A stretch of DNA of 64,000 nucleotides from an uncultured Bacteroidales bacterium (GTDB taxonomy: Bacteria > Bacteroidota > Bacteroidia > Bacteroidales > CAIWKO01). The notes under the pieces were generated by a model that had not been told where the DNA came from, searched no databases, and saw nothing but the letters and a program-made list of their open reading frames with translations. The position numbers were made by a program, and so were the translations under genes. Position 1 is the first letter of the stretch. Each line of letters opens with the position of its first letter. The DNA lies in assembly GCA_964585485.1 (NCBI GenBank), contig CAZPDS010000001.1, forward strand, positions 19,177-83,176, in the 5' to 3' direction. Below are positions 1 through 64,000 of the stretch, in pieces.

Positions 1-1299
1 CTGTCCGCCCAGGCCTTCGGGTTTAACGGAGCTATAGTAGCCGTGAATTCCGCTGGCAGAGATGGAGAAAAACACATCGTCATCGGCCGAGTTGATGGGA
101 TAGCCAATATTTTCCGGTTCCGACCACACACCGTTCTCGTAGGTAGACTTAAAGATATCCAGCCCGCCCATCGTGCGATGGCCCTGTGAACTAAAATAAA
201 TAGTTTTACCGTTGGGGTGCATGAAGACGCCTTCTTCTTCGTGCTTGCTGTTCACCGCGGCGCCGAGGTTCACGGGCTCGGCCCATTTGCCTTTTTTATC
301 TTTTTTAGCCATCCAGATATCGCTGCCCCCGAAACCGCCTTCGCGGTCACTGACGAAATATAGCGTACGTCCATCGGGCGAGAAGGTTGCGGAAGATTCG
401 TGGTCCTTGGTATTGATGGTTTTGGGCAACTTTTCGGGTTTCGACCAGGTATCGCCTTTTAATTTGCACTGGTAAATATCGCCACCGTTCGATCCTTTGT
501 AGGTGAGCAGTGTCTGGCCATCGGGCGAAAGGCCTACGGTAGCATCGTGTTTGGTTCCATTAAGCGGTTTCACCGGGTTTTTCGGCGCATTCCACTCACC
601 GTTGACCTTGTCGGAGAAATACACGTCTTCGTAGTATTTGAGGTCGTTAGGATCGCGTTTTTTGCCGGTGGTATTATCACGGCGGGAGGTGAAAAAGATG
701 GAGGATTCGTCGGCCGTGATCAGGGGCGAATATTCCGGAAAGGTTGAATTAACGATACTTCCCAGGTTATCGATAAAGACCCGGGCCGGGTTTTTCACCA
801 ATTCCTTACCCACGTTACACTCGTTGATTTTCTTTTCGATGACAGGGCCTTCGGTTGCAATAACATCGGGTGAGGCCACGCTGCGAAACTCCTGATAGAA
901 CTGAATGGCCTTATCAAATTCGAGGTTCAGGTGATAGGCTTTGGCCAGCAGGTATTTCACGTCGGAGGCCACTGTGGGGCGGAGGGCCATGGCTTTTTCG
1001 AGGTAGGGAATCGACTTGATTTTTTGCATGGAAGCCAGGTAGCAACGGCCGATTTTGTAGTTCAGTTCGGCATTGTTGGGGTTGAATTCCTGGGCTTTCA
1101 GAAAATATGTCAGCGCGGTGGTGTACATGCCCTGCCCCAGCAAGTAATTCTTGTTGCCCTGTTTCAGGTTGGCTTTGGCTTCGTTGAGCTCTTTGGCCTT
1201 ATCCGGGAAATTGCTCTTGTCGAATTCGACATCCTGAGCCTGAAGACCGAAGACGGACAGAAGGCAAAAAATAAAGAGGAAGAGGATATGCTTTTTCAT
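1..1299 (-). CDS. Secreted TPR + PD40/TolB-like beta-propeller repeat protein, N-terminal 433 codons (C-terminus, probably an OmpA-like domain, lies beyond the window start)
   Basis: Absent from the ORF track because it runs off the window. My own reverse-strand translation from ATG (revcomp of 1297-1299) stays open to base 1. Signal peptide MKKHILFLFIFCLLSVFGLQAQ; TPR-like helices (NAELNYKIGRCYL, KYLLAKAYHLNLEFDKAIQFY); repeated PD40-type motifs (SPDGQTLLTY, SPDGRTLYFVSDREGGFGGSDIW, HPNGKTIYFSSQG..GGLDIF). The + strand ORFs at 212-1335 are antisense to it. Confidence 0.75.
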   Translation of the reverse strand, partial: MKKHILFLFIFCLLSVFGLQAQDVEFDKSNFPDKAKELNEAKANLKQGNKNYLLGQGMYTTALTYFLKAQEFNPNNAELNYKIGRCYLASMQKIKSIPYLEKAMALRPTVASDVKYLLAKAYHLNLEFDKAIQFYQEFRSVASPDVIATEGPVIEKKINECNVGKELVKNPARVFIDNLGSIVNSTFPEYSPLITADESSIFFTSRRDNTTGKKRDPNDLKYYEDVYFSDKVNGEWNAPKNPVKPLNGTKHDATVGLSPDGQTLLTYKGSNGGDIYQCKLKGDTWSKPEKLPKTINTKDHESSATFSPDGRTLYFVSDREGGFGGSDIWMAKKDKKGKWAEPVNLGAAVNSKHEEEGVFMHPNGKTIYFSSQGHRTMGGLDIFKSTYENGVWSEPENIGYPINSADDDVFFSISASGIHGYYSSVKPEGLGGQ

Positions 1300-1322
1300 A
1301 CTGCGTTGTTTTTTATTTCGGA

Positions 1323-2375
1323 TTATTTACACTGAAGTTTCACATAGTTATCGCCGGAGCTTACGCCAAGGCTGGCTGCTGTTTTCCAATCCGCGCAGGC
1401 TTCAGCAGATTTTCTCATCATCTCGTAAGAAATACCGCGGTTCAGGTAAGCATAACCGTAGGAGGCATTCAGTTCAATGGCCTTGTTAAAATCTTCCACC
1501 GCTGCACTATAATTGCCCTGCTTGTACTTCGCGTTGCCACGGTTGTTGTAGGCATAGGCGTAGTCGGGCTTTAGGCGGATGGCTTCGGTGTAATCCTTAA
1601 TAGCCATTTCGTACTCGCCCATTTCAAACCAGGCGGTACCACGGTTGTTGATAGCGATGTAATAATCCGGCTGGATTTCTACGGCGGCTGTGTAGGCTTC
1701 AACCGCACCCTGAAAATCCTTCAATTTTTTCTTTGCGCTGCCCAGGTTGTTGTAGCCAAAGGCCATGCTTTTATTATGCTTAACGGCCATCTGGTAGTCG
1801 TCGCGTGCTTCTTCGTATTTTTCCTGTTTAATTTTTGCGCTGGCCCTGTCGTTGTAGGCGTAGGCGTAGTCCGGCTTAATCTGAATGGCGTTGGTGAAAT
1901 CGCCGATGGCCATATCGTATTCGCCACGCTCAAAGTAAAGCCCACCGCGGTAGTAATACGCCTGGGCGTGATTGGCATCCATCTCGATGGCTTTGTTGTA
2001 ATCGGCGAAAGCACCGTCTTTATCCGCCAGCTCGTAGCGGGCTTTACCACGGTTAAAGAAGGATTTGGCCGTTGCGTGGATAGCAATGGATTTATCAAAA
2101 TCTTCGATAGCCCCTTTGAAATCGCGGGTTTCAATTTTCACCACGCCGCGGTTGTAATAGGCTTTCTCCAGGCTGGGTTTGGCGGTAATTGCATCTGTAA
2201 AGCGTTGCAGTGCTTCCGGCCACATTTTTTGCTCAAAGAGCCGAACGCCTTCGTTGTAGAGTCTTTCAGCCTTCTGGTCGTCACCGTCTTTAAACAGTGT
2301 ATCCACCTTTGTATCCTGAGCGAACAGCATCCCGCTCAACAGTACAAACGAAATCAGGAAAAAGAATTTTCTCAT
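1323..2375 (-). CDS. Secreted tetratricopeptide (TPR) repeat protein
   Basis: 350-aa ORF. Signal peptide MRKFFFLISFVLLSGMLFAQ, then many 34-residue units with the recurring AYYNRG/AYNNRG ... Y..A..D(F/Y)..AI.L.P pattern. Confidence 0.85.
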   Translation of the reverse strand: MRKFFFLISFVLLSGMLFAQDTKVDTLFKDGDDQKAERLYNEGVRLFEQKMWPEALQRFTDAITAKPSLEKAYYNRGVVKIETRDFKGAIEDFDKSIAIHATAKSFFNRGKARYELADKDGAFADYNKAIEMDANHAQAYYYRGGLYFERGEYDMAIGDFTNAIQIKPDYAYAYNDRASAKIKQEKYEEARDDYQMAVKHNKSMAFGYNNLGSAKKKLKDFQGAVEAYTAAVEIQPDYYIAINNRGTAWFEMGEYEMAIKDYTEAIRLKPDYAYAYNNRGNAKYKQGNYSAAVEDFNKAIELNASYGYAYLNRGISYEMMRKSAEACADWKTAASLGVSSGDNYVKLQCK

Positions 2376-2458
2376 AGCTATGAATTTTTGATTTTTTCTA
2401 ACCGCGGCAAAGTTAATAAAAATTTAATTTAATAAACCAAAATATATCCGGCTGTCAT

Positions 2459-3325
2459 TCAAAAGTTTCTAAACATAAAGTCGAGCAGGTAAAAAATAAG
2501 CAGCAGGATGCCGGCCAAACTGTTGCTCAGCGCGAAGATTCTTCCGAAGCGCTGGGTAATGCCGCCCTTGGTTTTCCAATGCTGCACCAACAACAGAGCG
2601 CAAAAAAACCCAGCGCCCAACGCCAAAATCCAGGAGTGATGACCCCGCCACAGAATGATCAGCAAGATAAAGAGGGACATTAGGTGTGAAAGGGCCGAGA
2701 TCCAGCGGGCTCTTTTCTCGCCGAGCACGGCCGGGATGGATTTTAGGTGGTTTTCCACATCGAACGAGCGGTCCTGGAGGGCATAAAGAATATCAAACCC
2801 CCCTACCCAGAAAATCACCAACGCGGTATACAGCAAGGGTTGCAGGGCGAAATGCCCGCACACCGCGAGGTAGGCACCGATGGGCGCCATGGCCAGGCCA
2901 AGCCCGAGAACATAATGCGCCAGTGCAGTGAAGCGCTTGGTGTAGCTGTAGCCTAAGATGATCAATAAAGCCAGTGGGGAGAGATAGAGGCACAGCCGAT
3001 TGATAAAGGCCGTGCAGAGGATAAATCCGGCGCAGCACAGGAGGGTAAAAAGCAAAGCGGCCCGCGGAGAGATACGACCTGCCGGGATTTCCCGTTGCGC
3101 GGTGCGTGGATTTTTTTGGTCGATGAAGCGATCGGCCCAGCGATTAAAAGCCATGGCAGCGCTACGGGCAAAAACCATACAGCCAAGTACCAGCAAAAAC
3201 AGCCGGGGGCTGAAGGTGCGACCACATTCTTCCCAGCCAATCAGGAAACCAATAACGGCAAAAGGAAGAGCAAAAAGGGTGTGACTGAACTTAATCAACG
3301 AAAACCACGCGCTGAAAGGCTGCAT
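2459..3325 (-). CDS. UbiA-family aromatic prenyltransferase (4-hydroxybenzoate polyprenyltransferase-like)
   Basis: 288-aa polytopic membrane protein. UbiA-type motif region NRWADRFIDQKNPRTAQREIPAGRIS and a second acidic motif YALQDRSFD. Confidence 0.8.
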   Translation of the reverse strand: MQPFSAWFSLIKFSHTLFALPFAVIGFLIGWEECGRTFSPRLFLLVLGCMVFARSAAMAFNRWADRFIDQKNPRTAQREIPAGRISPRAALLFTLLCCAGFILCTAFINRLCLYLSPLALLIILGYSYTKRFTALAHYVLGLGLAMAPIGAYLAVCGHFALQPLLYTALVIFWVGGFDILYALQDRSFDVENHLKSIPAVLGEKRARWISALSHLMSLFILLIILWRGHHSWILALGAGFFCALLLVQHWKTKGGITQRFGRIFALSNSLAGILLLIFYLLDFMFRNF

Positions 3326-3387
3326 AGAAGATCAGGGTGAAAGGCCGCATAAAAGTAAGGTTTTTTTTTCGATATAAAATTAAGCGC

Positions 3388-3395
3388 TACCTTTG
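3388..3395 (+). promoter_or_regulatory. Candidate Bacteroidota -7 promoter box TACCTTTG upstream of the YjbR-like gene
   Basis: Matches TAnnTTTG, 17 nt upstream of the ATG at 3412. Lies in the divergent intergenic region with the UbiA-family gene. Confidence 0.4.
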
Positions 3396-3411
3396 TATGT
3401 GACTATTTGCT

Positions 3412-3768
3412 ATGAATATTGAGGATTTCAGGAACTATTGCCTGCTGAAAAGGGGTGTTACGGAAGGTTTTCCGTTCGACGAAACCACACTTGTATTTAA
3501 AGTGATGGGGAAAATGTTCGCGCTTACCAGTCTGGACACGGCGTTCCGCGTGTCGCTGAAAACGACGCCCGATGAAGGGGAGCGGCTCCGATCGGCCTAC
3601 CCCTGCATTACGGCAGCGCCGCACATGAGCAAAGTGCATTGGATCATGGCGGGCCCTGACATAAGCTTCGATGATGGCATACTGAAAAGCCTGATCGATC
3701 GTTCGTACGATTTGGTTGTTGCCGGGCTGACCCGCAAACTTAAAAATGAATTAAATTCAGCTATATGA
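3412..3768 (+). CDS. MmcQ/YjbR-family (DUF419) putative DNA-binding protein
   Basis: 118 aa. N-terminus MNIEDFRNYCLLKRGVTEGFPFDETTLVFKVMGKMFAL is the typical YjbR pattern. Stop overlaps the next start (ATGA at 3765-3768). Confidence 0.7.
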   Translation: MNIEDFRNYCLLKRGVTEGFPFDETTLVFKVMGKMFALTSLDTAFRVSLKTTPDEGERLRSAYPCITAAPHMSKVHWIMAGPDISFDDGILKSLIDRSYDLVVAGLTRKLKNELNSAI

Positions 3769-4289
3769 TGAAGTATATCAGCGTTCTTCTTCTGGTGGTT
3801 CTGAGCGGGCTGATGCCGGTTTCTGCACAGAAAAATGTACTTATTCTGGAAAACCAGGCCACCAAAAAGATGTTCAAATATTATGAAGGCGACAAGATTG
3901 AAGTGCGCACCACCGACAGTCTCACGGTGAAAGGGATGATATCCGCAGTGCGCGACAGTGCCGTCGTGCTTGACTTTTACACGGAGCTACGCCTTGACAA
4001 AATCCGCGAGGTTCAGCGAAACCGGATGATTGTCAATGTTCTCTCGAAAGTGCTGATGATTGGCGGTGTTGGGCTGGTGGCCGTTGTGGGCATCAGTGAG
4101 GCGGTTGCCGGAACGGGCAATCTTAACATGAACCTGCTGTATGCCGGCGCCGGCGGCGCTGCTGCGGGGGCTCTGCTCATCCCCTTACAAAAATCTCATC
4201 ATTACATCGGTCCAACGCAATGGAAGCTTAAAGTGGTGCCGGTGGAAAAAGATTTCAACTACCAGAAAAACAAGACGATCACCTTTTAA
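3765..4289 (+). CDS. Hypothetical exported/membrane protein
   Basis: 174 aa. Signal peptide MMKYISVLLLVVLSGLMPVSAQ and two Gly/Ala-rich hydrophobic segments (VLMIGGVGLVAVVGI, YAGAGGAAAGALLI). Translationally coupled to the upstream gene. No family recognised. Confidence 0.6.
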   Translation: MMKYISVLLLVVLSGLMPVSAQKNVLILENQATKKMFKYYEGDKIEVRTTDSLTVKGMISAVRDSAVVLDFYTELRLDKIREVQRNRMIVNVLSKVLMIGGVGLVAVVGISEAVAGTGNLNMNLLYAGAGGAAAGALLIPLQKSHHYIGPTQWKLKVVPVEKDFNYQKNKTITF

Positions 4290-4303
4290 ACCGGATTCGC
4301 AGG

Positions 4304-5407
4304 ATGAGCAAGAAAAAACCCACCGAAAAATCCGCCTTATCGGTACAGCCGGGTATCGAGCAACCGTCGCAGGTTAGCCACGACGCCGTGCACCGGCTGC
4401 GTCAATCCCGGAAGCTTCATTATTCTGAGGAGGAGTTGTACGATGGCATACGGTCGTACAACCGCACCCTGCTCAGCAAAGCCATCACCCTGATTGAAAG
4501 CACCCGTCCGGAGGATCAGCAAGTAGCCCAAAAGCTGATTGAACGTTGCCTCCCGCATTCAGGGCAATCGATCCGCATTGGAATTACCGGGGTTCCGGGC
4601 GTTGGAAAAAGCACTTTTATTGAAGCCTTTGGTATTTACCTGACGCGGACGGGACATAAACTGGCCGTGCTCGCCATCGATCCCAGCAGCAGCCGCACCC
4701 GCGGCAGTATACTGGGCGATAAAACCCGCATGGAAGACCTTTCGCGCGACGCTAATGCTTTTATCCGCCCCTCCCCTTCGGCCGGTACGCTTGGCGGAGT
4801 AGCCCGGAAAACCTGGGAAACCGTGGTGTTATGCGAAGCCGCTGGTTTCGATGTCATACTGATCGAAACCGTGGGTGTAGGCCAATCCGAGACGGAGGTA
4901 CATTCCATGGTGGATTTCTTCCTTTTGCTGATGCTGGCGGGTGCCGGAGATGAGCTTCAGGGCATTAAGCGTGGAATTATGGAAATGGCCGATACCATTG
5001 TGATTAATAAGGCCGACGGGGAGAACATTCTGAAAGCCCGTACGGCCGCTGTTGAATACCGCAATGCCCTCTCCCTGTTCCCCCGCGGTGAATCCAACTG
5101 GCAACCGCCTGTTCTAACCTGTTCGGCCAAGTTCAATACCGACGTGGAGTCTGTCTGGCAGGTTATTGAAGAGTATAAAACACATACCAACGCCAACGGT
5201 TTTTTCGCCGCAAAACGCCGCACCCAGTCCAAAATCCGGATGCATCAGTCCATTGCGGAGCAACTAAACGCCCGTTTTTATCACAACAAGCAAATAGCCG
5301 CCCTTATTCCTTCTTACGAAAAAGCCCTGGCGGCGCAAAAAATCAGCGCCTACGAAGCGGCACGGGAATTACTTGAAAAATACAATGCGGAGACTGAGGC
5401 CGGATGA
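4304..5407 (+). CDS. meaB: Methylmalonyl-CoA mutase-associated G3E GTPase MeaB/ArgK
   Basis: 367 aa. P-loop GITGVPGVGKSTFIEAFG, ILIETVGVGQSE, and NKAD guanine-specificity motif. Confidence 0.9.
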   Translation: MSKKKPTEKSALSVQPGIEQPSQVSHDAVHRLRQSRKLHYSEEELYDGIRSYNRTLLSKAITLIESTRPEDQQVAQKLIERCLPHSGQSIRIGITGVPGVGKSTFIEAFGIYLTRTGHKLAVLAIDPSSSRTRGSILGDKTRMEDLSRDANAFIRPSPSAGTLGGVARKTWETVVLCEAAGFDVILIETVGVGQSETEVHSMVDFFLLLMLAGAGDELQGIKRGIMEMADTIVINKADGENILKARTAAVEYRNALSLFPRGESNWQPPVLTCSAKFNTDVESVWQVIEEYKTHTNANGFFAAKRRTQSKIRMHQSIAEQLNARFYHNKQIAALIPSYEKALAAQKISAYEAARELLEKYNAETEAG

Positions 5408-5436
5408 ATCCCGCCTGGTCCCTGGGCGTTAATTCT

Positions 5437-6702
5437 TTAAAATCCCGCCATAAATCGCACAAGCAGTCTGAAAAGATCGCTGTACTCCGTTAGTGGCAAG
5501 CCCTGTGGCCGGTCGGCCGGGGTGTGGTATTCGCGCCATTCGGGTCCGGTGGTGTAGATAAAGAACGACGGCACGCCTTTTTTGTAAAACCAGTAATGAT
5601 CGCTGTTGGCCGATTCGCCGCGGGGTCCCACTGCTTTCAGTAAACTATCGCTACGGTTGATTCCTTCGAGTTTTTCGAAGGCTTGTTTCAGGGCGTTTCC
5701 ATTCACCACACGAATTCCTTCACTGCCGGTGCCCACCATATCGAGGTTCAGCAGGAATTTAATAGACTCCAGCGGAAACAGGGGGTGTTCCGCATAGTAT
5801 TCCGATCCCAGTAAACCGGCCTCTTCCCCGCTAAAAAACAGAAAAGCCACCGAGTAGTCCGGTGCATTTTCCGGTTTGGAATAATGGCGCGCCAGATCCA
5901 GCAACATGGCGCAACCACTGGCGTTGTCGTTGGCTCCGGGGAAACAAAGCCCGGCCCCCATATGTCCAACATGATCATAATGGGCTGTGAACACCAGGAA
6001 GGAATCGGGTTGTTGGCGGCCTTTGATAAATGCCACCACGTTCTGTGTCAGGTAATTTTTCAGGAAAACACTTTCAATGTCGACGGTCACCGTTTTCGTT
6101 TTCGTGGGAATTTTTTCGCGTGGAACATAGACACTGAAGCCCTTCGCAAGTTCTCTTCCGCTGGAAACACCGAATACCTGCCGCGATTTGCCGGCATAAA
6201 TGAGGCCGCGTGCCGCCGCCAGCTCCGGCCGCTTAAGATCAGCAAAACCCGTATCCAGAATCAGTACGGTGTTTTCGAGGTTTTTCTTTTGAAAGTTCTT
6301 AAGCGCCCGGGGATTGCTCAGGCTGTTTTTAGTCAGCCACAGGGTTTTAAACGTCCCGGATACCGTTGGTGAGGAACTGCCGATCATATAGTCGTCGGCC
6401 GGTTGGAGGAGGCCGTCATTAAGCGAAAGACGGAGCCGTCCGGGAAACGTATTGAGGCTGATTGGAAAATGCTGAAAATAACTGCTGGCAAGTGGCAGGG
6501 CGGCTGTTTTCTCCAATTCCGCGGCAATAAATGCGGCGGCGATGTGATCGCCCTGGTAAACGTAGCCCCGTCCGTGCATACGGCAACTGGCCAGGGAATC
6601 AATCATCCGGCGTGCATAGGCCGTATCCTGAGCCTTTAGTTGAAATGGCTGCCCCAAGGTCAACAAACTCAGGAAAACAAGCAGGAGGGAACATTTTTTC
6701 AT
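5437..6702 (-). CDS. M28-family zinc aminopeptidase (secreted)
   Basis: ORF 5437..6798 trimmed to the internal ATG at 6700-6702, which gives signal peptide MKKCSLLLVFLSLLTLGQPFQLKAQ. M28 metal-ligand motifs HYDHVG, NDNASG, FFSGEEAGLLGS, NLDMVG. Confidence 0.85.
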   Translation of the reverse strand: MKKCSLLLVFLSLLTLGQPFQLKAQDTAYARRMIDSLASCRMHGRGYVYQGDHIAAAFIAAELEKTAALPLASSYFQHFPISLNTFPGRLRLSLNDGLLQPADDYMIGSSSPTVSGTFKTLWLTKNSLSNPRALKNFQKKNLENTVLILDTGFADLKRPELAAARGLIYAGKSRQVFGVSSGRELAKGFSVYVPREKIPTKTKTVTVDIESVFLKNYLTQNVVAFIKGRQQPDSFLVFTAHYDHVGHMGAGLCFPGANDNASGCAMLLDLARHYSKPENAPDYSVAFLFFSGEEAGLLGSEYYAEHPLFPLESIKFLLNLDMVGTGSEGIRVVNGNALKQAFEKLEGINRSDSLLKAVGPRGESANSDHYWFYKKGVPSFFIYTTGPEWREYHTPADRPQGLPLTEYSDLFRLLVRFMAGF

Positions 6703-6734
6703 GTGAAATACTGGTAGAAGTGAATAGCGCAGAT

Positions 6735-7544
6735 TTAGGCAAAGCGGCGGGAGACAAACACCCGTAAACGTTTGAGCCCGTCTGAGGTGTCTTTCCACTG
6801 CAAGACCGACTTCAACTCATCAAGAATGCGGCTGGCGCTCTCGATGTTCTCCTGGCGGTTGATTTCATCAATTGCGGTTTGGTAATCGCTCATACTCCCG
6901 CTGAAAAGCTCGTTGATAAAGACAAAGCGGTCGTTAACCCCGATGCCGGTGCGCAGGTCGGCAATGGGTTTCAGTAAGGTATCTGCCAGGGTCTTATCTT
7001 TTTTATCATGGCTGATTCGGTCGTTATAACTTTGAGCGTTGTTTTTAAATTTATCGGCCAGGGTGTTGCTTTCTGTTTGTGCAAAAAGGTCGGCTGTTGC
7101 GGATTTTTTTCCGGACTTTTTCAGCGGGGGTTCCACCTTCATCACGGGTTCGCTCCTGGGTTCTTCCACCGGGGGGGGTTCAACGGCCAGGACGTGCAGA
7201 TCGGGGGCGGGTTCTTCCTTTTCAGGGATAAGGTTTATCGCCGGGGTTCGTTCTTCCGCCGGAGGCTGAGTTTCGGGTTCCGGATCTGCGACAATGGTGA
7301 CCAGTTCCCGGGCTTCCGTATCGTCGGATGAGAGCGGATCCTGTTCCTGGCGGGGTTCCGGACGGAACTGTTGATTGAGTTTATTCAACTCCATCAGGTC
7401 TTCGTACAGGCGTCGCACATTCGACATCAGGATATCGATTTCGATTTGGGGGATTTTACCTTCATAGGCCTGAATGAGCCGGCTTTGCTCGTGAATCATG
7501 CCGATCACGTGATCAATATCGTTGAAAACAATGTACTTTGCCAT
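6735..7544 (-). CDS. Hypothetical protein with acidic Pro/Glu-rich central linker
   Basis: ORF 6735..7586 trimmed to MAKYIVFNDIDH (ATG at 7542-7544). Structured N- and C-terminal parts (C-terminal LRTGIGVNDRFVFINELFSG) flank a PEPETQPPAEE...PPPVEEP low-complexity linker. No family recognised. Confidence 0.6.
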   Translation of the reverse strand: MAKYIVFNDIDHVIGMIHEQSRLIQAYEGKIPQIEIDILMSNVRRLYEDLMELNKLNQQFRPEPRQEQDPLSSDDTEARELVTIVADPEPETQPPAEERTPAINLIPEKEEPAPDLHVLAVEPPPVEEPRSEPVMKVEPPLKKSGKKSATADLFAQTESNTLADKFKNNAQSYNDRISHDKKDKTLADTLLKPIADLRTGIGVNDRFVFINELFSGSMSDYQTAIDEINRQENIESASRILDELKSVLQWKDTSDGLKRLRVFVSRRFA

Positions 7545-7615
7545 AAAAATGAATTTCTCAATAAAACGTAAAGCAAAATAAATCATTTTATGATTGCCGA
7601 AAACCGTTTTTAAAA

Positions 7616-7623
7616 TATCTTTG
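7616..7623 (+). promoter_or_regulatory. Candidate -7 promoter box TATCTTTG upstream of tdk
   Basis: TAnnTTTG match, about 43 nt upstream of the tdk ATG (7666). Confidence 0.4.
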
Positions 7624-7665
7624 CTGAGCGGGTCCCGGTATTTGACCTAAAGTCCTGATAGTACA

Positions 7666-8250
7666 ATGTTTTTAGAAAACACCTCCCTTGAAAAACGCAA
7701 ACCCGGATGGATTGAAGTCATCTGCGGATCCATGTTTTCGGGTAAAACCGAAGAACTAATTCGTCGTTTACGCCGGGCCGTTTATGCAAAACAACGGGTG
7801 GAAATCTTCAAACCGGAGATTGACGTCCGCTACGACGACGAAAAGGTGGTTTCGCACAACGAAAACGCCATCAACAGTACGCCGGTTCAAAATGCGTCGC
7901 GCATATTGTTGTTGCTGAACGATGCCGAAGTTGTGGGAATAGATGAGGCGCAGTTCTTTGATGCGGAACTGCCAGCGGTTTGCAACGAACTGGCCGCCCG
8001 CGGAATCCGGGTGATCGTGGCGGGTCTCGACATGGATTATCTTGGGAAGCCCTTTGGCCCCATGCCGCAATTGATGGCAATGGCCGAATACGTTACCAAA
8101 GTTCACGCAATCTGCCTTGGATGCGGCGGTCAGGCCCATTATTCCTACCGGAAAATCGCCAACGACAAGCTGGTATTGCTGGGTGAAACCGACAGTTATG
8201 AACCGCTCTGCCGGCAGTGCTTCAACAATCGCATGAACGGAACGAAATAA
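7666..8250 (+). CDS. tdk: Thymidine kinase
   Basis: 194 aa. P-loop [24 protein letters not shown], and C-terminal zinc-ribbon cysteines (CLGCGG...CRQC). Confidence 0.95.
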
Positions 8251-8276
8251 AAAAACCGGCTTTCGCCGGTTTCATA
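8251..8276. terminator. Bidirectional intrinsic terminator between convergent tdk and the lipoprotein gene
   Basis: AAAAAA-CCGGC-TTTC-GCCGG-TTT. GC stem flanked by an A-run and a T-run. Stronger for the minus-strand gene (six U after the stem). Confidence 0.6.
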
Positions 8277-8280
8277 TTCT

Positions 8281-8658
8281 TTAGTTGATAAAGACTGTTT
8301 TATAGGTGGTCTCGCCGGGCACCAGGCGCACGGTGGCCTGACCGGTAAGTGCATCTTCGATGGGGCCGGTGCCGGTATTGGTATCTTTGACGGCGTCGAC
8401 TTTAAGAATGGCTTCCAGCTTAAAAGCGGCTTTAAACATCCCCGCATCATCTGTTTTTCCTTCAATACGGATATCTTCGTATTGTCCGCCAATCACCACG
8501 TCCGCGGCCGGAACCACCCGGTTGGTGTCAGATTGATATTTAACGGTAATCACACAAGGGATTTCCGTATTTTCCTTTTTACAGGCCGGAAGTAACATCA
8601 CGGCAACAAGGCCGGCGATGAGGATTACGGGCAGACAATTACGCAAGAATGATTTCAT
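8281..8658 (-). CDS. Hypothetical small lipoprotein
   Basis: ORF 8281..8697 trimmed to MKSFLRNCLPVILIAGLVAVMLLPACKK (lipobox LPAC). No family recognised. Confidence 0.6.
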   Translation of the reverse strand: MKSFLRNCLPVILIAGLVAVMLLPACKKENTEIPCVITVKYQSDTNRVVPAADVVIGGQYEDIRIEGKTDDAGMFKAAFKLEAILKVDAVKDTNTGTGPIEDALTGQATVRLVPGETTYKTVFIN

Positions 8659-8756
8659 AACACGGGTTTTATTTATCTTTGTGTAAAATTTGAACATTTT
8701 ACGCCTTTAATACAAAAAGGTTTTAAAAGTTAGCAAATATATTAAAAGAATTTGTT

Positions 8757-9404
8757 ATGAAAAAAAAGATCTGCGCAATTTTCGGAATTTTCATTTTAAC
8801 TTTTACCACCGTGAGTGCACAAATTATTGACGGAAAACCTGAACGTATGTTTTTGATTACCACAAGTATGGGTAATATTAAGTTAAAGTTGTACAACGAC
8901 ACCCCCCTGCATCGGGATAACTTTGTAACGATGGTTCAATCGGGCTGGTACAACAACTCGAATTTTCACCGTGTGATTAACCAGTTTATGATCCAGGGTG
9001 GTTGGAACAGTGAGGGCAAGGAAGATCCGGGGCACACTGTACCGGCGGAATTTATTGACGAGCATTTTCATGTGAAAGGCGCGTTGGCTGGAGCCCGCAT
9101 GCCGGACAATGTAAATCCGGAAAAAGCATCTTCGGGCAGTCAGTTCTACATTGTTCAGGGCCGGGTGTTTACTGACAAGGAACTGGATGAAATTCAGAAA
9201 CGTACGGGTCATTCGCTGACCCCGCAACAACGCGAGGTCTATAAGACCATCGGGGGTACTCCACATCTTGATGGCGCCTACACCGTTTTTGGTGAAGTAA
9301 CGGAAGGACTGGAGGTTATTGACAAAATTGCCGCCGTGGCCACGCGTTCGGATGGTCACCCCAAAACGGAGGTTATTTTCAGCATTAGCGAAATTACCGA
9401 GTAG
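8757..9404 (+). CDS. Cyclophilin-type peptidyl-prolyl cis-trans isomerase (exported)
   Basis: 215 aa. Signal peptide, then cyclophilin motifs FHRVINQFMIQGG and SSGSQFYIV. Confidence 0.9.
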   Translation: MKKKICAIFGIFILTFTTVSAQIIDGKPERMFLITTSMGNIKLKLYNDTPLHRDNFVTMVQSGWYNNSNFHRVINQFMIQGGWNSEGKEDPGHTVPAEFIDEHFHVKGALAGARMPDNVNPEKASSGSQFYIVQGRVFTDKELDEIQKRTGHSLTPQQREVYKTIGGTPHLDGAYTVFGEVTEGLEVIDKIAAVATRSDGHPKTEVIFSISEITE

Positions 9405-9419
9405 CTTCTTTATACGCCT

Positions 9420-10442
9420 ATGAAAGAACAGATTGAACGGATCGGTGCCGAGGTAAAAGCCTTTACGGCCAGCACGGCCGCCGAGTTGGAGCAGTTTCGG
9501 ATCAAATTATTGGGGAAAAACGGCAGTCTCACGTCGCTTTTCGCTGAATTTAAGAATGTGGCTCCGGAACAAAAAAAGGAAGTTGGGCGCCTGCTCAATG
9601 AACTCAAAAACACGGTACAGGAGCGACTGGATCACTTCCGCGAAAGCATGCAAGCGCAGCCCACGGAAAAGAATGATCAGATCGACCTCAGCCTTCCTTG
9701 CCTGCACCAGCCGGCCGGAACCCGCCATCCAATTTCACTGGTTCGCAGCGAAATCATCCGTCTTTTTTCGAATATTGGCTACACTGTAGCCGAAGGTCCT
9801 GAAATTGAAGATGATTTCCATAATTTCTCGGCATTGAATTTTCCACCGGAACATCCGGCGCGGGATATGCAGGACACCTTTTTCATAGAGCAAAATCCTG
9901 ATATAGCGCTCCGTACACATACCTCGTCGGTTCAGGTCCGCATCATGGAAAACAATCAGCCCCCGATTCGGATAATAGCACCCGGACGGGTTTACCGTAA
10001 CGAAGCGATTTCGTCGCGTGCACATTGCTTCTTCCATCAAATTGAAGGCTTGTACATTGACCGCAATGTTTCGTTTGCTGATCTCAAGCAAACCTTGCTG
10101 TATTTTGCCCAGGAGATGTTTGGTCAGGATACCAGCATACGCTTGCGGCCCTCCTATTTCCCCTTCACCGAGCCCTCGGCCGAAATGGATATTTCGTGTA
10201 AAATCTGTGGCGGATCCGGCTGTTCCATGTGTAAAAAAACAGGCTGGGTCGAAATCCTTGGCTGTGGAATGGTAGACCCCAATGTGCTGGAAAACTGTGG
10301 TATAGACAGTAAAGAGTATACCGGATTTGCCTTTGGAATGGGCGTAGAACGTATTACCAATCTCAAGTACCAGGTTAAAGATCTCCGCTGGTTTTCAGAG
10401 AATGATGTCCGCTTCCTGCGGCAGTTTGCGCCGGTTATTTAA
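9420..10442 (+). CDS. pheS: Phenylalanine--tRNA ligase alpha subunit
   Basis: 340 aa. Class II aaRS motifs (HPARDMQDTFF, RTHTSSVQVR, GFAFGMGVERI). Confidence 0.95.
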   Translation: MKEQIERIGAEVKAFTASTAAELEQFRIKLLGKNGSLTSLFAEFKNVAPEQKKEVGRLLNELKNTVQERLDHFRESMQAQPTEKNDQIDLSLPCLHQPAGTRHPISLVRSEIIRLFSNIGYTVAEGPEIEDDFHNFSALNFPPEHPARDMQDTFFIEQNPDIALRTHTSSVQVRIMENNQPPIRIIAPGRVYRNEAISSRAHCFFHQIEGLYIDRNVSFADLKQTLLYFAQEMFGQDTSIRLRPSYFPFTEPSAEMDISCKICGGSGCSMCKKTGWVEILGCGMVDPNVLENCGIDSKEYTGFAFGMGVERITNLKYQVKDLRWFSENDVRFLRQFAPVI

Positions 10443-13400
10443 GCTGTTTCCTCAGGCAGTTCGGGGGCTTGCGGCAACTCAAAACAAAACATAGCGCCTT
10501 CGCTTTCGCGTGAAACAAACCAGATGTGTCCGCCATGGCCTTCAATAATGTTTTTTACCATGGCCAGACCCAGGCCCATACCCTCCGATTTGGTGGAAAA
10601 ATTGGGGACGAAAATGCGTGATTTTTGAACCTCCGGAATGCCCGGTCCGTTGTCGGTAACGCACACCCGCACCCAGCCTGCATCGGCGCGAACGCTCACC
10701 TCTATCCGACCCTTCGGATCTCCATCAATGGCTTGCACCGAATTGGTCAGAAGGTTGACCATCACCCTGATCATCTGTTTATTATCCGCGAGAACAAAAA
10801 CGCCGTTTTCATGTGCGTCGCTGAAAACGATCGGTGTTGCCGATCCCGAAAAAGTGGTAATGGCAGTGTGAATACAAGCCACCAGATCAATGCGTTGAAG
10901 TTCCGATTTTGGCATTTTTGCAAAATCCGAAAAGGCGGTTGCAATGGCCGATAAGGAATCAATTTGCTCAATCAGTGTGCGTGAAAAACGCTGCAACTTC
11001 TCTTCCCAGCCCGGACTGTTTTCCTTCCAGGCTTTTTCGAGGTATTGAACACTCAGTTTCATCGGTGTTAGCGGATTCTTGATTTCATGAGCTACCTGCT
11101 TGGCCATTTCCCTCCAGGCGCTTTCCCGTTCCGATTTAGCGAGCAATTCAGCACTTAAGGCCAATTCATCTATCATGCGGTTGTATTCCATCACCAGGTT
11201 GCTGATTTCATCATCCTGACGGCTCCATTCAATTTTTTCGTTACGTCCCCCCAGACGCACCCGGCCGATTTTGGCCCGTATCACATTCAGTGGCCGGGTC
11301 ATGCGGCCCGCGATTATCAAGGCGATAACAATGGCAATGGCAATCAGAAAAACATAAATATTGATGAAGGTCATCATGAAGAGCGACAATTCTTGCTTCA
11401 GTTCATTTTCACGTGCAAAATACGGCAGGTTCAGATAGGCCCTTAACTGATTATCGTTGGTGTAAAATGGAAGGTAAGCCGAATAATATTCCAACCCCCC
11501 GATACGCTCCTGCTGAATAAAGATGGTTTTCTTGTTGAAATTTAATTCCTTATAGGCCTTAGGATTCATACAGGGCGAGAGTAAGCCTTCCTGAAAAATC
11601 TGCGGTCTGGAGGTAGAAACCAGCTTACCGCTCAGGTCGTAGAGATTTATATCGGTAAAAAAAACATTTGAAAACTTAACCAGCCACAGGGCCAGCATAT
11701 TCTCCACTTCCGGACTAATGGTATCGTAATCCGCCAGTTTCGATTGAAGCTCAATTTGTATAGATAAGGCCTTCTCGCTGAGATTATCACTATTCTTATT
11801 CTCATTCAAATTCCGAATGTAATAATTCATTGATATTCCAATCAAAACAAAGGATATCAATATGATAGCAATCATAGAAAGTTGCAGTCTGTTTTTAAAG
11901 TTCAAGCGTAACTGACTGATTTTAAACGGAAAGCGAACCACAAGAAAGAAAAGAAGTATGAAAAGGGCAAAAAACAGAAACAGTAGGGAAAAAGGGGCAA
12001 CACGGTCGAGTAGACTCTCTTCTTTCTTGCTGATTATAATGTTATTAAGCCTATTATCACGATAAAAGAGGTGATTGTATCCGGCCTTGGAATAAAAGCC
12101 CAGATTTCCGCAGGCCGTGTCGTCCGGCTCTTGGTTCATGCTGTAATAGAACTTTCCGTAACCATCGACCAGAGCGCCGTTGCGATAACGCGCATAGGAA
12201 TATTCCGACAGGTCGGTATTTAAAAAGATCTTTTTATCAATCAGGAGCTCAGGATAGCCTAAACCCTTGGGAATAAACTTGGAATAGAGCTCTATAAAAG
12301 CGGTCAGGGTTCGCGCAGAATCCCTGGGAAAGTCCAGCATACTTAAATAACTATTGCCGCCGGTACCATAGTTGAGCATAAACAGGGAGGGACAAGAGGT
12401 TTCACGCCCATAATTGCGCTGAATATCCTGAAAGTAATCGCCGCAACTAATATTTAAGAGGGCGGGGCGAATAAAAAGGCTGTCGGACTGATCACATAAG
12501 GTTATCTGAACCTGATACTTATCCCAGTAACCGCGGAAGTAGGTTCGCAGGATGTAGTCGACGACCCCGGCATCGCTGTTCTCGTATTGCTGAATTAAGG
12601 TCTGAAGTTGCGGGTCGAAATAAATGTCCTTTACAATTTTTTTGAACAAGTATTCAGCCACCGGATCCTGGCTGGCCGATAATTTCTGCGCCAGGGATTT
12701 TCGCTTCTCTTGTTCTTTGAAGTCGTTGCTATCGTTTAACACGAACGTACAAAGTGCCGAAAAGAAAATGATACTAAACAGCAATCGAGAAAACAGAAAA
12801 CGGTATCGTCCCCTTTCACGGAAATACCAAAACACAAACATAAATACCAAATAGCTTAATGTCACTATTATATCTTCCGGATTTTGTTGACGTTGGAAGA
12901 AATAAAACAAGAGCATAGCGGCGGCCGCGGGGACGAAAAAGTCAGGCTTAGTGGTTGAAAGGCTGGCCATTATGCTAATTAAACGAATCGTTACCAGCAC
13001 AAGCGCCAGCACCAACGCGGCCATGATTATAAAACCTAAAAGGCTGTAATAATTTAAATTAAAGACATTATTAACGGTATAAGGAATCACCGAATCCAGC
13101 ACCATACTACGGATCGTACGAAAGGAAAAAACGAAAAAGAGGCCCTGTGTAAAAACGAGTACCGCCACGATAAGCCCGTTCCAGGGTCTTTTGATCCCTT
13201 TGTATGCGCCGGGTGTAAAGCGGAAGTACTTATAGAAAACCCAGGAGAGAATCAACAGCAGCAAAACATTCACCATCAAGTCGCCAAAAGAGGGTAAAAG
13301 TTCGCTCGAAGCATAGTTTAGCGGGCTAAAAAGTAAGGAATGGTGCAGAAAAGCAGGCACCTTATAGACAAACATAAAGAATCGCAGGATCAGCACATCC

Positions 13401-14149
13401 AAAATAAATCCACCCACAAACAGCCAGGTATTCTTGTACACCAGAAAGAGCCGTCGATGTAGGTGAAATAAGGAGGCGATAAAAAAGAGGAGCCCGATAA
13501 AATAAATAATGAAAAGCACATTGGATTGAAGCGCATTCGTAGTGGGTTCCTGATCATAGAGGATGGAAAACAAGTGTTGATTTTCGGCCGAATGAATATT
13601 GTAGGCTCCTGGCTGCCGAACAATTTTATGATCACCCTGCAGGTCGAAATCGCATTGAAAAGCATTGACCAGGTAGTCATTTTCGAAGCGGTACTCATTT
13701 TTAAGTTCAATTAAACCTATGTACTCGACAGGAGGATTGTAAACCCTCAGCTGCCGGTACCATCCGTTTTCGAGTTTTATGAGCGCTTGTTTGCGAAAAG
13801 TAGAGTCGTTAAGTTGGGAAACCGGTACATTTTCGTCGGACCAATACTCCAGATTGTTATTCGCATAGATAAAAAGGAAGAGTCCGGATTCGGCACGACT
13901 GTCAAAAGCATCGCCGGCAAAAAGTGCCTTGCGGCCACCCGATTCAAAAATGCGGCGCGCTTGCGCCAGCATTTCCTGGAGTTGACTTTCTTTTTCTAGT
14001 AATCGATCCTGAAATTTTCGGGTTTGAAATTCATGATCGTTTTGTTTGATGAGATAGCTTTTGTTTAAAAAAATGGCCGCTACAATAAAAAGAGCAGCAA
14101 AGATTAAAAAGAGCAGGGCTTTGTTTTTGAAAAATAATTTCATGTTCAT
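10439..14149 (-). CDS. Very large multi-pass sensor histidine kinase (NtrY-like transmitter: HAMP-HisKA-HATPase)
   Basis: 1236 aa. H-box VAHEIKNPLTPM (His codon at 11087-11089), N-box LLTNSVQAI, G1 DNGPGIP, G2 GMGLGLAMV. The N-terminal ~950 aa contain many TM helices separating at least two to three extracytoplasmic segments. No response regulator is adjacent. Confidence 0.9.
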   Translation of the reverse strand: MNMKLFFKNKALLFLIFAALFIVAAIFLNKSYLIKQNDHEFQTRKFQDRLLEKESQLQEMLAQARRIFESGGRKALFAGDAFDSRAESGLFLFIYANNNLEYWSDENVPVSQLNDSTFRKQALIKLENGWYRQLRVYNPPVEYIGLIELKNEYRFENDYLVNAFQCDFDLQGDHKIVRQPGAYNIHSAENQHLFSILYDQEPTTNALQSNVLFIIYFIGLLFFIASLFHLHRRLFLVYKNTWLFVGGFILDVLILRFFMFVYKVPAFLHHSLLFSPLNYASSELLPSFGDLMVNVLLLLILSWVFYKYFRFTPGAYKGIKRPWNGLIVAVLVFTQGLFFVFSFRTIRSMVLDSVIPYTVNNVFNLNYYSLLGFIIMAALVLALVLVTIRLISIMASLSTTKPDFFVPAAAAMLLFYFFQRQQNPEDIIVTLSYLVFMFVFWYFRERGRYRFLFSRLLFSIIFFSALCTFVLNDSNDFKEQEKRKSLAQKLSASQDPVAEYLFKKIVKDIYFDPQLQTLIQQYENSDAGVVDYILRTYFRGYWDKYQVQITLCDQSDSLFIRPALLNISCGDYFQDIQRNYGRETSCPSLFMLNYGTGGNSYLSMLDFPRDSARTLTAFIELYSKFIPKGLGYPELLIDKKIFLNTDLSEYSYARYRNGALVDGYGKFYYSMNQEPDDTACGNLGFYSKAGYNHLFYRDNRLNNIIISKKEESLLDRVAPFSLLFLFFALFILLFFLVVRFPFKISQLRLNFKNRLQLSMIAIILISFVLIGISMNYYIRNLNENKNSDNLSEKALSIQIELQSKLADYDTISPEVENMLALWLVKFSNVFFTDINLYDLSGKLVSTSRPQIFQEGLLSPCMNPKAYKELNFNKKTIFIQQERIGGLEYYSAYLPFYTNDNQLRAYLNLPYFARENELKQELSLFMMTFINIYVFLIAIAIVIALIIAGRMTRPLNVIRAKIGRVRLGGRNEKIEWSRQDDEISNLVMEYNRMIDELALSAELLAKSERESAWREMAKQVAHEIKNPLTPMKLSVQYLEKAWKENSPGWEEKLQRFSRTLIEQIDSLSAIATAFSDFAKMPKSELQRIDLVACIHTAITTFSGSATPIVFSDAHENGVFVLADNKQMIRVMVNLLTNSVQAIDGDPKGRIEVSVRADAGWVRVCVTDNGPGIPEVQKSRIFVPNFSTKSEGMGLGLAMVKNIIEGHGGHIWFVSRESEGAMFCFELPQAPELPEETA

Positions 14150-14171
14150 GCTTCCCTCAGAAATAGTAACT

Positions 14172-14179
14172 CAAATGTA
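14172..14179 (-). promoter_or_regulatory. Candidate -7 promoter box TACATTTG upstream of the histidine kinase
   Basis: The reverse strand reads TTGACCCAAAAAATTAATACATTTG. The TAnnTTTG box ends about 22 nt upstream of the ATG (14149), with a TTG upstream. Confidence 0.45.
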
Positions 14180-14421
14180 TTAATTTTTTGGGTCAATTTT
14201 CGGGGATGAACAAAATAAGCTCAAGCGAAGCCGACCCTTCGTTCGTTTCAAAAAGAAGAAAAAAGGCGGAAGAAAGATTCAGGCGGCTGACAGAATTTTT
14301 CGGATTTTCAAAAAAATTTTCAAAACGGTCCGAAAATCGGCTTTTTAAGATGCGATTTGCCGCAACTTCTCAAAAAAAACGACCCAACATTCCGCAAAAG
14401 GGCTTTTTCGCGTTAAATCGC

Positions 14422-15318
14422 TTAAAAATCGGTCTTTTTCTTTCGAAGGAGGTAAATCAGGCTCGAAAAATTGTTTTCGTGCCTTTTCGCATAACGGTTC
14501 GACGTCCACCCAATTTTTAAGGCTTTGAGGTAAGACATTTTTCCGGTTTTGTATTTTTCGCTCATCAGGCTGATATAATACGCATCGAATTTCATCGGAC
14601 GAATACCGACAAGTTCAAAATTTACATTTGTAAAAAACGAAGTGGCGACTTTTTGTTCAAAATGTAATAGATGCCTGGGCACATCATACCCGGCCCAAAA
14701 TTTTCCGTAATGGGTCGCATCATAAGAAGCGGGATTTGGAATGGCCACCACCAGCAAACCATCATCTTTTAATAAACTGTTCAGTACGCGAAGTCGCTCC
14801 ACCGGATAAGGGACATGCTCGAGAACGTGCCAGAGGGTGATAACATCAAAACTTTGGGGGAGAAGGGTCGTCAGTTCTTTTTCATCGAAAACCGACAAGC
14901 CTTCTTTCTCGACAGCCATTTTTCTGGCCTGGGCATCGGGTTCAATGCCGGTTCCGTCCCACCCTCTTTTTTTAAAGTAGGATAAAAAGCCGCCGGTGGC
15001 GCAACCCACATCCAGAATTTTATTTCCCCGGCTCAGGTGAGAAATCAACTTAAACTTTTGTGAAAAATTGTATTTTCGAACCAGGTGATAGATTCTGAAG
15101 ATAAGTCCACGTTTTGTGTTGGAATGAGAAACATAATCCTCCGACTTATAATAGGCGCCCAGGTTTTCGGGTTCGGGGCGCGGATTGGTAAATATCATTC
15201 CACAGGCTAAACACTTGCTGAGGGTAAAAACTTCTCCGCTCAGGAAGTAGTCTGGAACTTCCATGAAAGTCGAAAATCGTGTTTCGTTACAAAGGGGGCA
15301 ATGATCTGTTTTTTCCAT
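14422..15318 (-). CDS. Class I SAM-dependent methyltransferase with N-terminal Cys4 zinc ribbon
   Basis: 298 aa. CPLCNE...CLACG zinc ribbon, SAM motif I ILDVGCATGGFL, and VITLWHVLEHV. Confidence 0.85.
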   Translation of the reverse strand: MEKTDHCPLCNETRFSTFMEVPDYFLSGEVFTLSKCLACGMIFTNPRPEPENLGAYYKSEDYVSHSNTKRGLIFRIYHLVRKYNFSQKFKLISHLSRGNKILDVGCATGGFLSYFKKRGWDGTGIEPDAQARKMAVEKEGLSVFDEKELTTLLPQSFDVITLWHVLEHVPYPVERLRVLNSLLKDDGLLVVAIPNPASYDATHYGKFWAGYDVPRHLLHFEQKVATSFFTNVNFELVGIRPMKFDAYYISLMSEKYKTGKMSYLKALKIGWTSNRYAKRHENNFSSLIYLLRKKKTDF

Positions 15319-15328
15319 TTTTTTATAT

Positions 15329-15342
15329 GTTCCACGTGAAAC
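15329..15342 (-). repeat. 14-nt CACGTG-centred hairpin element, copy 1 (mnmG stop / methyltransferase start spacer)
   Basis: Minus strand reads GTTTCACGTGGAAC. It forms a 5-bp stem (one U-G wobble) with an ACGU loop in the sense transcript. It sits inside the 25-nt spacer 15319-15343. Confidence 0.6.
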
Positions 15343-15343
15343 T

Positions 15344-17221
15344 TTAGCGTCCGAGATGCACCAGTAAAACAGAAATATCCGAGGGGCTCACGCCTGCAAT
15401 CCGGCTCGCCTGACCAATGGTTCGCGGCCGGATCCGGCTGAGTTTTTCGCGGGCTTCCAGGGAGAGCGACTGCAGGGAATGATAGGCAAAATTTTCCTGT
15501 AACACTATGTCTTCCAGGCGCTCCAGCTTATCTGCAATTTCCTTTTCCTTTTCAATATAGCTCCTGTACTTGAGCTGGATTTCCGCTTCCGCGATAACCT
15601 CCTGATTTACGCCCGGGATTTGGCTTAAATCTGTTTGTAAACCAGGCAGAAAAGCAATCAAATCGTTCAGGCCCACCTGCGGTCGCAGCAAAATATTTTC
15701 CAAACGTGTTTTATGCGCCACACCCGGGGTATCTCTGGCCTCCAAAAAGGGATTTATTTCATCCGCCTGAATCATACTGCTTGTCAATAGCTGCGTAATT
15801 TTTTCGACAGCCTCGTACTTCTCTGTGCTAACATGTAAGCGTTGCTCACTCGCCAAACCCAGTTCGTAGCCTTTTTTGGTAAGGCGTAAATCGGCATTAT
15901 CCTGACGCAACAATATTCGATATTCGGCCCGGGAGGTGAACATACGATACGGTTCATTTACCTCTTTGGTGATCAGGTCGTCAATTAAAACACCGATATA
16001 GGCCTCGCTGCGTTTCAACACAAAAGGTGGCTTATTATTCACTTTCAGGTGAGCATTAATGCCCGCCATCAAGCCCTGTCCGGCGGCTTCCTCATAGCCC
16101 GTTGTCCCGTTGATCTGGCCCGCGAAGAAAAGGTTCTCCACGAGTTTGGTTTCGAGGTTATTTTTAATTTGATCGGGCGGAAAATAATCATATTCGATGG
16201 CATAACCCGGCCTGAAAATACGGGCCTTTTCGAAGCCCTCCACGCTTCGAAGGGCCTCTTCCTGAATTTGCTCAGGCAAGGAGGAAGAGAAGCCGTTGAT
16301 GTAGTATTCTACCGTGTCGAGTCCTTCGGGTTCGACAAATAATTGATGACGATCGCGCTGGGAAAATCGTTCAATCTTATCTTCAATGGAGGGGCAATAC
16401 CGCGGACCAACGCCCTGAATTCGCCCCTGAAACATGGGTGAAAACGCAAAGCCTTTTCGCAAAATATCATGCACTTTTTCGCTGGTATAGGCCAGCCAGC
16501 AACTCCGTTCCGGAAGCCTTTCACCGGCCTCCAGAAACGAAAAACGACCTCCTTCCTCATCGGCTTTTTGTTCGATAAGTTTGGAGAAATCGATGGAACG
16601 ACCATCCACCCGAACGGGCGTTCCCGTCTTCATTCGATCATAGGTAAAGCCTAATTTTTGAAGATTTGCCGTTAAATTGGGGGCCGAAAAATCCCCCATA
16701 CGGCCCCCTTCAAACTTCACTTCCCCAATATGGATCAGACCGTTTAAAAAGGTCCCCGAAGTTAAAATAACCGCCTTACTGTTCACTTCCCTACCCATCC
16801 GTGTGCGAATGCCCCGCAACTGTCCGCCCTTAATCACCAGCTCATCCACCCTATCCTGCATAAAATCTATGTTGGGATTTGCTTCGAGCAGCCGTCGCCA
16901 TTCCATACTAAAGCGAACGCGGTCGTTTTGGGCACGCGGGCTCCACATGGCCGGTCCTTTAGACCGGTTCAGCATACGGAACTGTATCATACTTCGGTCG
17001 GTCACAATGCCGCTTAATCCGCCCAGGGCATCGATTTCCCGGACTATTTGGCCCTTGGCAATGCCGCCCATCGAGGGGTTGCACGACATCTGACCAAACT
17101 GGTTCATGTTGAGTGTTACCAGCAGCACCGAAGAGCCCATAGTAGCCGCTGCCGCTGCCGCTTCACATCCGGCGTGACCGCCTCCTATAACGATAATATC
17201 ATACTGCTTTTGCATACTCAT
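15344..17221 (-). CDS. mnmG: tRNA uridine 5-carboxymethylaminomethyl modification enzyme MnmG (GidA)
   Basis: 625 aa. FAD motif YDIIVIGGGHAGCEAA; a long sequence clearly of the MnmG type throughout. Confidence 0.97.
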   Translation of the reverse strand: MSMQKQYDIIVIGGGHAGCEAAAAAATMGSSVLLVTLNMNQFGQMSCNPSMGGIAKGQIVREIDALGGLSGIVTDRSMIQFRMLNRSKGPAMWSPRAQNDRVRFSMEWRRLLEANPNIDFMQDRVDELVIKGGQLRGIRTRMGREVNSKAVILTSGTFLNGLIHIGEVKFEGGRMGDFSAPNLTANLQKLGFTYDRMKTGTPVRVDGRSIDFSKLIEQKADEEGGRFSFLEAGERLPERSCWLAYTSEKVHDILRKGFAFSPMFQGRIQGVGPRYCPSIEDKIERFSQRDRHQLFVEPEGLDTVEYYINGFSSSLPEQIQEEALRSVEGFEKARIFRPGYAIEYDYFPPDQIKNNLETKLVENLFFAGQINGTTGYEEAAGQGLMAGINAHLKVNNKPPFVLKRSEAYIGVLIDDLITKEVNEPYRMFTSRAEYRILLRQDNADLRLTKKGYELGLASEQRLHVSTEKYEAVEKITQLLTSSMIQADEINPFLEARDTPGVAHKTRLENILLRPQVGLNDLIAFLPGLQTDLSQIPGVNQEVIAEAEIQLKYRSYIEKEKEIADKLERLEDIVLQENFAYHSLQSLSLEAREKLSRIRPRTIGQASRIAGVSPSDISVLLVHLGR

Positions 17222-17222
17222 T

Positions 17223-17236
17223 GTTCCACGTGGAAC
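17223..17236 (-). repeat. 14-nt CACGTG-centred hairpin element, copy 2 (GT-C-like gene stop / mnmG start spacer)
   Basis: Perfect palindrome GTTCCACGTGGAAC. It fills the 14-nt spacer, overlaps the upstream TAG stop by 1 nt, and ends 1 nt before the mnmG ATG. Confidence 0.6.
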
Positions 17237-19077
17237 TATTCCATTAAAGTAAAGGCATCCACCCGCAAATCATCCATGTAAAACGTCATTTTTGAGCGAT
17301 TCCAAACGTAAATCACGATCTCATCCTCCCGGCTTCGAACCGCTGGGGTTTGATAAAAATATTCAATTTTATGCCAGACCCCCGGGGTTTTGTCGGTGAC
17401 ATCATAGGTCCTGTATTTATAATTTCCGCCTTCATGAAGAGTGCTGATCACCAGCAAGGGCGTTTCAGAACGAACCGTATCGGGAAAATAGATCCAAACA
17501 CTGGCTTTAAGCCAGGCGTGATCCTTCGTAGTGATACCCCCAAAGGTAGTTTTAAGAGCCGGTGAAAATTCCAATTCTTCATTCATCCGCAGACTAAAAT
17601 ACGGGGTATGCGCGGTATCTTTCGAATAATATTTATCGAATCCGGGGTACATCACATCTTCAAAATCATATAAACCGATGTTGCGACATTGGTAACGCTC
17701 GGGGTGCTTAAACTCATCCAGCCACAAAACGGAACGCTCTACCAAAAGGTCCGCCTCAGCCTCCGGATCAAGGGAGGTTCGCCCAAAAACCCGAAAGTAG
17801 TACTTCATCGTCATTCGGTCGCTGTGCAGTATATAATGCTGGTATTGCCAGGTTTGAAAGAGGTTGAGAACCACAAGAAAGAACACCAGCAAGAGGGCGC
17901 TCACCTTCCGCCACTTTTTAGCGAACACGAATTCGAAAAAGTAGCCCATCGCCACGGCGAGCGGGACATACAGCACAATACCCGGCCGGCAGCTAAAGCC
18001 ACCGCCGTACCACCATTCGGTCCAGGAAGCGATAATGTAAAAACTGATCAAAAAATAGGAAAATAGCGGCCAGAAAAGATCCCTGCGTTTGCGATACATC
18101 ATGATAAAACCCAGCATTCCGGTGGCCACCAGGGGCGTGTAAATCAACCAGCCTTTGCGGAAACTAAAGAGAATATCCACGATGTGCGGATGGGTCAGAT
18201 CGAGCCCTATACCGGGATTGTTATAGCTATCGAAAATCCAGGAACCGGCTTCATTTTTCCAGTACCAAAGTTGAGGAAAAAGGACTATCAAAGCCGCCAG
18301 CATAAGCGCCACAACATGCCCATAATGCCGACCCACAAGTCTCCATTTTTCTTTAAAGCTTCCCTTGACCGGCCATAAAAGCGGGATCAGCACACAGAAA
18401 ATTTCGCTGGGTTTGATCAAGGCAATCAAGGCACAGATGGCCCCTATCAACAGGGCGGACCAGAGCCGGGGCTGTTCGTGCCAACGTATTGTAAACCAAA
18501 CCAATGCAGCCACCAAAGTAAACAAGTAATTGGCCGTGGCTGCTCCGCCGATCGAGGTAAAATACAAGTAATTGGTTCCTATGCCCACGATCGCCAATAC
18601 AAGCGCCACCAGCTCGTCGCGAAAAAACGTACGCAATACTTTCCAGAGAAAAAACAGACCCGCCGAGGCGTATACGACGGATCCGTAGGCGATCGCATAT
18701 TGGTAAGGCATCGAAAAACCATCCGCGGGATAGCCCCCGAGTTGCGCCCAAACATGCCCAATCAGGAAGAAGGGAAAATACATAATACCCATACCAAAAA
18801 GAAACCAGTACATCCAGGTTCCGTTCGGTCCTACGTAGGCCTGGTAGAGGGTTCCGGGCATCTCGTATTGTTGCATGACCTGCTGCACCCAGCCGATATT
18901 ATCGAGCCAGACATCATCGTGCACAAACTTCGCCGGAAGGCAGAGATAATAACCAAAAACATCCCAGGTAAGGGTTCCTGTGGCGGGCACCAGCAGACGA
19001 ACCGTCCAGATCACCAGCAACAGGATAATGAGCACCAGCAGGGAGAATTTCTTCCCCTGCCCTTTTTCATTCAGCAT
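17236..19077 (-). CDS. Polytopic membrane protein, GT-C-fold (ArnT/PMT-like) glycosyltransferase candidate with C-terminal beta-rich domain
   Basis: 613 aa with ~12 hydrophobic helices. The first loop WDVFGYYLCLPAKFVHDD resembles the acidic first-loop motif of GT-C enzymes. A soluble C-terminal ~190 aa follows. The family call is tentative. Confidence 0.6.
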   Translation of the reverse strand: MLNEKGQGKKFSLLVLIILLLVIWTVRLLVPATGTLTWDVFGYYLCLPAKFVHDDVWLDNIGWVQQVMQQYEMPGTLYQAYVGPNGTWMYWFLFGMGIMYFPFFLIGHVWAQLGGYPADGFSMPYQYAIAYGSVVYASAGLFFLWKVLRTFFRDELVALVLAIVGIGTNYLYFTSIGGAATANYLFTLVAALVWFTIRWHEQPRLWSALLIGAICALIALIKPSEIFCVLIPLLWPVKGSFKEKWRLVGRHYGHVVALMLAALIVLFPQLWYWKNEAGSWIFDSYNNPGIGLDLTHPHIVDILFSFRKGWLIYTPLVATGMLGFIMMYRKRRDLFWPLFSYFLISFYIIASWTEWWYGGGFSCRPGIVLYVPLAVAMGYFFEFVFAKKWRKVSALLLVFFLVVLNLFQTWQYQHYILHSDRMTMKYYFRVFGRTSLDPEAEADLLVERSVLWLDEFKHPERYQCRNIGLYDFEDVMYPGFDKYYSKDTAHTPYFSLRMNEELEFSPALKTTFGGITTKDHAWLKASVWIYFPDTVRSETPLLVISTLHEGGNYKYRTYDVTDKTPGVWHKIEYFYQTPAVRSREDEIVIYVWNRSKMTFYMDDLRVDAFTLME

Positions 19078-19093
19078 AAACGGATGATTATAT

Positions 19094-19537
19094 TCAGAAC
19101 AAAGATAGATAATAATCCTCTTTGGCTGTCATTTCGGCTTTTTGCGCCTTGTTGCTGTCGTTGTACCCACACAGGTGCAAGGCTCCGTGCAGGATCACCC
19201 GGCGCAGTTCGCGGCCGGCCGTAACACCGTAATCCTTCGCGTTTTCCCGAACGCGATCGAGGCTGATGTACACTTCGCCGATAACGGCCCGCTCCTTGTC
19301 AGACAAGGACTGGTCGGAATAATCAAAGGTGATAACATCGGTAAAATAATCGTGCTGCAGATAAGCCTGATTAAGTTCCAGTAAATAGGCATCGGAGCTC
19401 AAAATAAAGTCGAGCCGCTGCAGATTTTTGGATTCCTGTTTAAATAATTTCCATAGTACAAGCTTCACGTCTGAACTATCCGGCAGGCGAAAATTCACAA
19501 GGTGGTAATGGAAATATACCGGAACCGTTAACGCCAT
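19094..19537 (-). CDS. ybeY: rRNA maturation endoribonuclease YbeY
   Basis: ORF 19094..19666 trimmed to MALTVPVYFHY (ATG 19535-19537; the longer form would overlap the upstream gene). Zinc motif HGALHLCGYND. Confidence 0.9.
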   Translation of the reverse strand: MALTVPVYFHYHLVNFRLPDSSDVKLVLWKLFKQESKNLQRLDFILSSDAYLLELNQAYLQHDYFTDVITFDYSDQSLSDKERAVIGEVYISLDRVRENAKDYGVTAGRELRRVILHGALHLCGYNDSNKAQKAEMTAKEDYYLSLF

Positions 19538-19541
19538 AAGG

Positions 19542-20036
19542 TCAGGCCTTTTTAGTTTTTTCGGTTTTGCCCGCCGTAATAAAATCGTTGAGTAATTTGC
19601 GGCGCCCAACGGCCATTTGCTGATTGATACTGGCGATGGAAAATAAAATGCGAATGCAGCGCCCATGATCTGAAAAACTCACCTCATCGGCCAGGGAACG
19701 GATTAAAAACAAGCCGGTCCCTTTGCCTTCCGGATTTCCTTCCACATCCGTTGCGTCCGGAATGTTGGAGACGTCAAAACCCTTGCCTTCGTCGTGTACT
19801 TCAAATAAAAAACCTTTCGGACGCGACTCGAAACTGACCCGAATCGGCCTTGAGGCCACCGAGCCATTTCCGTGTATCATTGCATTTTCAAACGCTTCAG
19901 TAAGGGCCACCAGGATATTACCGAAATAGCTGTTGTTAATATTATATTCATCACACAACTCTTCAGTAAATTTTTCCAGACGGTGAATTTCAGAAGGTAC
20001 AGACTTCAGTTGCAGGCTACGTTTTTTCATGTGCAA
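19542..20036 (-). CDS. RsbW/SpoIIAB-like HATPase_c_2 protein (anti-sigma-factor-type Ser kinase fold)
   Basis: 164 aa. N-box EAFENAMIHGN, G1 DEGKGFD, G2 GTGLFLIRSLADEV. No STAS or sigma gene is nearby. Confidence 0.75.
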   Translation of the reverse strand: MHMKKRSLQLKSVPSEIHRLEKFTEELCDEYNINNSYFGNILVALTEAFENAMIHGNGSVASRPIRVSFESRPKGFLFEVHDEGKGFDVSNIPDATDVEGNPEGKGTGLFLIRSLADEVSFSDHGRCIRILFSIASINQQMAVGRRKLLNDFITAGKTEKTKKA

Positions 20037-20041
20037 AGCGC

Positions 20042-23000
20042 TTACTCAACAAAATTATAAAAATACTCGTTCACTTTTTGTTTATAAAAAGAATTCAGGG
20101 CGGGCGGTACGGTTTTTAAAAGCTCTTTTCCGTCCTGTTTCTGCTTCTTATACTTAAAAAACTCGCCAGGGTTACTATAATCATAATTTTTTGCTTCATC
20201 AGAGGCACGTTTTTCATCTAACTCTCTCTCTTTCTCGGCTTTCTCCGACTCCAGCAGACGTGTTAAAATATCCTGCTGCCGCTTTAGCGTTTCATTGGAA
20301 ATCATTTTGTTCACTAAATCCTGCTCGGTTTTTTCCATGTCTTTCATCATATCGGAAATTTCCTTGCTGTTTTTTCCACCGCCGCGCTTATCTTCTTCGC
20401 CATATTCCTGCAGCATTTGTCGCAAAGCTTCCTGCTGCGCTGCCAGCCGGGCCAGTTGTTCGCTCATGCTTTGCTGTCCCTGTCCCGTTTTGCCCGGGTT
20501 TTTCCCCTCCATTTGCTCTTTGAGCTGCTGCATTTGTTTGTTCAGCTGGTCCTGCAATTTGCGCATACTACTGGCGCTGGGCTTCGAAGATCCGGGCTTT
20601 TGGCACTGCCCTGATTTACAATTGCTTTTGTTTTGCTGTGATTGTTGCATTTGCTCCTGCATTTGCTGAAGAATCTCGGCCAACATCAGCGCCAGGTCAT
20701 TCACCGACGTCATAACGTACTGTTGATAGGTGGCCGTTGCCGGCGAAGTCCGATTGTGCAGCGATTCCAGGGTTCTGTCCAGGTTGGTTCGGATGTCGCT
20801 CATCTCGCGGTTCACATACGATTCTATCATGGGTTGCCGGCGACTCAGCGCGTACAGGGAATCCCCGATCATGGAAACATGATCTTTGATGTCTTTTTGC
20901 TGCGCCATCATACGCACGTAGCGCGGATCCGATACAGAGGTGTTCTTCAGCTCATTCATCAGGTCTTCCTGCGAAAAAGAAACCCTGACGAGGTTTTCCA
21001 GGATCTGCCGCAAGGCCTGGATGTCTTCCGCTTGTTGTTCCATCTCCATGTCCTGCTGCATTTTCTTCAAGTTTTCGGAGAGCTGCTTCATTTGCTCTGC
21101 GGCACTTTCCTGCGATTTGGAGGCATTGGATTTCTTTCCATCCTGCAACTGCTCGCTGCTCTGCTGCATCTGTTGCTGTATTTGCTGTTCCTGCTCATCC
21201 GTATCCGGCATTTTCTGTGGATTTTCCAGCGCACTGTTTTTCTGCTGAAGGGTATCCATCTCTTTGCGAAGTTCGTCGAACTGCTTGTTCAAGGCATCCT
21301 GCTTTTCTTTGATGTTCTTCGATTCCGTCTTGCTATTGCGCGATTCATCGGCCAGCTTCTTTTGCTCTTCGTGCAATTGATCAAGTTTATCGATGTTGTC
21401 CTGCAGCTTTTTATCAACTTCCAATTGCTTAAACAACTCCAGGTTGCGATCCAACTCTTTTTTAATGTCTTCGTTGGTCAGCTTCATCTGATCCAACGCC
21501 TTCTTCACATCGTCTTTGTTCAGTTTATCCATCATTTCCTGCAACTTCCTAAACAACTCCTTCATTTCATCGGTCATGATTTCGTCAAAGAGTTTTTCCA
21601 ACTGTTTTTGCTTTTCCAGGATTTCCGGATCCACTTGCTTGTACTCCTGTTCGCGAATATTATTTTGCTGATTTTCCAGCTTTAACTGATCGATCTGTTG
21701 CTGCAGTTCCTGCTGCTTGTCCATCAAGCCCTGAATCTGCTTTTTTTCCTGGTAACTCAGGGTTTTTTTCTCCGTAAGTTTTCGGTCTACCTTGTCGATT
21801 TCGCGCTGCAATTGCTGCGCCTGGCGAATAGCCTCCTCCATATCTTGCCGGATTTGCTCGTTGGAGCGCTCGGTCTGCGCCTCCAGTTCGTCCGCCGTTG
21901 GCGCCTTAAACACCCGGTGCTGCGAGCGGGTGGATTTGTGCCCGTTGACCCCGTCATTATCCCAAACCTCGAAAAAATATTCGACCTCATCCCCCGCCGA
22001 CAGCCCGAGTTCACCAAGGTCTAAAAAGTAATAGAAGGTTTGCTGTGTAAGACCGGGCTGGAAGGGAACACTACGAATACCGGCCGTGTCCCCGGCATCG
22101 TTCTCTTCGCCTGATTTTCGCAAAATATACTTAAACTGCAATGCGCTGACTCCGTAATCATCGTGGATATCCCCCGAAAAATAAAGCCGCTTGTCGTACA
22201 CCGAATCCTTAAACTGTTCCACGGTAATGCCGGGGTACTGATCGGCCATCACGCTGATCATATACTGCATAGAATCGCGGTTCGCGAAATGATCGTTTTT
22301 CGTTTTCACGGAATAATTCATCGACTGGCGGCACACCATAGTGTAAGAAAACAAGCCTCCCGCCAGGGGTGTGAGTTCCGCGGTTTTCCCAGGAAATCGG
22401 AACTGCACCCAACGGGTATCACGCGTTTTCAAACGCCAGTTGACCTGGGTGCCTTCGGGCACGATAATATCGCCGGAATTCTGCAATACCTCATCCTTCT
22501 TTTGCAGATAAGCCGGGTAATGAAGCAACATTTCAAAGTTGAGTACCTGGGGCCGGGCCACCACCCGCAATGTATACAATTGTGATTTAAAGCCCTCTGC
22601 TTCGAAAAAAAAGTCAATATTTTGCTGCGGATTCTTAAACAAATAATGAAAAAGGGCGGTGTTTTCCCTTTCTAATTTATACTTGTAATCATTGATTACA
22701 ATTGTAACTTCGGCGGGAACTTCCTCGCCATTTAATTTTACATCGAGCTGATAATCTTCCTGTTGCACGGCATCAAGGGAGGCGTTCAGGATTTCAAATG
22801 TAAACGGAGCGGGGCGTTCGTACACCGAACTAAAATCGACCAGGCGTTTTGAGGGGCCGGTAATAACATTGGGAGCGGTAAGCAGCAAAATAATTAACAC
22901 AAAAACCGGCGGCAATGCGTACTTCAGGTATTTGCGATTACTGCGAAAATCAATGGCGCGGGTGAAAGGCACCGGGCTGATTTTTCGGATTTTCTGATCG

Positions 23001-23398
23001 ATGGCCGCTTCCAGCAAGGCGCTTGCCCCATCGGTTTCCGCGGATATCCGTTGCAGTTGAAGCACGTTGGTCAGGGTATCCCTGACCTCGCCAAAATGCG
23101 TCCCAATAATAGCGGCGGCCTGGGTATAGCTCAAACGCTTCCCCATCCGCATCAGCGAAAGCAAGGGAATACCCACAAAGCGAAACAGAATAAACGTGTT
23201 GATGATGATGTACGACCAAAATAAAACCGTGCGTACACCGCTCGAAAACCACGCCAGGTATTCCAATACCGTTGCCAGCAGATAAAAGCTAAGCAAGGCC
23301 GTAATCGTGTACAGCAAGCCCTGCAACATCCGGTTTTTATAGTATTTCCGGATAAACTCCTCCAGTTTGCCGATCAGCGAGCTATAGCTTGAACTCAT
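20042..23398 (-). CDS. Large membrane-anchored Gln/Glu/Lys-rich coiled-coil protein (DUF4175-like)
   Basis: 1118 aa. N-terminal TM helices (LLYTITALLSFYLLATVLEYLAWF, VLFWSYIIINTFILF), a beta-rich middle, and ~450 aa of Q/E/K-rich heptad sequence. The overall layout is what I recall for Bacteroidota DUF4175 proteins. Confidence 0.7.
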   Translation of the reverse strand: MSSSYSSLIGKLEEFIRKYYKNRMLQGLLYTITALLSFYLLATVLEYLAWFSSGVRTVLFWSYIIINTFILFRFVGIPLLSLMRMGKRLSYTQAAAIIGTHFGEVRDTLTNVLQLQRISAETDGASALLEAAIDQKIRKISPVPFTRAIDFRSNRKYLKYALPPVFVLIILLLTAPNVITGPSKRLVDFSSVYERPAPFTFEILNASLDAVQQEDYQLDVKLNGEEVPAEVTIVINDYKYKLERENTALFHYLFKNPQQNIDFFFEAEGFKSQLYTLRVVARPQVLNFEMLLHYPAYLQKKDEVLQNSGDIIVPEGTQVNWRLKTRDTRWVQFRFPGKTAELTPLAGGLFSYTMVCRQSMNYSVKTKNDHFANRDSMQYMISVMADQYPGITVEQFKDSVYDKRLYFSGDIHDDYGVSALQFKYILRKSGEENDAGDTAGIRSVPFQPGLTQQTFYYFLDLGELGLSAGDEVEYFFEVWDNDGVNGHKSTRSQHRVFKAPTADELEAQTERSNEQIRQDMEEAIRQAQQLQREIDKVDRKLTEKKTLSYQEKKQIQGLMDKQQELQQQIDQLKLENQQNNIREQEYKQVDPEILEKQKQLEKLFDEIMTDEMKELFRKLQEMMDKLNKDDVKKALDQMKLTNEDIKKELDRNLELFKQLEVDKKLQDNIDKLDQLHEEQKKLADESRNSKTESKNIKEKQDALNKQFDELRKEMDTLQQKNSALENPQKMPDTDEQEQQIQQQMQQSSEQLQDGKKSNASKSQESAAEQMKQLSENLKKMQQDMEMEQQAEDIQALRQILENLVRVSFSQEDLMNELKNTSVSDPRYVRMMAQQKDIKDHVSMIGDSLYALSRRQPMIESYVNREMSDIRTNLDRTLESLHNRTSPATATYQQYVMTSVNDLALMLAEILQQMQEQMQQSQQNKSNCKSGQCQKPGSSKPSASSMRKLQDQLNKQMQQLKEQMEGKNPGKTGQGQQSMSEQLARLAAQQEALRQMLQEYGEEDKRGGGKNSKEISDMMKDMEKTEQDLVNKMISNETLKRQQDILTRLLESEKAEKERELDEKRASDEAKNYDYSNPGEFFKYKKQKQDGKELLKTVPPALNSFYKQKVNEYFYNFVE

Positions 23399-23439
23399 AA
23401 CATTTGGTTAAACACTTTTAAACGCAAGCGTTTATTCGA

Positions 23440-23455
23440 TATTTTTGTATGTTTG
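23440..23455 (+). promoter_or_regulatory. Two overlapping candidate -7 boxes (TATTTTTG, TATGTTTG) upstream of the M1 peptidase
   Basis: TAnnTTTG matches at 23440-23447 and 23448-23455. They lie in the divergent intergenic region, about 60 nt upstream of the ATG at 23514. Confidence 0.4.
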
Positions 23456-23513
23456 CAAAATTACAAAATTTAGAGCGGTTCTCTACATTCATTCACACAC
23501 TTTTACAGCCCCT

Positions 23514-25460
23514 ATGCGAAAAATCATCCTCCTCTCCTTCCTGATCTGCGCACTGTTCAGCGCCGGCGCTCAAACCCTGCAGCCTGAGTCCTCACGTTTC
23601 AACGAAGGTCCCGATGCGTGGAAAAAACTTTCCTTTTCGGGATACAAACAGAGTGCACAGATGAACGATTACGACGTTCGCTTTTACTTCCTCGACATTG
23701 CCCTGGAAAACAACAGCACCTATATTGCAGGAAATGTGCTGGTGCAGGCCAGCGTTACCGCTCCGCTCGATACTTTCGCCTTGGAACTGATCAACGGCCT
23801 GTCGGTCGATTCTGTATTTGTTAACGGAACCGAACGGACGTTCGTTCACCAGAACGATCATATTTACATCCTCCTCCCCTCGCCCCTGGCCGCAGGAACC
23901 ACCGTAAGCACCCGGGTCTATTACCACGGTACGCCCTCTAGCAGCGGATTCTTTTCCGGCATCACCAGCGATAGCAGCCCAAGCTGGGGAAACCAGGCCA
24001 CCTGGACCCTCTCCGAGCCATTTAACGCCAATCAGTGGTGGCCCTGCAAACAGGTACTTACCGATAAAGCCGATTCCAGCTGGGTATTCATCACCACCAG
24101 CAGCACCAATAAAGCCGGATCCAACGGCATGTTGGTAAATACGGTGAACCTTGGTAACGGAAAAACACGCTACGAATGGAAAAGCAGAAACAACATCGAT
24201 TACTACCTGATCTCCGTCTCTGTGGCGGAATATGTAGAATATAACATCTGGGCCCACCCCGCCGGTACCAGCGATTCCCTGCTCATTCAAAACTATGTTT
24301 ATGACAATCCGGCCTGTTTGCCCAATTTTCAAGACGAAATCGACCTGACCGATGATTTTATTGAACTGTATTCGCAGCAATTCGGCCTCTACCCTTTCAT
24401 GAACGAAAAATACGGCCATTGCATGGCCCCTATGGGCGGCGGCATGGAGCACCAAACCATGACCACCCTGGGTTTCTTTGAATTTTACCTGATCTGCCAT
24501 GAGCTTGCCCATCAATGGTTCGGCGATAATGTCACCTGCGCCTCCTGGCAGGATATCTGGGTTAACGAAGGCTTCGCCTCTTACGCCGAGTACCTGGCGG
24601 CCGACGCCCTCATTAGCCACACCGAAGCCCAGGCCCACATGGCTGATGTGCACAGCAACGTGAAAAGCCAACCCGACGGTAGTGTTTTTGTTCCGGCTTC
24701 CGGCCTGAACGACGAAAACCGAATTTTCGACGGCCGCCTGTCGTACGATAAAGGCTCCGCTATCATCCACATGATCCGCTTTGAAATGCAAAACGACAGC
24801 CTGTTTTTTAAAACCCTGCGGGATTTCCAGACCATCTACGGCGACGGTACCGCCACCGGCGATGATTTCCGACAGGTCTGCGAGGATGTCTCCGGAAAAA
24901 GTTTTACCAACTTCTTCAACCAATGGTATTACGGCGAAGGCTATCCCACCTACCAGATTGTATGGCGTCAGGAAAACGATACCGTACATGTAACCGCCAC
25001 CCAAACCACCTCAACGTCAATTACCCCCTTCTTCAATATGTTGATGGAACTAAGACTGATTTACAGCGGAGGGGACACCACGATTCGTTGGCAACAAGAC
25101 GCCCCGGTGGTGAGCTTCAAAATCCCGATGAACAAAACCATAAGTTTGCTGAAAGTTGACCCCAACAATTGGGTTGTTGACGGTGCCGCTTCAGTTACGG
25201 TTTCCGTGGCCGAACATGACACGCCGGCGTTCTGCACCCTGGCCCCCAACCCCTGTTCCGACCGGCTGATGATCGGTTTCCCGGAAGCACCAGCCCCTGG
25301 AACACAAATCAGCCTCTGCGACCTGACCGGACGGATTCTACTCGAAATCAGCGCCGAACAATTCAATCAACTCAATGTTTCGAACCTGGCCCAGGGCGTG
25401 TACCTGTTGAAATCAGTATCGGGCAACGATACCTTTATCCAGAAATTTCTGAAACAATAA
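23514..25460 (+). CDS. M1-family zinc metallopeptidase (aminopeptidase N-like) with T9SS C-terminal sorting domain
   Basis: ORF 23445..25460 trimmed to MRKIILLSFLICALFSAGAQ. HELAH at 24498-24512 followed by WVNEGFASY (HEXXH-18-E). The C-terminal ~75 aa (APNPCSDRLMIGF...GVYLLKSVSGNDTFIQKFLKQ) fit the type-A T9SS CTD pattern. Confidence 0.9.
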   Translation: MRKIILLSFLICALFSAGAQTLQPESSRFNEGPDAWKKLSFSGYKQSAQMNDYDVRFYFLDIALENNSTYIAGNVLVQASVTAPLDTFALELINGLSVDSVFVNGTERTFVHQNDHIYILLPSPLAAGTTVSTRVYYHGTPSSSGFFSGITSDSSPSWGNQATWTLSEPFNANQWWPCKQVLTDKADSSWVFITTSSTNKAGSNGMLVNTVNLGNGKTRYEWKSRNNIDYYLISVSVAEYVEYNIWAHPAGTSDSLLIQNYVYDNPACLPNFQDEIDLTDDFIELYSQQFGLYPFMNEKYGHCMAPMGGGMEHQTMTTLGFFEFYLICHELAHQWFGDNVTCASWQDIWVNEGFASYAEYLAADALISHTEAQAHMADVHSNVKSQPDGSVFVPASGLNDENRIFDGRLSYDKGSAIIHMIRFEMQNDSLFFKTLRDFQTIYGDGTATGDDFRQVCEDVSGKSFTNFFNQWYYGEGYPTYQIVWRQENDTVHVTATQTTSTSITPFFNMLMELRLIYSGGDTTIRWQQDAPVVSFKIPMNKTISLLKVDPNNWVVDGAASVTVSVAEHDTPAFCTLAPNPCSDRLMIGFPEAPAPGTQISLCDLTGRILLEISAEQFNQLNVSNLAQGVYLLKSVSGNDTFIQKFLKQ

Positions 25461-25461
25461 C

Positions 25462-26340
25462 TCAGGCAATCGCCTGAAAAACCAGTGTAAGACCGCCTTC
25501 TTCGTCACTTCGGAGACGAAGAAGGCTGGTGTTATCGGTACGCACCAGACGAAACACATCGCTGCCCTCCACCTGGTTCTGGAAGACGTATCCGTAATCC
25601 CGGATAATTTTAATGATGCGTAGCCGAAAACCGGCCGGATCTGCCATGGCCTCCGCGGGTACCGAGAGACTCCAGATGTAATAGCGATCCCAGCTTCCAC
25701 CATAGGATATCTGACGAAAAGCCACCTTGTCGAGCAGCTTTGTCAGCGACAGCGGCAGCCCATTAATCAACAGAGCCGGGTAGGCTTTCATTATTTCTTT
25801 CACCGTTATCAGCGCATTGCTCCCCGGGAAGCGAATGGATAAACACAAGCGTGCTGTACTTAGGCGTTCATGGCGTTCGATCTCACGTAAGTGAAAAAGA
25901 ACCACCCGCGAACCGGTATTGAATTCAACCCCCCATTCGGTTGGAGATCCCAGCAAGACCGTGGCGTACTCTTTTTCACGCATGTAGTGCTGAGTAAGCA
26001 AAACCAGCGAATCGACGCTGCATGGAAACCCGATATCCATTAGTTCCCACCAGAAAACAAGACCGCTATCGGAGCACGCAACACCTTGTTCAAAGCGTAG
26101 CCTGGTGGGCTCCGCCATCACCAGAAAATCGCGCAATAAAGCAGGCGCCAACCGTCCTTCCGGATGTCGGAAATCACGCATAATCCGACCGTAACTCCCA
26201 TCCGCCGCAAGTTCCATCCAGCTCATTCGGGCCTGCAAGGAATCATTTCCGGCCGGCAACAAAGGTTCCGTCCTCGCATCTGCGGTGAAGAAAGCGCCGG
26301 TCAGCAGCCCTATAATCAGCCATTTTTTCACAGACAACAA
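25462..26340 (-). CDS. Hypothetical secreted protein (downstream partner of the serpin)
   Basis: 292 aa. Signal peptide MLSVKKWLIIGLLTGAFFTADA. Lies 10 nt downstream of the serpin stop. No recognisable motif. Confidence 0.6.
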   Translation of the reverse strand: MLSVKKWLIIGLLTGAFFTADARTEPLLPAGNDSLQARMSWMELAADGSYGRIMRDFRHPEGRLAPALLRDFLVMAEPTRLRFEQGVACSDSGLVFWWELMDIGFPCSVDSLVLLTQHYMREKEYATVLLGSPTEWGVEFNTGSRVVLFHLREIERHERLSTARLCLSIRFPGSNALITVKEIMKAYPALLINGLPLSLTKLLDKVAFRQISYGGSWDRYYIWSLSVPAEAMADPAGFRLRIIKIIRDYGYVFQNQVEGSDVFRLVRTDNTSLLRLRSDEEGGLTLVFQAIA

Positions 26341-26350
26341 GCAGATGGTA

Positions 26351-27604
26351 TTATTTGGTTTCCGAGGGGTTGTTAATCCGTCCCATGAACAAGATGTTAT
26401 CGTACTTGTTTTCTTTAAGGATCATAATAAACGGACGGTTCGCAATGAAGCCAGGGCGAACAATGGCGGTTTTCTGACGTATCACCACCGCGGTAGCAGC
26501 CGCGGCTTCGGTTCCCTTTTCATTGACATCCACAAAGGCTTTATGGATGACCTTATCGATCATCAGGTCCTTTTTCCCGTCCATACCTGAAAAATCAGCC
26601 TGCAGGCTAAAGGCTTCCGGCATCCCCATTTTCTTTAGTACGTCGGATAACTCCAGTTCGGAGGTGGTCTTAAACTTCGGTATCATCAGGTTTATGATTT
26701 CCGGTTTGAGGGCCTTCATCCATTCCGAATACTGAGCGGAGGTCAGTTTCTGCTCAAACGCACTAAACGAGACCTGGCGGGCGGGGAGCAATATAACCAG
26801 CGACATCGAACTGTCGGCATACGGAATCTCGGCAATCTGGAGATCTTCATCGCTATAGTACTTAAACACGGCATTGTCTTTCTTCATAAAAGGCACTTGC
26901 AGACTTTTGCCGTCGGGTAAAAAGAAACTGTGGGCCGACGTTAGCTTTTCATCAAAAGCTGCCGACCAGGAGCCTTTAAAATAAACGGCATTCACAAGCA
27001 CCATGCGGGCCAGCTGATTAATCATCCCTTGCGGAATGAGGTTCTGAATGCGGTCATTGGTCTTTTTGGCCACCCAATCATTGATTAACAGACGGGATTT
27101 CTCCAGTTCCTTTTTGAAATCCACCAATTGAACCCCCGCCTTGTAATTTTGCTTCATCAGGCCCATATAACTATCGAGAAAGTCAAAATCACGCTGTGCA
27201 AAAACAGCCTGGGCGGTGGTCATCTCAACCGAATCGCCGTTGTTAAGTCCCTCGATGTAGGCCAGCAAATCGCGTACTTTCGGATGAAAGGCCTGTTGAT
27301 CGCGGTCAAAATGTAAAACCTTGCTCATCTGGGCTTCGGTTTCGCCACGGGCTCCGGCATAGGTCATGGCCAGTGCAGTTGAAATACTATACGGACTAAA
27401 AAAAACATTCTGGTCAAACGTGGAAATTTCGCGGTAGAGTTCCAGCGCAAACTGGTTATTCCCGGCGATGAGGGCCGGGTCGGGTTGCTCAATAGGCCGT
27501 AGCGCCGGTTCGGAAGGCGTCACCGTGGAGGTAGAAACCGATTTTTGATGGCAGGCCAACAGGCTGCTCAATACTACTGCTACAAGGATCAAATGTGCTT
27601 TCAT
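26351..27604 (-). CDS. Serpin-family protease inhibitor, lipoprotein
   Basis: 417 aa. Lipobox SLLAC. Serpin core motifs (SPYSISTALAMTYAGARGET, FIANRPFIMIL). Inhibitory-type hinge EKGTEAAAATAVVIRQK-T. Aligning it to the antithrombin/alpha1-antitrypsin hinge puts P1 at Lys378 (codon 26471-26473). Confidence 0.9.
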   Translation of the reverse strand: MKAHLILVAVVLSSLLACHQKSVSTSTVTPSEPALRPIEQPDPALIAGNNQFALELYREISTFDQNVFFSPYSISTALAMTYAGARGETEAQMSKVLHFDRDQQAFHPKVRDLLAYIEGLNNGDSVEMTTAQAVFAQRDFDFLDSYMGLMKQNYKAGVQLVDFKKELEKSRLLINDWVAKKTNDRIQNLIPQGMINQLARMVLVNAVYFKGSWSAAFDEKLTSAHSFFLPDGKSLQVPFMKKDNAVFKYYSDEDLQIAEIPYADSSMSLVILLPARQVSFSAFEQKLTSAQYSEWMKALKPEIINLMIPKFKTTSELELSDVLKKMGMPEAFSLQADFSGMDGKKDLMIDKVIHKAFVDVNEKGTEAAAATAVVIRQKTAIVRPGFIANRPFIMILKENKYDNILFMGRINNPSETK

Positions 27605-27615
27605 AGGGTGAATGC

Positions 27616-29445
27616 TTAGTTTTCGTTGGGATGAAAATATGCAAAGATAAGGCCGGCCTTGCTATTGCCGACCACGGCCGCCAGTTCCTCCTGGCTGGCT
27701 GCGCGGATGCGGGCGACCGAACCCAGCGCCGTTAGAGCCTTCCGGGCCACCGCATCACCAACCCCCCGTATGCCGGTAAGCTCGGTGCGCAAGGTGCCTT
27801 TTTCCCGTTTTTTCCGATGATGCGTGATACCAAAACGGTGCGCTTCATCGCGCATATGCTGAATAACCCGCAGGGTCTCCGATTTCTTGTCGAGGTACAT
27901 GGGCAAAGAATCGTACGGGTAATAAATCTCCTCCAGTTTTTTGGCTATCCCGATGACCCCCATCCGACCATACAGACCGATTGACTCCAGGGCCTCCACA
28001 GCGGCGCTTAACTGGCCTTTTCCGCCATCAACGACGAGGAGTTGAGGGAAGGGCTTGTCTTCGTCCAAAAGTCGCGTATAACGCCGTGTAATGACTTCAG
28101 CCATGGAGGCAAAATCGTTGGGCCCTTCCACGGTCTTAATATTAAAGTGCCGGTACTCGCTTTTTGCGGGCCGGCCATTTTTAAACACGATCAGCGCCGC
28201 CACCGGGTATTCGCCCTGGATATTGGAGTTATCAATGCATTCAATGATTTCCGGTAGCTCCTTCAGCCGCAAGTCCTGTTTCATCTTTTCCAAAATGCGC
28301 CGTGTATGGCGTTCGGGGTCGGCCAGTTCGCGTTGCTTTTCCTTTTCGGCTTTATAATGGATGGCGTTGCGCAGGGAAAGCTCGACCAACATTTTCTTGT
28401 CGCCGCGCTGCGGCACCTGCAAGCTAACGCCCGGAATCTCGAGGCCGGGATCAAAAGGTACCAGCACTTCGCTATGGTCGCTTAAACCACGGGTACGGAA
28501 TTCCGCAATAGCCAGCAGCAGCATCTCGTCCGGATTTTCATCGAGTTTTTTCTTCAGCTCCACGGTTTGCGACTGTACCACAGCACCATTCACCACCTTC
28601 ATAAAATTAACCCAGGCCGAATGCACATCGTCAACCAGGGTAAAAACATCCACCTGATGAATGTTCGGATTCACCACAACCGACTTGCTTTGGTAACGCT
28701 CGAGGAGGCTCAGCTTTTCCTTGTATTCCTGCGCCTGCTCGAAACGGTATTCCGAAGCGGCCTCCAGCATCGCTTTTCGCAACACCTGAATCACCGGCCC
28801 CAGGTGCCCCTTGATTAGTTCCCGGATGTGCCGAACATTTTCTTCATAACTTTCGGCGGTCTGCCGGCCTTCGCATGGCCCCAGGCAGTTTCCAATCTGG
28901 TATTCCAGGCAAACCTTATAGCGGCCGGCGCGAATATTGGCCGGCGAAAGGTTGAGTTTACAAGTACGCAGTGGATATAACTTACGCACCAGCTCCAGCA
29001 GATTATGCATACTGCGCACCGAAGCGAAGGGACCAAAATAGTGGGAGCCGTCACGCCCCAGCGTACGCGTACTGTAAATGCGCGGGAATTCTTCTTTCTT
29101 AATACAAATCCAGGGATACGTCTTGTCGTCTTTCAACAAAATGTTGTACCGCGGCTGATGCTTTTTAATAAGCGTGTTCTCCAACAACAAGGCGTCGTAC
29201 TCCGTATTTACAACAATAGTACGGATGTCGGCAATCTTACGAACCAGCATCCGTACCTTCCCGCTCAGGCCACTGTCCTTGTTGAAATACGAATGAACCC
29301 GCTTCGTCAGGCTCTTGGCCTTACCCACATAAAGCAACTGATCCTGCTGATCATAAAACTGGTAAACACCCGGTGCATCCGGCAGCGTTTTCAGCAGATT
29401 TTTCAGATGAGTTTCAGAAGCGGAAGCTGGATCGTTCATAAACAA
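27616..29445 (-). CDS. uvrC: Excinuclease ABC subunit C
   Basis: 609 aa. GIY-YIG N-terminus (GVYQFYDQQDQLLYVGKAKSLTKRV), UVR domain, endonuclease V-like domain and C-terminal HhH. The start could be the third codon (29439). Confidence 0.95.
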   Translation of the reverse strand: MFMNDPASASETHLKNLLKTLPDAPGVYQFYDQQDQLLYVGKAKSLTKRVHSYFNKDSGLSGKVRMLVRKIADIRTIVVNTEYDALLLENTLIKKHQPRYNILLKDDKTYPWICIKKEEFPRIYSTRTLGRDGSHYFGPFASVRSMHNLLELVRKLYPLRTCKLNLSPANIRAGRYKVCLEYQIGNCLGPCEGRQTAESYEENVRHIRELIKGHLGPVIQVLRKAMLEAASEYRFEQAQEYKEKLSLLERYQSKSVVVNPNIHQVDVFTLVDDVHSAWVNFMKVVNGAVVQSQTVELKKKLDENPDEMLLLAIAEFRTRGLSDHSEVLVPFDPGLEIPGVSLQVPQRGDKKMLVELSLRNAIHYKAEKEKQRELADPERHTRRILEKMKQDLRLKELPEIIECIDNSNIQGEYPVAALIVFKNGRPAKSEYRHFNIKTVEGPNDFASMAEVITRRYTRLLDEDKPFPQLLVVDGGKGQLSAAVEALESIGLYGRMGVIGIAKKLEEIYYPYDSLPMYLDKKSETLRVIQHMRDEAHRFGITHHRKKREKGTLRTELTGIRGVGDAVARKALTALGSVARIRAASQEELAAVVGNSKAGLIFAYFHPNEN

Positions 29446-29472
29446 ATACTACATGGCAAAGATAACACAAAC

Positions 29473-29509
29473 AAAAAAAGGGGAACCGCTGATGGCACTT
29501 CCCCTTTTT
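29473..29509 (-). terminator. Intrinsic terminator closing the TonB-receptor/MbnP-like/OsmC operon
   Basis: AAAAAAA-GGGGAA-(13-nt loop)-TTCCCC-TTTTT. On the minus strand the stem is followed by a 7-T run. Lies 18 nt downstream of the OsmC stop. Confidence 0.7.
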
Positions 29510-29526
29510 GGTTTAAAAACACAAAA

Positions 29527-29922
29527 TCAGGGTTGCTGTACCGATTTTACCTCCACCACCGGCGGCGCGGAAAAATGTTGTTTCACCTTACAAAGCGAAG
29601 CTACAGATACCAGGGATGCTACGTATTTTTCGGGAAAGTCTTTCGGAACCTGGATTTCCAGGCCAACATACGTCGCCATGCCCCTTGCGTCAAATTCGTG
29701 CTTCTGCACAATTTTGATCCCTTCCGTAGAGATTCCCCGCTGATCGCAGAAACCTTTTACATAGATGCCGGCACAGGTGGCCAGCGACGCCAGAAACAGC
29801 TCAAACGGCGTAACGGCTGCGTCATTTCCACCGCCCTGCACAGGCTGATCGGTTTTCACAACATGCTGCCGAACACGGGCGTTCACGCCCTTGCTTCCTT
29901 CAAAGAAAACTTCGATTTCCAT
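29527..29922 (-). CDS. OsmC/Ohr-family thiol peroxidase-like protein (no signal peptide)
   Basis: 131 aa. FELFLASLATCAGIY and SLCKV carry the two cysteines typical of the OsmC family. Confidence 0.85.
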   Translation of the reverse strand: MEIEVFFEGSKGVNARVRQHVVKTDQPVQGGGNDAAVTPFELFLASLATCAGIYVKGFCDQRGISTEGIKIVQKHEFDARGMATYVGLEIQVPKDFPEKYVASLVSVASLCKVKQHFSAPPVVEVKSVQQP

Positions 29923-29937
29923 AAAATATAGTTTTAA

Positions 29938-30741
29938 TTAATAATTTACCGCGCCAATGGTGAAAACATCCACCCCATTTTCCTTAACCTTCTGCATCGC
30001 CGCCTGATTCTGCATGATATAGCTGCCCCACACATTGTGATCCCACACGTGCGGTGTTTCAAACCAGCTTTCCACATTCATGCGAATTTCAATAGTCGTA
30101 GTCGCATCCTCATTCACCGTAAAGGATTCGTTGCTAAGATTCACCTCAAAATAATTCTGTACAAAGCCGGTAATGGAATCCACATTAACGACCCCGCTGG
30201 CGTATATCTGCCCTATTCCGAGGTGAAAATCAAAGGGAACAACCTGGTTCGCCGTATCCTTCCATTTTCCGTTCAGCTTCATGTAGTGATAGCCCCCACC
30301 CAGAAATTCCGGCCAAAACATATTGCTCTCGGGAGGGTTCACAAACATGTACGATTGGTTGCTGGCTTCGCTGATTCCAAAGATAAAGCTGATGGACGTG
30401 TACGTGCCGCTGGTAATCGGATCCACCACATTCCACATCAGCGTCGCGGGGATGTCGGTGTCCACATAGTGAATATCGTCCCAATCATCAATGCGCAGGG
30501 TAGAGCCATCACCGGCGTGCAGCACCACGTCTGACACGAAGTACTGAATCTCGTTGACCAGGTACTCGTTGCCGGCGGCATTCAGATACATCAGCGAGTC
30601 CATCACCAGAGGTTCACCATTCACGGTGTGCGTAAATTTCAAATTGATTTTGCCCGTTTCCGGAGCCGGCGGAGGCGGATCTTTTTTACAGCCCGCCAAA
30701 ACGGTGACCAAAATAAGGCTGAAGCCCAGCAATCTTTTCAT
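29938..30741 (-). CDS. MbnP-family-like lipoprotein (putative periplasmic metal-binding protein)
   Basis: ORF 29938..30798 trimmed to MKRLLGFSLILVTVLAGCKK (lipobox). Motifs AAGNEYLVNEIQYFVSDVVL, NMFWPEFLGGGYHYMKLNGKW and FDFHLG match my recollection of Bacteroidota MbnP-family proteins. Needs HMM confirmation. Confidence 0.6.
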   Translation of the reverse strand: MKRLLGFSLILVTVLAGCKKDPPPPAPETGKINLKFTHTVNGEPLVMDSLMYLNAAGNEYLVNEIQYFVSDVVLHAGDGSTLRIDDWDDIHYVDTDIPATLMWNVVDPITSGTYTSISFIFGISEASNQSYMFVNPPESNMFWPEFLGGGYHYMKLNGKWKDTANQVVPFDFHLGIGQIYASGVVNVDSITGFVQNYFEVNLSNESFTVNEDATTTIEIRMNVESWFETPHVWDHNVWGSYIMQNQAAMQKVKENGVDVFTIGAVNY

Positions 30742-30784
30742 CTTTTTCAGGAATTTTACAAGAGGCCCAACGCCCCCTCTTTCA

Positions 30785-31159
30785 TTAATAGGGAACAACC
30801 CCCGAAACCGTTACAGGCATGGTATTGTCGTTGGTTCGCGAAGCCTGTTTGTAAATCTTTCCATCCACATACACCCGCACCTGAACATAAGAATCCGGTG
30901 TAGTGTCCAGCACGGAAATATAAACGATGTCGCCGGATTCCGCCAACCACGAAGAGACAACAATTTTATCGCTCTTGCTTTGGGTGGAATACGTGGCGGT
31001 TTGAACCACCGGAGCTTCGTTGGAATAACGTGCCGTAAAGCCCGTTTCCGAGTTGGTGACCATATACGAAACCGTATGGCTGTCTTCTTTCTCACAGGCT
31101 GCGAGCCACAGGAACAGCGGGATCAGCAAAAATATTAAACGCAGGTTTTTCATATTCAT
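30785..31159 (-). CDS. Hypothetical small lipoprotein
   Basis: 124 aa. Signal peptide with lipobox LAACEKED. Lies 4 nt downstream of the TonB-dependent receptor stop. No family recognised. Confidence 0.6.
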   Translation of the reverse strand: MNMKNLRLIFLLIPLFLWLAACEKEDSHTVSYMVTNSETGFTARYSNEAPVVQTATYSTQSKSDKIVVSSWLAESGDIVYISVLDTTPDSYVQVRVYVDGKIYKQASRTNDNTMPVTVSGVVPY

Positions 31160-31163
31160 CCGC

Positions 31164-33317
31164 TTAAAAATTAAACATTACATTGGCGTAAAGCACACGG
31201 CCTGGTTCGTAGAGTCTTCCGGTGGAACCGATCATTTTCCGATTGAGGTGCTCGTAGTAGGCCGTGTTCAGCAGGTTGTTCACGCCACCGCTTAAGGTGA
31301 GGAAGGACTTATACTTGTACGTAAGGCCCAGGTTCAATAATACAAAACCCGGTGTCGTTTTTTCGTAGAAAGCTTCAGAGACATGCCCCTGGTCCAACAC
31401 CATCCTGCAGGCCACGCGGGGAACCAACTTGCCATTAAAGAACTTGTAGTAAGCCGAAACGTTTATTTCCAGCGGGGGAATTTCAGACAAAGCGTCATTG
31501 GTCAATACTTCTTCGCCGATTACCTGCTGGCTGACAATTTTCGTGGGATCGAGCAGCTGCTTGGTCACCGAAGAGATTGTTGCATAGGTATAGGCGGCGG
31601 AAATTCGTCCGCCCGGTTTCCAGCTTTCGGGTGTGCGATACGCCAGTTCAAAACCAGTGAAATAGGCGGTTCCGGCATTGTAAAATTCTTTCACCCCGAG
31701 CACATTAGCCGTAAGCGGTTTTTGAACCGACGGCGGCAAACGCCGTCCGCTGATAAATCCTTCAACAATAGAGTAAAATACATTGACCTCTGCTGTCCCG
31801 GCTTTCTCATGATAGTATTTAAACCCAAGGTCCGCCTCGTTGTTTGTTTCGGGCTTCAATTGGGGATTTCCCAGGTATTCATAATTATCGTAACCCACCG
31901 GTAACAGGATAATAAAGCGTTCCAGCATATTCGGACTACGGGTGCCACGGCCCAGGGAAAAACTCAGGGCATAATGATCACCCCAGCGTTTGGTGACGCC
32001 GCCACTAAAACTAAGGTTCAGAAAATTACTGGTGGTGGTATCGTTATACAACAAGACCGGGGGTGGGGTTCCGGTACCATAGAGAACAATCGGACCTGAA
32101 GTAGCGTGATTCTGGTCGAGGCGCAGGGTGCCCACCACATCCCAGGTAGTACCCAGCATGGTTTTAAATTCACCATATAGCCCCAGATTATACATGCTGG
32201 CGTCGTTCCATAAGGCTTCCGTTTTAGTCGGAATCATGCCGTTCATGGGCGCTTGCATGATCATGGTTTTCACCCGGTCGCCATCCTTGGCAATCAGCAT
32301 GAAATCGCCACCCAAAAACAGGATGTACTTATCCTTGAAATTTAAATCCACCCCACCGCGCACTCCCAGCGTAGCCGCCGTTACATCCGAAACCGCCACC
32401 GCGGTATCGGAGTTCGCACGCGATTTATTATCCATTACGTGATTAACCACGGTATAGCTGGCCTTCAGGTTGGCCCCGCTAAACACCCCGTTGTGGCCCT
32501 TGGTAACGTAAGCCAGGGAAAGGGAGTTGGTGAGATCCGAACGTTCGTCCATCTGGAGTGCCGGAAAACGTACATTGCTGTGTTGCGCACCCATGTAGGA
32601 AAGGAGTACCTGATGTTTTTTGGCCGGGGTAAACCCCAGCTTGGCCGAATAACTCGTCTTTTCAAAGGAAGAAGAATATTGCGTGCCGTTCCCGTCATCG
32701 TAATTACCATATTGCATGCGATTGGCACTCATCAGAAAATAAACAAACCGATTACCACCCCGAAGGTCGACATGCTGTTTATTCCCGTTCCAGTTACTTT
32801 CGTAGCCCACTGAAGCACGGCCGTGTACTTCAAATTTCGCGTAGGGTTGCGGTTGCAGCGTTATCAGGTTCACCACACCTCCAAAAGCCGGTCCGTAGCG
32901 TAAAGCAAAGGGGCCCTTGATGACTTCCATCTGCTCGATGTCGTCAATGTCAACATGCGAAGTGGTGGGGTCCATCCGGTTCGGACAGCCGCCTTCAATT
33001 CCGACCGCCCCGTTGATAAGGGTGAGTAACTGACTGAATTTAAAACCGCGCACCACCGGATCGATGTTGGCGCCCCCCTTTCGGAGCCCGGATACATTTG
33101 GTACACTGCGAAGAACCTCGCCAATATCGCGAACCGCCTCGTCGTCCAGAATGGATTTTAAAACCACCTGCTTTTGATACGGAATGCGTTTCAGGGCGCG
33201 GTCGATGACTTCCACCGGCCCAAGTTTAACGGTGTCGCCGATGCCCTGTGCCTGGGTAGCACTTCCTGCAAAGATCAGCAAGAGCCCGGCAAGAGAGAGC
33301 TTCCAAGTTGTATGCAT
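31164..33317 (-). CDS. TonB-dependent outer-membrane receptor
   Basis: ORF 31164..33359 trimmed to MHTTWKLSLAGLLLIFAGSATQAQ (ATG 33315-33317). Plug domain (VLRSVPNVSG, IDPVVRGF, IEQMEVIKGPFALRYGP), 22-strand-type barrel, and C-terminal aromatic ...YANVMFNF. Confidence 0.9.
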   Translation of the reverse strand: MHTTWKLSLAGLLLIFAGSATQAQGIGDTVKLGPVEVIDRALKRIPYQKQVVLKSILDDEAVRDIGEVLRSVPNVSGLRKGGANIDPVVRGFKFSQLLTLINGAVGIEGGCPNRMDPTTSHVDIDDIEQMEVIKGPFALRYGPAFGGVVNLITLQPQPYAKFEVHGRASVGYESNWNGNKQHVDLRGGNRFVYFLMSANRMQYGNYDDGNGTQYSSSFEKTSYSAKLGFTPAKKHQVLLSYMGAQHSNVRFPALQMDERSDLTNSLSLAYVTKGHNGVFSGANLKASYTVVNHVMDNKSRANSDTAVAVSDVTAATLGVRGGVDLNFKDKYILFLGGDFMLIAKDGDRVKTMIMQAPMNGMIPTKTEALWNDASMYNLGLYGEFKTMLGTTWDVVGTLRLDQNHATSGPIVLYGTGTPPPVLLYNDTTTSNFLNLSFSGGVTKRWGDHYALSFSLGRGTRSPNMLERFIILLPVGYDNYEYLGNPQLKPETNNEADLGFKYYHEKAGTAEVNVFYSIVEGFISGRRLPPSVQKPLTANVLGVKEFYNAGTAYFTGFELAYRTPESWKPGGRISAAYTYATISSVTKQLLDPTKIVSQQVIGEEVLTNDALSEIPPLEINVSAYYKFFNGKLVPRVACRMVLDQGHVSEAFYEKTTPGFVLLNLGLTYKYKSFLTLSGGVNNLLNTAYYEHLNRKMIGSTGRLYEPGRVLYANVMFNF

Positions 33318-33356
33318 GCAACGTAAATTTTTCAGTTCAATAAACTGTAATTTATA

Positions 33357-33364
33357 CAAAAATA
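33357..33364 (-). promoter_or_regulatory. Candidate -7 promoter box TATTTTTG upstream of the TonB-dependent receptor
   Basis: TAnnTTTG on the minus strand, about 40 nt upstream of the ATG. A CAGTT-N5-AACTG inverted repeat (33333-33347) lies between the box and the start codon. Confidence 0.45.
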
Positions 33365-33461
33365 CGGAAATATTTTGGAAATTCGCCTAAATGGCTGGTT
33401 CTAAATATTACCGGGCCTTACCGCTACGCCTGCCATGAGCCCGGAATGAGGATGGTTTGTT

Positions 33462-33929
33462 TTAGTTTGATTTCTTAACAATCCACCCCACCTGCATTAT
33501 TTCGGGTGTTTCCGGCAAGGGCATAATGTTCTGCACCGTGAAAAGATAATGGCCCTTTCGGGGAAAGGTGAAATCGCTGAGGTACTCAAAATTGATGTCC
33601 CATAAATCACCCGCACCCTCGCCCAGGAAGGATCCGTCTTTATCGCGGAGCATCAGGTCAAGATCGCGTGTTCGCGTTTCCCCGGAAGGGAAGGTTGAGT
33701 ATACGTTAACTTTGATGTTGGCAAAGGCATAATAGCTGGTGTGCCGGATCGCCAGCTCCACATCATAGGCCTGCAGCGTATCGTTGATCTCCACGTCAAA
33801 CGTGATCGCGTTTTCCCGTGCCCACCGGTACTGAGGAATGTCCATAAATTCCTGAAATACGCGTTGATCGCAGGAAATCAGAAACATGGTCAGGCTAAGC
33901 ACAAATAGAAGCGGCAGGATCTTTTTCAT
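33462..33929 (-). CDS. gldH: Gliding-motility lipoprotein GldH
   Basis: ORF trimmed to MKKILPLLFVLSLTMFLISCDQ (lipobox). ~155 aa. The pattern W..ENAITFDVEI.D....YDV.LAIRH...Y.F.N..V......P.G...T.......LRD..G.F.G.G.GDLW matches GldH as I remember it. Confidence 0.75.
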   Translation of the reverse strand: MKKILPLLFVLSLTMFLISCDQRVFQEFMDIPQYRWARENAITFDVEINDTLQAYDVELAIRHTSYYAFANIKVNVYSTFPSGETRTRDLDLMLRDKDGSFLGEGAGDLWDINFEYLSDFTFPRKGHYLFTVQNIMPLPETPEIMQVGWIVKKSN

Positions 33930-33997
33930 AAAACTTGGGATTAAAAGGAGCAATAGCAAATTAGACGTATTTTTACAAACGCATTGCACAAGGATTA

Positions 33998-34630
33998 TTG
34001 TTCATGACAAAAATAGCAAAACAAAAATACTACGTCGTTTGGAAAGGGGCAAAACCTGGCATTTACACCTCCTGGGACGAATGCCGGGAACAGGTGCATG
34101 GCACCGAAGGCGCCCTTTACAAGGCCTTCGATAGTTTGCCGGAAGCTGAAACCGCCTTTCGGGAAAAACCGCAAAAACATATCTATAAAAAAGATACAAA
34201 ACCATCCGTGGTCAGCAAATCCGCTATCATTCAGGACAGCATCAGTGTTGATGCGGCGTGGAATACGGTGAGTAAGGACATGGAATACCGTGGCGTTTAC
34301 ACCTGGAACGCGGAAGAAATTTTTCACCGGGGGCCCTTTCCTGACGGCACGAACAATATCGGGGAATTTTTGGCCCTGGTTCACGCCCTGGCGCTGCTGG
34401 AAAAAAATGGCAAAAAAACACCCGTTTATTCCGACAGCCGTACGGCCATAGCCTGGGTCCGGAATAAACGGGCGAATACGAAACTGGAACCTACTTCACG
34501 AAATGCCGAACTTTTCGATCTGATCGCCCGGGCCGAAAACTGGCTCAGGGAACACCCACTGAAGAATGCCGTTCTGAAATGGGAAACGGAATCGTGGGGC
34601 GAAATACCGGCGGATTTCGGGCGAAAGTAA
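33998..34630 (+). CDS. rnhA: Ribonuclease HI with N-terminal hybrid-binding (viroplasmin-like) domain
   Basis: 210 aa. N-terminal YYVVWKGAKPGIYTSWDECREQVHGTEGALYKAF. The RNase H core carries acidic residues in SVDAAW, NNIGEF, YSDS and IPADFG. Confidence 0.85.
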   Translation: MFMTKIAKQKYYVVWKGAKPGIYTSWDECREQVHGTEGALYKAFDSLPEAETAFREKPQKHIYKKDTKPSVVSKSAIIQDSISVDAAWNTVSKDMEYRGVYTWNAEEIFHRGPFPDGTNNIGEFLALVHALALLEKNGKKTPVYSDSRTAIAWVRNKRANTKLEPTSRNAELFDLIARAENWLREHPLKNAVLKWETESWGEIPADFGRK

Positions 34631-34635
34631 GCGCC

Positions 34636-34932
34636 TTAGTCGTTACACTTGCTAACGCACTCAAGAATGGTCGCCAGTGCCGAATGTTTCAGATAATAGA
34701 AAGTATTCTTGCCATCACGTTTGGATTCCAGAATACCCTTGCTTTTCAAAATGTTCAGGTGGTGCGAAGCCGCAGCCTGTTCAATTTTCAGCTTTTCGTA
34801 AATGGAAGTCACGTTCATCTTACCGTTGGTTTCTAATAAACCAATGATTGCGATCCGCATCGGATGAGCAATGGACCTCAGCTTGCCGGCTGCTGCGTCA
34901 AGCTTGTGCATGTCTAATTGAGTCTTTGCCAT
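34636..34932 (-). CDS. ArsR/SmtB-family winged-helix transcriptional regulator
   Basis: 98 aa. LRSIAHPMRIAIIGLL...NVTSIYEKLKIEQAAASHHLNILKSKGIL is a canonical ArsR HTH. Confidence 0.85.
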   Translation of the reverse strand: MAKTQLDMHKLDAAAGKLRSIAHPMRIAIIGLLETNGKMNVTSIYEKLKIEQAAASHHLNILKSKGILESKRDGKNTFYYLKHSALATILECVSKCND

Positions 34933-34962
34933 AATAATAAAAATTTAGTCAATTTTCCTTAA

Positions 34963-34976
34963 CAATAAATTTATTG
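34963..34976. promoter_or_regulatory. Perfect 14-bp palindrome CAATAAATTTATTG, candidate ArsR operator
   Basis: Read directly from the sequence. Lies 31-44 nt upstream of the ArsR-family start codon, in a 243-bp AT-rich intergenic region. Confidence 0.4.
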
Positions 34977-35175
34977 ATTTCGTGGTGCGTGTTGAAAGAT
35001 GGTTACTATGTTTAAACAATCATTTCCAAAAGTTTTCAAAAACAAAAGTACAAAGAAAATTAATAGTGTGACATAATTAACAGAATTTCTTTAACAACTT
35101 TTTTACTGTTTTTTAACGCGCTACTTGAATGGTGCGGGAAATTATTCAACGACTAATTAAAAATCAAGATAATAG

Positions 35176-35709
35176 CTAAATTGAAATGAGGGAAAAAATC
35201 TCAGCCCCGTCGATAATTTTTTTTCGTCCTTCCAGAAAAAGGAGTTCAATAATAAAGCTAACATACACTTTATTCACACCAAAATGATGGATCAGGTTCT
35301 GGGTGGCGTGAGCTGAACCCCCGGTAGCCAGGAGGTCATCGTGGAGCAGAACCACATCGCCGGGTTCCAGTGCGTCTTTGTGAATTTCCAACTGGCCTTC
35401 GCCGTACTCCAGGGTATAGGTTTCGGTAAAGGTATCGGCCGGCAACTTCCCGGGTTTTCGCACCGGTACAAAACCGGCACCCAGACGGTAAGCCAATACA
35501 CTACCGGCAATAAAACCGCGCGATTCAATGCCCACCACCTTGGTGATTCCCTTGTCCTTGTATTGCTCATACAAACGATCGATCACAAAGGCGAAAATCT
35601 CCGGACGCTTGAGGGCGGTCGTAATATCTTTAAACAGGATGCCGGGTTTCGGAAAATCAGGGACATCCCGTATTGCATCTTTTAGGTTTTGAATCGTTAC
35701 TTGAGACAT
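35176..35709 (-). CDS. apt: Adenine phosphoribosyltransferase
   Basis: ORF trimmed to MSQVTIQNLKDAIRDVPDFPKPGILFKDIT. PRPP motif VVLLHDDLLATGGSA. Confidence 0.92.
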   Translation of the reverse strand: MSQVTIQNLKDAIRDVPDFPKPGILFKDITTALKRPEIFAFVIDRLYEQYKDKGITKVVGIESRGFIAGSVLAYRLGAGFVPVRKPGKLPADTFTETYTLEYGEGQLEIHKDALEPGDVVLLHDDLLATGGSAHATQNLIHHFGVNKVYVSFIIELLFLEGRKKIIDGAEIFSLISI

Positions 35710-35717
35710 AGGTCGTT

Positions 35718-36770
35718 TTAAAGTTCCTTTAGTTTCCGTTGTGCAAGTTGACCGCAAGCCGCATCAATATCGGCTCCGCGGCTTTTTCGGACCTGAACAA
35801 GGATATTTTTGTCGGTCAGATATTGCGCAAATGTACGTATTTTTTTTAGATCTGACGACTGAAAATCACTTTCTGCAACATTGTTGTAAGAAATCAGGTT
35901 GATTTTTACCGGAAACGACTTACAGAAGCGGGCCAGCGCGCGAACTTCAGCCTCCCCGTCATTCACGCCGTTCAGCATCACATATTCAAAGGTGATACGT
36001 CCCGACGTGATCGCGTGATAGTCCTGCAGAGCCACCGATAATTCCACCAGGGAATGCGTTTTCGCAACCGGCATCAGGCGCTCGCGGATCTCCTGTACGG
36101 CGGCATGCAGCGAAACAGCCAATTGTACACGTGGAAAATCTGCCGCAAAACGTCGAATCCCGTCCGGAATGCCGGCTGTGGAAACCGTAATCCGCTGGGG
36201 CGAAAAAGCCAGGCCTTCGTCTGCATCGGTAATACGTCGAAGCGCCTCCGCCAATACGTCGTAATTCAGAAAAGGCTCACCCATCCCCATCACCACGATG
36301 TTGTTCAACTTATGTCCGGATTTTTCCAAACTAATGCGGTTCAAGGCCACCACCTGGTCATAAATCTCCCACGCTTCCAGGTTTCGGGTAAATCCCGAGC
36401 GCCCGGTGGCACAGAAGGCACAAGCGAGCGGACAACCCGATTGGGTCGAGATGCAGGCCGTGCTGCGTTGTTCCGTAGGAATATAAACGCCCTCGGTAAG
36501 GGCCCCATCAGGAAGTTGAAAAAGAATTTTCTCAGTACCATCGGCCGAAGCCTGACGTTGTGCCAGGGACAAAGATTCCAACTGGAAAGAGGATTGCAAC
36601 AGATCAATTAAGGGCGCCGGGAGATTCCGCATATCAGCAAAACAACGCACGTTTTTTTGCCAAATCCAGCTGCTTATCTGTTTCGATCGAAAACCTGGAA
36701 TGCCCCGCTCATGGCACCATTCCAACAAGTCACCGGAAGAACAATTTTTTATGGAGGGGCTTGCGTTCAC
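35718..36770 (-). CDS. rlmN: 23S rRNA/tRNA adenine-C2 methyltransferase RlmN (radical SAM)
   Basis: 350 aa. Radical-SAM cluster motif GCPLACAFCATG, MGMGEPFLNYD, and C-terminal catalytic Cys context GADIDAACGQL. Confidence 0.93.
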   Translation of the reverse strand: MNASPSIKNCSSGDLLEWCHERGIPGFRSKQISSWIWQKNVRCFADMRNLPAPLIDLLQSSFQLESLSLAQRQASADGTEKILFQLPDGALTEGVYIPTEQRSTACISTQSGCPLACAFCATGRSGFTRNLEAWEIYDQVVALNRISLEKSGHKLNNIVVMGMGEPFLNYDVLAEALRRITDADEGLAFSPQRITVSTAGIPDGIRRFAADFPRVQLAVSLHAAVQEIRERLMPVAKTHSLVELSVALQDYHAITSGRITFEYVMLNGVNDGEAEVRALARFCKSFPVKINLISYNNVAESDFQSSDLKKIRTFAQYLTDKNILVQVRKSRGADIDAACGQLAQRKLKEL

Positions 36771-37801
36771 GAATGTTGGGCCTGAAAACCGAGGGCATAG
36801 GCTCTCAGCTTGTCCAGATGAAGTTGCTTGTCAGAATCGGGCAGGAAGGAAGCCATGAAGGCATTCTCGGATAAAACAAGAATCTCTTCCCGCGTAAGAT
36901 CGAGACTTTGTTGTACGGCATGGAAATTTTCGTTCATGTAGCCCCCGAAGTAGGCCGGATCGTCCGAGTTGATGGTCACCACCAACCCCTCTTCGAGGAA
37001 ACGACGCACAGGATGATCTTCCAGCGCCTTGACCACGCAAAGCTTATGGTTCGACAAAGGACAAATGGTAAGAGGCATCTTCAGATCCACCAAACGCTTC
37101 AATACCGCCGGATTATCCTCGCAGCGGTTGCCATGATCAATGCGCGAAACGTTCAGCAAATCCAGGGCTTCTTCAATGTATTCCACCGGACCTTCTTCAC
37201 CGGCATGGGCTACGGTGCGAAAACCCTGTTCGCGGGCCCGGCTAAACACCTCCACAAATTTTGAGGGCGGGTTTCCCAACTCGCTTGAGTCGAGCCCGAC
37301 CGCCGTAATCAGATGCCGGAACGGAAGTGCTTCCTCCAGCGTTTGCATAGCGTTGGCGGCACTAAGATGGCGCAAAAAACATAAAATCAGCCGGCTGCTG
37401 ATGCCGTAGCGCTGTTGCGCATCCACACAGGCCCGATCAATACCACCGATCACCGTTTCCATTAAAACCCCACGCTGTGTGTGCGTTTGCGGATCAAAAA
37501 AAAGTTCCGCATGAACCACATGCTGGGCATGAACTTTCTGAAAATAGGCCATGGTTAGCTCGTAGAAATCTTCTTCCTGCAACAGCACACGCGCACCCTC
37601 ATAATAAATATCAAGAAATTCCTGAAGGTTTTGAAAACGATAAGCCGCCTTGAGCTCTTCAATAGAGGAATATTTTAAGGCGATGCCATTGCGTTTCGCA
37701 ATCGCAAACATCAGCTCGGGCTCAAATGTGCCCTCAATGTGCAAGTGCAATTCGGCCTTGGGCATGCCCTCGATAAACTTATGCAGATGATTACTTTCCA
37801 T
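36767..37801 (-). CDS. add: Adenosine/adenine deaminase family protein
   Basis: ORF trimmed to MESNHLHKFIEGMPKAELHLHIEGT. HAGEEGP and SDDPAYFG metal/catalytic motifs. 4-nt overlap with the rlmN start. Confidence 0.88.
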   Translation of the reverse strand: MESNHLHKFIEGMPKAELHLHIEGTFEPELMFAIAKRNGIALKYSSIEELKAAYRFQNLQEFLDIYYEGARVLLQEEDFYELTMAYFQKVHAQHVVHAELFFDPQTHTQRGVLMETVIGGIDRACVDAQQRYGISSRLILCFLRHLSAANAMQTLEEALPFRHLITAVGLDSSELGNPPSKFVEVFSRAREQGFRTVAHAGEEGPVEYIEEALDLLNVSRIDHGNRCEDNPAVLKRLVDLKMPLTICPLSNHKLCVVKALEDHPVRRFLEEGLVVTINSDDPAYFGGYMNENFHAVQQSLDLTREEILVLSENAFMASFLPDSDKQLHLDKLRAYALGFQAQHS

Positions 37802-37832
37802 TGCCCTGATTGTTAAAGGGGAACAAAGGTAC

Positions 37833-37861
37833 AAAAAAAACAGGGTCGTTTTTGACCCTGT
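37833..37861 (-). terminator. Intrinsic terminator after the three-gene secreted operon
   Basis: The minus strand reads ACAGGGTC-AAAAAC-GACCCTGT followed by TTTTTTTT. 8-bp stem, 29 nt downstream of the DUF4468-like stop. Confidence 0.75.
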
Positions 37862-37889
37862 ATGTTAATGGCTGATGAACACTGCCTTT

Positions 37890-38435
37890 TCACCAATTAT
37901 CTTCCTTGATGACCTTGGGAATCATGCCCTTCTTCAGGCTGGCAATCAAATCACGCACTTCCTTATCCACCTGTTGCAAATAATAATCATCCACAGGCAC
38001 ATAGGCCGGGTCTGTTTTATCCAGCCATCGTTCCAGCGGAAAAGCCGAGGTTCCGGGCAGGATAAAATTCGTGAAAACATAACGATAACGGCCCTCCCGA
38101 AATTCCAGATTCAGGGTGTATTGTACCACTTCCTTCAAGGCTTCCGTGGTTTTGATACCATTTTTGTCTACACTGAATAAACGAATGCGATGCCGGATCT
38201 CAATTTTTCCGTTTTCCGGATCCCGCACCCTGGTTGCATCCGCTGCATTGGTATAGGTGGCGTTGATCCATTCCATCGCCTGATTGTAGAGCTTTTGGGG
38301 GGTGCCTTCCTGAGTAACCACTTCTTTGTAGGTAATCTTTTGGGTGTCCTCATCAACCGGAACCTGGGCACGGCCCGCAGGAATCCATAACAAGAACATC
38401 AAAATGCTGGTCAGAATAATTCGGTTTGCCTTCAT
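37890..38435 (-). CDS. Secreted DUF4468-like protein
   Basis: ORF trimmed to MKANRIILTSILMFLLWIPAGRAQ. ~180 aa. ITYKEVV....T..KLY..A.EWI and the later RYRYVFTNF resemble DUF4468 (TBP-like fold) proteins. The family call is tentative. Confidence 0.6.
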   Translation of the reverse strand: MKANRIILTSILMFLLWIPAGRAQVPVDEDTQKITYKEVVTQEGTPQKLYNQAMEWINATYTNAADATRVRDPENGKIEIRHRIRLFSVDKNGIKTTEALKEVVQYTLNLEFREGRYRYVFTNFILPGTSAFPLERWLDKTDPAYVPVDDYYLQQVDKEVRDLIASLKKGMIPKVIKEDNW

Positions 38436-38489
38436 GCTTATTATTTTTGGTGACGGGGGCGGGCCTGTCAATAATGCTGCCAAATTTCT

Positions 38490-40205
38490 TTAGCGGATCA
38501 GAACGTAATTTTGTGTTGTCAGGTTGTTCTTTCCGTCGACAACCACCACTTTCAATTCGTTACGTCCCATCACAAAACGATCGTCAATGGTAATGAGCAT
38601 CAGGTTGCTCTTCATATCGTACTCCATCGCGATCCACTTATGGTTCAGCTCGGCACGGTAAAACTTCACACCCGACAAATCATCAGTTGCGTAGAATTTC
38701 AGGGCTTGCATGGAGTTGATGTTCTTGTGCGACGAGAAGCCAACCGATTTCACCAGCGGCGCAATGGTATCGGCCACCAGGGTGTATTCGCCGCAACGTG
38801 TAATATCGCCGGAGACGTAGCCATCTTTATATTCACCACCCACTGCAACCAGGCTGTTGGTTCCCTGCAAACGTGCCAATAAAAGTTTCGAACCGTACTT
38901 TTCACCCTGTAGGCCGGCCTTGATGGAAAGCTTAGCCTTCTTAAGCAAGGGCACAGAGGGTTTTCCAATTTTATACGTCATCCCATAGACCCCTTTGTAC
39001 TGCTCGCTGTAAAAAACCTGATCGTCCTGCAGACTATAAGGCTCCATGTCGAGAATATAATCGGTGGTTTCAAAGTGCACCGGACGATCGTAGCGGAAAA
39101 ACCGGCTGCTGTCCAACAAGGGGGTTGCCGGCAAGGTAGCGCTTAGGGGCTGACCCTTCAATACGAGGTTCAACACGATCTGATTCCCGGCATGGTCGCG
39201 GGCGCGAAGTACTACCGGGGTGAATTTTTCGCTTCGGAAGGTAATGATACCAAGCTCTACCAGATCAGCATAAATGTTCAACTGATTCCCGGGACTTTTA
39301 CGAAACATCAAAAAGGAAGACCGCGACGCAAGGTATTCCGGGTAATCAATCAAATCATTCACCATCCGCGTTTCATCAAAGGCAAATGAATCGAGCACAC
39401 AGGAAAACATCCGCCGTCCATCCACGGTCATATCCCATGAATAAACGCCGGCCTTGTTGCTCAGTCCGGAAACAAAATCACTAACCAGCATACCCAGCGA
39501 ACAACGGCCGGTAACCTTCACGGTGTCGTTCAGTGTATAAACCGATGTTTTTTGTTTTTCGAAGCTGTACACCGCTGGAACAGATTGGCCGTTTACCAGG
39601 CTTCCCGCGCCTTCCGGGTAGATCTTCACCTTCTCAAGTACCGGCAGCAATTCGTCGGTTGCCTGAAGACCCAGGTTGAAGGGATTAAAAATCCGCTCCG
39701 TACGCGCATTGCGTAGTTCGAAATGCAGATGGGGTCCCGTGGAAGAACCGGTATTGCCGGAATATCCAACAATATCACCCTTTTTCACCGGAAACAAGGC
39801 CGGATCGGGGAATAATTCAATTTCAAAGGTTTCCTTCTCAATCTGCTTTCGGGCTACGTAATCTTCCACCACCACGCTGTATTCGTTCAGGTGGCCGTAA
39901 ACACTCACATAACCGTTGGCATGGGTGATGTACAGAGCCCGGCCGTAACCGCCTGCACTTACCTTGATGCGCGATACATACCCATCAGCGATGGCCAGTA
40001 CGTTGGCTCCAATGCGCCCACCCGTCGAAAAATCAAGGCCGCTGTGAAGATGATCGGCCCGGGCTTCACCAAAGGTCCCGGAAACAAAAATTTTTGAATC
40101 CAGGGGGAAACGGAAATATCCTTCCGGAACATTGCGCTGAGCCGCCGATGCCAGCGGAAGCAGGAAGGAGAATAAAAGAACTGTGCGCAGGGTATTGCTT
40201 TTCAT
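38490..40205 (-). CDS. M23-family (LytM-type) metallopeptidase with large C-terminal extension
   Basis: 571 aa. Signal peptide. Intact zinc/catalytic motifs HLHSGLDFS (HxxxD) and GPHLHFELR (HxH). ~370 aa follow with no recognised domain. Confidence 0.85.
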   Translation of the reverse strand: MKSNTLRTVLLFSFLLPLASAAQRNVPEGYFRFPLDSKIFVSGTFGEARADHLHSGLDFSTGGRIGANVLAIADGYVSRIKVSAGGYGRALYITHANGYVSVYGHLNEYSVVVEDYVARKQIEKETFEIELFPDPALFPVKKGDIVGYSGNTGSSTGPHLHFELRNARTERIFNPFNLGLQATDELLPVLEKVKIYPEGAGSLVNGQSVPAVYSFEKQKTSVYTLNDTVKVTGRCSLGMLVSDFVSGLSNKAGVYSWDMTVDGRRMFSCVLDSFAFDETRMVNDLIDYPEYLASRSSFLMFRKSPGNQLNIYADLVELGIITFRSEKFTPVVLRARDHAGNQIVLNLVLKGQPLSATLPATPLLDSSRFFRYDRPVHFETTDYILDMEPYSLQDDQVFYSEQYKGVYGMTYKIGKPSVPLLKKAKLSIKAGLQGEKYGSKLLLARLQGTNSLVAVGGEYKDGYVSGDITRCGEYTLVADTIAPLVKSVGFSSHKNINSMQALKFYATDDLSGVKFYRAELNHKWIAMEYDMKSNLMLITIDDRFVMGRNELKVVVVDGKNNLTTQNYVLIR

Positions 40206-40248
40206 GGCAAGGGTTTTTTTTCTATACTGTATTCAATCTATAAAACGA

Positions 40249-41274
40249 CTATTTTTCAACATCACAGAATTCCTTCACCAACATAAAGGCTTCATTGAAA
40301 CCTAACTCATACGATTTTTCCCAATCCTCACAGGCCCCCACCTTATCGCCCAGCTCAGCACGTGCAATACCACGCAAATCATACGCTTCAGCAAAATTGG
40401 GTTCCAGGTCGATGGCCTTATTGAAGTCCATCAAGGCATCCTTGTACTGCAACTGCAACACCTTCGCCTGACCGCGAAAAACATACGCATCGGGATTGCC
40501 CGGTGCCAGAGTGATCGCCATCGTAAATTTCTCAATGGCCCCTTTGTAATCCTTGGCCAGCAAGCGGGCGTTGCCCTGATTAATAAATTGCGAAACACGT
40601 TCATCCATAGGCTGTGCATCAGGCTGAATGGTATGAGGGGGTTCCAGGGTTTTAAGTTCGTCAGGGGTGGTCCGGCGACTATCGTACAAAGCCCGCACCT
40701 TGGCAGCGGTAATGGCGAAGTTCAAATTCGCTTGCGCTATAGGCGAAGGCAGCGAAACACCCACCACCTGGCCGTCGGCATTTAATACCGGAAAACCACT
40801 ATTGCTGACGATTGCACTGGCATTGAGTTGCAGCAACTGAATACCGCCAAAATCCTTAAATGCTTCCATACTGCCCTGAACAATGCCCATCGTCCCGTTT
40901 TCGAGAGGGGAAAAAAGATAAACCTTTTCGGCCGGAACCGGTACCTTTTCGGCCAAAACCAACGGCGTTCCTTCGCTGGTGGACACTTTCAGGATAACCA
41001 GGTCATCCTCTTCATTCGCGGCAACATAACCCACTACGTCGAAAGATTTATTTCCGCTCATCACAATTTTTGCTGCGCCCATCCTGGCTTTGTTGATCAC
41101 CTGGTAATTCGTAACCACCAAATCCTTGTCAATAAAAAAACCATAGCCCAAAACATCAACGTTTTTGATGGTGACCAGAGAGGGCGTTGTCCGGGTATTG
41201 AGTGTCTGTACATCTTGTCCAAAACTGGCAAAATATACTAAAGCACTGATAAATAACACAATAACTTTTTTCAT
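40249..41274 (-). CDS. Secreted trypsin-like (S1C/HtrA-type) domain fused to TPR repeats; catalytic His replaced by Gln
   Basis: ORF trimmed to MKKVIVLFISALVYFASFGQ. GYGFFIDKDLVVTNYQVI aligns to GSGFII..G.ILTNNHVV, with Gln58 (CAG at 41101-41103) at the His position. The Asp context DLVILKV and Ser context SNSGFPV are retained. The C-terminal ~130 aa are TPRs. Confidence 0.75.
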   Translation of the reverse strand: MKKVIVLFISALVYFASFGQDVQTLNTRTTPSLVTIKNVDVLGYGFFIDKDLVVTNYQVINKARMGAAKIVMSGNKSFDVVGYVAANEEDDLVILKVSTSEGTPLVLAEKVPVPAEKVYLFSPLENGTMGIVQGSMEAFKDFGGIQLLQLNASAIVSNSGFPVLNADGQVVGVSLPSPIAQANLNFAITAAKVRALYDSRRTTPDELKTLEPPHTIQPDAQPMDERVSQFINQGNARLLAKDYKGAIEKFTMAITLAPGNPDAYVFRGQAKVLQLQYKDALMDFNKAIDLEPNFAEAYDLRGIARAELGDKVGACEDWEKSYELGFNEAFMLVKEFCDVEK

Positions 41275-41501
41275 GCAGATAAATTTTGTCAAAGATAGCA
41301 GTTTCTATTAAATTAACGTATACTTTGCAATTCCACTTTCGCTGAATTGCGGGTGAAAATACGTAAAACACACGGAGCCGAATTCGCAAAGTGTTAGTAC
41401 CTTTGCCGAAAAGCCGGCGCAACAAAAATACCGGCCAGCGTTTGCGGTTCCTTCCGCAAGGCGCCCTTTTATCACAAGATTCACCGGAACAAACCTCCAT
41501 T

Positions 41502-43664
41502 ATGGCAAAAAATAAAAAGACCAGCAGTAAGGGTAAACCGCAAGCTACCTTTGGACAAAACATTGTACACGCCCTCGAAGAAAATCCAAAGGCTGGAATG
41601 AATTACCGGCAAATAGCCGCCCGTTTGGGCATGAGCGACAAAGCCAGTCGGGAGCTTTTGCATATTTTTCTCGAAAAGTTAGTGGCCGATGGAACACTTA
41701 CCGCCATGAGTCGTGGCAAGTTTAAGTTAAGCCAGCAGTACCTTGATCAGGCAGCATCGACCGGAAAAATTGTCAGTGGAACGGTAGATATGAAATCGAA
41801 CGGAAATGCCTTCATCCGGATCGGGGCGGGGGAGGAAGATGTTTTTGTTCCCGCGGAACACACGGCCCACGCATTGCACGGCGATACCGTGCAGGTAAAA
41901 TTATTTCCGGGCCGCCGGGGTCAAAAAGCCGAAGGAAGGGTCATTCAAATTGTAAGCCGCGGAAAAGAAAACTATGTTGGAATCTTGAATACCTCCAAAT
42001 ATTACGGAACCTTCACCGCCGACAACGCCAATATGCCGGTGGAGATACTGATTCCATCCGATAAATTTGCCGGGGCGGTTAAAGGCGATAAAGTGGTCGT
42101 GAAAATTACCGATTGGCCGGAACAATCGCCCAATCCCCAGGGTGAAGTCGTCCGTAAACTGGGAACTCCGGGCTTGCACGAAGTTGAAATGCAATCGATT
42201 ATCGTGGATTACGGCTTCCCGCTTGAGTTTCCGGCGGCCGTTGAAAAAGAAGCCCGCCAACTGAAAGCGGGCATCGATGAGGATGAAATCAACAGAAGAC
42301 GCGATTTTCGTGAGGTTGTGACCCTAACCATCGACCCGGAAGATGCCAAGGATTTCGATGATGCCCTTTCGCTGCGGCAACTCCCCGGCGACTTGTGGGA
42401 AGTGGGCGTCCACATTGCCGATGTTTCACACTACGTGCGCCCCGGAACCTTACTCGATCAGGAAGCGGAAGAACGAGCCACCTCGGTGTACCTGGTGGAC
42501 CGTACCATCCCGATGCTGCCCGAAGCCTTGTCGAACCAGCTTTGCTCCCTCAACCCCACGGAAGATAAACTCTGTTTCTCGGCCGTCTTCACCATGAACG
42601 ACAAAGCCGTGATTACAGACGAATGGTATGGCAAAACCGTGATCCATTCCAACCGCCGCTTTAATTACGATGAGGCACAACGTATCATCGAAACCGGAGA
42701 AGGGGATTATGCCGCGGAGATATTGACCCTGAACCGCCTTGCAACCCAACTGCGCGAAGAACGCTTTCGCAAGGGGGCCATCGCTTTCGAAACCGATGAG
42801 GTAAAATTCCGCCTCGATGAACTTGGCCGGCCCGTCTCTGCTTATGTGAAAGAATACAAGGACTCCAACAAGCTTATCGAAGATTTTATGCTGCTGGCCA
42901 ACCGAAAAGTGGCCGAAACCATCCAGAAATATAAAAAAAACGATCAAAACCCGGTGTTTGTCTACCGTATTCACGATGTTCCGAATCCTGAAAAACTCGG
43001 ACAATTCAATGAATTTATCAGCAAACTCGGCTACCAAATCAAAACAAGTTCCGGCCGTGAAACCTCACGTTCCTTCAACCAACTCTTCGAATCTATCAAA
43101 GGCCGGGGAGAGGAAAACCTGATCTCCAGCCTGGCCATTCGAACCATGGCGAAAGCAATTTATTCCACCACCAATATCGGTCACTACGGCCTGGCTTTTA
43201 AATATTATACCCATTTCACATCGCCTATACGCCGATACCCCGATTTGCTGGTGCATCGTATGCTGGAAGCTTACCAAAACCGGAAGGCCCGTTTCGACAA
43301 AACCGAGTATGAACATCGCTGCCAGCATTGCTCCGACATGGAAAAACAGGCCACCGAAGCCGAACGTGCTTCCGTTAAATACAAGCAAGCCGAATACCTT
43401 CTCGATAAGGTCGGAAAAGAATTTGAAGGACTCATCTCCGGCGTTAGCAAGTGGGGATTGTTCGTTGAACTTGACGAAACAAAGTGCGAAGGCCTCGTCG
43501 CCCTGCGCGACATGAACGATGATTACTATGTTTTAGATGAAGATAACTATCTTATCACCGGACAATCGCACGGGCGCCAGTTCCGCCTGGGTGACCGTAT
43601 CAGGGTCAAAGTGAAAAAAATTGATATGTCGAAAAAAACCATCGACTTCGCATTGACCCGATAG
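41502..43664 (+). CDS. rnr: Ribonuclease R
   Basis: ORF 41391..43664 trimmed to MAKNKKTSSKGK (ATG 41502). RNB domain (IDPEDAKDFDDAL, HYGLAFKYYTHFTSPIRRYPDLLVHR) and C-terminal S1 domain. Confidence 0.93.
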   Translation: MAKNKKTSSKGKPQATFGQNIVHALEENPKAGMNYRQIAARLGMSDKASRELLHIFLEKLVADGTLTAMSRGKFKLSQQYLDQAASTGKIVSGTVDMKSNGNAFIRIGAGEEDVFVPAEHTAHALHGDTVQVKLFPGRRGQKAEGRVIQIVSRGKENYVGILNTSKYYGTFTADNANMPVEILIPSDKFAGAVKGDKVVVKITDWPEQSPNPQGEVVRKLGTPGLHEVEMQSIIVDYGFPLEFPAAVEKEARQLKAGIDEDEINRRRDFREVVTLTIDPEDAKDFDDALSLRQLPGDLWEVGVHIADVSHYVRPGTLLDQEAEERATSVYLVDRTIPMLPEALSNQLCSLNPTEDKLCFSAVFTMNDKAVITDEWYGKTVIHSNRRFNYDEAQRIIETGEGDYAAEILTLNRLATQLREERFRKGAIAFETDEVKFRLDELGRPVSAYVKEYKDSNKLIEDFMLLANRKVAETIQKYKKNDQNPVFVYRIHDVPNPEKLGQFNEFISKLGYQIKTSSGRETSRSFNQLFESIKGRGEENLISSLAIRTMAKAIYSTTNIGHYGLAFKYYTHFTSPIRRYPDLLVHRMLEAYQNRKARFDKTEYEHRCQHCSDMEKQATEAERASVKYKQAEYLLDKVGKEFEGLISGVSKWGLFVELDETKCEGLVALRDMNDDYYVLDEDNYLITGQSHGRQFRLGDRIRVKVKKIDMSKKTIDFALTR

Positions 43665-43676
43665 CTGGCCACAGCC

Positions 43677-44432
43677 TTATTTCAGCACATGCAGCCGATC
43701 GTAGACATCCCGCTTATACATGCCGCCCATGGGCAGCACCGTCATTTTTTCGCCCACCAGTAACTGGGGGTATTTGATGCTAACAATTTTGTCTATCCGT
43801 ACGATATACGAACGGTGAATCCGGATAAAATCCTTTACAGGTAGCACCTTAATGATTTCTTTCATGGAGGTGTGCGAAGTGAGGGTTTTCCCTCCCAGGT
43901 GAATCGCAACATAATCTTTTAAGGCCTCTACAAAGTCAATATCTTTCAACTCGATTCGTTGAATCTTATAATCCGACTTAATGAAAATATAACCGCTCTT
44001 CTCATTTCCATTTAACAACGAGAGGTAAAAATCGCGCTCCTTGCGTGCCGCAACATCAATGGAATGCTTATGCAGGGCTGTTTCCAGAGTTGCATTTACC
44101 GATTCTTCCTGGAACGGCCGCACCAGGTAACCGTAGGGCTCCGTTGTCCTGGTTCGCTCCAGCAACTGATGATCGAGCTTCTCCGCTACATAAACAACAG
44201 GCACATCATTCACTTCCCGGATCCTGGACGCCGCCATAAGCCCTTCGGCCTCATTTTCACAGCCGACTTCAATTAATACTACACCGGGATTCAGCGTTCT
44301 GATCTCCGTACACGCTTTTTCGGCCTCTGTATACACCGCCAACAACTCACAGCCCAGCGATGGCAGACGACTGCTCAGTTCGGAGGCAATCTTCGACCGG
44401 TCATCCATAATAATAATTGCACTTTTTTTCAT
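43677..44432 (-). CDS. LytTR-family response regulator with atypical receiver domain
   Basis: 251 aa. Receiver fold followed by a LytTR DNA-binding domain (RIELKDIDFVEA..DYV.IH........S.KEI...LP...FIRIHRSYIV). Receiver positions by alignment to CheY: D10 D11 kept, D57->E55 (GAA at 44268-44270), T87->A, K109->R. Confidence 0.85.
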   Translation of the reverse strand: MKKSAIIIMDDRSKIASELSSRLPSLGCELLAVYTEAEKACTEIRTLNPGVVLIEVGCENEAEGLMAASRIREVNDVPVVYVAEKLDHQLLERTRTTEPYGYLVRPFQEESVNATLETALHKHSIDVAARKERDFYLSLLNGNEKSGYIFIKSDYKIQRIELKDIDFVEALKDYVAIHLGGKTLTSHTSMKEIIKVLPVKDFIRIHRSYIVRIDKIVSIKYPQLLVGEKMTVLPMGGMYKRDVYDRLHVLK

Positions 44433-44697
44433 AGAAGTTAGGTTTTTTGTTTTCGTAAAAGTACGGATAAAAAAAACCTGACTTTAAATGAATAGTTAAT
44501 ATCTAACAATTACACTTTAAAGTTTAATTCTATACAAGGTGCGCCTATCGATAAAACTAATAATTAAGATGCTGTAATAGATAATTATATCATTAAAGGA
44601 CCGTAAATAGTAAGTATATTACTTCATCCGGTATTAACACCTAAACTATCACCAAATTGCTGTAATTAATTTCCCAAAACGGGAAAGAAGCCCTTCA

Positions 44698-46197
44698 TCA
44701 GGGTTCTATGGTACTGCCATCCAGCGCGGTTTCTATGCCATCACTATACGAAACCGTGAGTACTTTAAGTCCATCGTACCCGAAATACTGCCAGTTTCCT
44801 TCACGCTTTCCGGCTATGTAGTTGCCCTTTTCTTTGATTTTACCATTGTCCCAATAATAGGTGTGTTCTCCATCGGGCAAACCTTCTACATACGTACCTT
44901 CAAAATACAACTGCTCATTATAATAATGACGCCAGGCGCCTTCTTTTTTACCGTTAACAAACGTTCCGCTGACCCGATCGTCGTTGATTTCAAATATCCA
45001 ATCGCCGTCTTCTTCACCCTCCAGATACTGACCCTGAACAATGATGTTCCCGCTGTCGGACCATTCTTTTAAATAACCATCCGGCAAACCGTTTTTTAAT
45101 TGCTCTTCCTTTTTCAGATTTCCGCTTTCATAGAACCACTTCCATAATCCTTCCGGCCTACCAGCCTGGTTATAAACCCCCACCTGTTCTTTGGTTCCAT
45201 CCTGATAATAGAAATCCCAGCGACCCGTACGTCTGTTGTTCACATACGAACCCTCACCCAATAATTTGCCGTTTTCGTAATACTCCTTCCAGGGTCCTTG
45301 CCGTTCGCCGTTTTCATCAATAATGCCTTCACCCACGATACGACCCGCTTTAAAGATATAGCCTTTAATCACCTCCCCCTCCTGGTTGTATTCCCGACGG
45401 GTACCTTCCGGAATATCATCCTTGTAACTGGCAATTACTTTAGGTTTCCCATTACGGTAGTAGGATTTACGAATCTCATAGCTGGCCAACTCGGGTGCAT
45501 CAAAAATTTCTACATCGTTTGCAAACTTTTTGATGTACAATAGATTTCCCTGGCTGTCATATTCCTTGTAATAACCGTTCAGCTTACCGTAGTTGTAGGT
45601 GCATTCAGTTTTCAGACTTTCATCAGGAAAAAAAGTTTTCCACACCCCGTGCTGCTTTCCGTCGCGGTATCGGTTAATGTTTTCTGTCGAAAGCAAATAC
45701 CCTTTTTTATACTCCTGAATGCTTATAACCCGCCCCTCATGATCGTATTCCCGACCGATTCCCTCTTCGCGTCCATCGACAAAGGGAAGCTTTTTCTTAA
45801 GCTGTCCATCCGAAAAAAACCACTGCTGAAACGACTGTTTTACATCATTAACAAAGGTTTCTTCAATAATTTCTCTTTTTTGATACGTTCGGCGAATACC
45901 GTTTTTTTTGCTCTCCCGATAATTAATTTCCAGCATCAACTGCCCCGAATCACCATAAAACTTCCAGGTGCTGTCGAGTAAAAAATTCTTACGGTTGCCT
46001 TCTGTTTTCAGTAAACCGTTTTCATAATAAGTTTTCCAGTATCCGTCGGGTTGTCCGTTAACCATCGTCCCTTCACTGGAAATACTGCCATTGGGATAAT
46101 GAAAAACATTGTAACCATTCGCTACAACACTATCCTGAGCCTTTGCTAAACAAAAGGTCAGCATAAAAAACAATCCCAAGGCCCAATATTTTTTCAT
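44698..46197 (-). CDS. Secreted MORN-variant (YwqK-like) repeat protein
   Basis: ORF trimmed to MKKYWALGLFFMLTFCLAKAQ. About 20 tandem ~23-aa units of the G..(D/E)G.W..YY.NG.L...G.Y type. Confidence 0.75.
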   Translation of the reverse strand: MKKYWALGLFFMLTFCLAKAQDSVVANGYNVFHYPNGSISSEGTMVNGQPDGYWKTYYENGLLKTEGNRKNFLLDSTWKFYGDSGQLMLEINYRESKKNGIRRTYQKREIIEETFVNDVKQSFQQWFFSDGQLKKKLPFVDGREEGIGREYDHEGRVISIQEYKKGYLLSTENINRYRDGKQHGVWKTFFPDESLKTECTYNYGKLNGYYKEYDSQGNLLYIKKFANDVEIFDAPELASYEIRKSYYRNGKPKVIASYKDDIPEGTRREYNQEGEVIKGYIFKAGRIVGEGIIDENGERQGPWKEYYENGKLLGEGSYVNNRRTGRWDFYYQDGTKEQVGVYNQAGRPEGLWKWFYESGNLKKEEQLKNGLPDGYLKEWSDSGNIIVQGQYLEGEEDGDWIFEINDDRVSGTFVNGKKEGAWRHYYNEQLYFEGTYVEGLPDGEHTYYWDNGKIKEKGNYIAGKREGNWQYFGYDGLKVLTVSYSDGIETALDGSTIEP

Positions 46198-46201
46198 CCC
46201 C

Positions 46202-47134
46202 TTATTTTTTGATACGTGCCGAAATTTCAAGCATCTTTACAATAGGATTTCGGGCCTGCTTCATGACCTCCGGGTCCAGCACAATTTCCGGCTTTTCATC
46301 GCGCAAACAAAGATAGAGTTTTTCAAGCGTATTCAACTTCATGTACTCGCAATCGTTGCAGGCGCAGGTTTCATCAGCCGGAACGAGGATAAATTCGTTG
46401 CCGGGGGCCAACTTTTTCATCTGATGCAAAATACCGGTTTCTGTAGCCACAATATACTGAGTACTATTATCCGAACCCACAAATTCCAGCATTTTGGCCG
46501 TCGATCCTACAAAATCAGCCATTTCCAAAATCACCGCTTTACATTCCGGATGCGCAATAACTTTGGCCTTTGGATATGCCGATTTCAATTCCATAATTTT
46601 TTCTGCTTTCAGGAGTTCATGTACCTTGCACGAACCTTTCCAAAGAAGCATATTTCGACCCGTAAGTTGATTAATGTAATGTCCCAGATTCTGATCAGGT
46701 GCGAAAATAATTTTCTGTTCTTTCGGAAATGAATTCACAATTTCCACCGCGTTTCCTGAGGTACAAACCACATCTGATAAGGTTTTTATGTCGGCCGAAC
46801 AATTAATATACGAAATCACTACATGGTCCGGGTATTGCTTTTTAAAGGCCTTGAACGCTTCGTATCCGCAGGAATCGGCAAGGGAACATCCAGCATTTAG
46901 ATCCGGTAGCAGCACTTTTTTTTCAGGATTCAAAATTTTGGCGGTTTCCGCCATAAAATGAACCCCGGCGAAAACAATCATTGAAGCTTTGGTCTCGGCG
47001 GCTTTTCGCGCAAGCCCCAGACTATCCTCCACAAAATCCGCGATGTCTTGTATTTCGGGTATTTGATAATAGTGAGCTAATAATACCGCATTCTTTTCTA
47101 TTTTTAACTTTTGAATTTTTTCCTGTAACGTCAT
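46202..47134 (-). CDS. nadA: Quinolinate synthase
   Basis: 310 aa. NadA sequence throughout (LLAHYYQIPEIQDIADFVGDS-type N-terminus, VFAGVHFMAETAKIL, cluster-ligand cysteines). Confidence 0.95.
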   Translation of the reverse strand: MTLQEKIQKLKIEKNAVLLAHYYQIPEIQDIADFVEDSLGLARKAAETKASMIVFAGVHFMAETAKILNPEKKVLLPDLNAGCSLADSCGYEAFKAFKKQYPDHVVISYINCSADIKTLSDVVCTSGNAVEIVNSFPKEQKIIFAPDQNLGHYINQLTGRNMLLWKGSCKVHELLKAEKIMELKSAYPKAKVIAHPECKAVILEMADFVGSTAKMLEFVGSDNSTQYIVATETGILHQMKKLAPGNEFILVPADETCACNDCEYMKLNTLEKLYLCLRDEKPEIVLDPEVMKQARNPIVKMLEISARIKK

Positions 47135-47389
47135 TTTCTCCCCCCTAGGCGCTTTTGTGTTTTTTTATGGTTTTATTTTTAAATATAATCATCAACATCA
47201 TCATGCTGTTGAAAGCGTGCAAAACAATTCCGGCGCTTGCTTTGAAATGCCAGTTTTCACATGTTATGAACAAGCTATTAACAAAAAAGCCGTTGTTTTA
47301 TTTTGTAAATGAATCAGTAAACAAAATTACATTAAATCGCACAATTTTATACCGTGGATAACTTGACTCACTTTTGAACCCTTGTAAAT

Positions 47390-47434
47390 GTTGAAAACGG
47401 GCTGAAAGAAGGTGAAAAATTCAGCCTTTTCAAC
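47390..47434. repeat. Extended imperfect inverted repeat (15-bp stem, 2-nt bulge, 13-nt loop) in the nadA/rpiB divergent intergenic region
   Basis: GTTGAAAA-CG-GGCTGAA [AGAAGGTGAAAAA] TTCAGCC-TTTTCAAC, read directly. Function unknown. Confidence 0.5.
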
Positions 47435-47643
47435 CACCTTGATCACACAAGCACGAAAAGGACCCTTTTCTGAGAACTTATGAGAGGCTGCGAAGGCTTA
47501 TTAACAATGCCGCTGTTTATAACTAAGCGTATTGATATTATGCAGTTTATCTCGTTCGTGCGAGAAACAGAATGTTTTAAAGTGTTTAATTCTAAATTCA
47601 TTGCTAACTTTGAACATTCATTCTATTTTATAATTTATTAACA

Positions 47644-48093
47644 ATGCTTGAAGATTTATTAGAAATTGCTATAGGATGCGATCATGCTGGTTTCGCGTTA
47701 AAGACCAGGTTGATGAAGAAATTGCAGGAAATGGGATATTCGTTCCGGGATTATGGGACAAAATCGGAAGAGAGTGTTGATTATCCCGACATTATTCACC
47801 CGCTGGCGGGCGATATCAACGAGGGTAAAATACTTCGTGGGATTATTATTTGTGGAAGCGGAAACGGGGTTGCAATAACAGCCAATAAATACCGCAATGT
47901 GCGGGCGGCCTTGTGCTGGACCCCGGATATTGCACGCTTTGCACGCCTGCACAACAATGCGAATATTTGTTCGCTGCCGGCCCGTTTTATTAATGAAAGC
48001 ACGGCTGTTGAGATTGCACGCGTGTTTTTATCCACGGCTTTTGAAAACGGACGACACGGTCGCCGGGTGGAAAAAATCCCCCCCAAACAATAG
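47644..48093 (+). CDS. rpiB: Ribose-5-phosphate isomerase B
   Basis: 149 aa. RpiB/LacAB motifs IGCDHAGF, IICGSGNGVAITANK, RLHNNANI. Confidence 0.92.
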   Translation: MLEDLLEIAIGCDHAGFALKTRLMKKLQEMGYSFRDYGTKSEESVDYPDIIHPLAGDINEGKILRGIIICGSGNGVAITANKYRNVRAALCWTPDIARFARLHNNANICSLPARFINESTAVEIARVFLSTAFENGRHGRRVEKIPPKQ

Positions 48094-48097
48094 TGGC

Positions 48098-49483
48098 ATG
48101 AACCTTCAGAAAAAAGCTTTTGAATTGGCCGTTGCGGCAAAAGTGTTTGATCCCCAACACCGGGCAACCATTCGCTTCAACATTGGGCGTTACGATGCGG
48201 CCGTGCAGCGCGGAAAAACCCAGTTTCGTAATCTGGAGCTGGCCCGGATGCGGGCGTCCAATCTCAAGTATAAGGTCCTTAATGATGTTGAAAACTACCT
48301 GAAGGATTTTGAGATGAACTTTACCGCCCGGGGGGGGAAAATTATCTGGGCGCAGGATGCACGGGAGGCCATGGATGAGATCATCCGCTTGTTGCAAAAA
48401 CACAATGTGCAACGCCTGGTGAAATCCAAGTCGATGATCACCGAAGAATTGGAATTCAACGAAGAAGTCAGCCATCATTCGATCGAATCGCTGGAAACGG
48501 ATCTCGGAGAATACATTGTCCAATTGGCGGGCGAGAAGCCCTATCATATTATTACGCCGGCCATGCACAAATCGAAGGAGGATATTGCCCGTCTCTTTCA
48601 TGAAAAGTTCAGCCTGGCCGCCGACAGTAGCCCGGAACAAATTACGGCCTTCGTTCGTAAGTTGCTGCGCGAGAAATTTGTTCATGCCGACTGCGGCGTT
48701 ACCGGGGCGAATTTTTTAGTGGCGGACGTAGGCGCCATTGGATTGACCGAAAATGAGGGCAATGGCTTGATGTCGATGGCCTTTCCAAAATTGCATATTG
48801 CCATTGCTGGTTATGATAAGCTGATTCCTTCCATGAAGGACCTGCAGTTATTTTGGCCCCTGTTGGCCACTCACGGTACCGGGCAGTTTATTACCGTCTA
48901 TAATACCCTGGTCTTTGGTCCACGCCAGGAGGGTGAACCCGATGGCCCCGAAGAAATGGTCCTGGTGCTGGTGGATAACGGCCGTTCGGAATTGCTGGCC
49001 CGTGAAAAACAACGCGTGGCCATGACCTGTATCCGATGCGGCGCTTGTCTTAACGCTTGTCCGGTGTACCGCAATATTGGCGGTCACGCCTATGGCACCA
49101 CCTACAGCGGTCCCATCGGATCCGTGATCACACCCCACCTGCGAGGCATGGCGGCCTTCAATCACCTTAGTTTTGCCTCCTCCCTGTGCGGGAAATGTAC
49201 GGAGGTTTGCCCAATGCACATTGATCTCCATAAACTCTTGCTGTACAACCGCCGCGATACCGTGAATGAACACCATACCGGACGTATGGATCGCCTGGTT
49301 ATGTTTGCGTGGAAGACCATTATGCTGAAACGTTGGATGATTGATAAAACCAGCAGCAAAATGAAGAACACGGCCATCGGACTGGTCTTTAAAAAACCCT
49401 GGGGCCCCCGCCGTGAAATTCCGCGCTTCGCCGAAAAATCATTTACCACGCAATGGAAAGAAATGAAAGGTTTGCTGAAATAG
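48098..49483 (+). CDS. lutB: LutB/LldF-family iron-sulfur protein (lactate-utilisation protein B-like)
   Basis: ORF 47897..49483 trimmed to MNLQKKAFELA (ATG 48098, 4 nt after the rpiB stop). Ferredoxin-type clusters CIRCGACLNACPVYRNIGGHAYG and CGKCTEVCPM. LUD-type middle region. Confidence 0.85.
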   Translation: MNLQKKAFELAVAAKVFDPQHRATIRFNIGRYDAAVQRGKTQFRNLELARMRASNLKYKVLNDVENYLKDFEMNFTARGGKIIWAQDAREAMDEIIRLLQKHNVQRLVKSKSMITEELEFNEEVSHHSIESLETDLGEYIVQLAGEKPYHIITPAMHKSKEDIARLFHEKFSLAADSSPEQITAFVRKLLREKFVHADCGVTGANFLVADVGAIGLTENEGNGLMSMAFPKLHIAIAGYDKLIPSMKDLQLFWPLLATHGTGQFITVYNTLVFGPRQEGEPDGPEEMVLVLVDNGRSELLAREKQRVAMTCIRCGACLNACPVYRNIGGHAYGTTYSGPIGSVITPHLRGMAAFNHLSFASSLCGKCTEVCPMHIDLHKLLLYNRRDTVNEHHTGRMDRLVMFAWKTIMLKRWMIDKTSSKMKNTAIGLVFKKPWGPRREIPRFAEKSFTTQWKEMKGLLK

Positions 49484-49542
49484 CACCGCTTCAGTAACAA
49501 CGCCCGCCCGTCGGGCCTTCCTGCTCGTTTGAAACCAACCGC

Positions 49543-50055
49543 ATGGCGCCCAAACAAAAATTTATACTCGATCTTGGCCTTAGCGACGATTTTTCGTTGC
49601 TGGGGATTGCTTGCCATACGCGCGATTACCGCTTTTGCTGGATGCTGAATCAGCAACTGGGTCTTAAGCTTCGGAAGATCCGGGATTTTTTTCCGCTGGA
49701 CCAACACACGGGTCACGACGATGGCTTTGCCTGCTTTTATGCCGAATATTCCGTTTTGGATGAGCAATATTATTTATTGAGCAACCGTAGCAACGGGAAA
49801 AACCTGGTAGATAAATACGGCACGGTCGATTATTTTCTGTTTGTTCGTGATCTGGCTATTTCGGGGGGCTTGCAGGCGCTGATCGCCGGGCTTAAAAAAA
49901 TCCCCCAGGTACTGATGGCTTTTCCGATAGAACTGGACGATTTCCGCGATGCAGAGTTTATCCTCGAGGGCATGGAAATGACGCGCCAAATCCATGAAAA
50001 GGAATCACGACTGAATTTTTTAAATTGCACAAATCTTACGTTGAATGAAGACTAA
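49543..50055 (+). CDS. IPExxxVDY-family-like protein (Bacteroidota-specific, unknown function)
   Basis: 170 aa. FSLLGIACHTRDYRFCWMLNQQLGLKLRK and NLVDKYGTVDYFLFV parallel the conserved blocks of this family as I recall them, with the IPE triplet degenerate here. 11-nt overlap with the pyk start. Confidence 0.55.
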   Translation: MAPKQKFILDLGLSDDFSLLGIACHTRDYRFCWMLNQQLGLKLRKIRDFFPLDQHTGHDDGFACFYAEYSVLDEQYYLLSNRSNGKNLVDKYGTVDYFLFVRDLAISGGLQALIAGLKKIPQVLMAFPIELDDFRDAEFILEGMEMTRQIHEKESRLNFLNCTNLTLNED

Positions 50056-51466
50056 AATCATTGCAACCCTGGGTCCAGCCTGCAATACTACCCAGGTGCT
50101 CGAAAATATGATCCGCGCCGGCGTTGATGTATGCCGGCTGAATTTTTCGCACGGCAGCCATGAGGATCATTTGCAGAATATTCGCAACATCGAAGAATTG
50201 AACGCCCGATTCGCCTGGAATACAGCCATACTCGCCGATCTGCAGGGTCCCAAGATCCGAACCGGCGAAATGAAGGACGGTGGCGCGGACGTAGCCACGG
50301 GCGACGAGATTATTTTTACGACCCGAAAGTGTGTGGGCGACCGTAAGCGCATTTATATTTCCTATCCCGAATTTCCTCAGGATGTGGCCAAGGGCGAATT
50401 AGTACTGGTGGATGACGGGAAAATTCATCTGCGCGTGATGGCTACCGTCAACAAGGAGGAGGTTCGAATGAAAGTCCTTCACGGTGGCATCATTAAGTCC
50501 AATAAAGGGGTTAACCTGCCCGATACCCGGGTTTCCCTGCCGGGCCTGACGGCCAAAGACCGTAAAGACCTGGCCTTTATCCTGCGCCAAAACGTGCAGT
50601 GGGTAGCCCTGTCTTTTGTGCGTTCCGCCGAAGATATACTGGAATTAAAGCATCTTATCGCCAAAGCAAAGAAAACGAACCGGCCGCGCATAATAGCGAA
50701 AATTGAAAAGCCGGAAGCCATTGCGGATCTCAAGCGTATTATTGAAGAGGCGGATGGAATAATGGTCGCCCGGGGCGACCTCGGGGTGGAAATCCCGATG
50801 CAGGAAGTTCCGCTGCTCCAGAAAAAAATCGTAAAAGAGTGCATACGCGCCGGGAAACCGGTTATTATTGCCACGCAAATGCTCGAAAGCATGATTACCT
50901 CGGTAACACCTACACGGGCGGAAGTGAGTGACGTGGCCAATTCTGTTATGGATGGCGCCGATGCCTGCATGTTGAGCGGCGAAACCTCCGTGGGTGCCTT
51001 TCCCGTGGGTGCTGTCGAAACCATGAATCGCATCATGACTCAGGTAGAGAATTTTCAGGATATCTATTATAAACATGTTGTTCCTGAAAACCCCGATTGT
51101 GAACGGTATGTTACAGATTCAATTATTTATAATGCCTGTAACCTGGCGCAACAAACCAGGGCCCGGGCCATCGTTGCGATGACCTACACCGGGTATTCGG
51201 CCTTCCGCCTGGCCGCGCAGCGCCCCTGTGCGGACGTATACATATTCACAAATAACCGCTCAATCCTGAATATGCTGAATTTGGTCTGGGGAATACGGGG
51301 CTTTTATTATGATAAATTTATTTCAACCGATCACACGATTGATGACATTAAACTTCGGTTGAAAAAAGAAAAGTTGGTGAAAACGGGCGATTTGGTAGTG
51401 AACATCGCCAGTACGCCCATCGGTGAACGTGGAAAAACCAATACCCTTAAACTTTCAAAAGTATAA
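50045..51466 (+). CDS. pyk: Pyruvate kinase
   Basis: 473 aa. KIIATLGPA, RLNFSHG, IIAKIEKPEA, MVARGDLGVEIP, MLSGETS. Confidence 0.95.
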   Translation: MKTKIIATLGPACNTTQVLENMIRAGVDVCRLNFSHGSHEDHLQNIRNIEELNARFAWNTAILADLQGPKIRTGEMKDGGADVATGDEIIFTTRKCVGDRKRIYISYPEFPQDVAKGELVLVDDGKIHLRVMATVNKEEVRMKVLHGGIIKSNKGVNLPDTRVSLPGLTAKDRKDLAFILRQNVQWVALSFVRSAEDILELKHLIAKAKKTNRPRIIAKIEKPEAIADLKRIIEEADGIMVARGDLGVEIPMQEVPLLQKKIVKECIRAGKPVIIATQMLESMITSVTPTRAEVSDVANSVMDGADACMLSGETSVGAFPVGAVETMNRIMTQVENFQDIYYKHVVPENPDCERYVTDSIIYNACNLAQQTRARAIVAMTYTGYSAFRLAAQRPCADVYIFTNNRSILNMLNLVWGIRGFYYDKFISTDHTIDDIKLRLKKEKLVKTGDLVVNIASTPIGERGKTNTLKLSKV

Positions 51467-51478
51467 GCCCGAATGTTC

Positions 51479-51514
51479 AAAAAAAAAGCCTTCCCGAAAG
51501 AAGGCTTTTTTTTT
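51479..51514. terminator. Bidirectional intrinsic terminator between convergent pyk and korB
   Basis: A9-GCCTTC-CCGAAA-GAAGGC-T9. Perfect stem flanked by an A-run and a T-run. Confidence 0.8.
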
Positions 51515-51524
51515 GTGGCAGGAA

Positions 51525-52562
51525 TTATTTGACCTCCCAGGTATCGCCGCTGTTAAGCAGATCATCCACGGATTTAATGGGTGAGCTGGCTTTGGCGGTT
51601 TTGATTTGTTCTTCCACCAGGTCGTCGTAGGTTGGAAACATTGCGGAACGGATAACGCCGAGTGCAATCGGGAAATAGGGCGGCTGCATCTTGGCCAGCA
51701 TCAGGTGAATGCCGGGGTCTTGTGCATATTGGTCGTGCACGAGCAGGTTGTGTTCGTTCACTCCGTTTTCACCGATTTTCACGACTTCCAGTCCGGTCTG
51801 TGTTAGACGAATGCCTTTATCTTTGTTTTTGCCAAAGATCATAGGCTCTCCGTTTTTCAGAATCAGCTGATGATCTTCCCGGATATCCTTGGACGTTACC
51901 TGCTGATGGGTTCCGTCGGCGAAAATCACGCAGTTCTGCAGAATTTCAACCACCGAAGTGCCATCGTGACGGGCGGCTTCAAACATAATTTCAGTCATCA
52001 ACTTAGGATTGGTATCCACGCCGCGGGCAAAAAAGGTTCCCTGGGCACCCATAACCAGTTCGCCGGGGTTGAACGGATGTTCAATGGTTCCCTGCGGTGA
52101 GGTTTTGGTGATGCTGCCCATCGGGGTTGTGGGTGAATACTGACCTTTGGTGAGGCCGTAGATCTGGTTGTTGAAAAGAATAATGTTGAGGTCGACATTA
52201 CGGCGGATGATATGGATAAAGTGATTTCCGCCGATGGCCATTGAATCACCATCGCCGGTTGCTACCCATACGCTCAGGTGCGGATTGGCGATCTTTACAC
52301 CCGTGGCAATGGCATTAGCGCGGCCGTGAATGCCATGAATCCCGTAAGTATTCATGTAATACGGGAAGCGGGAGGAACAGCCAATGCCGGAGATGACGCA
52401 GAAATTCTCTTTGCGATAGCCGATTTTCGGAAATACATTAGCGATCGAAGAAAGAATTGCATGGTCGCCACAACCGGGACACCATTTTACCATCTGGTCG
52501 CTTACAAAATCTTCCTTGCTTAAAGGGGTCCTGGAACGTTCTACAGTTAAGTTTTCTTCCAT
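51525..52562 (-). CDS. korB: 2-oxoglutarate/2-oxoacid:ferredoxin oxidoreductase beta subunit
   Basis: 345 aa. WCPGCGDHAIL and the TPP-binding GDGD..AIGGNH motif. Confidence 0.9.
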   Translation of the reverse strand: MEENLTVERSRTPLSKEDFVSDQMVKWCPGCGDHAILSSIANVFPKIGYRKENFCVISGIGCSSRFPYYMNTYGIHGIHGRANAIATGVKIANPHLSVWVATGDGDSMAIGGNHFIHIIRRNVDLNIILFNNQIYGLTKGQYSPTTPMGSITKTSPQGTIEHPFNPGELVMGAQGTFFARGVDTNPKLMTEIMFEAARHDGTSVVEILQNCVIFADGTHQQVTSKDIREDHQLILKNGEPMIFGKNKDKGIRLTQTGLEVVKIGENGVNEHNLLVHDQYAQDPGIHLMLAKMQPPYFPIALGVIRSAMFPTYDDLVEEQIKTAKASSPIKSVDDLLNSGDTWEVK

Positions 52563-52565
52563 GGT

Positions 52566-54410
52566 TTAGTCCTCCTTGAGATTTTTGGTGATGGCATCGG
52601 TTAATTCGCTTACAACAAACGGTAAGCCTTGTACTTTATTAAACTGGTGGTATGTGAACTGTGGGTGTGTCATACGAAGGTACTGTACAAACTGTCCGCT
52701 ATTCAATTCACAAACGAGGATTTTCTTGAAGTTCTTGAAAATCTTATCGGTGTTTTTCGGAAGGGGCATAATATGGTTGAAATGGGCCAGGCTCACTTTA
52801 TATCCTTGTTTCTGCATTTCGAGAACAGCGGAGGTTGTGGTACCCTGCGTGCCACCCCAGCTCACCACGAGGAGATCGCCCTTGGCGGCACCCAGTACGG
52901 TTTGCTCAGGAATTTCATTCGCCACGTTCATGACTTTCTGATAACGCAGATCCGTCATAATTTGGTGGTTCATTGGGTCGGTAGAAACATTGCCCACGAT
53001 GTTTTCTTTTTCCAGGCCACCCAGGCGGTGACGCAAGCCTTCGGTGCCGGGGAGAGCCCAACGGCGCACCAAACGCTCATCGCGACGGTAAGGCTTGAAA
53101 TCGGCTTCGTTGGGTTCTGCTATCGGAGGCGTGATGGACGGGAGCTCGGCGACTTTCGGAATTCTGAAAAGCTCAGAGCCATTGCCCAGATAGCCATCGG
53201 TAAGCAGGATGACGGGGGTCATGTGCTCCATTGCCAGCTTGGCGGCCTCATAGGCGTAGTAAAAGCAATTTGAAGGCGTTGAGGCAGCAATAACGATGCA
53301 AGGACATTCGCCGTTGCGGCCAAATAAGGCCTGCAGCAGGTCCGACTGCTCCGATTTGGTGGGAAGCCCGGTGGAAGGACCACCGCGCTGAACGTCCACA
53401 ATCACCAGCGGAAGTTCAGTCATTACAGCCAGCCCGATGGCTTCACTCTTCAGCGATAGGCCAGGTCCGGAGGTGGTGGTTAGGGCCATAGAACCCGTAT
53501 AAGCCGCACCAATAGCGGAACAGATACCGGCAATTTCATCTTCGGCTTGCATTACTTTTGCACCCAGCGATTTGTGCTTGGCCAGTTCCATCAGGATTTC
53601 AGTAGCCGGTGTGATAGGATAGGATCCTAGAAACAAGGGGCGTCCGGAACGTTCCGACGCGGCCAAAAATCCCCAGGCCGTGGCCGTGTTTCCAGTGATG
53701 TTGCGGTATCTGCCTTTTTCCAGCTTGGCGTGTTCCGTATGATACGACGAAGCAATGGCTTCGGTATTTTCGGCCCAGAGGTAGCCAGCTTTTATCACCA
53801 GCTTATTGGCTTCAATGAGTTCTGGTTTCTTCTTAAATTTCTTTTCGAAAAACGAGAAGGTGTGTTCCATGCTCCATCCGAACAGGTAGAAAATAATACC
53901 CAGGGGAAACATGTTTCGGCTACGATCGGCTGCCTTGTTGTCCATGCCCATAGCCTTTAACGCTTCACGCGTCATGGAGGTGATGGGCGTCCGCATAATA
54001 TTGTAGCCCGTTAGACTGCCATCTTCCAGGGGATTGCTTTTGTAACCGGCTTTTTCAAGCGATTTTTCATCAAAAGTATCGGCATCCGTGATAATGGTGG
54101 CGCCTTTCTTGGCCCATTTCAGGTTGGACTTTAGGGAGGCCGGATTCATGATCACCAGCACATCACATAAATCGCCCGATGAATAGACTTTCTTCCCCAC
54201 ATGTACCTGAAAACCGGATACACCGGCTACGGTATTGTGAGGAGCCCTGATTTCCGCCGGGTAATCAGGAAACGTTGCCAGATCAGCTCCTTCCAGAGCT
54301 GCAGTGTCAGAAAAGAGGGTTCCGATCAGCTGCATTCCGTCGCCGGAGTCCCCGACAAACTTTACAACCACGTTTTCCACTTCAGGCACTGTATTTTTTT
54401 CTTTTGCCAT
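52566..54410 (-). CDS. korA: 2-oxoglutarate/2-oxoacid:ferredoxin oxidoreductase alpha subunit
   Basis: 614 aa. GDSGDGMQL N-terminus, YPITPATEI, TTSGPGLSL. Lies 3 nt upstream of korB. Confidence 0.9.
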   Translation of the reverse strand: MAKEKNTVPEVENVVVKFVGDSGDGMQLIGTLFSDTAALEGADLATFPDYPAEIRAPHNTVAGVSGFQVHVGKKVYSSGDLCDVLVIMNPASLKSNLKWAKKGATIITDADTFDEKSLEKAGYKSNPLEDGSLTGYNIMRTPITSMTREALKAMGMDNKAADRSRNMFPLGIIFYLFGWSMEHTFSFFEKKFKKKPELIEANKLVIKAGYLWAENTEAIASSYHTEHAKLEKGRYRNITGNTATAWGFLAASERSGRPLFLGSYPITPATEILMELAKHKSLGAKVMQAEDEIAGICSAIGAAYTGSMALTTTSGPGLSLKSEAIGLAVMTELPLVIVDVQRGGPSTGLPTKSEQSDLLQALFGRNGECPCIVIAASTPSNCFYYAYEAAKLAMEHMTPVILLTDGYLGNGSELFRIPKVAELPSITPPIAEPNEADFKPYRRDERLVRRWALPGTEGLRHRLGGLEKENIVGNVSTDPMNHQIMTDLRYQKVMNVANEIPEQTVLGAAKGDLLVVSWGGTQGTTTSAVLEMQKQGYKVSLAHFNHIMPLPKNTDKIFKNFKKILVCELNSGQFVQYLRMTHPQFTYHQFNKVQGLPFVVSELTDAITKNLKED

Positions 54411-54527
54411 ACAGGATTAGTTTGGTTAAACTGCCGGCAAAATTACTCGATTTTATTCATACCCCCGAGGAATTCTCGGTTTTTTTGTTACAACGCTAAC
54501 AATAGTTTTTAAAGGAGGCTTGGCGCG

Positions 54528-54555
54528 AAAAAAAAAGGGCCGGTTTGGCCGGCCC
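54528..54555 (-). terminator. Intrinsic terminator after the SusD-like gene
   Basis: The minus strand reads GGGCCGG-CCAAA-CCGGCCC followed by a T9 run. Lies 20 nt downstream of the SusD-like stop, so susCD and korAB are separate units. Confidence 0.8.
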
Positions 54556-54574
54556 TTTCACTAAGTGCATCATC

Positions 54575-55966
54575 CTAAATATCCCACCAAACACGGGATG
54601 TGAGCGTTACGCTTGGTGTATTGGCACTGTTATACTGCTGTTCCGAGGTCGGATAGGGATAATGGCGTGGAATACTTCCACCCAGTACGCCCTGAGCCGC
54701 CGGCGTGAGAGCAGGATATCCGGTTCTCCGCCAGTCGTTAAAGACCTCCAACTGATAACACAACGCGAAATATTTCCCCAGCATGATTTTTTCCTTGGTG
54801 ATGGTCAGCCCGGTTTCACTGGCGTTGACCGCCTCCCAGGCCACATCCGTTACCCCCATCTTGGCCAGCGAGGCTTTAACAGCATCGTTGTAGGCGGTTG
54901 CGGCGCCATTGGGGTCGCTGGTTTCAAATAAACATTCCGCTTCAATAAATTTACATTCAACATAACTGATAAACGGAACCGGACTGTTTGGCGACGCATA
55001 GTACGGTCCAACCAGCGAGGCCGCTTCCCCTTCACCGGCATGCGAACCCACTAAACCATCGGTGGGATCAACCAGGAGCGGTAAACGGGGATCGGGCGCG
55101 GGCAGCGTGTTCGACATTGCATCCACCAGATAGAAGCCTGCTACAATATCGTAGGGCCGCTGATCATTGAATTGGAACAAGGGGTTGTTCTCATTGCTGG
55201 CATCGCCAAAATAGAATTCAAAATCTTCAGCGTTGGCAGTAAGGGCTCCCGTTAGCGCCGCCAGAGCATTCGTGTAGGCCGTGGCCCCCTGAACTTTGCT
55301 CAGGTGAAGGGCATAACGGGCCTTGAGAGCATAGGCTGCTTTTTTCCAAAGGCTCACATCGCCGCCGTAAATCAGATCTTCGCCCCCGGGCAAATAGGTG
55401 TTGTCCGATTCGGCCAGATCAAAGGCTGCGATGGCTTCATCTAGTAAGGTGTTGATGGTGGCGTACAAGGTCTCCTGTGAATCGTAGCCCGGGTGAAGGT
55501 TCTCGTTGCCCAGAAAGGCTTGCGAGTAAGGTGCACTTCCCCAAAGATCCGTTACACAGCCCAGCATATTCGCCATCATTACCTTGGCCATTCCACCATA
55601 GTACGGGCATTCTTCTTCAGTCGCCTTTTTCATCATGATGTTGCAGTCCATCATCGGACCGGCATACAGATTCCATACCCATACATTGTTTACGTCACTC
55701 TGTCCGTAAACATAACGGTCATACGCCAGCGGTTGGTTGGCACCCCCCGCCATTTGCTGCATCCAGATGCTGGAAGCGTATTTCAGGTCGCCCCCAAGAG
55801 CATACCCCATCCCGGCCTGAGCCGCGGGCAACAAGGTATTCAGGGTAACGTCAATAGGTTGGTTCGGATCTACATTAATATCCGGATCTATCCACTTTTT
55901 GCAGGATCCTGTCAGGATCATCAGGGTTAACAGAATTCCCGCGATACTTATATTAAACTTTTTCAT
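54575..55966 (-). CDS. SusD/RagB-family outer-membrane lipoprotein
   Basis: 463 aa. Lipobox LTGSC, TPR-like helical SusD pattern, and C-terminal ...RVWWDI. Lies immediately downstream of the SusC-like gene. Confidence 0.85.
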   Translation of the reverse strand: MKKFNISIAGILLTLMILTGSCKKWIDPDINVDPNQPIDVTLNTLLPAAQAGMGYALGGDLKYASSIWMQQMAGGANQPLAYDRYVYGQSDVNNVWVWNLYAGPMMDCNIMMKKATEEECPYYGGMAKVMMANMLGCVTDLWGSAPYSQAFLGNENLHPGYDSQETLYATINTLLDEAIAAFDLAESDNTYLPGGEDLIYGGDVSLWKKAAYALKARYALHLSKVQGATAYTNALAALTGALTANAEDFEFYFGDASNENNPLFQFNDQRPYDIVAGFYLVDAMSNTLPAPDPRLPLLVDPTDGLVGSHAGEGEAASLVGPYYASPNSPVPFISYVECKFIEAECLFETSDPNGAATAYNDAVKASLAKMGVTDVAWEAVNASETGLTITKEKIMLGKYFALCYQLEVFNDWRRTGYPALTPAAQGVLGGSIPRHYPYPTSEQQYNSANTPSVTLTSRVWWDI

Positions 55967-55994
55967 TGGTTTTGGTTTTTAATTATCAATACGT

Positions 55995-58900
55995 CTATAA
56001 TTGAACTTTTAAACCGAAAGTATAGGTACGGGTATTCGGCATATTGAAATAATCAATCCCCTGTGCATTGCTGGCACCATAAAGGTTGGTCTCAGGATCA
56101 ATACCGGTGTAAGGTGTCCAAAGCAAGAGATTACGTCCAGCTACGAACAGATCAATGCCTTTGAAGAAGGTCTTGTTCAACCACTTTGGATTCAGGGAAT
56201 AGGTGAGGTTAACCTCGCGCAGACGAACCCAGTCGGCATCTTCAATGAACTGTTCGGTCGGGCCGCCGAAGCCGCCACCCAGGCCGTTGTACCAGCTCTG
56301 ATCCAGCTTGGTTTCAATCGAATTCTCCGCACCGGTGCTTACCAGTTCGCCATTGGCGTCGAGATGTCCCATTACTCCTTCCATAACCACGGTTTCCCCG
56401 CGGGTTTCAGTGTCAACATGTGTTCCCAGTGCATACATGATGCCCTTGGTACCATTCCACATCACACCGCCCTGTTTGATATCAATCAGGAAAGAAAGGT
56501 TAAATCCATAGACCTGCAAGGAGTTGGTGATACCCATTGTCCAGTCGGGTTGTACGGTGCCAAGATACCCTTCTTCGTCCGACATGATCGGACGTCCGTA
56601 ATTCGGGTCGCTGGGGTCGTCATTGATGATTACGTTCCCGTCGGCATCTTTGACCCATTGCGTTCCAAAAATGGAACCGTAAGGTTTTCCAGCCACAGCG
56701 CGGATTTCAGAACCGGTGAATCCACCCAGACCAACGTTCTCAATACCTTCGGCCAACTCAACGACCTCGTTGGTGTTTTTGGTGAAGTTCACCAGGATGT
56801 CCCACTGTACTTTTCCGTTCTTCGTTTTCACGGGGGTTCCACTTGCCAGTAATTCAATACCGGTGTTCTTCATTGTTGCGGCATTCATTACCGCTACAGT
56901 GTAACCCGACGAACCAGCTACCGGAACAGCCAGAATCAACTTGTCGTTGATGTTGTTGTAGTAGGCAATGTCGAGACCTAAGCGGTTGTTGAGAAAGCGC
57001 AGATCAAGTCCAACCTCAAACGATTTCAGACGTTCCGGCTCCAGCACATCGCTGCCCAGGGCGTCGGAAACCATGTAGCCAGTATAGCCGCCAAAGGGGA
57101 AGGAAACCCCCGACGTCCAACCATCACCATAATAACCAAGCGAGTAGTAATTTCCGGTGTAATACACGGGGGCATCGTTGGCGATAATCGCGTAGGAGGC
57201 CCTGAGCTTACCAAACGGCATAATTTTGTTGTCTTTGAGAGCACCCAGTTCGGTGAATACAAAGCCCAGACTAAATGAGGGGAAGAAGAAGGAGTTCTTC
57301 CCTTCCGGCAGGGTGGTGGACCACTCGTTACGCCCGGTGATGTCTAAGAACAACATGCTTTGGTACGATAGCCCTAAATCACCGTAGATAGCAGCGGTGC
57401 GCTTCTTAGCCTGGTTTTCACGGGTTGTAATAGTGGATGCGTTCGACATCTGGTAGAAATCCGGCAGCGTTAACTGGTTGCCTTCAACATATAATTGTTG
57501 ATGATAGGTCTGGAACATGTTATGACCTAACATGAAATTCAGTTTGAAATTCTTGTTCAGATCTTTACTCACCGTGGCAATCAGATCGCTGTTGAAATCA
57601 CGGTTGTAGTGCTGGTCTTCGAAGATCATCCCGTCAGGATAAGCCGAGGAGTTTTTGGCAAAATGGGCCTTCCGACGATCAGAGTAGAAGTCTGTACCTA
57701 AACGGTAGGTGATGTTTAACCACGACAACGGAAGATACGCCAACTGAATGTTCCCCAGCATACGATTTACATCGTCGCGGAAGGCGTTTTGGTTGACCGT
57801 AAAATAGGGATTGTCGTAAATTCCGTACCCTCGGTAGCTACGCTGGCTACCATCATAAAACAAGTAGGCTTCGGGGGTGTTTACCGGATCGTCAAATCCG
57901 TTGGCGTTGTCGAATGAACAGGGTGTGCGGAGCAGACCCAGCATCAGACCCGACAGGTTGGAGCCCTGCTGAATACGATCGCCGCCTGATTTAATGTAAT
58001 TTACACTACCCGATGCAATAAATTTCGCCGATAGCCTGGTTTCGCCTGAAACTTTGACGGTGGTTTTATCGAAACTGTTGTTCGGCACAATACCATCGGT
58101 TTGGGAGTTCGAAAACGACATATAATACGTGGCGTCTTCATTCCCGCCGGCGATGTTGATAGCATTATTATACGTGTATCCTGTCTTGAAGAAACTTCCC
58201 AGGTTGTCGTAAGGTACAACTTCGGCTCCGGTGGCATTCGGATCGTTCGCGCTGACGATCTTCCCGTTGTAATCCCAGTCATAAATTCCATCGCCATTCA
58301 CATCCTGTGCGGCTGTCAGGCCAACGTTGGTGAACGAGCACGTGTCCAGCATGGGACCCCAGGTGTTACGATTGGCTGTTTCCGGCCCCGACCATTTCCC
58401 GTTCAAGCCCTGACCGTATTTGGTCTGATATTCCGGAAGACGGTTGACCTTGTCGATGGAAACGGAAGTAGAGAAATTAACGCTATACGCCTTCCCCTTG
58501 GTTCCTCCTGCAGCACGCCCTTTTTTGGTGGTCACAATCACCACGCCGTTGGCGGCCCGCAGGCCATACAAGGCCGTGGCGGCTCCGCCTTTGAGCACCG
58601 TCATCGATTCTATGTCATCCGGGTTCAGGTCAATGGCGCGGTTGGAATACGCCACGCCTTCAGTCAGGTTGTTGGTGCCGTTATCCGGATTCCCTGAATA
58701 ATACTGGGAGTTGTCAATGGGAATACCATCGACCACAAACAAAGGCTGGTTTCCTCCGGTGATGGAGGAGGCCCCGCGAATGTTGATGTAGGCCGATCCG
58801 CCCGCGGCTCCGGAGCCACTGGTGACCGATACACCGGCTACTTTTCCATTCAGGGCGTTCACAACATTGGTGGTGTTCGATTTTTCGATCGCTTCACCTT

Positions 58901-59282
58901 CAACGCCCTGAACGGAGTATCCCAGGGCTTTGGTCTCCCGAGAGATTCCGATGGCCGTGACAACCACCCCTTCAATGTTCATTACGTCTGTCTCCATTAC
59001 AATGTTAATGGTGGCAGACTGAGAAACGGCAACCTCCTGGACTTTCATACCTACGTATGAAAACACCAGTGTGGTGCTTTTTTCCGGAACAACAATGGTA
59101 TACTTTCCATTGGCATCTGAGGTTGTTCCGACAGCGGTTCCTTTAACCACAATCGTCACCCCTGGAATGGTAGCACCGTCATCCTTTGCCGTGATGACGC
59201 CAGAGATGGTTTTCTTTTGCGCAAGCGCAATCTGCAGTCCTGCAAACAACAGGATTAGCAGTGTAAGGGTAAACTTTCTCAT
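55995..59282 (-). CDS. SusC/RagA-family TonB-linked outer-membrane transporter
   Basis: ORF trimmed to MRKFTLTLLILLFAGLQIALAQ. Carboxypeptidase-regulatory-like N-domain (ISGVITAKDDGATIPGVTIVVKGT), plug (INIRGASSITGGNQPLFVVDGIPI), and terminal ...YTFGLKVQL. No STN signalling domain. Confidence 0.9.
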   Translation of the reverse strand: MRKFTLTLLILLFAGLQIALAQKKTISGVITAKDDGATIPGVTIVVKGTAVGTTSDANGKYTIVVPEKSTTLVFSYVGMKVQEVAVSQSATINIVMETDVMNIEGVVVTAIGISRETKALGYSVQGVEGEAIEKSNTTNVVNALNGKVAGVSVTSGSGAAGGSAYINIRGASSITGGNQPLFVVDGIPIDNSQYYSGNPDNGTNNLTEGVAYSNRAIDLNPDDIESMTVLKGGAATALYGLRAANGVVIVTTKKGRAAGGTKGKAYSVNFSTSVSIDKVNRLPEYQTKYGQGLNGKWSGPETANRNTWGPMLDTCSFTNVGLTAAQDVNGDGIYDWDYNGKIVSANDPNATGAEVVPYDNLGSFFKTGYTYNNAINIAGGNEDATYYMSFSNSQTDGIVPNNSFDKTTVKVSGETRLSAKFIASGSVNYIKSGGDRIQQGSNLSGLMLGLLRTPCSFDNANGFDDPVNTPEAYLFYDGSQRSYRGYGIYDNPYFTVNQNAFRDDVNRMLGNIQLAYLPLSWLNITYRLGTDFYSDRRKAHFAKNSSAYPDGMIFEDQHYNRDFNSDLIATVSKDLNKNFKLNFMLGHNMFQTYHQQLYVEGNQLTLPDFYQMSNASTITTRENQAKKRTAAIYGDLGLSYQSMLFLDITGRNEWSTTLPEGKNSFFFPSFSLGFVFTELGALKDNKIMPFGKLRASYAIIANDAPVYYTGNYYSLGYYGDGWTSGVSFPFGGYTGYMVSDALGSDVLEPERLKSFEVGLDLRFLNNRLGLDIAYYNNINDKLILAVPVAGSSGYTVAVMNAATMKNTGIELLASGTPVKTKNGKVQWDILVNFTKNTNEVVELAEGIENVGLGGFTGSEIRAVAGKPYGSIFGTQWVKDADGNVIINDDPSDPNYGRPIMSDEEGYLGTVQPDWTMGITNSLQVYGFNLSFLIDIKQGGVMWNGTKGIMYALGTHVDTETRGETVVMEGVMGHLDANGELVSTGAENSIETKLDQSWYNGLGGGFGGPTEQFIEDADWVRLREVNLTYSLNPKWLNKTFFKGIDLFVAGRNLLLWTPYTGIDPETNLYGASNAQGIDYFNMPNTRTYTFGLKVQL

Positions 59283-59608
59283 AGTTGCTTTTTTTGGGTT
59301 TAGATAATGCACTTAATTGTATAACGAATGTAAACTTAAGCAAGTTTTTAAAAAAATGGTTAATGAAATGTAAAATAAATTAACAATTGTGTGTTGGCGA
59401 ACGTCCGATAACACCGGCTAATCCATTTCTACGATCAGTATAACAAAATGTTACATGTTTTTTTGCAGAATTAGGCCACTTGTCCCATAAGCCCGAATAT
59501 TCAAAATATTAACATTTCGATGCATGAAAAATGCAATCGAAAAAACAAATATCCGGAGAGATGCGCATTAAAAGAAGAGATTTATTTTTACTGTAACCCA
59601 GAAATCAA

Positions 59609-59616
59609 TATATTTG
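59609..59616 (+). promoter_or_regulatory. Candidate -7 promoter box TATATTTG upstream of the ferredoxin gene
   Basis: TAnnTTTG match, 40 nt upstream of the ATG at 59656. Confidence 0.5.
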
Positions 59617-59655
59617 CACCGGCTAATACAATTACTAACAAAAAAATCTATAGCT

Positions 59656-59823
59656 ATGGCTTACAAGATTTCTGATGATTGCACTGCTTGCGGTACCTGC
59701 AAGGACGAATGTCCTGTTGAGGCTATCTCTGAAGGCGACATCTATAAAATTGATCCGGACGTGTGCACCGATTGCGGCGCTTGCGCGGATGTTTGTCCGG
59801 TCGAAGCAATCCACCCCGAATAA
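59656..59823 (+). CDS. fdx: 2x[4Fe-4S] ferredoxin
   Basis: ORF trimmed to MAYKISDDCTACGTCKDECPVEAI...CTDCGACADVCPVEAI. 55 aa with two CxxCxxCxxxCP motifs. Confidence 0.9.
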   Translation: MAYKISDDCTACGTCKDECPVEAISEGDIYKIDPDVCTDCGACADVCPVEAIHPE

Positions 59824-59849
59824 TCGGAACGATTGTGTACCGAAAGTGA

Positions 59850-59881
59850 AAGGCTGTCTCATTGGGGCGGCCTTTTGTTTT
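59850..59881 (+). terminator. Probable intrinsic terminator after the ferredoxin gene
   Basis: AAGGCTGTCTC-ATT-GGGGCGGCCTT. 11-bp stem including three G-U pairs, followed by TTTTGTTTT. Confidence 0.5.
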
Positions 59882-59902
59882 CCCCGACACGCAATATTCA
59901 AC

Positions 59903-59937
59903 ACTATCGACTATCGACTAACGACTAACGACTATCC
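59903..59937 (+). repeat. Tandem heptanucleotide array A: ACTATCG ACTATCG ACTAACG ACTAACG ACTATCC
   Basis: Read directly. Five contiguous 7-nt units ending 5 nt before the xth ATG (59943). Confidence 0.85.
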
Positions 59938-59942
59938 AGAAA

Positions 59943-60707
59943 ATGCGCATCATCACCTACAACGTCAACGGTATCCGGGCCGCCGTGTCGAAAGGCCTGC
60001 TGGAGTGGCTCGATCAGGTGAAGCCGGATATGGTTTGCCTGCAGGAAACCAAAGCTCAACCTGAGCAGATTCCGCTCCTGGACTTTGAAGCCCTGGGCTA
60101 TAAATGCTATTGCTTATCCGCGAAGAAAAAAGGCTACAGTGGAGTAGCGATCTTAAGCCGGCGCGAACCAGATCACGTGGAAATCGGAATGGGTCTTCCG
60201 GCCTATGATGACGAAGGGCGTTTCATTCGTGCCGACTTCGGTACGACTTCTCTGGTGAGCGTGTATCATCCCAGTGGCTCCAGCGGCGAGGAACGCCAGG
60301 CGTTTAAAATGAAATGGCTCGACGATTATCTGGACTATGTAATCCAACTACGCGAAACACGCCCCCGCCTTATTCTTTCCGGCGATTATAACATCTGCCA
60401 CAAACCGATCGATATTCACGACCCCATCCGGAATGCCACCAGCTCGGGCTTTTTGCCTGAAGAACGCGCGTGGATGGACACTTTCGTGAAGAATGGATTT
60501 ATCGATACCTTTCGCGTTTTCAATAATGACCCCCAGCAATACACCTGGTGGAGCTACCGGGCCAATGCCCGCGCCAAAAACCTCGGTTGGCGCATCGATT
60601 ACCACATGGCCAGCCTGCCTTTATTGAACGACCTTCGCCATGCCGAAATTTTCCCCACAGCCGTTCATTCAGACCATTGTCCGGTACTTTTGGATGTGGA
60701 TTTTTAA
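59943..60707 (+). CDS. xth: Exodeoxyribonuclease III
   Basis: 254 aa. MRIITYNVNGIRA, CLQETK, DYNICH, and C-terminal SDHCPV. Confidence 0.95.
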   Translation: MRIITYNVNGIRAAVSKGLLEWLDQVKPDMVCLQETKAQPEQIPLLDFEALGYKCYCLSAKKKGYSGVAILSRREPDHVEIGMGLPAYDDEGRFIRADFGTTSLVSVYHPSGSSGEERQAFKMKWLDDYLDYVIQLRETRPRLILSGDYNICHKPIDIHDPIRNATSSGFLPEERAWMDTFVKNGFIDTFRVFNNDPQQYTWWSYRANARAKNLGWRIDYHMASLPLLNDLRHAEIFPTAVHSDHCPVLLDVDF

Positions 60708-60762
60708 CAAATCCCTGTTCATATCTTGCGTTGCCCTTTGGCTCTGCGTGATGCGTAGAACG

Positions 60763-60770
60763 TAATTTTG
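60763..60770 (+). promoter_or_regulatory. Candidate -7 promoter box TAATTTTG upstream of the OmpA-like gene
   Basis: TAnnTTTG match, 25 nt upstream of the ATG at 60795. Confidence 0.5.
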
Positions 60771-60794
60771 CACAGCATCCCCAATACCATCCCT

Positions 60795-61805
60795 ATGAAA
60801 AAATCCTTGCTGGCGTATGTTCTGCTTTGTGTTGTGGCCCTCACTTCGGGTTCGTGTGTGATGAAAAAAAAGTTCAATGAAGTGGAGTCGGCACGCATAA
60901 AATGCGAACAGGAAAATGCCTTCTTGAAGAATCAAAATATTGATCTCACCAGCCTGAACAATGAATTGCAATCGAAGCTGGCACGCTTGAACGAACAAAA
61001 CGCCCGACTCATCAGCGATTCGGCAATCATTGGTCAAGGTATGCGCGATGTGAAGGATCAGTACGACCGACTGAAAGTATCGTACGACGACCTCAATAAG
61101 ACGCTTTCGAAAAACAGCCAGACCAGCTCGGCTGAGATGCAGCGCTTGTTGGCTGAATTGCAAAAAACCCAGGAGGAGCTGCAAGCCCGCGAAGATCGGC
61201 TGAAGGCCGCCGAGCGACAACTTGACGGACAAAAGAGCAGCCTGAGCGACCTAAGCGCGCAACTAAACGAAAAGGAAAAGCGCTTAAATGAACTGCAGGC
61301 CATTCTGGATCGTAAAGATTCCGTGGTCAAAGCCCTTAAGGATAAAGTGATGGAAGCCCTTACCGGATTTATGGGCAAAGGCCTCAGCGTAGAACAGAAG
61401 AACGGTAAGGTGTACGTGCACATGGACGAAAAACTGCTCTTTGCTTCCGGTAGTTTTGTGGTGGCCCCCGGTGGCGTGGAAGCCTTGAAAAACCTGGCGG
61501 CCGTTCTGGTCTCAAACCCCGACATCAACATTGCCGTGGAAGGCCATTCCGATAATGTTCCTTACAAAAATGCCAGCGGCCCGATCAGCGACAATTGGGA
61601 TCTTAGTGTGATGCGAGCTACCGCTGTTGTGAAGATTCTGGTTTCCGGAAAGGTCGATCCCGCCCGCCTCCAGGCCGCAGGCCGCAGCCAGTACTGGCCG
61701 GTCGATCCCGCCAATACCGCGGAAGCCCGCTCCAAAAACCGACGTACTGAAATTATCCTGACCCCGAAGCTCGACGAACTCTTCAAAATCCTCGAAAGCA
61801 ACTAA
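60795..61805 (+). CDS. OmpA/MotB-domain lipoprotein with long N-terminal coiled coil
   Basis: ORF trimmed to MKKSLLAYVLLCVVALTSGSC (lipobox). ~170 aa of coiled coil, then an OmpA_C-like domain (VEGHSDNVP...WDLSVMRATAVV...NRRTEIIL). Confidence 0.8.
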   Translation: MKKSLLAYVLLCVVALTSGSCVMKKKFNEVESARIKCEQENAFLKNQNIDLTSLNNELQSKLARLNEQNARLISDSAIIGQGMRDVKDQYDRLKVSYDDLNKTLSKNSQTSSAEMQRLLAELQKTQEELQAREDRLKAAERQLDGQKSSLSDLSAQLNEKEKRLNELQAILDRKDSVVKALKDKVMEALTGFMGKGLSVEQKNGKVYVHMDEKLLFASGSFVVAPGGVEALKNLAAVLVSNPDINIAVEGHSDNVPYKNASGPISDNWDLSVMRATAVVKILVSGKVDPARLQAAGRSQYWPVDPANTAEARSKNRRTEIILTPKLDELFKILESN

Positions 61806-61811
61806 CCCCCG

Positions 61812-61840
61812 ACTATCGACTATCCACTATCGACTTAACG
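61812..61840 (+). repeat. Tandem heptanucleotide array B: ACTATCG ACTATCC ACTATCG ACTTAACG
   Basis: Read directly. Same unit and orientation as array A. It spans the 21-nt gap between the convergent ompA-like and pgk-like stops and encodes the last four pgk-like codons plus the stop. Confidence 0.8.
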
Positions 61841-63116
61841 CCTTCACCGGCTCCATCCCATACACACTGTTTTCCTGGATGGCTTTCAACACCGCACCAC
61901 CACCGGTGAAGATGTAGTACATGGGATTGTCGATGGCCACGATGTAAAGCCCGGGCAGCAGGCGCTTCAGTTCCTGCATCGTATCACCTCCGCCATACAG
62001 TTTCACCGCCGTGGGGTTTTTATCGATCAGCTCGTCCAGTGCAATGGTGCCTTCATTAAAGTAGGGGGTATAGCCCATCACGGCATTGACAAAAACAGTA
62101 TGTGCATTTTTGAAAACATCCAGCACATTAGCTTCATGAAACGATGCCGGATCAGCGTCCAGCACATAGTTCAGCTTTGTTCCCGGTTTTAGCGTGCGGA
62201 GGTCGTGCGTGCGGAATTGTCCGTCAATCTTGCCTTCCATGGTATCTGATTCTACAATAAAGGGCAACTCTACCAATTTATTGGGATACTGTTTCGAAAA
62301 TTCAACAAAGGCGCGGGCATGCTCCATATCATCCGCCTCGATCCCCTGAATTTCGAATCCGTATTTGGCGCAGAGGTAGGCATTATAGATCACCCCGCCC
62401 AGAATTAGTTTATCGCAGATCTTGAGCAAGGCATTCAGCGAATCAATTTTGGTGTCGAACTTGGCACCCGCCACCACGGCCACAAATGGACGTTCCGGTT
62501 GAAAAATGCGATCTAAATTGGCGATTTCGCGCTGCATGAGAAAGCCCGCGAAAGAGGGCAAATACTTCGTTACTTTTACCGTGGAGGCATGCGCTTGCCA
62601 GCTGCCAAAGGCGTCGTTCACGAAAATGTCGGCCAGCCCCGCAAGTTGATAGGCGAAACGGTCGGCCAGTTCGCCTTTGTCTTCTTCGCCGGCAAACCAG
62701 CGTGTATTCGGCAGATAGATCCCGTCGATTACATTTTCTTTGAGATCGCGGATCAAATGGTTGATGCTGGTTTCAATACCTGCGATGCCTTGCTGACCGT
62801 TGGCGTGGAATTCCGGGACTTTCAGGGTGATGTGAAGCTTGTTTTGCAAATACTCCACGATGGGTTGTACAGAGCTTTCTTCACTGATCGCAATGTCACC
62901 GGTTTTCTTGTTTTTTGGCCGGCCAACATGTGTCATCAGGATGATCTTTCCGCCCTTGGCGTTGATATGATAGAGGGTTCCAATAGTGGCATCAATGCGG
63001 TAAGGATCATGAATGACTCCCTTCTTAACAACATTATGGTCAACACGAACCAATACGATTTTGCCTTTCAGATCCGCATCCTGCAGCAGGGGAAAACGAA
63101 AATAATTCTGTGTCAT
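61827..63116 (-). CDS. pgk: Phosphoglycerate kinase family protein (divergent, long form)
   Basis: 429 aa. LVRVDHNV, DPYRIDATIGT, MTHVGRP, GGGDTMQE, FTGGGAVLKAI. All PGK signature blocks are present, but the sequence is longer than, and diverges from, the usual ~395-aa bacterial form. Confidence 0.8.
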   Translation of the reverse strand: MTQNYFRFPLLQDADLKGKIVLVRVDHNVVKKGVIHDPYRIDATIGTLYHINAKGGKIILMTHVGRPKNKKTGDIAISEESSVQPIVEYLQNKLHITLKVPEFHANGQQGIAGIETSINHLIRDLKENVIDGIYLPNTRWFAGEEDKGELADRFAYQLAGLADIFVNDAFGSWQAHASTVKVTKYLPSFAGFLMQREIANLDRIFQPERPFVAVVAGAKFDTKIDSLNALLKICDKLILGGVIYNAYLCAKYGFEIQGIEADDMEHARAFVEFSKQYPNKLVELPFIVESDTMEGKIDGQFRTHDLRTLKPGTKLNYVLDADPASFHEANVLDVFKNAHTVFVNAVMGYTPYFNEGTIALDELIDKNPTAVKLYGGGDTMQELKRLLPGLYIVAIDNPMYYIFTGGGAVLKAIQENSVYGMEPVKALSR

Positions 63117-63670
63117 TTTGTATAAGTGTTAACGTGCGTCATTTCAGTCAGCTCTTTACGTTTTTTTGGGCGGATTTCATCCGTCTCCGGATATCCTACG
63201 GAAATCAACAAACCAATGGATCGTTTGTCCGGAATATTCAATAGTTTTTTTATCTTCTTTTCGTTGAACCATCCGATCATACACGTACCCAATCCCTCTT
63301 CGGCGGCCTGCAAACAAAAATGCGCTGCAGTTACACCAATATCAATCAGCGGGTATTCTTTTTTCTTGATACGGCCACCAATCTGGGAAGTGGCATTGGC
63401 CGGTTCCAGGATGAGCACAACGATCAGGGGCGCTTTAAGTGCGAATTTATTGAAGGCGACCAGGGTGTTGTACGTTTCTTTGGCTACTGCCAACCGCAAG
63501 TCCGGGGCTTCCACCAACAAATAACTCCACGGTTGCGCATTGCAGGCCGAAGGCGAGAGTTGAGCAGCCCGTAAGCATCGGTCAATTTTCGCCCGCTCCA
63601 CGGGTTGATCCAGGTAGCGTCGTACGCTCTGCCGCTTTTCTACAAGATCCAAAAAATTCATAAACGTCAA
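63113..63670 (-). CDS. Nitroreductase-family flavoprotein
   Basis: 185 aa. RQSVRRYLDQPV, SPSACNAQPW. 4-nt overlap with the pgk-like start. Confidence 0.85.
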   Translation of the reverse strand: MTFMNFLDLVEKRQSVRRYLDQPVERAKIDRCLRAAQLSPSACNAQPWSYLLVEAPDLRLAVAKETYNTLVAFNKFALKAPLIVVLILEPANATSQIGGRIKKKEYPLIDIGVTAAHFCLQAAEEGLGTCMIGWFNEKKIKKLLNIPDKRSIGLLISVGYPETDEIRPKKRKELTEMTHVNTYTK

Positions 63671-63687
63671 TTAAGACCATAAAGGTA

Positions 63688-63732
63688 AGGAAAAAGGAAA
63701 CTGTTGATGGCCGTCGGTCATCAACAGTTTCC
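63688..63732 (-). terminator. Intrinsic terminator after the partial upstream gene
   Basis: GGAAACTGTTGATG...CATCAACAGTTTCC. A 14-bp perfect stem, extendable by 3 more pairs around a 3-nt loop, followed on the minus strand by TTTTTCCTT. Confidence 0.8.
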
Positions 63733-63747
63733 TCTGGTCGTTTACTT

Positions 63748-64000
63748 TTAATCATACAACTCGAGCAAAGCCGCAGCCGTTTGCTGATCTTGCCGGTTCC
63801 ACGAACGCCAGCCTTTTTGTTCGTACTCGTCAAGAAAGTTGTTGACCCGGCGGTCGATCTCTTCATTAAAGTAATCTGTGTCGCCCCACTGACGGCCCAT
63901 GGTGGAAATCAGGTATTCCGTTTTTGAAGAATACATCAGGCTGTCGGTGGTTTCGGGCGATAGTTTTAGTAATTCAGGCAGCACCGCGGGCGAATCCAGG
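63748..64000 (-). CDS. Hypothetical protein, C-terminal fragment (gene continues beyond the window end)
   Basis: The reading frame ending at 63748 stays open to the window edge. Codons upstream of the GTG at 63982-63984 read LDSPA with no stop. C-terminus ...WGDTDYFNEEIDRRVNNFLDEYEQKGWRSWNRQDQQTAAALLELYD. No family recognised. Confidence 0.5.
   Translation of the reverse strand, partial: LDSPAVLPELLKLSPETTDSLMYSSKTEYLISTMGRQWGDTDYFNEEIDRRVNNFLDEYEQKGWRSWNRQDQQTAAALLELYD

Follow-up and report, generated by a model that had tools for sequence, protein, structure and literature searches.

The four-gene operon analyzed here, from an uncultured Bacteroidales bacterium, most likely imports copper via an OprC-type outer membrane transporter helped by two lipoproteins. 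Judged from sequence comparisons, the probable overall explanation is a copper acquisition operon whose MbnH comes from a second locus or is not strictly needed, and in which an OsmC-like protein is a loose partner. Within the window, i.e. the whole stretch of 64 kb that was analyzed, the operon comprises four intact minus-strand ORFs that encode a 717-aa TonB-dependent receptor (31164..33317), a 124-aa lipoprotein (30785..31159), a 267-aa lipoprotein (29938..30741), and a 131-aa OsmC-like protein (29527..29922). The codirectional genes are separated by 4, 43, and 15 nt, respectively; these coordinates and gaps, reported in a first-pass annotation, were confirmed on the sequence.

The boundaries of the unit were largely as previously described. 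A TAnnTTTG box representing a Bacteroidota-type −7 promoter element (TATTTTTG, 33357..33364, minus strand) is located 40 nt 5′ of the receptor ATG and is kept at the aligned position in the relatives L081 and L082; the motif by itself is frequent in the window, with 62 matches versus 45 expected (mild enrichment). The proposed CAGTT-N5-AACTG inverted repeat in the leader (33333..33347, minus strand) exists but matched no Rfam family at threshold, and because L081, although 84% identical, does not preserve it, it probably arose by chance. At the other end, a GC-rich hairpin followed by a U-run (29473..29509, minus strand) folds at −21.8 kcal/mol (z = −3.6), a stability reached by none of 200 shuffled sequences, and comparable structures follow OsmC in L081 and L082, indicating that the suspected hairpin is a real intrinsic terminator. 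Beyond it, a further TAnnTTTG match (TATCTTTG, 29457-29464) forms the uvrC promoter box.

The receptor (31164..33317, minus strand, ATG start) contains the Pfam domains Plug and TonB_dep_Rec_b-barrel. Its best solved homolog was OprC (PA3790, 6FOK, E = 5.9e-40), the TonB-dependent ionic copper importer of Pseudomonas aeruginosa, versus E = 3e-11 for the next TonB-dependent receptor. The copper ligands of OprC, C143/M147/H323/M325, form a CxxxM-HxM site that has been reported to be highly copper-specific (PMC8610252). All four align with the CPNRM and HxM motifs of the window receptor, giving C111 and M115 in the plug and H293 and M295 in the barrel as putative copper ligands, and their equivalents are invariant in 52/52 full-length receptors adjoining MbnP-like genes. 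As OprC is the best solved homolog and all four ligands are conserved, the receptor is assigned to the OprC type with ionic copper as predicted substrate. There are also differences from OprC: the family has been described as conserved in Proteobacteria (PMC8610252), whereas the protein studied here belongs to a Bacteroidales bacterium, and its best NCBIfam match, TIGR01778 (TonB-copper), reached 250 bits and remained below the cutoff of 472. Moreover, oprC is followed by a gene for the PepSY-type inner membrane protein PA3789 (PMC8610252), the window receptor gene by two lipoprotein genes.

An MbnT-type receptor, as initially suggested, was rejected in view of the OprC homology and the conserved CxxxM-HxM ligands. 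MbnT, the TonB-dependent transporter of methanobactin, resembles the window receptor in being encoded beside an MbnP-family gene. The window receptor differs by its OprC-like site for ionic copper, by the lack of an STN or other N-terminal signaling domain in the Pfam search, and by its neighborhood, where no mbnABC genes adjoin it as they would in a true Mbn operon.

The 267-aa lipoprotein (29938..30741, minus strand, lipobox LAGC) matched Pfam PF20243 (MbnP) with 95.8 bits (cutoff 27). An hhalign comparison with the canonical MbnP profile gave a probability of 95.9% (E = 5.6e-9), and Foldseek analysis of the AF2 model (pLDDT 83.5) retrieved MbnP 7L6G as the sole significant structure (E = 2.5e-7). 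The fold match itself is only moderate (TM about 0.48, 12% identity), and the segment 132-149, which comprises the putative metal site, is modeled with a pLDDT < 50. By Pfam and predicted fold, the protein is thus a divergent MbnP-family member. The peptide blocks on which the earlier MbnP assignment was based are present, and the assignment holds at this level; it does not extend to TIGR04052 (MbnP_like_WxW), where 27 bits were obtained and 140 are needed.

The MbnP/MbnH pair of Methylosinus trichosporium OB3b is represented by PDB entries 7L6G and 6E1C (Manesis et al. 2021, as summarized in PMC11951088). Window protein and OB3b MbnP share Pfam family and fold, and the Met, the first motif Trp, and the downstream His-x-Gly align, suggesting M141, W143, and H173 as candidate metal site. 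In contrast, M-F-W-P-E replaces the canonical M-x-W-x-W-Q, so that the second Trp is missing, the histidine of the canonical N-H-S is Gln, and none of the four canonical Cys is found in the window protein, itself a lipoprotein. Across the subfamily, M141, W143, H152, H173, M221, and M243 vary little or not at all, and the window protein retains 45/45 subfamily-invariant residues. Position 145 is Glu/Asp in most MbnP-like family members and equally often in MbnH-linked copies. Should kynurenine form from the second rather than the first Trp of WxW in canonical MbnP, the subfamily has Glu/Asp in its place.

The 124-aa lipoprotein (30785..31159, minus strand, lipobox LAAC; 122 aa in databases, which place the start at 31153) is characterized by the motifs GDIVYIS, DGKIYKQ, and VTVSGxxPY, and in most relatives its gene sits between those of the receptor and the MbnP-like protein. 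Pfam and NCBIfam searches assigned it to no family. An MmpS-like β-sandwich fold is predicted by the AF2 model (pLDDT 88, about 97 over the mature part), for which the top Foldseek matches were the MmpS5 structures 9mvz_A and 8em5_A (target-normalized TM 0.74); among the 431 representative clusters of the family, one distant member matched PF05423 (MmpS). MmpS5 (8EM5, 9MVZ) is the accessory protein of the mycobacterial siderophore exporter MmpL5, and both proteins are small accessories of metal-related membrane transporters. They differ in their anchor, an N-terminal transmembrane helix in MmpS5 versus a lipobox here, and in their partner, an RND pump versus an outer membrane receptor. The window protein probably serves as a scaffold or adaptor without conserved metal ligands.

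The position of MbnH was evaluated in 83 related Bacteroidales loci, 69 of which were informative. Typically, the genes run in the order receptor, small lipoprotein, MbnP-like protein, and MbnH-like di-heme enzyme, with MbnH ≤1 kb downstream in 48/69 and anywhere in the locus in 51/69; in this respect, most relatives resemble the OB3b pair. The closest solved homolog of the di-heme neighbor is 6E1C (E = 1e-48, versus 1e-33 for cytochrome c peroxidases), and its Methylocystis homologs carry the PGAP label ‘MbnH family di-heme enzyme’. The loci of the whole window clade lack MbnH, and the window, unlike the OB3b system, contains neither MbnH nor methanobactin genes. As claimed before, the operon has no heme c gene; a CxxCH scan of all ORFs of at least 80 aa found none in the entire 64-kb window either, except for a spurious antisense ORF in the RNase H gene.

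This absence is compatible with a true MbnH-independent variant, in which copper would be bound without kynurenine, e.g. by Met141, His173, and Glu145, the carboxylate of the latter replacing the second Trp, and OsmC would have been recruited as a functional partner to keep peroxide in check or manage redox reactions in connection with copper import. The prevalence of Glu/Asp at position 145 and the lack of MbnH within 10 kb in about a quarter of related loci point in the same direction. However, the subfamily is normally followed by MbnH, and MbnH-less and MbnH-linked proteins are alike at all conserved positions, Glu/Asp145 included, with no column conserved in linked copies and lost in MbnH-less ones. 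In addition, OY782882.1 (L001 and L019) and DAOQAT01 (L013 and L007), the two genomes from which a second locus could be retrieved, each combine a receptor-MbnP locus without MbnH with a second locus of the order ExbB-ExbD-ExbD-TonB-MbnP-MbnH. In both genomes, MbnH accordingly lies beside a second MbnP copy, which counts against the independence proposed in the first-pass annotation and is among the findings that the annotation itself had named as speaking against it; on the sequence data, independence is unproven.

The terminal gene (29527..29922, minus strand) codes, as annotated, for an OsmC-family protein without signal peptide (PF02566, 47.2 bits, cutoff 27.5), its closest NCBIfam models being the OsmC domain of OsmC-YcaO fusions and OsmC-related selenoproteins. 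Like the OsmC/Ohr thiol-dependent hydroperoxidases, it is cytoplasmic, and C50 and C111 show the spacing expected of a peroxidatic and resolving pair. Cys50, Cys59, and Cys111 are invariant in the ortholog alignment, C59 being an additional Cys compared with OsmC/Ohr; solved OsmC structures are very distant (best E = 0.006). The ORF begins 15 nt past the stop codon of the MbnP-like gene, an interval that contains no TAnnTTTG box, and owing to this position it is probably cotranscribed with the upstream genes.

The link of OsmC to the module is weak. Direct succession of MbnP-like and OsmC genes is limited to the small clade of the window, L081, L082, and L002 (MbnP identity 64-100%). It does persist in L082, although receptor and small lipoprotein are missing there. 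In 11/83 loci, the same OsmC ortholog occurs ≤10 kb from the module; the arrangements number at least six, the placement is not random, and the ortholog is more common near MbnH-less loci (7/25 versus 4/58, Fisher P = 0.015, kinship ignored). Both the adjacency and this enrichment would suit an MbnH-independent module. Conversely, when starting from OsmC orthologs, 0/80 loci had a gene for MbnP, the receptor, or MbnH nearby, and the contexts were normally unrelated; being cytoplasmic, OsmC cannot act on a lipoprotein beyond the inner membrane; and the four genomes share the arrangement inside a single syntenic block (GldH ... UvrC), where it may simply reflect inherited gene order. A truly MbnH-independent variant with OsmC as recruited partner is considered unlikely. 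OprC-type copper operons in Proteobacteria have been found to include MbnPH-like genes as well as genes for peroxide detoxification (PMC9426467).

Far less credible is a decaying remnant, in which the clade lost MbnH, the MbnP-like gene is disappearing, and OsmC merely happens to be the housekeeping gene that follows. The reduced locus of L082, the clade-wide absence of MbnH, and the affiliation of OsmC to a housekeeping syntenic block with UvrC, GldH, RNase H, and ArsR would agree with decay, but all four ORFs are intact, the MbnP-like protein and the receptor retain their invariant residues and copper ligands, and several independent metagenome assemblies contain copies that are identical or nearly so. 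Least probable is a non-copper cargo (a different soft metal or a complex with a metallophore, with a ligand of the MbnP-like protein other than copper), which would accommodate the low TIGR01778 and TIGR04052 scores and the missing WxW and four-Cys motifs but conflicts with the invariant CxxxM-HxM site, reported as highly copper-specific in OprC (PMC8610252), with an operon devoid of metallophore biosynthesis genes, and with a receptor lacking STN.

In the favored copper acquisition operon, the OprC-type transporter would capture ionic copper at the conserved CxxxM-HxM ligands and carry it across the outer membrane, in cooperation with the two outer membrane-anchored lipoproteins encoded directly downstream. 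The MmpS-fold lipoprotein would probably act as scaffold or adaptor, and the Cys-less, single-Trp MbnP-family protein would most likely receive copper at M141/W143/H173, as suggested by the alignment to canonical MbnP; Trp143 is possibly oxidized to kynurenine. The MbnH-like di-heme enzyme that ends the operon in most relatives is not part of it in the window clade and most likely either comes from a second locus or is not strictly required. Such a source would be of the ExbBD-TonB-MbnP-MbnH type found in the two related genomes; for the genome of the window, of which only 64 kb are covered, supply in trans is therefore an extrapolation. The cytoplasmic OsmC-like thiol protein would be loosely connected with the module, as a redox or stress partner rather than a substitute for MbnH. 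Overall, the operon is a copper uptake module of an already known kind, and the window locus is a lineage-specific variant of this common module that lacks the heme peroxidase gene and ends in a stress-type OsmC.

The four genes of the locus, all on the minus strand, form a real operon. The co-directional reading frames were found exactly where the first-pass annotation had placed them and encode a TonB-dependent receptor (31164-33317, 717 aa), a small lipoprotein (30785-31159, 124 aa), an MbnP-like lipoprotein (29938-30741, 267 aa), and an OsmC-like protein (29527-29922, 131 aa), separated by gaps of 4, 43, and 15 nt. The promoter element assigned to 33357-33364 is also present; the sequence TATTTTTG matches the Bacteroidota -7 box TAnnTTTG, and a box at the aligned position precedes the equivalent genes in L081 and L082, two loci from the small clade of the window. 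By itself, the motif occurs 62 times in the window versus 45 expected matches. The predicted terminator distal to OsmC was missed by the sigma-70/terminator consensus scan, its stem being interrupted, and the region was therefore folded directly. The hairpin with U-run obtained (-21.8 kcal/mol, z = -3.6) is a convincing terminator; in L081 and L082, too, a hairpin and U-run lie 3' of OsmC, with the TAnnTTTG box of uvrC behind each of them. The inverted repeat CAGTT-N5-AACTG reported in the leader does exist in the window, but it is not conserved in L081 and was therefore treated as a chance occurrence and rejected as an operator. No Rfam family scored above threshold in 28500-35500. As claimed for the operon, no CxxCH haem motif was found, and this extends to the entire 64-kb window, in which no genuine CxxCH-bearing gene was detected.

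The receptor comprises a plug domain (PF07715) and a TonB-dependent β-barrel (PF00593). Its top NCBIfam match was TIGR01778 (TonB-copper), yet with 250 bits it stayed below the cutoff of 472. The best solved homologue was OprC, the TonB-dependent importer of ionic copper from Pseudomonas aeruginosa (E = 5.9e-40), followed at a wide distance by the next TonB-dependent receptor (E = 3e-11). In the alignment, C111-P-N-R-M115 of the receptor falls on C143/M147 of OprC and H293-V-M295 on H323/M325, the four residues of the published CxxxM-HxM copper site (PMC8610252). None of these four putative copper ligands varied among the full-length receptors whose genes adjoin MbnP-like genes (52 of 52). Since OprC is the closest solved homologue by a wide margin and the four ligands are conserved, the receptor is predicted to be an OprC-type importer of ionic copper. 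It had initially been described as a methanobactin transporter of the MbnT type. This label is wrong: the receptor is of the OprC type, consists of plug and barrel domains only, with no N-terminal signalling extension, and is surrounded by GldH, RNase H, ArsR, and UvrC, not by the genes of a methanobactin operon, a true example of which was used for comparison.

The 267-aa lipoprotein scored 95.8 bits with the MbnP family PF20243 (gathering threshold 27), its residues 29-230 covering positions 1-179 of the 189-position profile. The MbnP structure 7L6G was not among the PDB matches of either the single sequence or a 34-sequence profile, and a fold search and profile-profile alignment were therefore needed to establish the link. 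In Foldseek, the six chains of 7L6G were the only matches to the predicted model with E ≤ 0.001 (E = 2.5e-7, probability 1.0), at a TM score of just about 0.48 and 12% identity. The true MbnP from the methanobactin operon of a Methylocystis plasmid served to recover the 7L6G sequence; a canonical MbnP profile, built next, aligned to the Bacteroidales profile with a probability of 95.9% (E = 5.6e-9). The assignment to the MbnP family made in the first-pass annotation thus stands with regard to PF20243 and the 7L6G fold; it does not extend to TIGR04052 (MbnP_like_WxW, "four-Cys motif protein"), for which only 27 bits were obtained versus a cutoff of 140; the WxW motif and the four cysteines are absent as well.

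Canonical MbnP binds copper via His, Met, and kynurenine. The WxW motif of the canonical proteins holds the tryptophan converted to kynurenine (Kyn174), which may be the first or the second Trp. In the profile alignment, the canonical M-x-W-x-W-Q corresponds to M141-F-W143-P-E145-F; the Met is retained, as is the first Trp, which is invariant, and the second Trp is replaced by Glu or Asp in most members of the Bacteroidales subfamily. The canonical His-x-Gly aligns with H173-x-G175, so that Met141 and His173 match the invariant canonical Met and His, and the histidine of the canonical N-H-S motif is a Gln. The mature protein is free of Cys, leaving the four invariant canonical Cys columns without a counterpart. 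Judged from these alignments, the 267-aa protein belongs to a distinct Cys-less, single-Trp subfamily of MbnP. Residues 132-149 (NPPExxMFWPEFLGGG), which contain the putative Met/Trp site, form the most conserved stretch of the family and are the only part of the model with a pLDDT below 50; the segment may be a mobile loop that becomes ordered by a partner or by metal.

The 124-aa lipoprotein was not assigned to any Pfam or NCBIfam family, and it has no conserved Cys, His, or Met. Its confident AlphaFold model has the MmpS β-sandwich fold, with MmpS5 structures as top Foldseek matches (9mvz_A, E = 3.6e-4; 8em5_A, target-normalised TM score 0.74, rmsd 3.3 Å). Neither the window protein nor 20 homologues matched the MmpS family PF05423. 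A profile search yielded 431 representative clusters, among which one distant match (P0375) was the single member carrying PF05423 (28.2 bits versus a cutoff of 21).

Related loci were collected in a scan with one genome per species, which gave 80 loci. Almost all of them bear the titles of Bacteroidales or Bacteroidota MAGs, and three are titled Chlorobiota; the window and two more closely related metagenomic contigs raised the set to 83 loci. The usual gene order is receptor, small lipoprotein, MbnP-like protein, sometimes an Ig-like protein of approximately 214 aa, and then a di-haem protein of approximately 385 aa. Among solved structures, the latter was closest to the MbnH 6E1C (E = 1e-48), with ordinary cytochrome c peroxidases and MauG ranking behind, and its homologues from a Methylocystis plasmid carry the annotation MbnH family di-haem enzyme. 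Among the 69 loci with sufficient flanking sequence, MbnH was encoded within 1 kb downstream in 48 and anywhere in the locus in 51; the remaining 18 informative loci, which include the window, are without it.

The Bact_surface_Ig-like protein of approximately 214 aa is inserted between the MbnP-like and MbnH-like genes in one subclade, namely in L053 (10784-11428) and, at the same position, in L034, L039, L043, L044, L047, L060, L066, L074, and L079. In two MbnH-less loci that also have no small lipoprotein (L078, 11030-13698; L051, 11028-13696), cydA and cydB, encoding cytochrome bd oxidase, come directly after the receptor and MbnP genes and share their strand. The bd oxidase is a copper-free terminal oxidase, and this adjacency may reflect regulation by copper limitation. 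On a plasmid of Chondrinema litorale (NZ_CP111054.1, 5989-10324), two pairs of MbnP family protein and cytochrome c peroxidase stand side by side in the order peroxidase, MbnP, hypothetical protein, MbnP, peroxidase, beside a TolC/RND-adaptor/ABC efflux cluster. Being in culture, this Cytophagales strain is a possible model for experiments on MbnPH of Bacteroidota.

The module of the window had been proposed to be an MbnH-independent variant. No MbnH gene is present in the window, and none was found in approximately 4 kb of additional sequence past one of its ends. However, the MbnP-like proteins gave no residue signature of independence: none of the columns conserved to >90% in MbnH-linked proteins was lost in the MbnH-less ones, and both groups have M141, W143, P144, H152, H173, M221, W226, and M243 without or almost without exception. 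Furthermore, two related genomes contain two loci each (L001 and L019 in OY782882.1; L013 and L007 in DAOQAT01). L001 and L013 are receptor-linked and devoid of MbnH; L019 (6856-12036) and L007 have the order ExbB-like, ExbD, ExbD, TonB, MbnP-like, and MbnH-like, with the receptor absent. The paired loci suggest one copper system split in two, with MbnH available in trans. Independence from MbnH is thus unproven, and these findings speak against a firm conclusion that the module of the window works without this enzyme.

The assignment of the last gene to the OsmC family was confirmed (PF02566, 47.2 bits versus a cutoff of 27.5), and C50 and C111, as well as C59, were invariant among the orthologues; from family membership, a thiol-dependent hydroperoxidase activity may be expected. 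No signal peptide was detected, in line with the caveat raised earlier, and the predicted protein is cytoplasmic. Being cytoplasmic and haem-free, it is unable to replace MbnH. The order MbnP-OsmC-UvrC is kept in the clade of the window (MbnP identities of 84% for L081, 71% for L082, and 64% for L002). In L082 (9375-11250), GldH, MbnP-like, OsmC, and UvrC are retained, the receptor and the small lipoprotein are missing, and the spacer from GldH to the MbnP-like gene is only 165 nt. Of the 83 loci, 11 had the same OsmC orthologue no more than 10 kb from the module, in six or more different arrangements that included upstream, downstream, and convergent placements; for a single-copy gene, chance alone would by a rough estimate account for fewer than about one such locus. 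MbnH-less loci had it more often (7/25 versus 4/58; Fisher P = 0.015, with no correction for common descent). Conversely, among 80 metagenomic loci with a gene of this OsmC subfamily, none had a gene for MbnP, the receptor, the small lipoprotein, or MbnH in its vicinity; the usual neighbours were a methyltransferase gene and sugar-metabolism genes. Genes for peroxide detoxification have likewise been observed in proteobacterial OprC-type copper operons (PMC9426467). The link of OsmC to the module is weak, and we regard it as a redox/stress gene whose association is loose and facultative and which is probably co-transcribed here owing to its position.

An ArsR/SmtB-type HTH protein of 98 aa is encoded close to the operon (window 34636-34932, minus strand; L081 1439-1735; L082 8350-8646). 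It is 100% identical in the three genomes at 82-92% DNA identity, all differences being synonymous, whereas the nearby MbnP-like proteins share 71-84% identity; the pattern suggests that purifying selection on the gene is unusually strong. As a regulator of the operon it was rejected, since it is confined to the three syntenic relatives and accompanies no other module. Synteny with L082 is also kept for a lipoprotein-type serpin of 417 aa downstream of uvrC (26351-27604, minus strand) and for an RNase H with an N-terminal Cauli_VI (RNase H1 hybrid-binding) domain upstream of gldH (33998-34630, plus strand).

Taken together, the domain assignments of the first-pass annotation are largely correct, and the operon represents a variant, specific to its lineage, of a known type of module, in which a receptor for copper import of the OprC type is combined with an MbnP/MbnH-type accessory pair. 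In the mechanism proposed, the receptor would import ionic copper, the MmpS-fold lipoprotein would serve as an adaptor, and the MbnP-like lipoprotein would take the copper at a putative Met141/Trp143(Kyn?)/His173 site; MbnH would work in trans or be dispensable, and OsmC would provide redox protection in the cytoplasm. The export signal of the lipoproteins is ambiguous, and they may face either the periplasm or the cell surface. A more far-reaching version appears rather improbable to us, namely a hitherto undescribed Bacteroidales copper relay of OprC-type importer, MmpS-fold lipoprotein, and Cys-less, single-Trp MbnP as the missing acceptor for OprC-imported copper, which in the clade of the window would function without any MbnH, so that the formation of kynurenine would be dispensable, and in which a dedicated OsmC-like thiol protein would be co-expressed against the redox cost of copper entry.

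The uptake of ionic copper by Gram-negative bacteria, including its acceptor past OprC, is still poorly understood. The periplasmic copper partner following OprC was referred to as unidentified in the work on this importer (PMC8610252). In the literature accessible for this work, no description of the wider Bacteroidales module was found, and nothing relevant on OprC plus MbnH or on MbnP in Bacteroidota. This wider module of OprC-like receptor, MmpS-fold lipoprotein, Cys-less MbnP, and MbnH is a more useful result than the variant in the window. In the window locus and approximately 80 relatives, a predicted OprC-type receptor of Bacteroidales with an intact copper site comes with a dedicated pair of lipoproteins and, in most cases, an MbnH-like enzyme, which provides concrete acceptor candidates; the loci with and without MbnH offer a natural comparison for the need of kynurenine formation in copper binding by the MbnP family.
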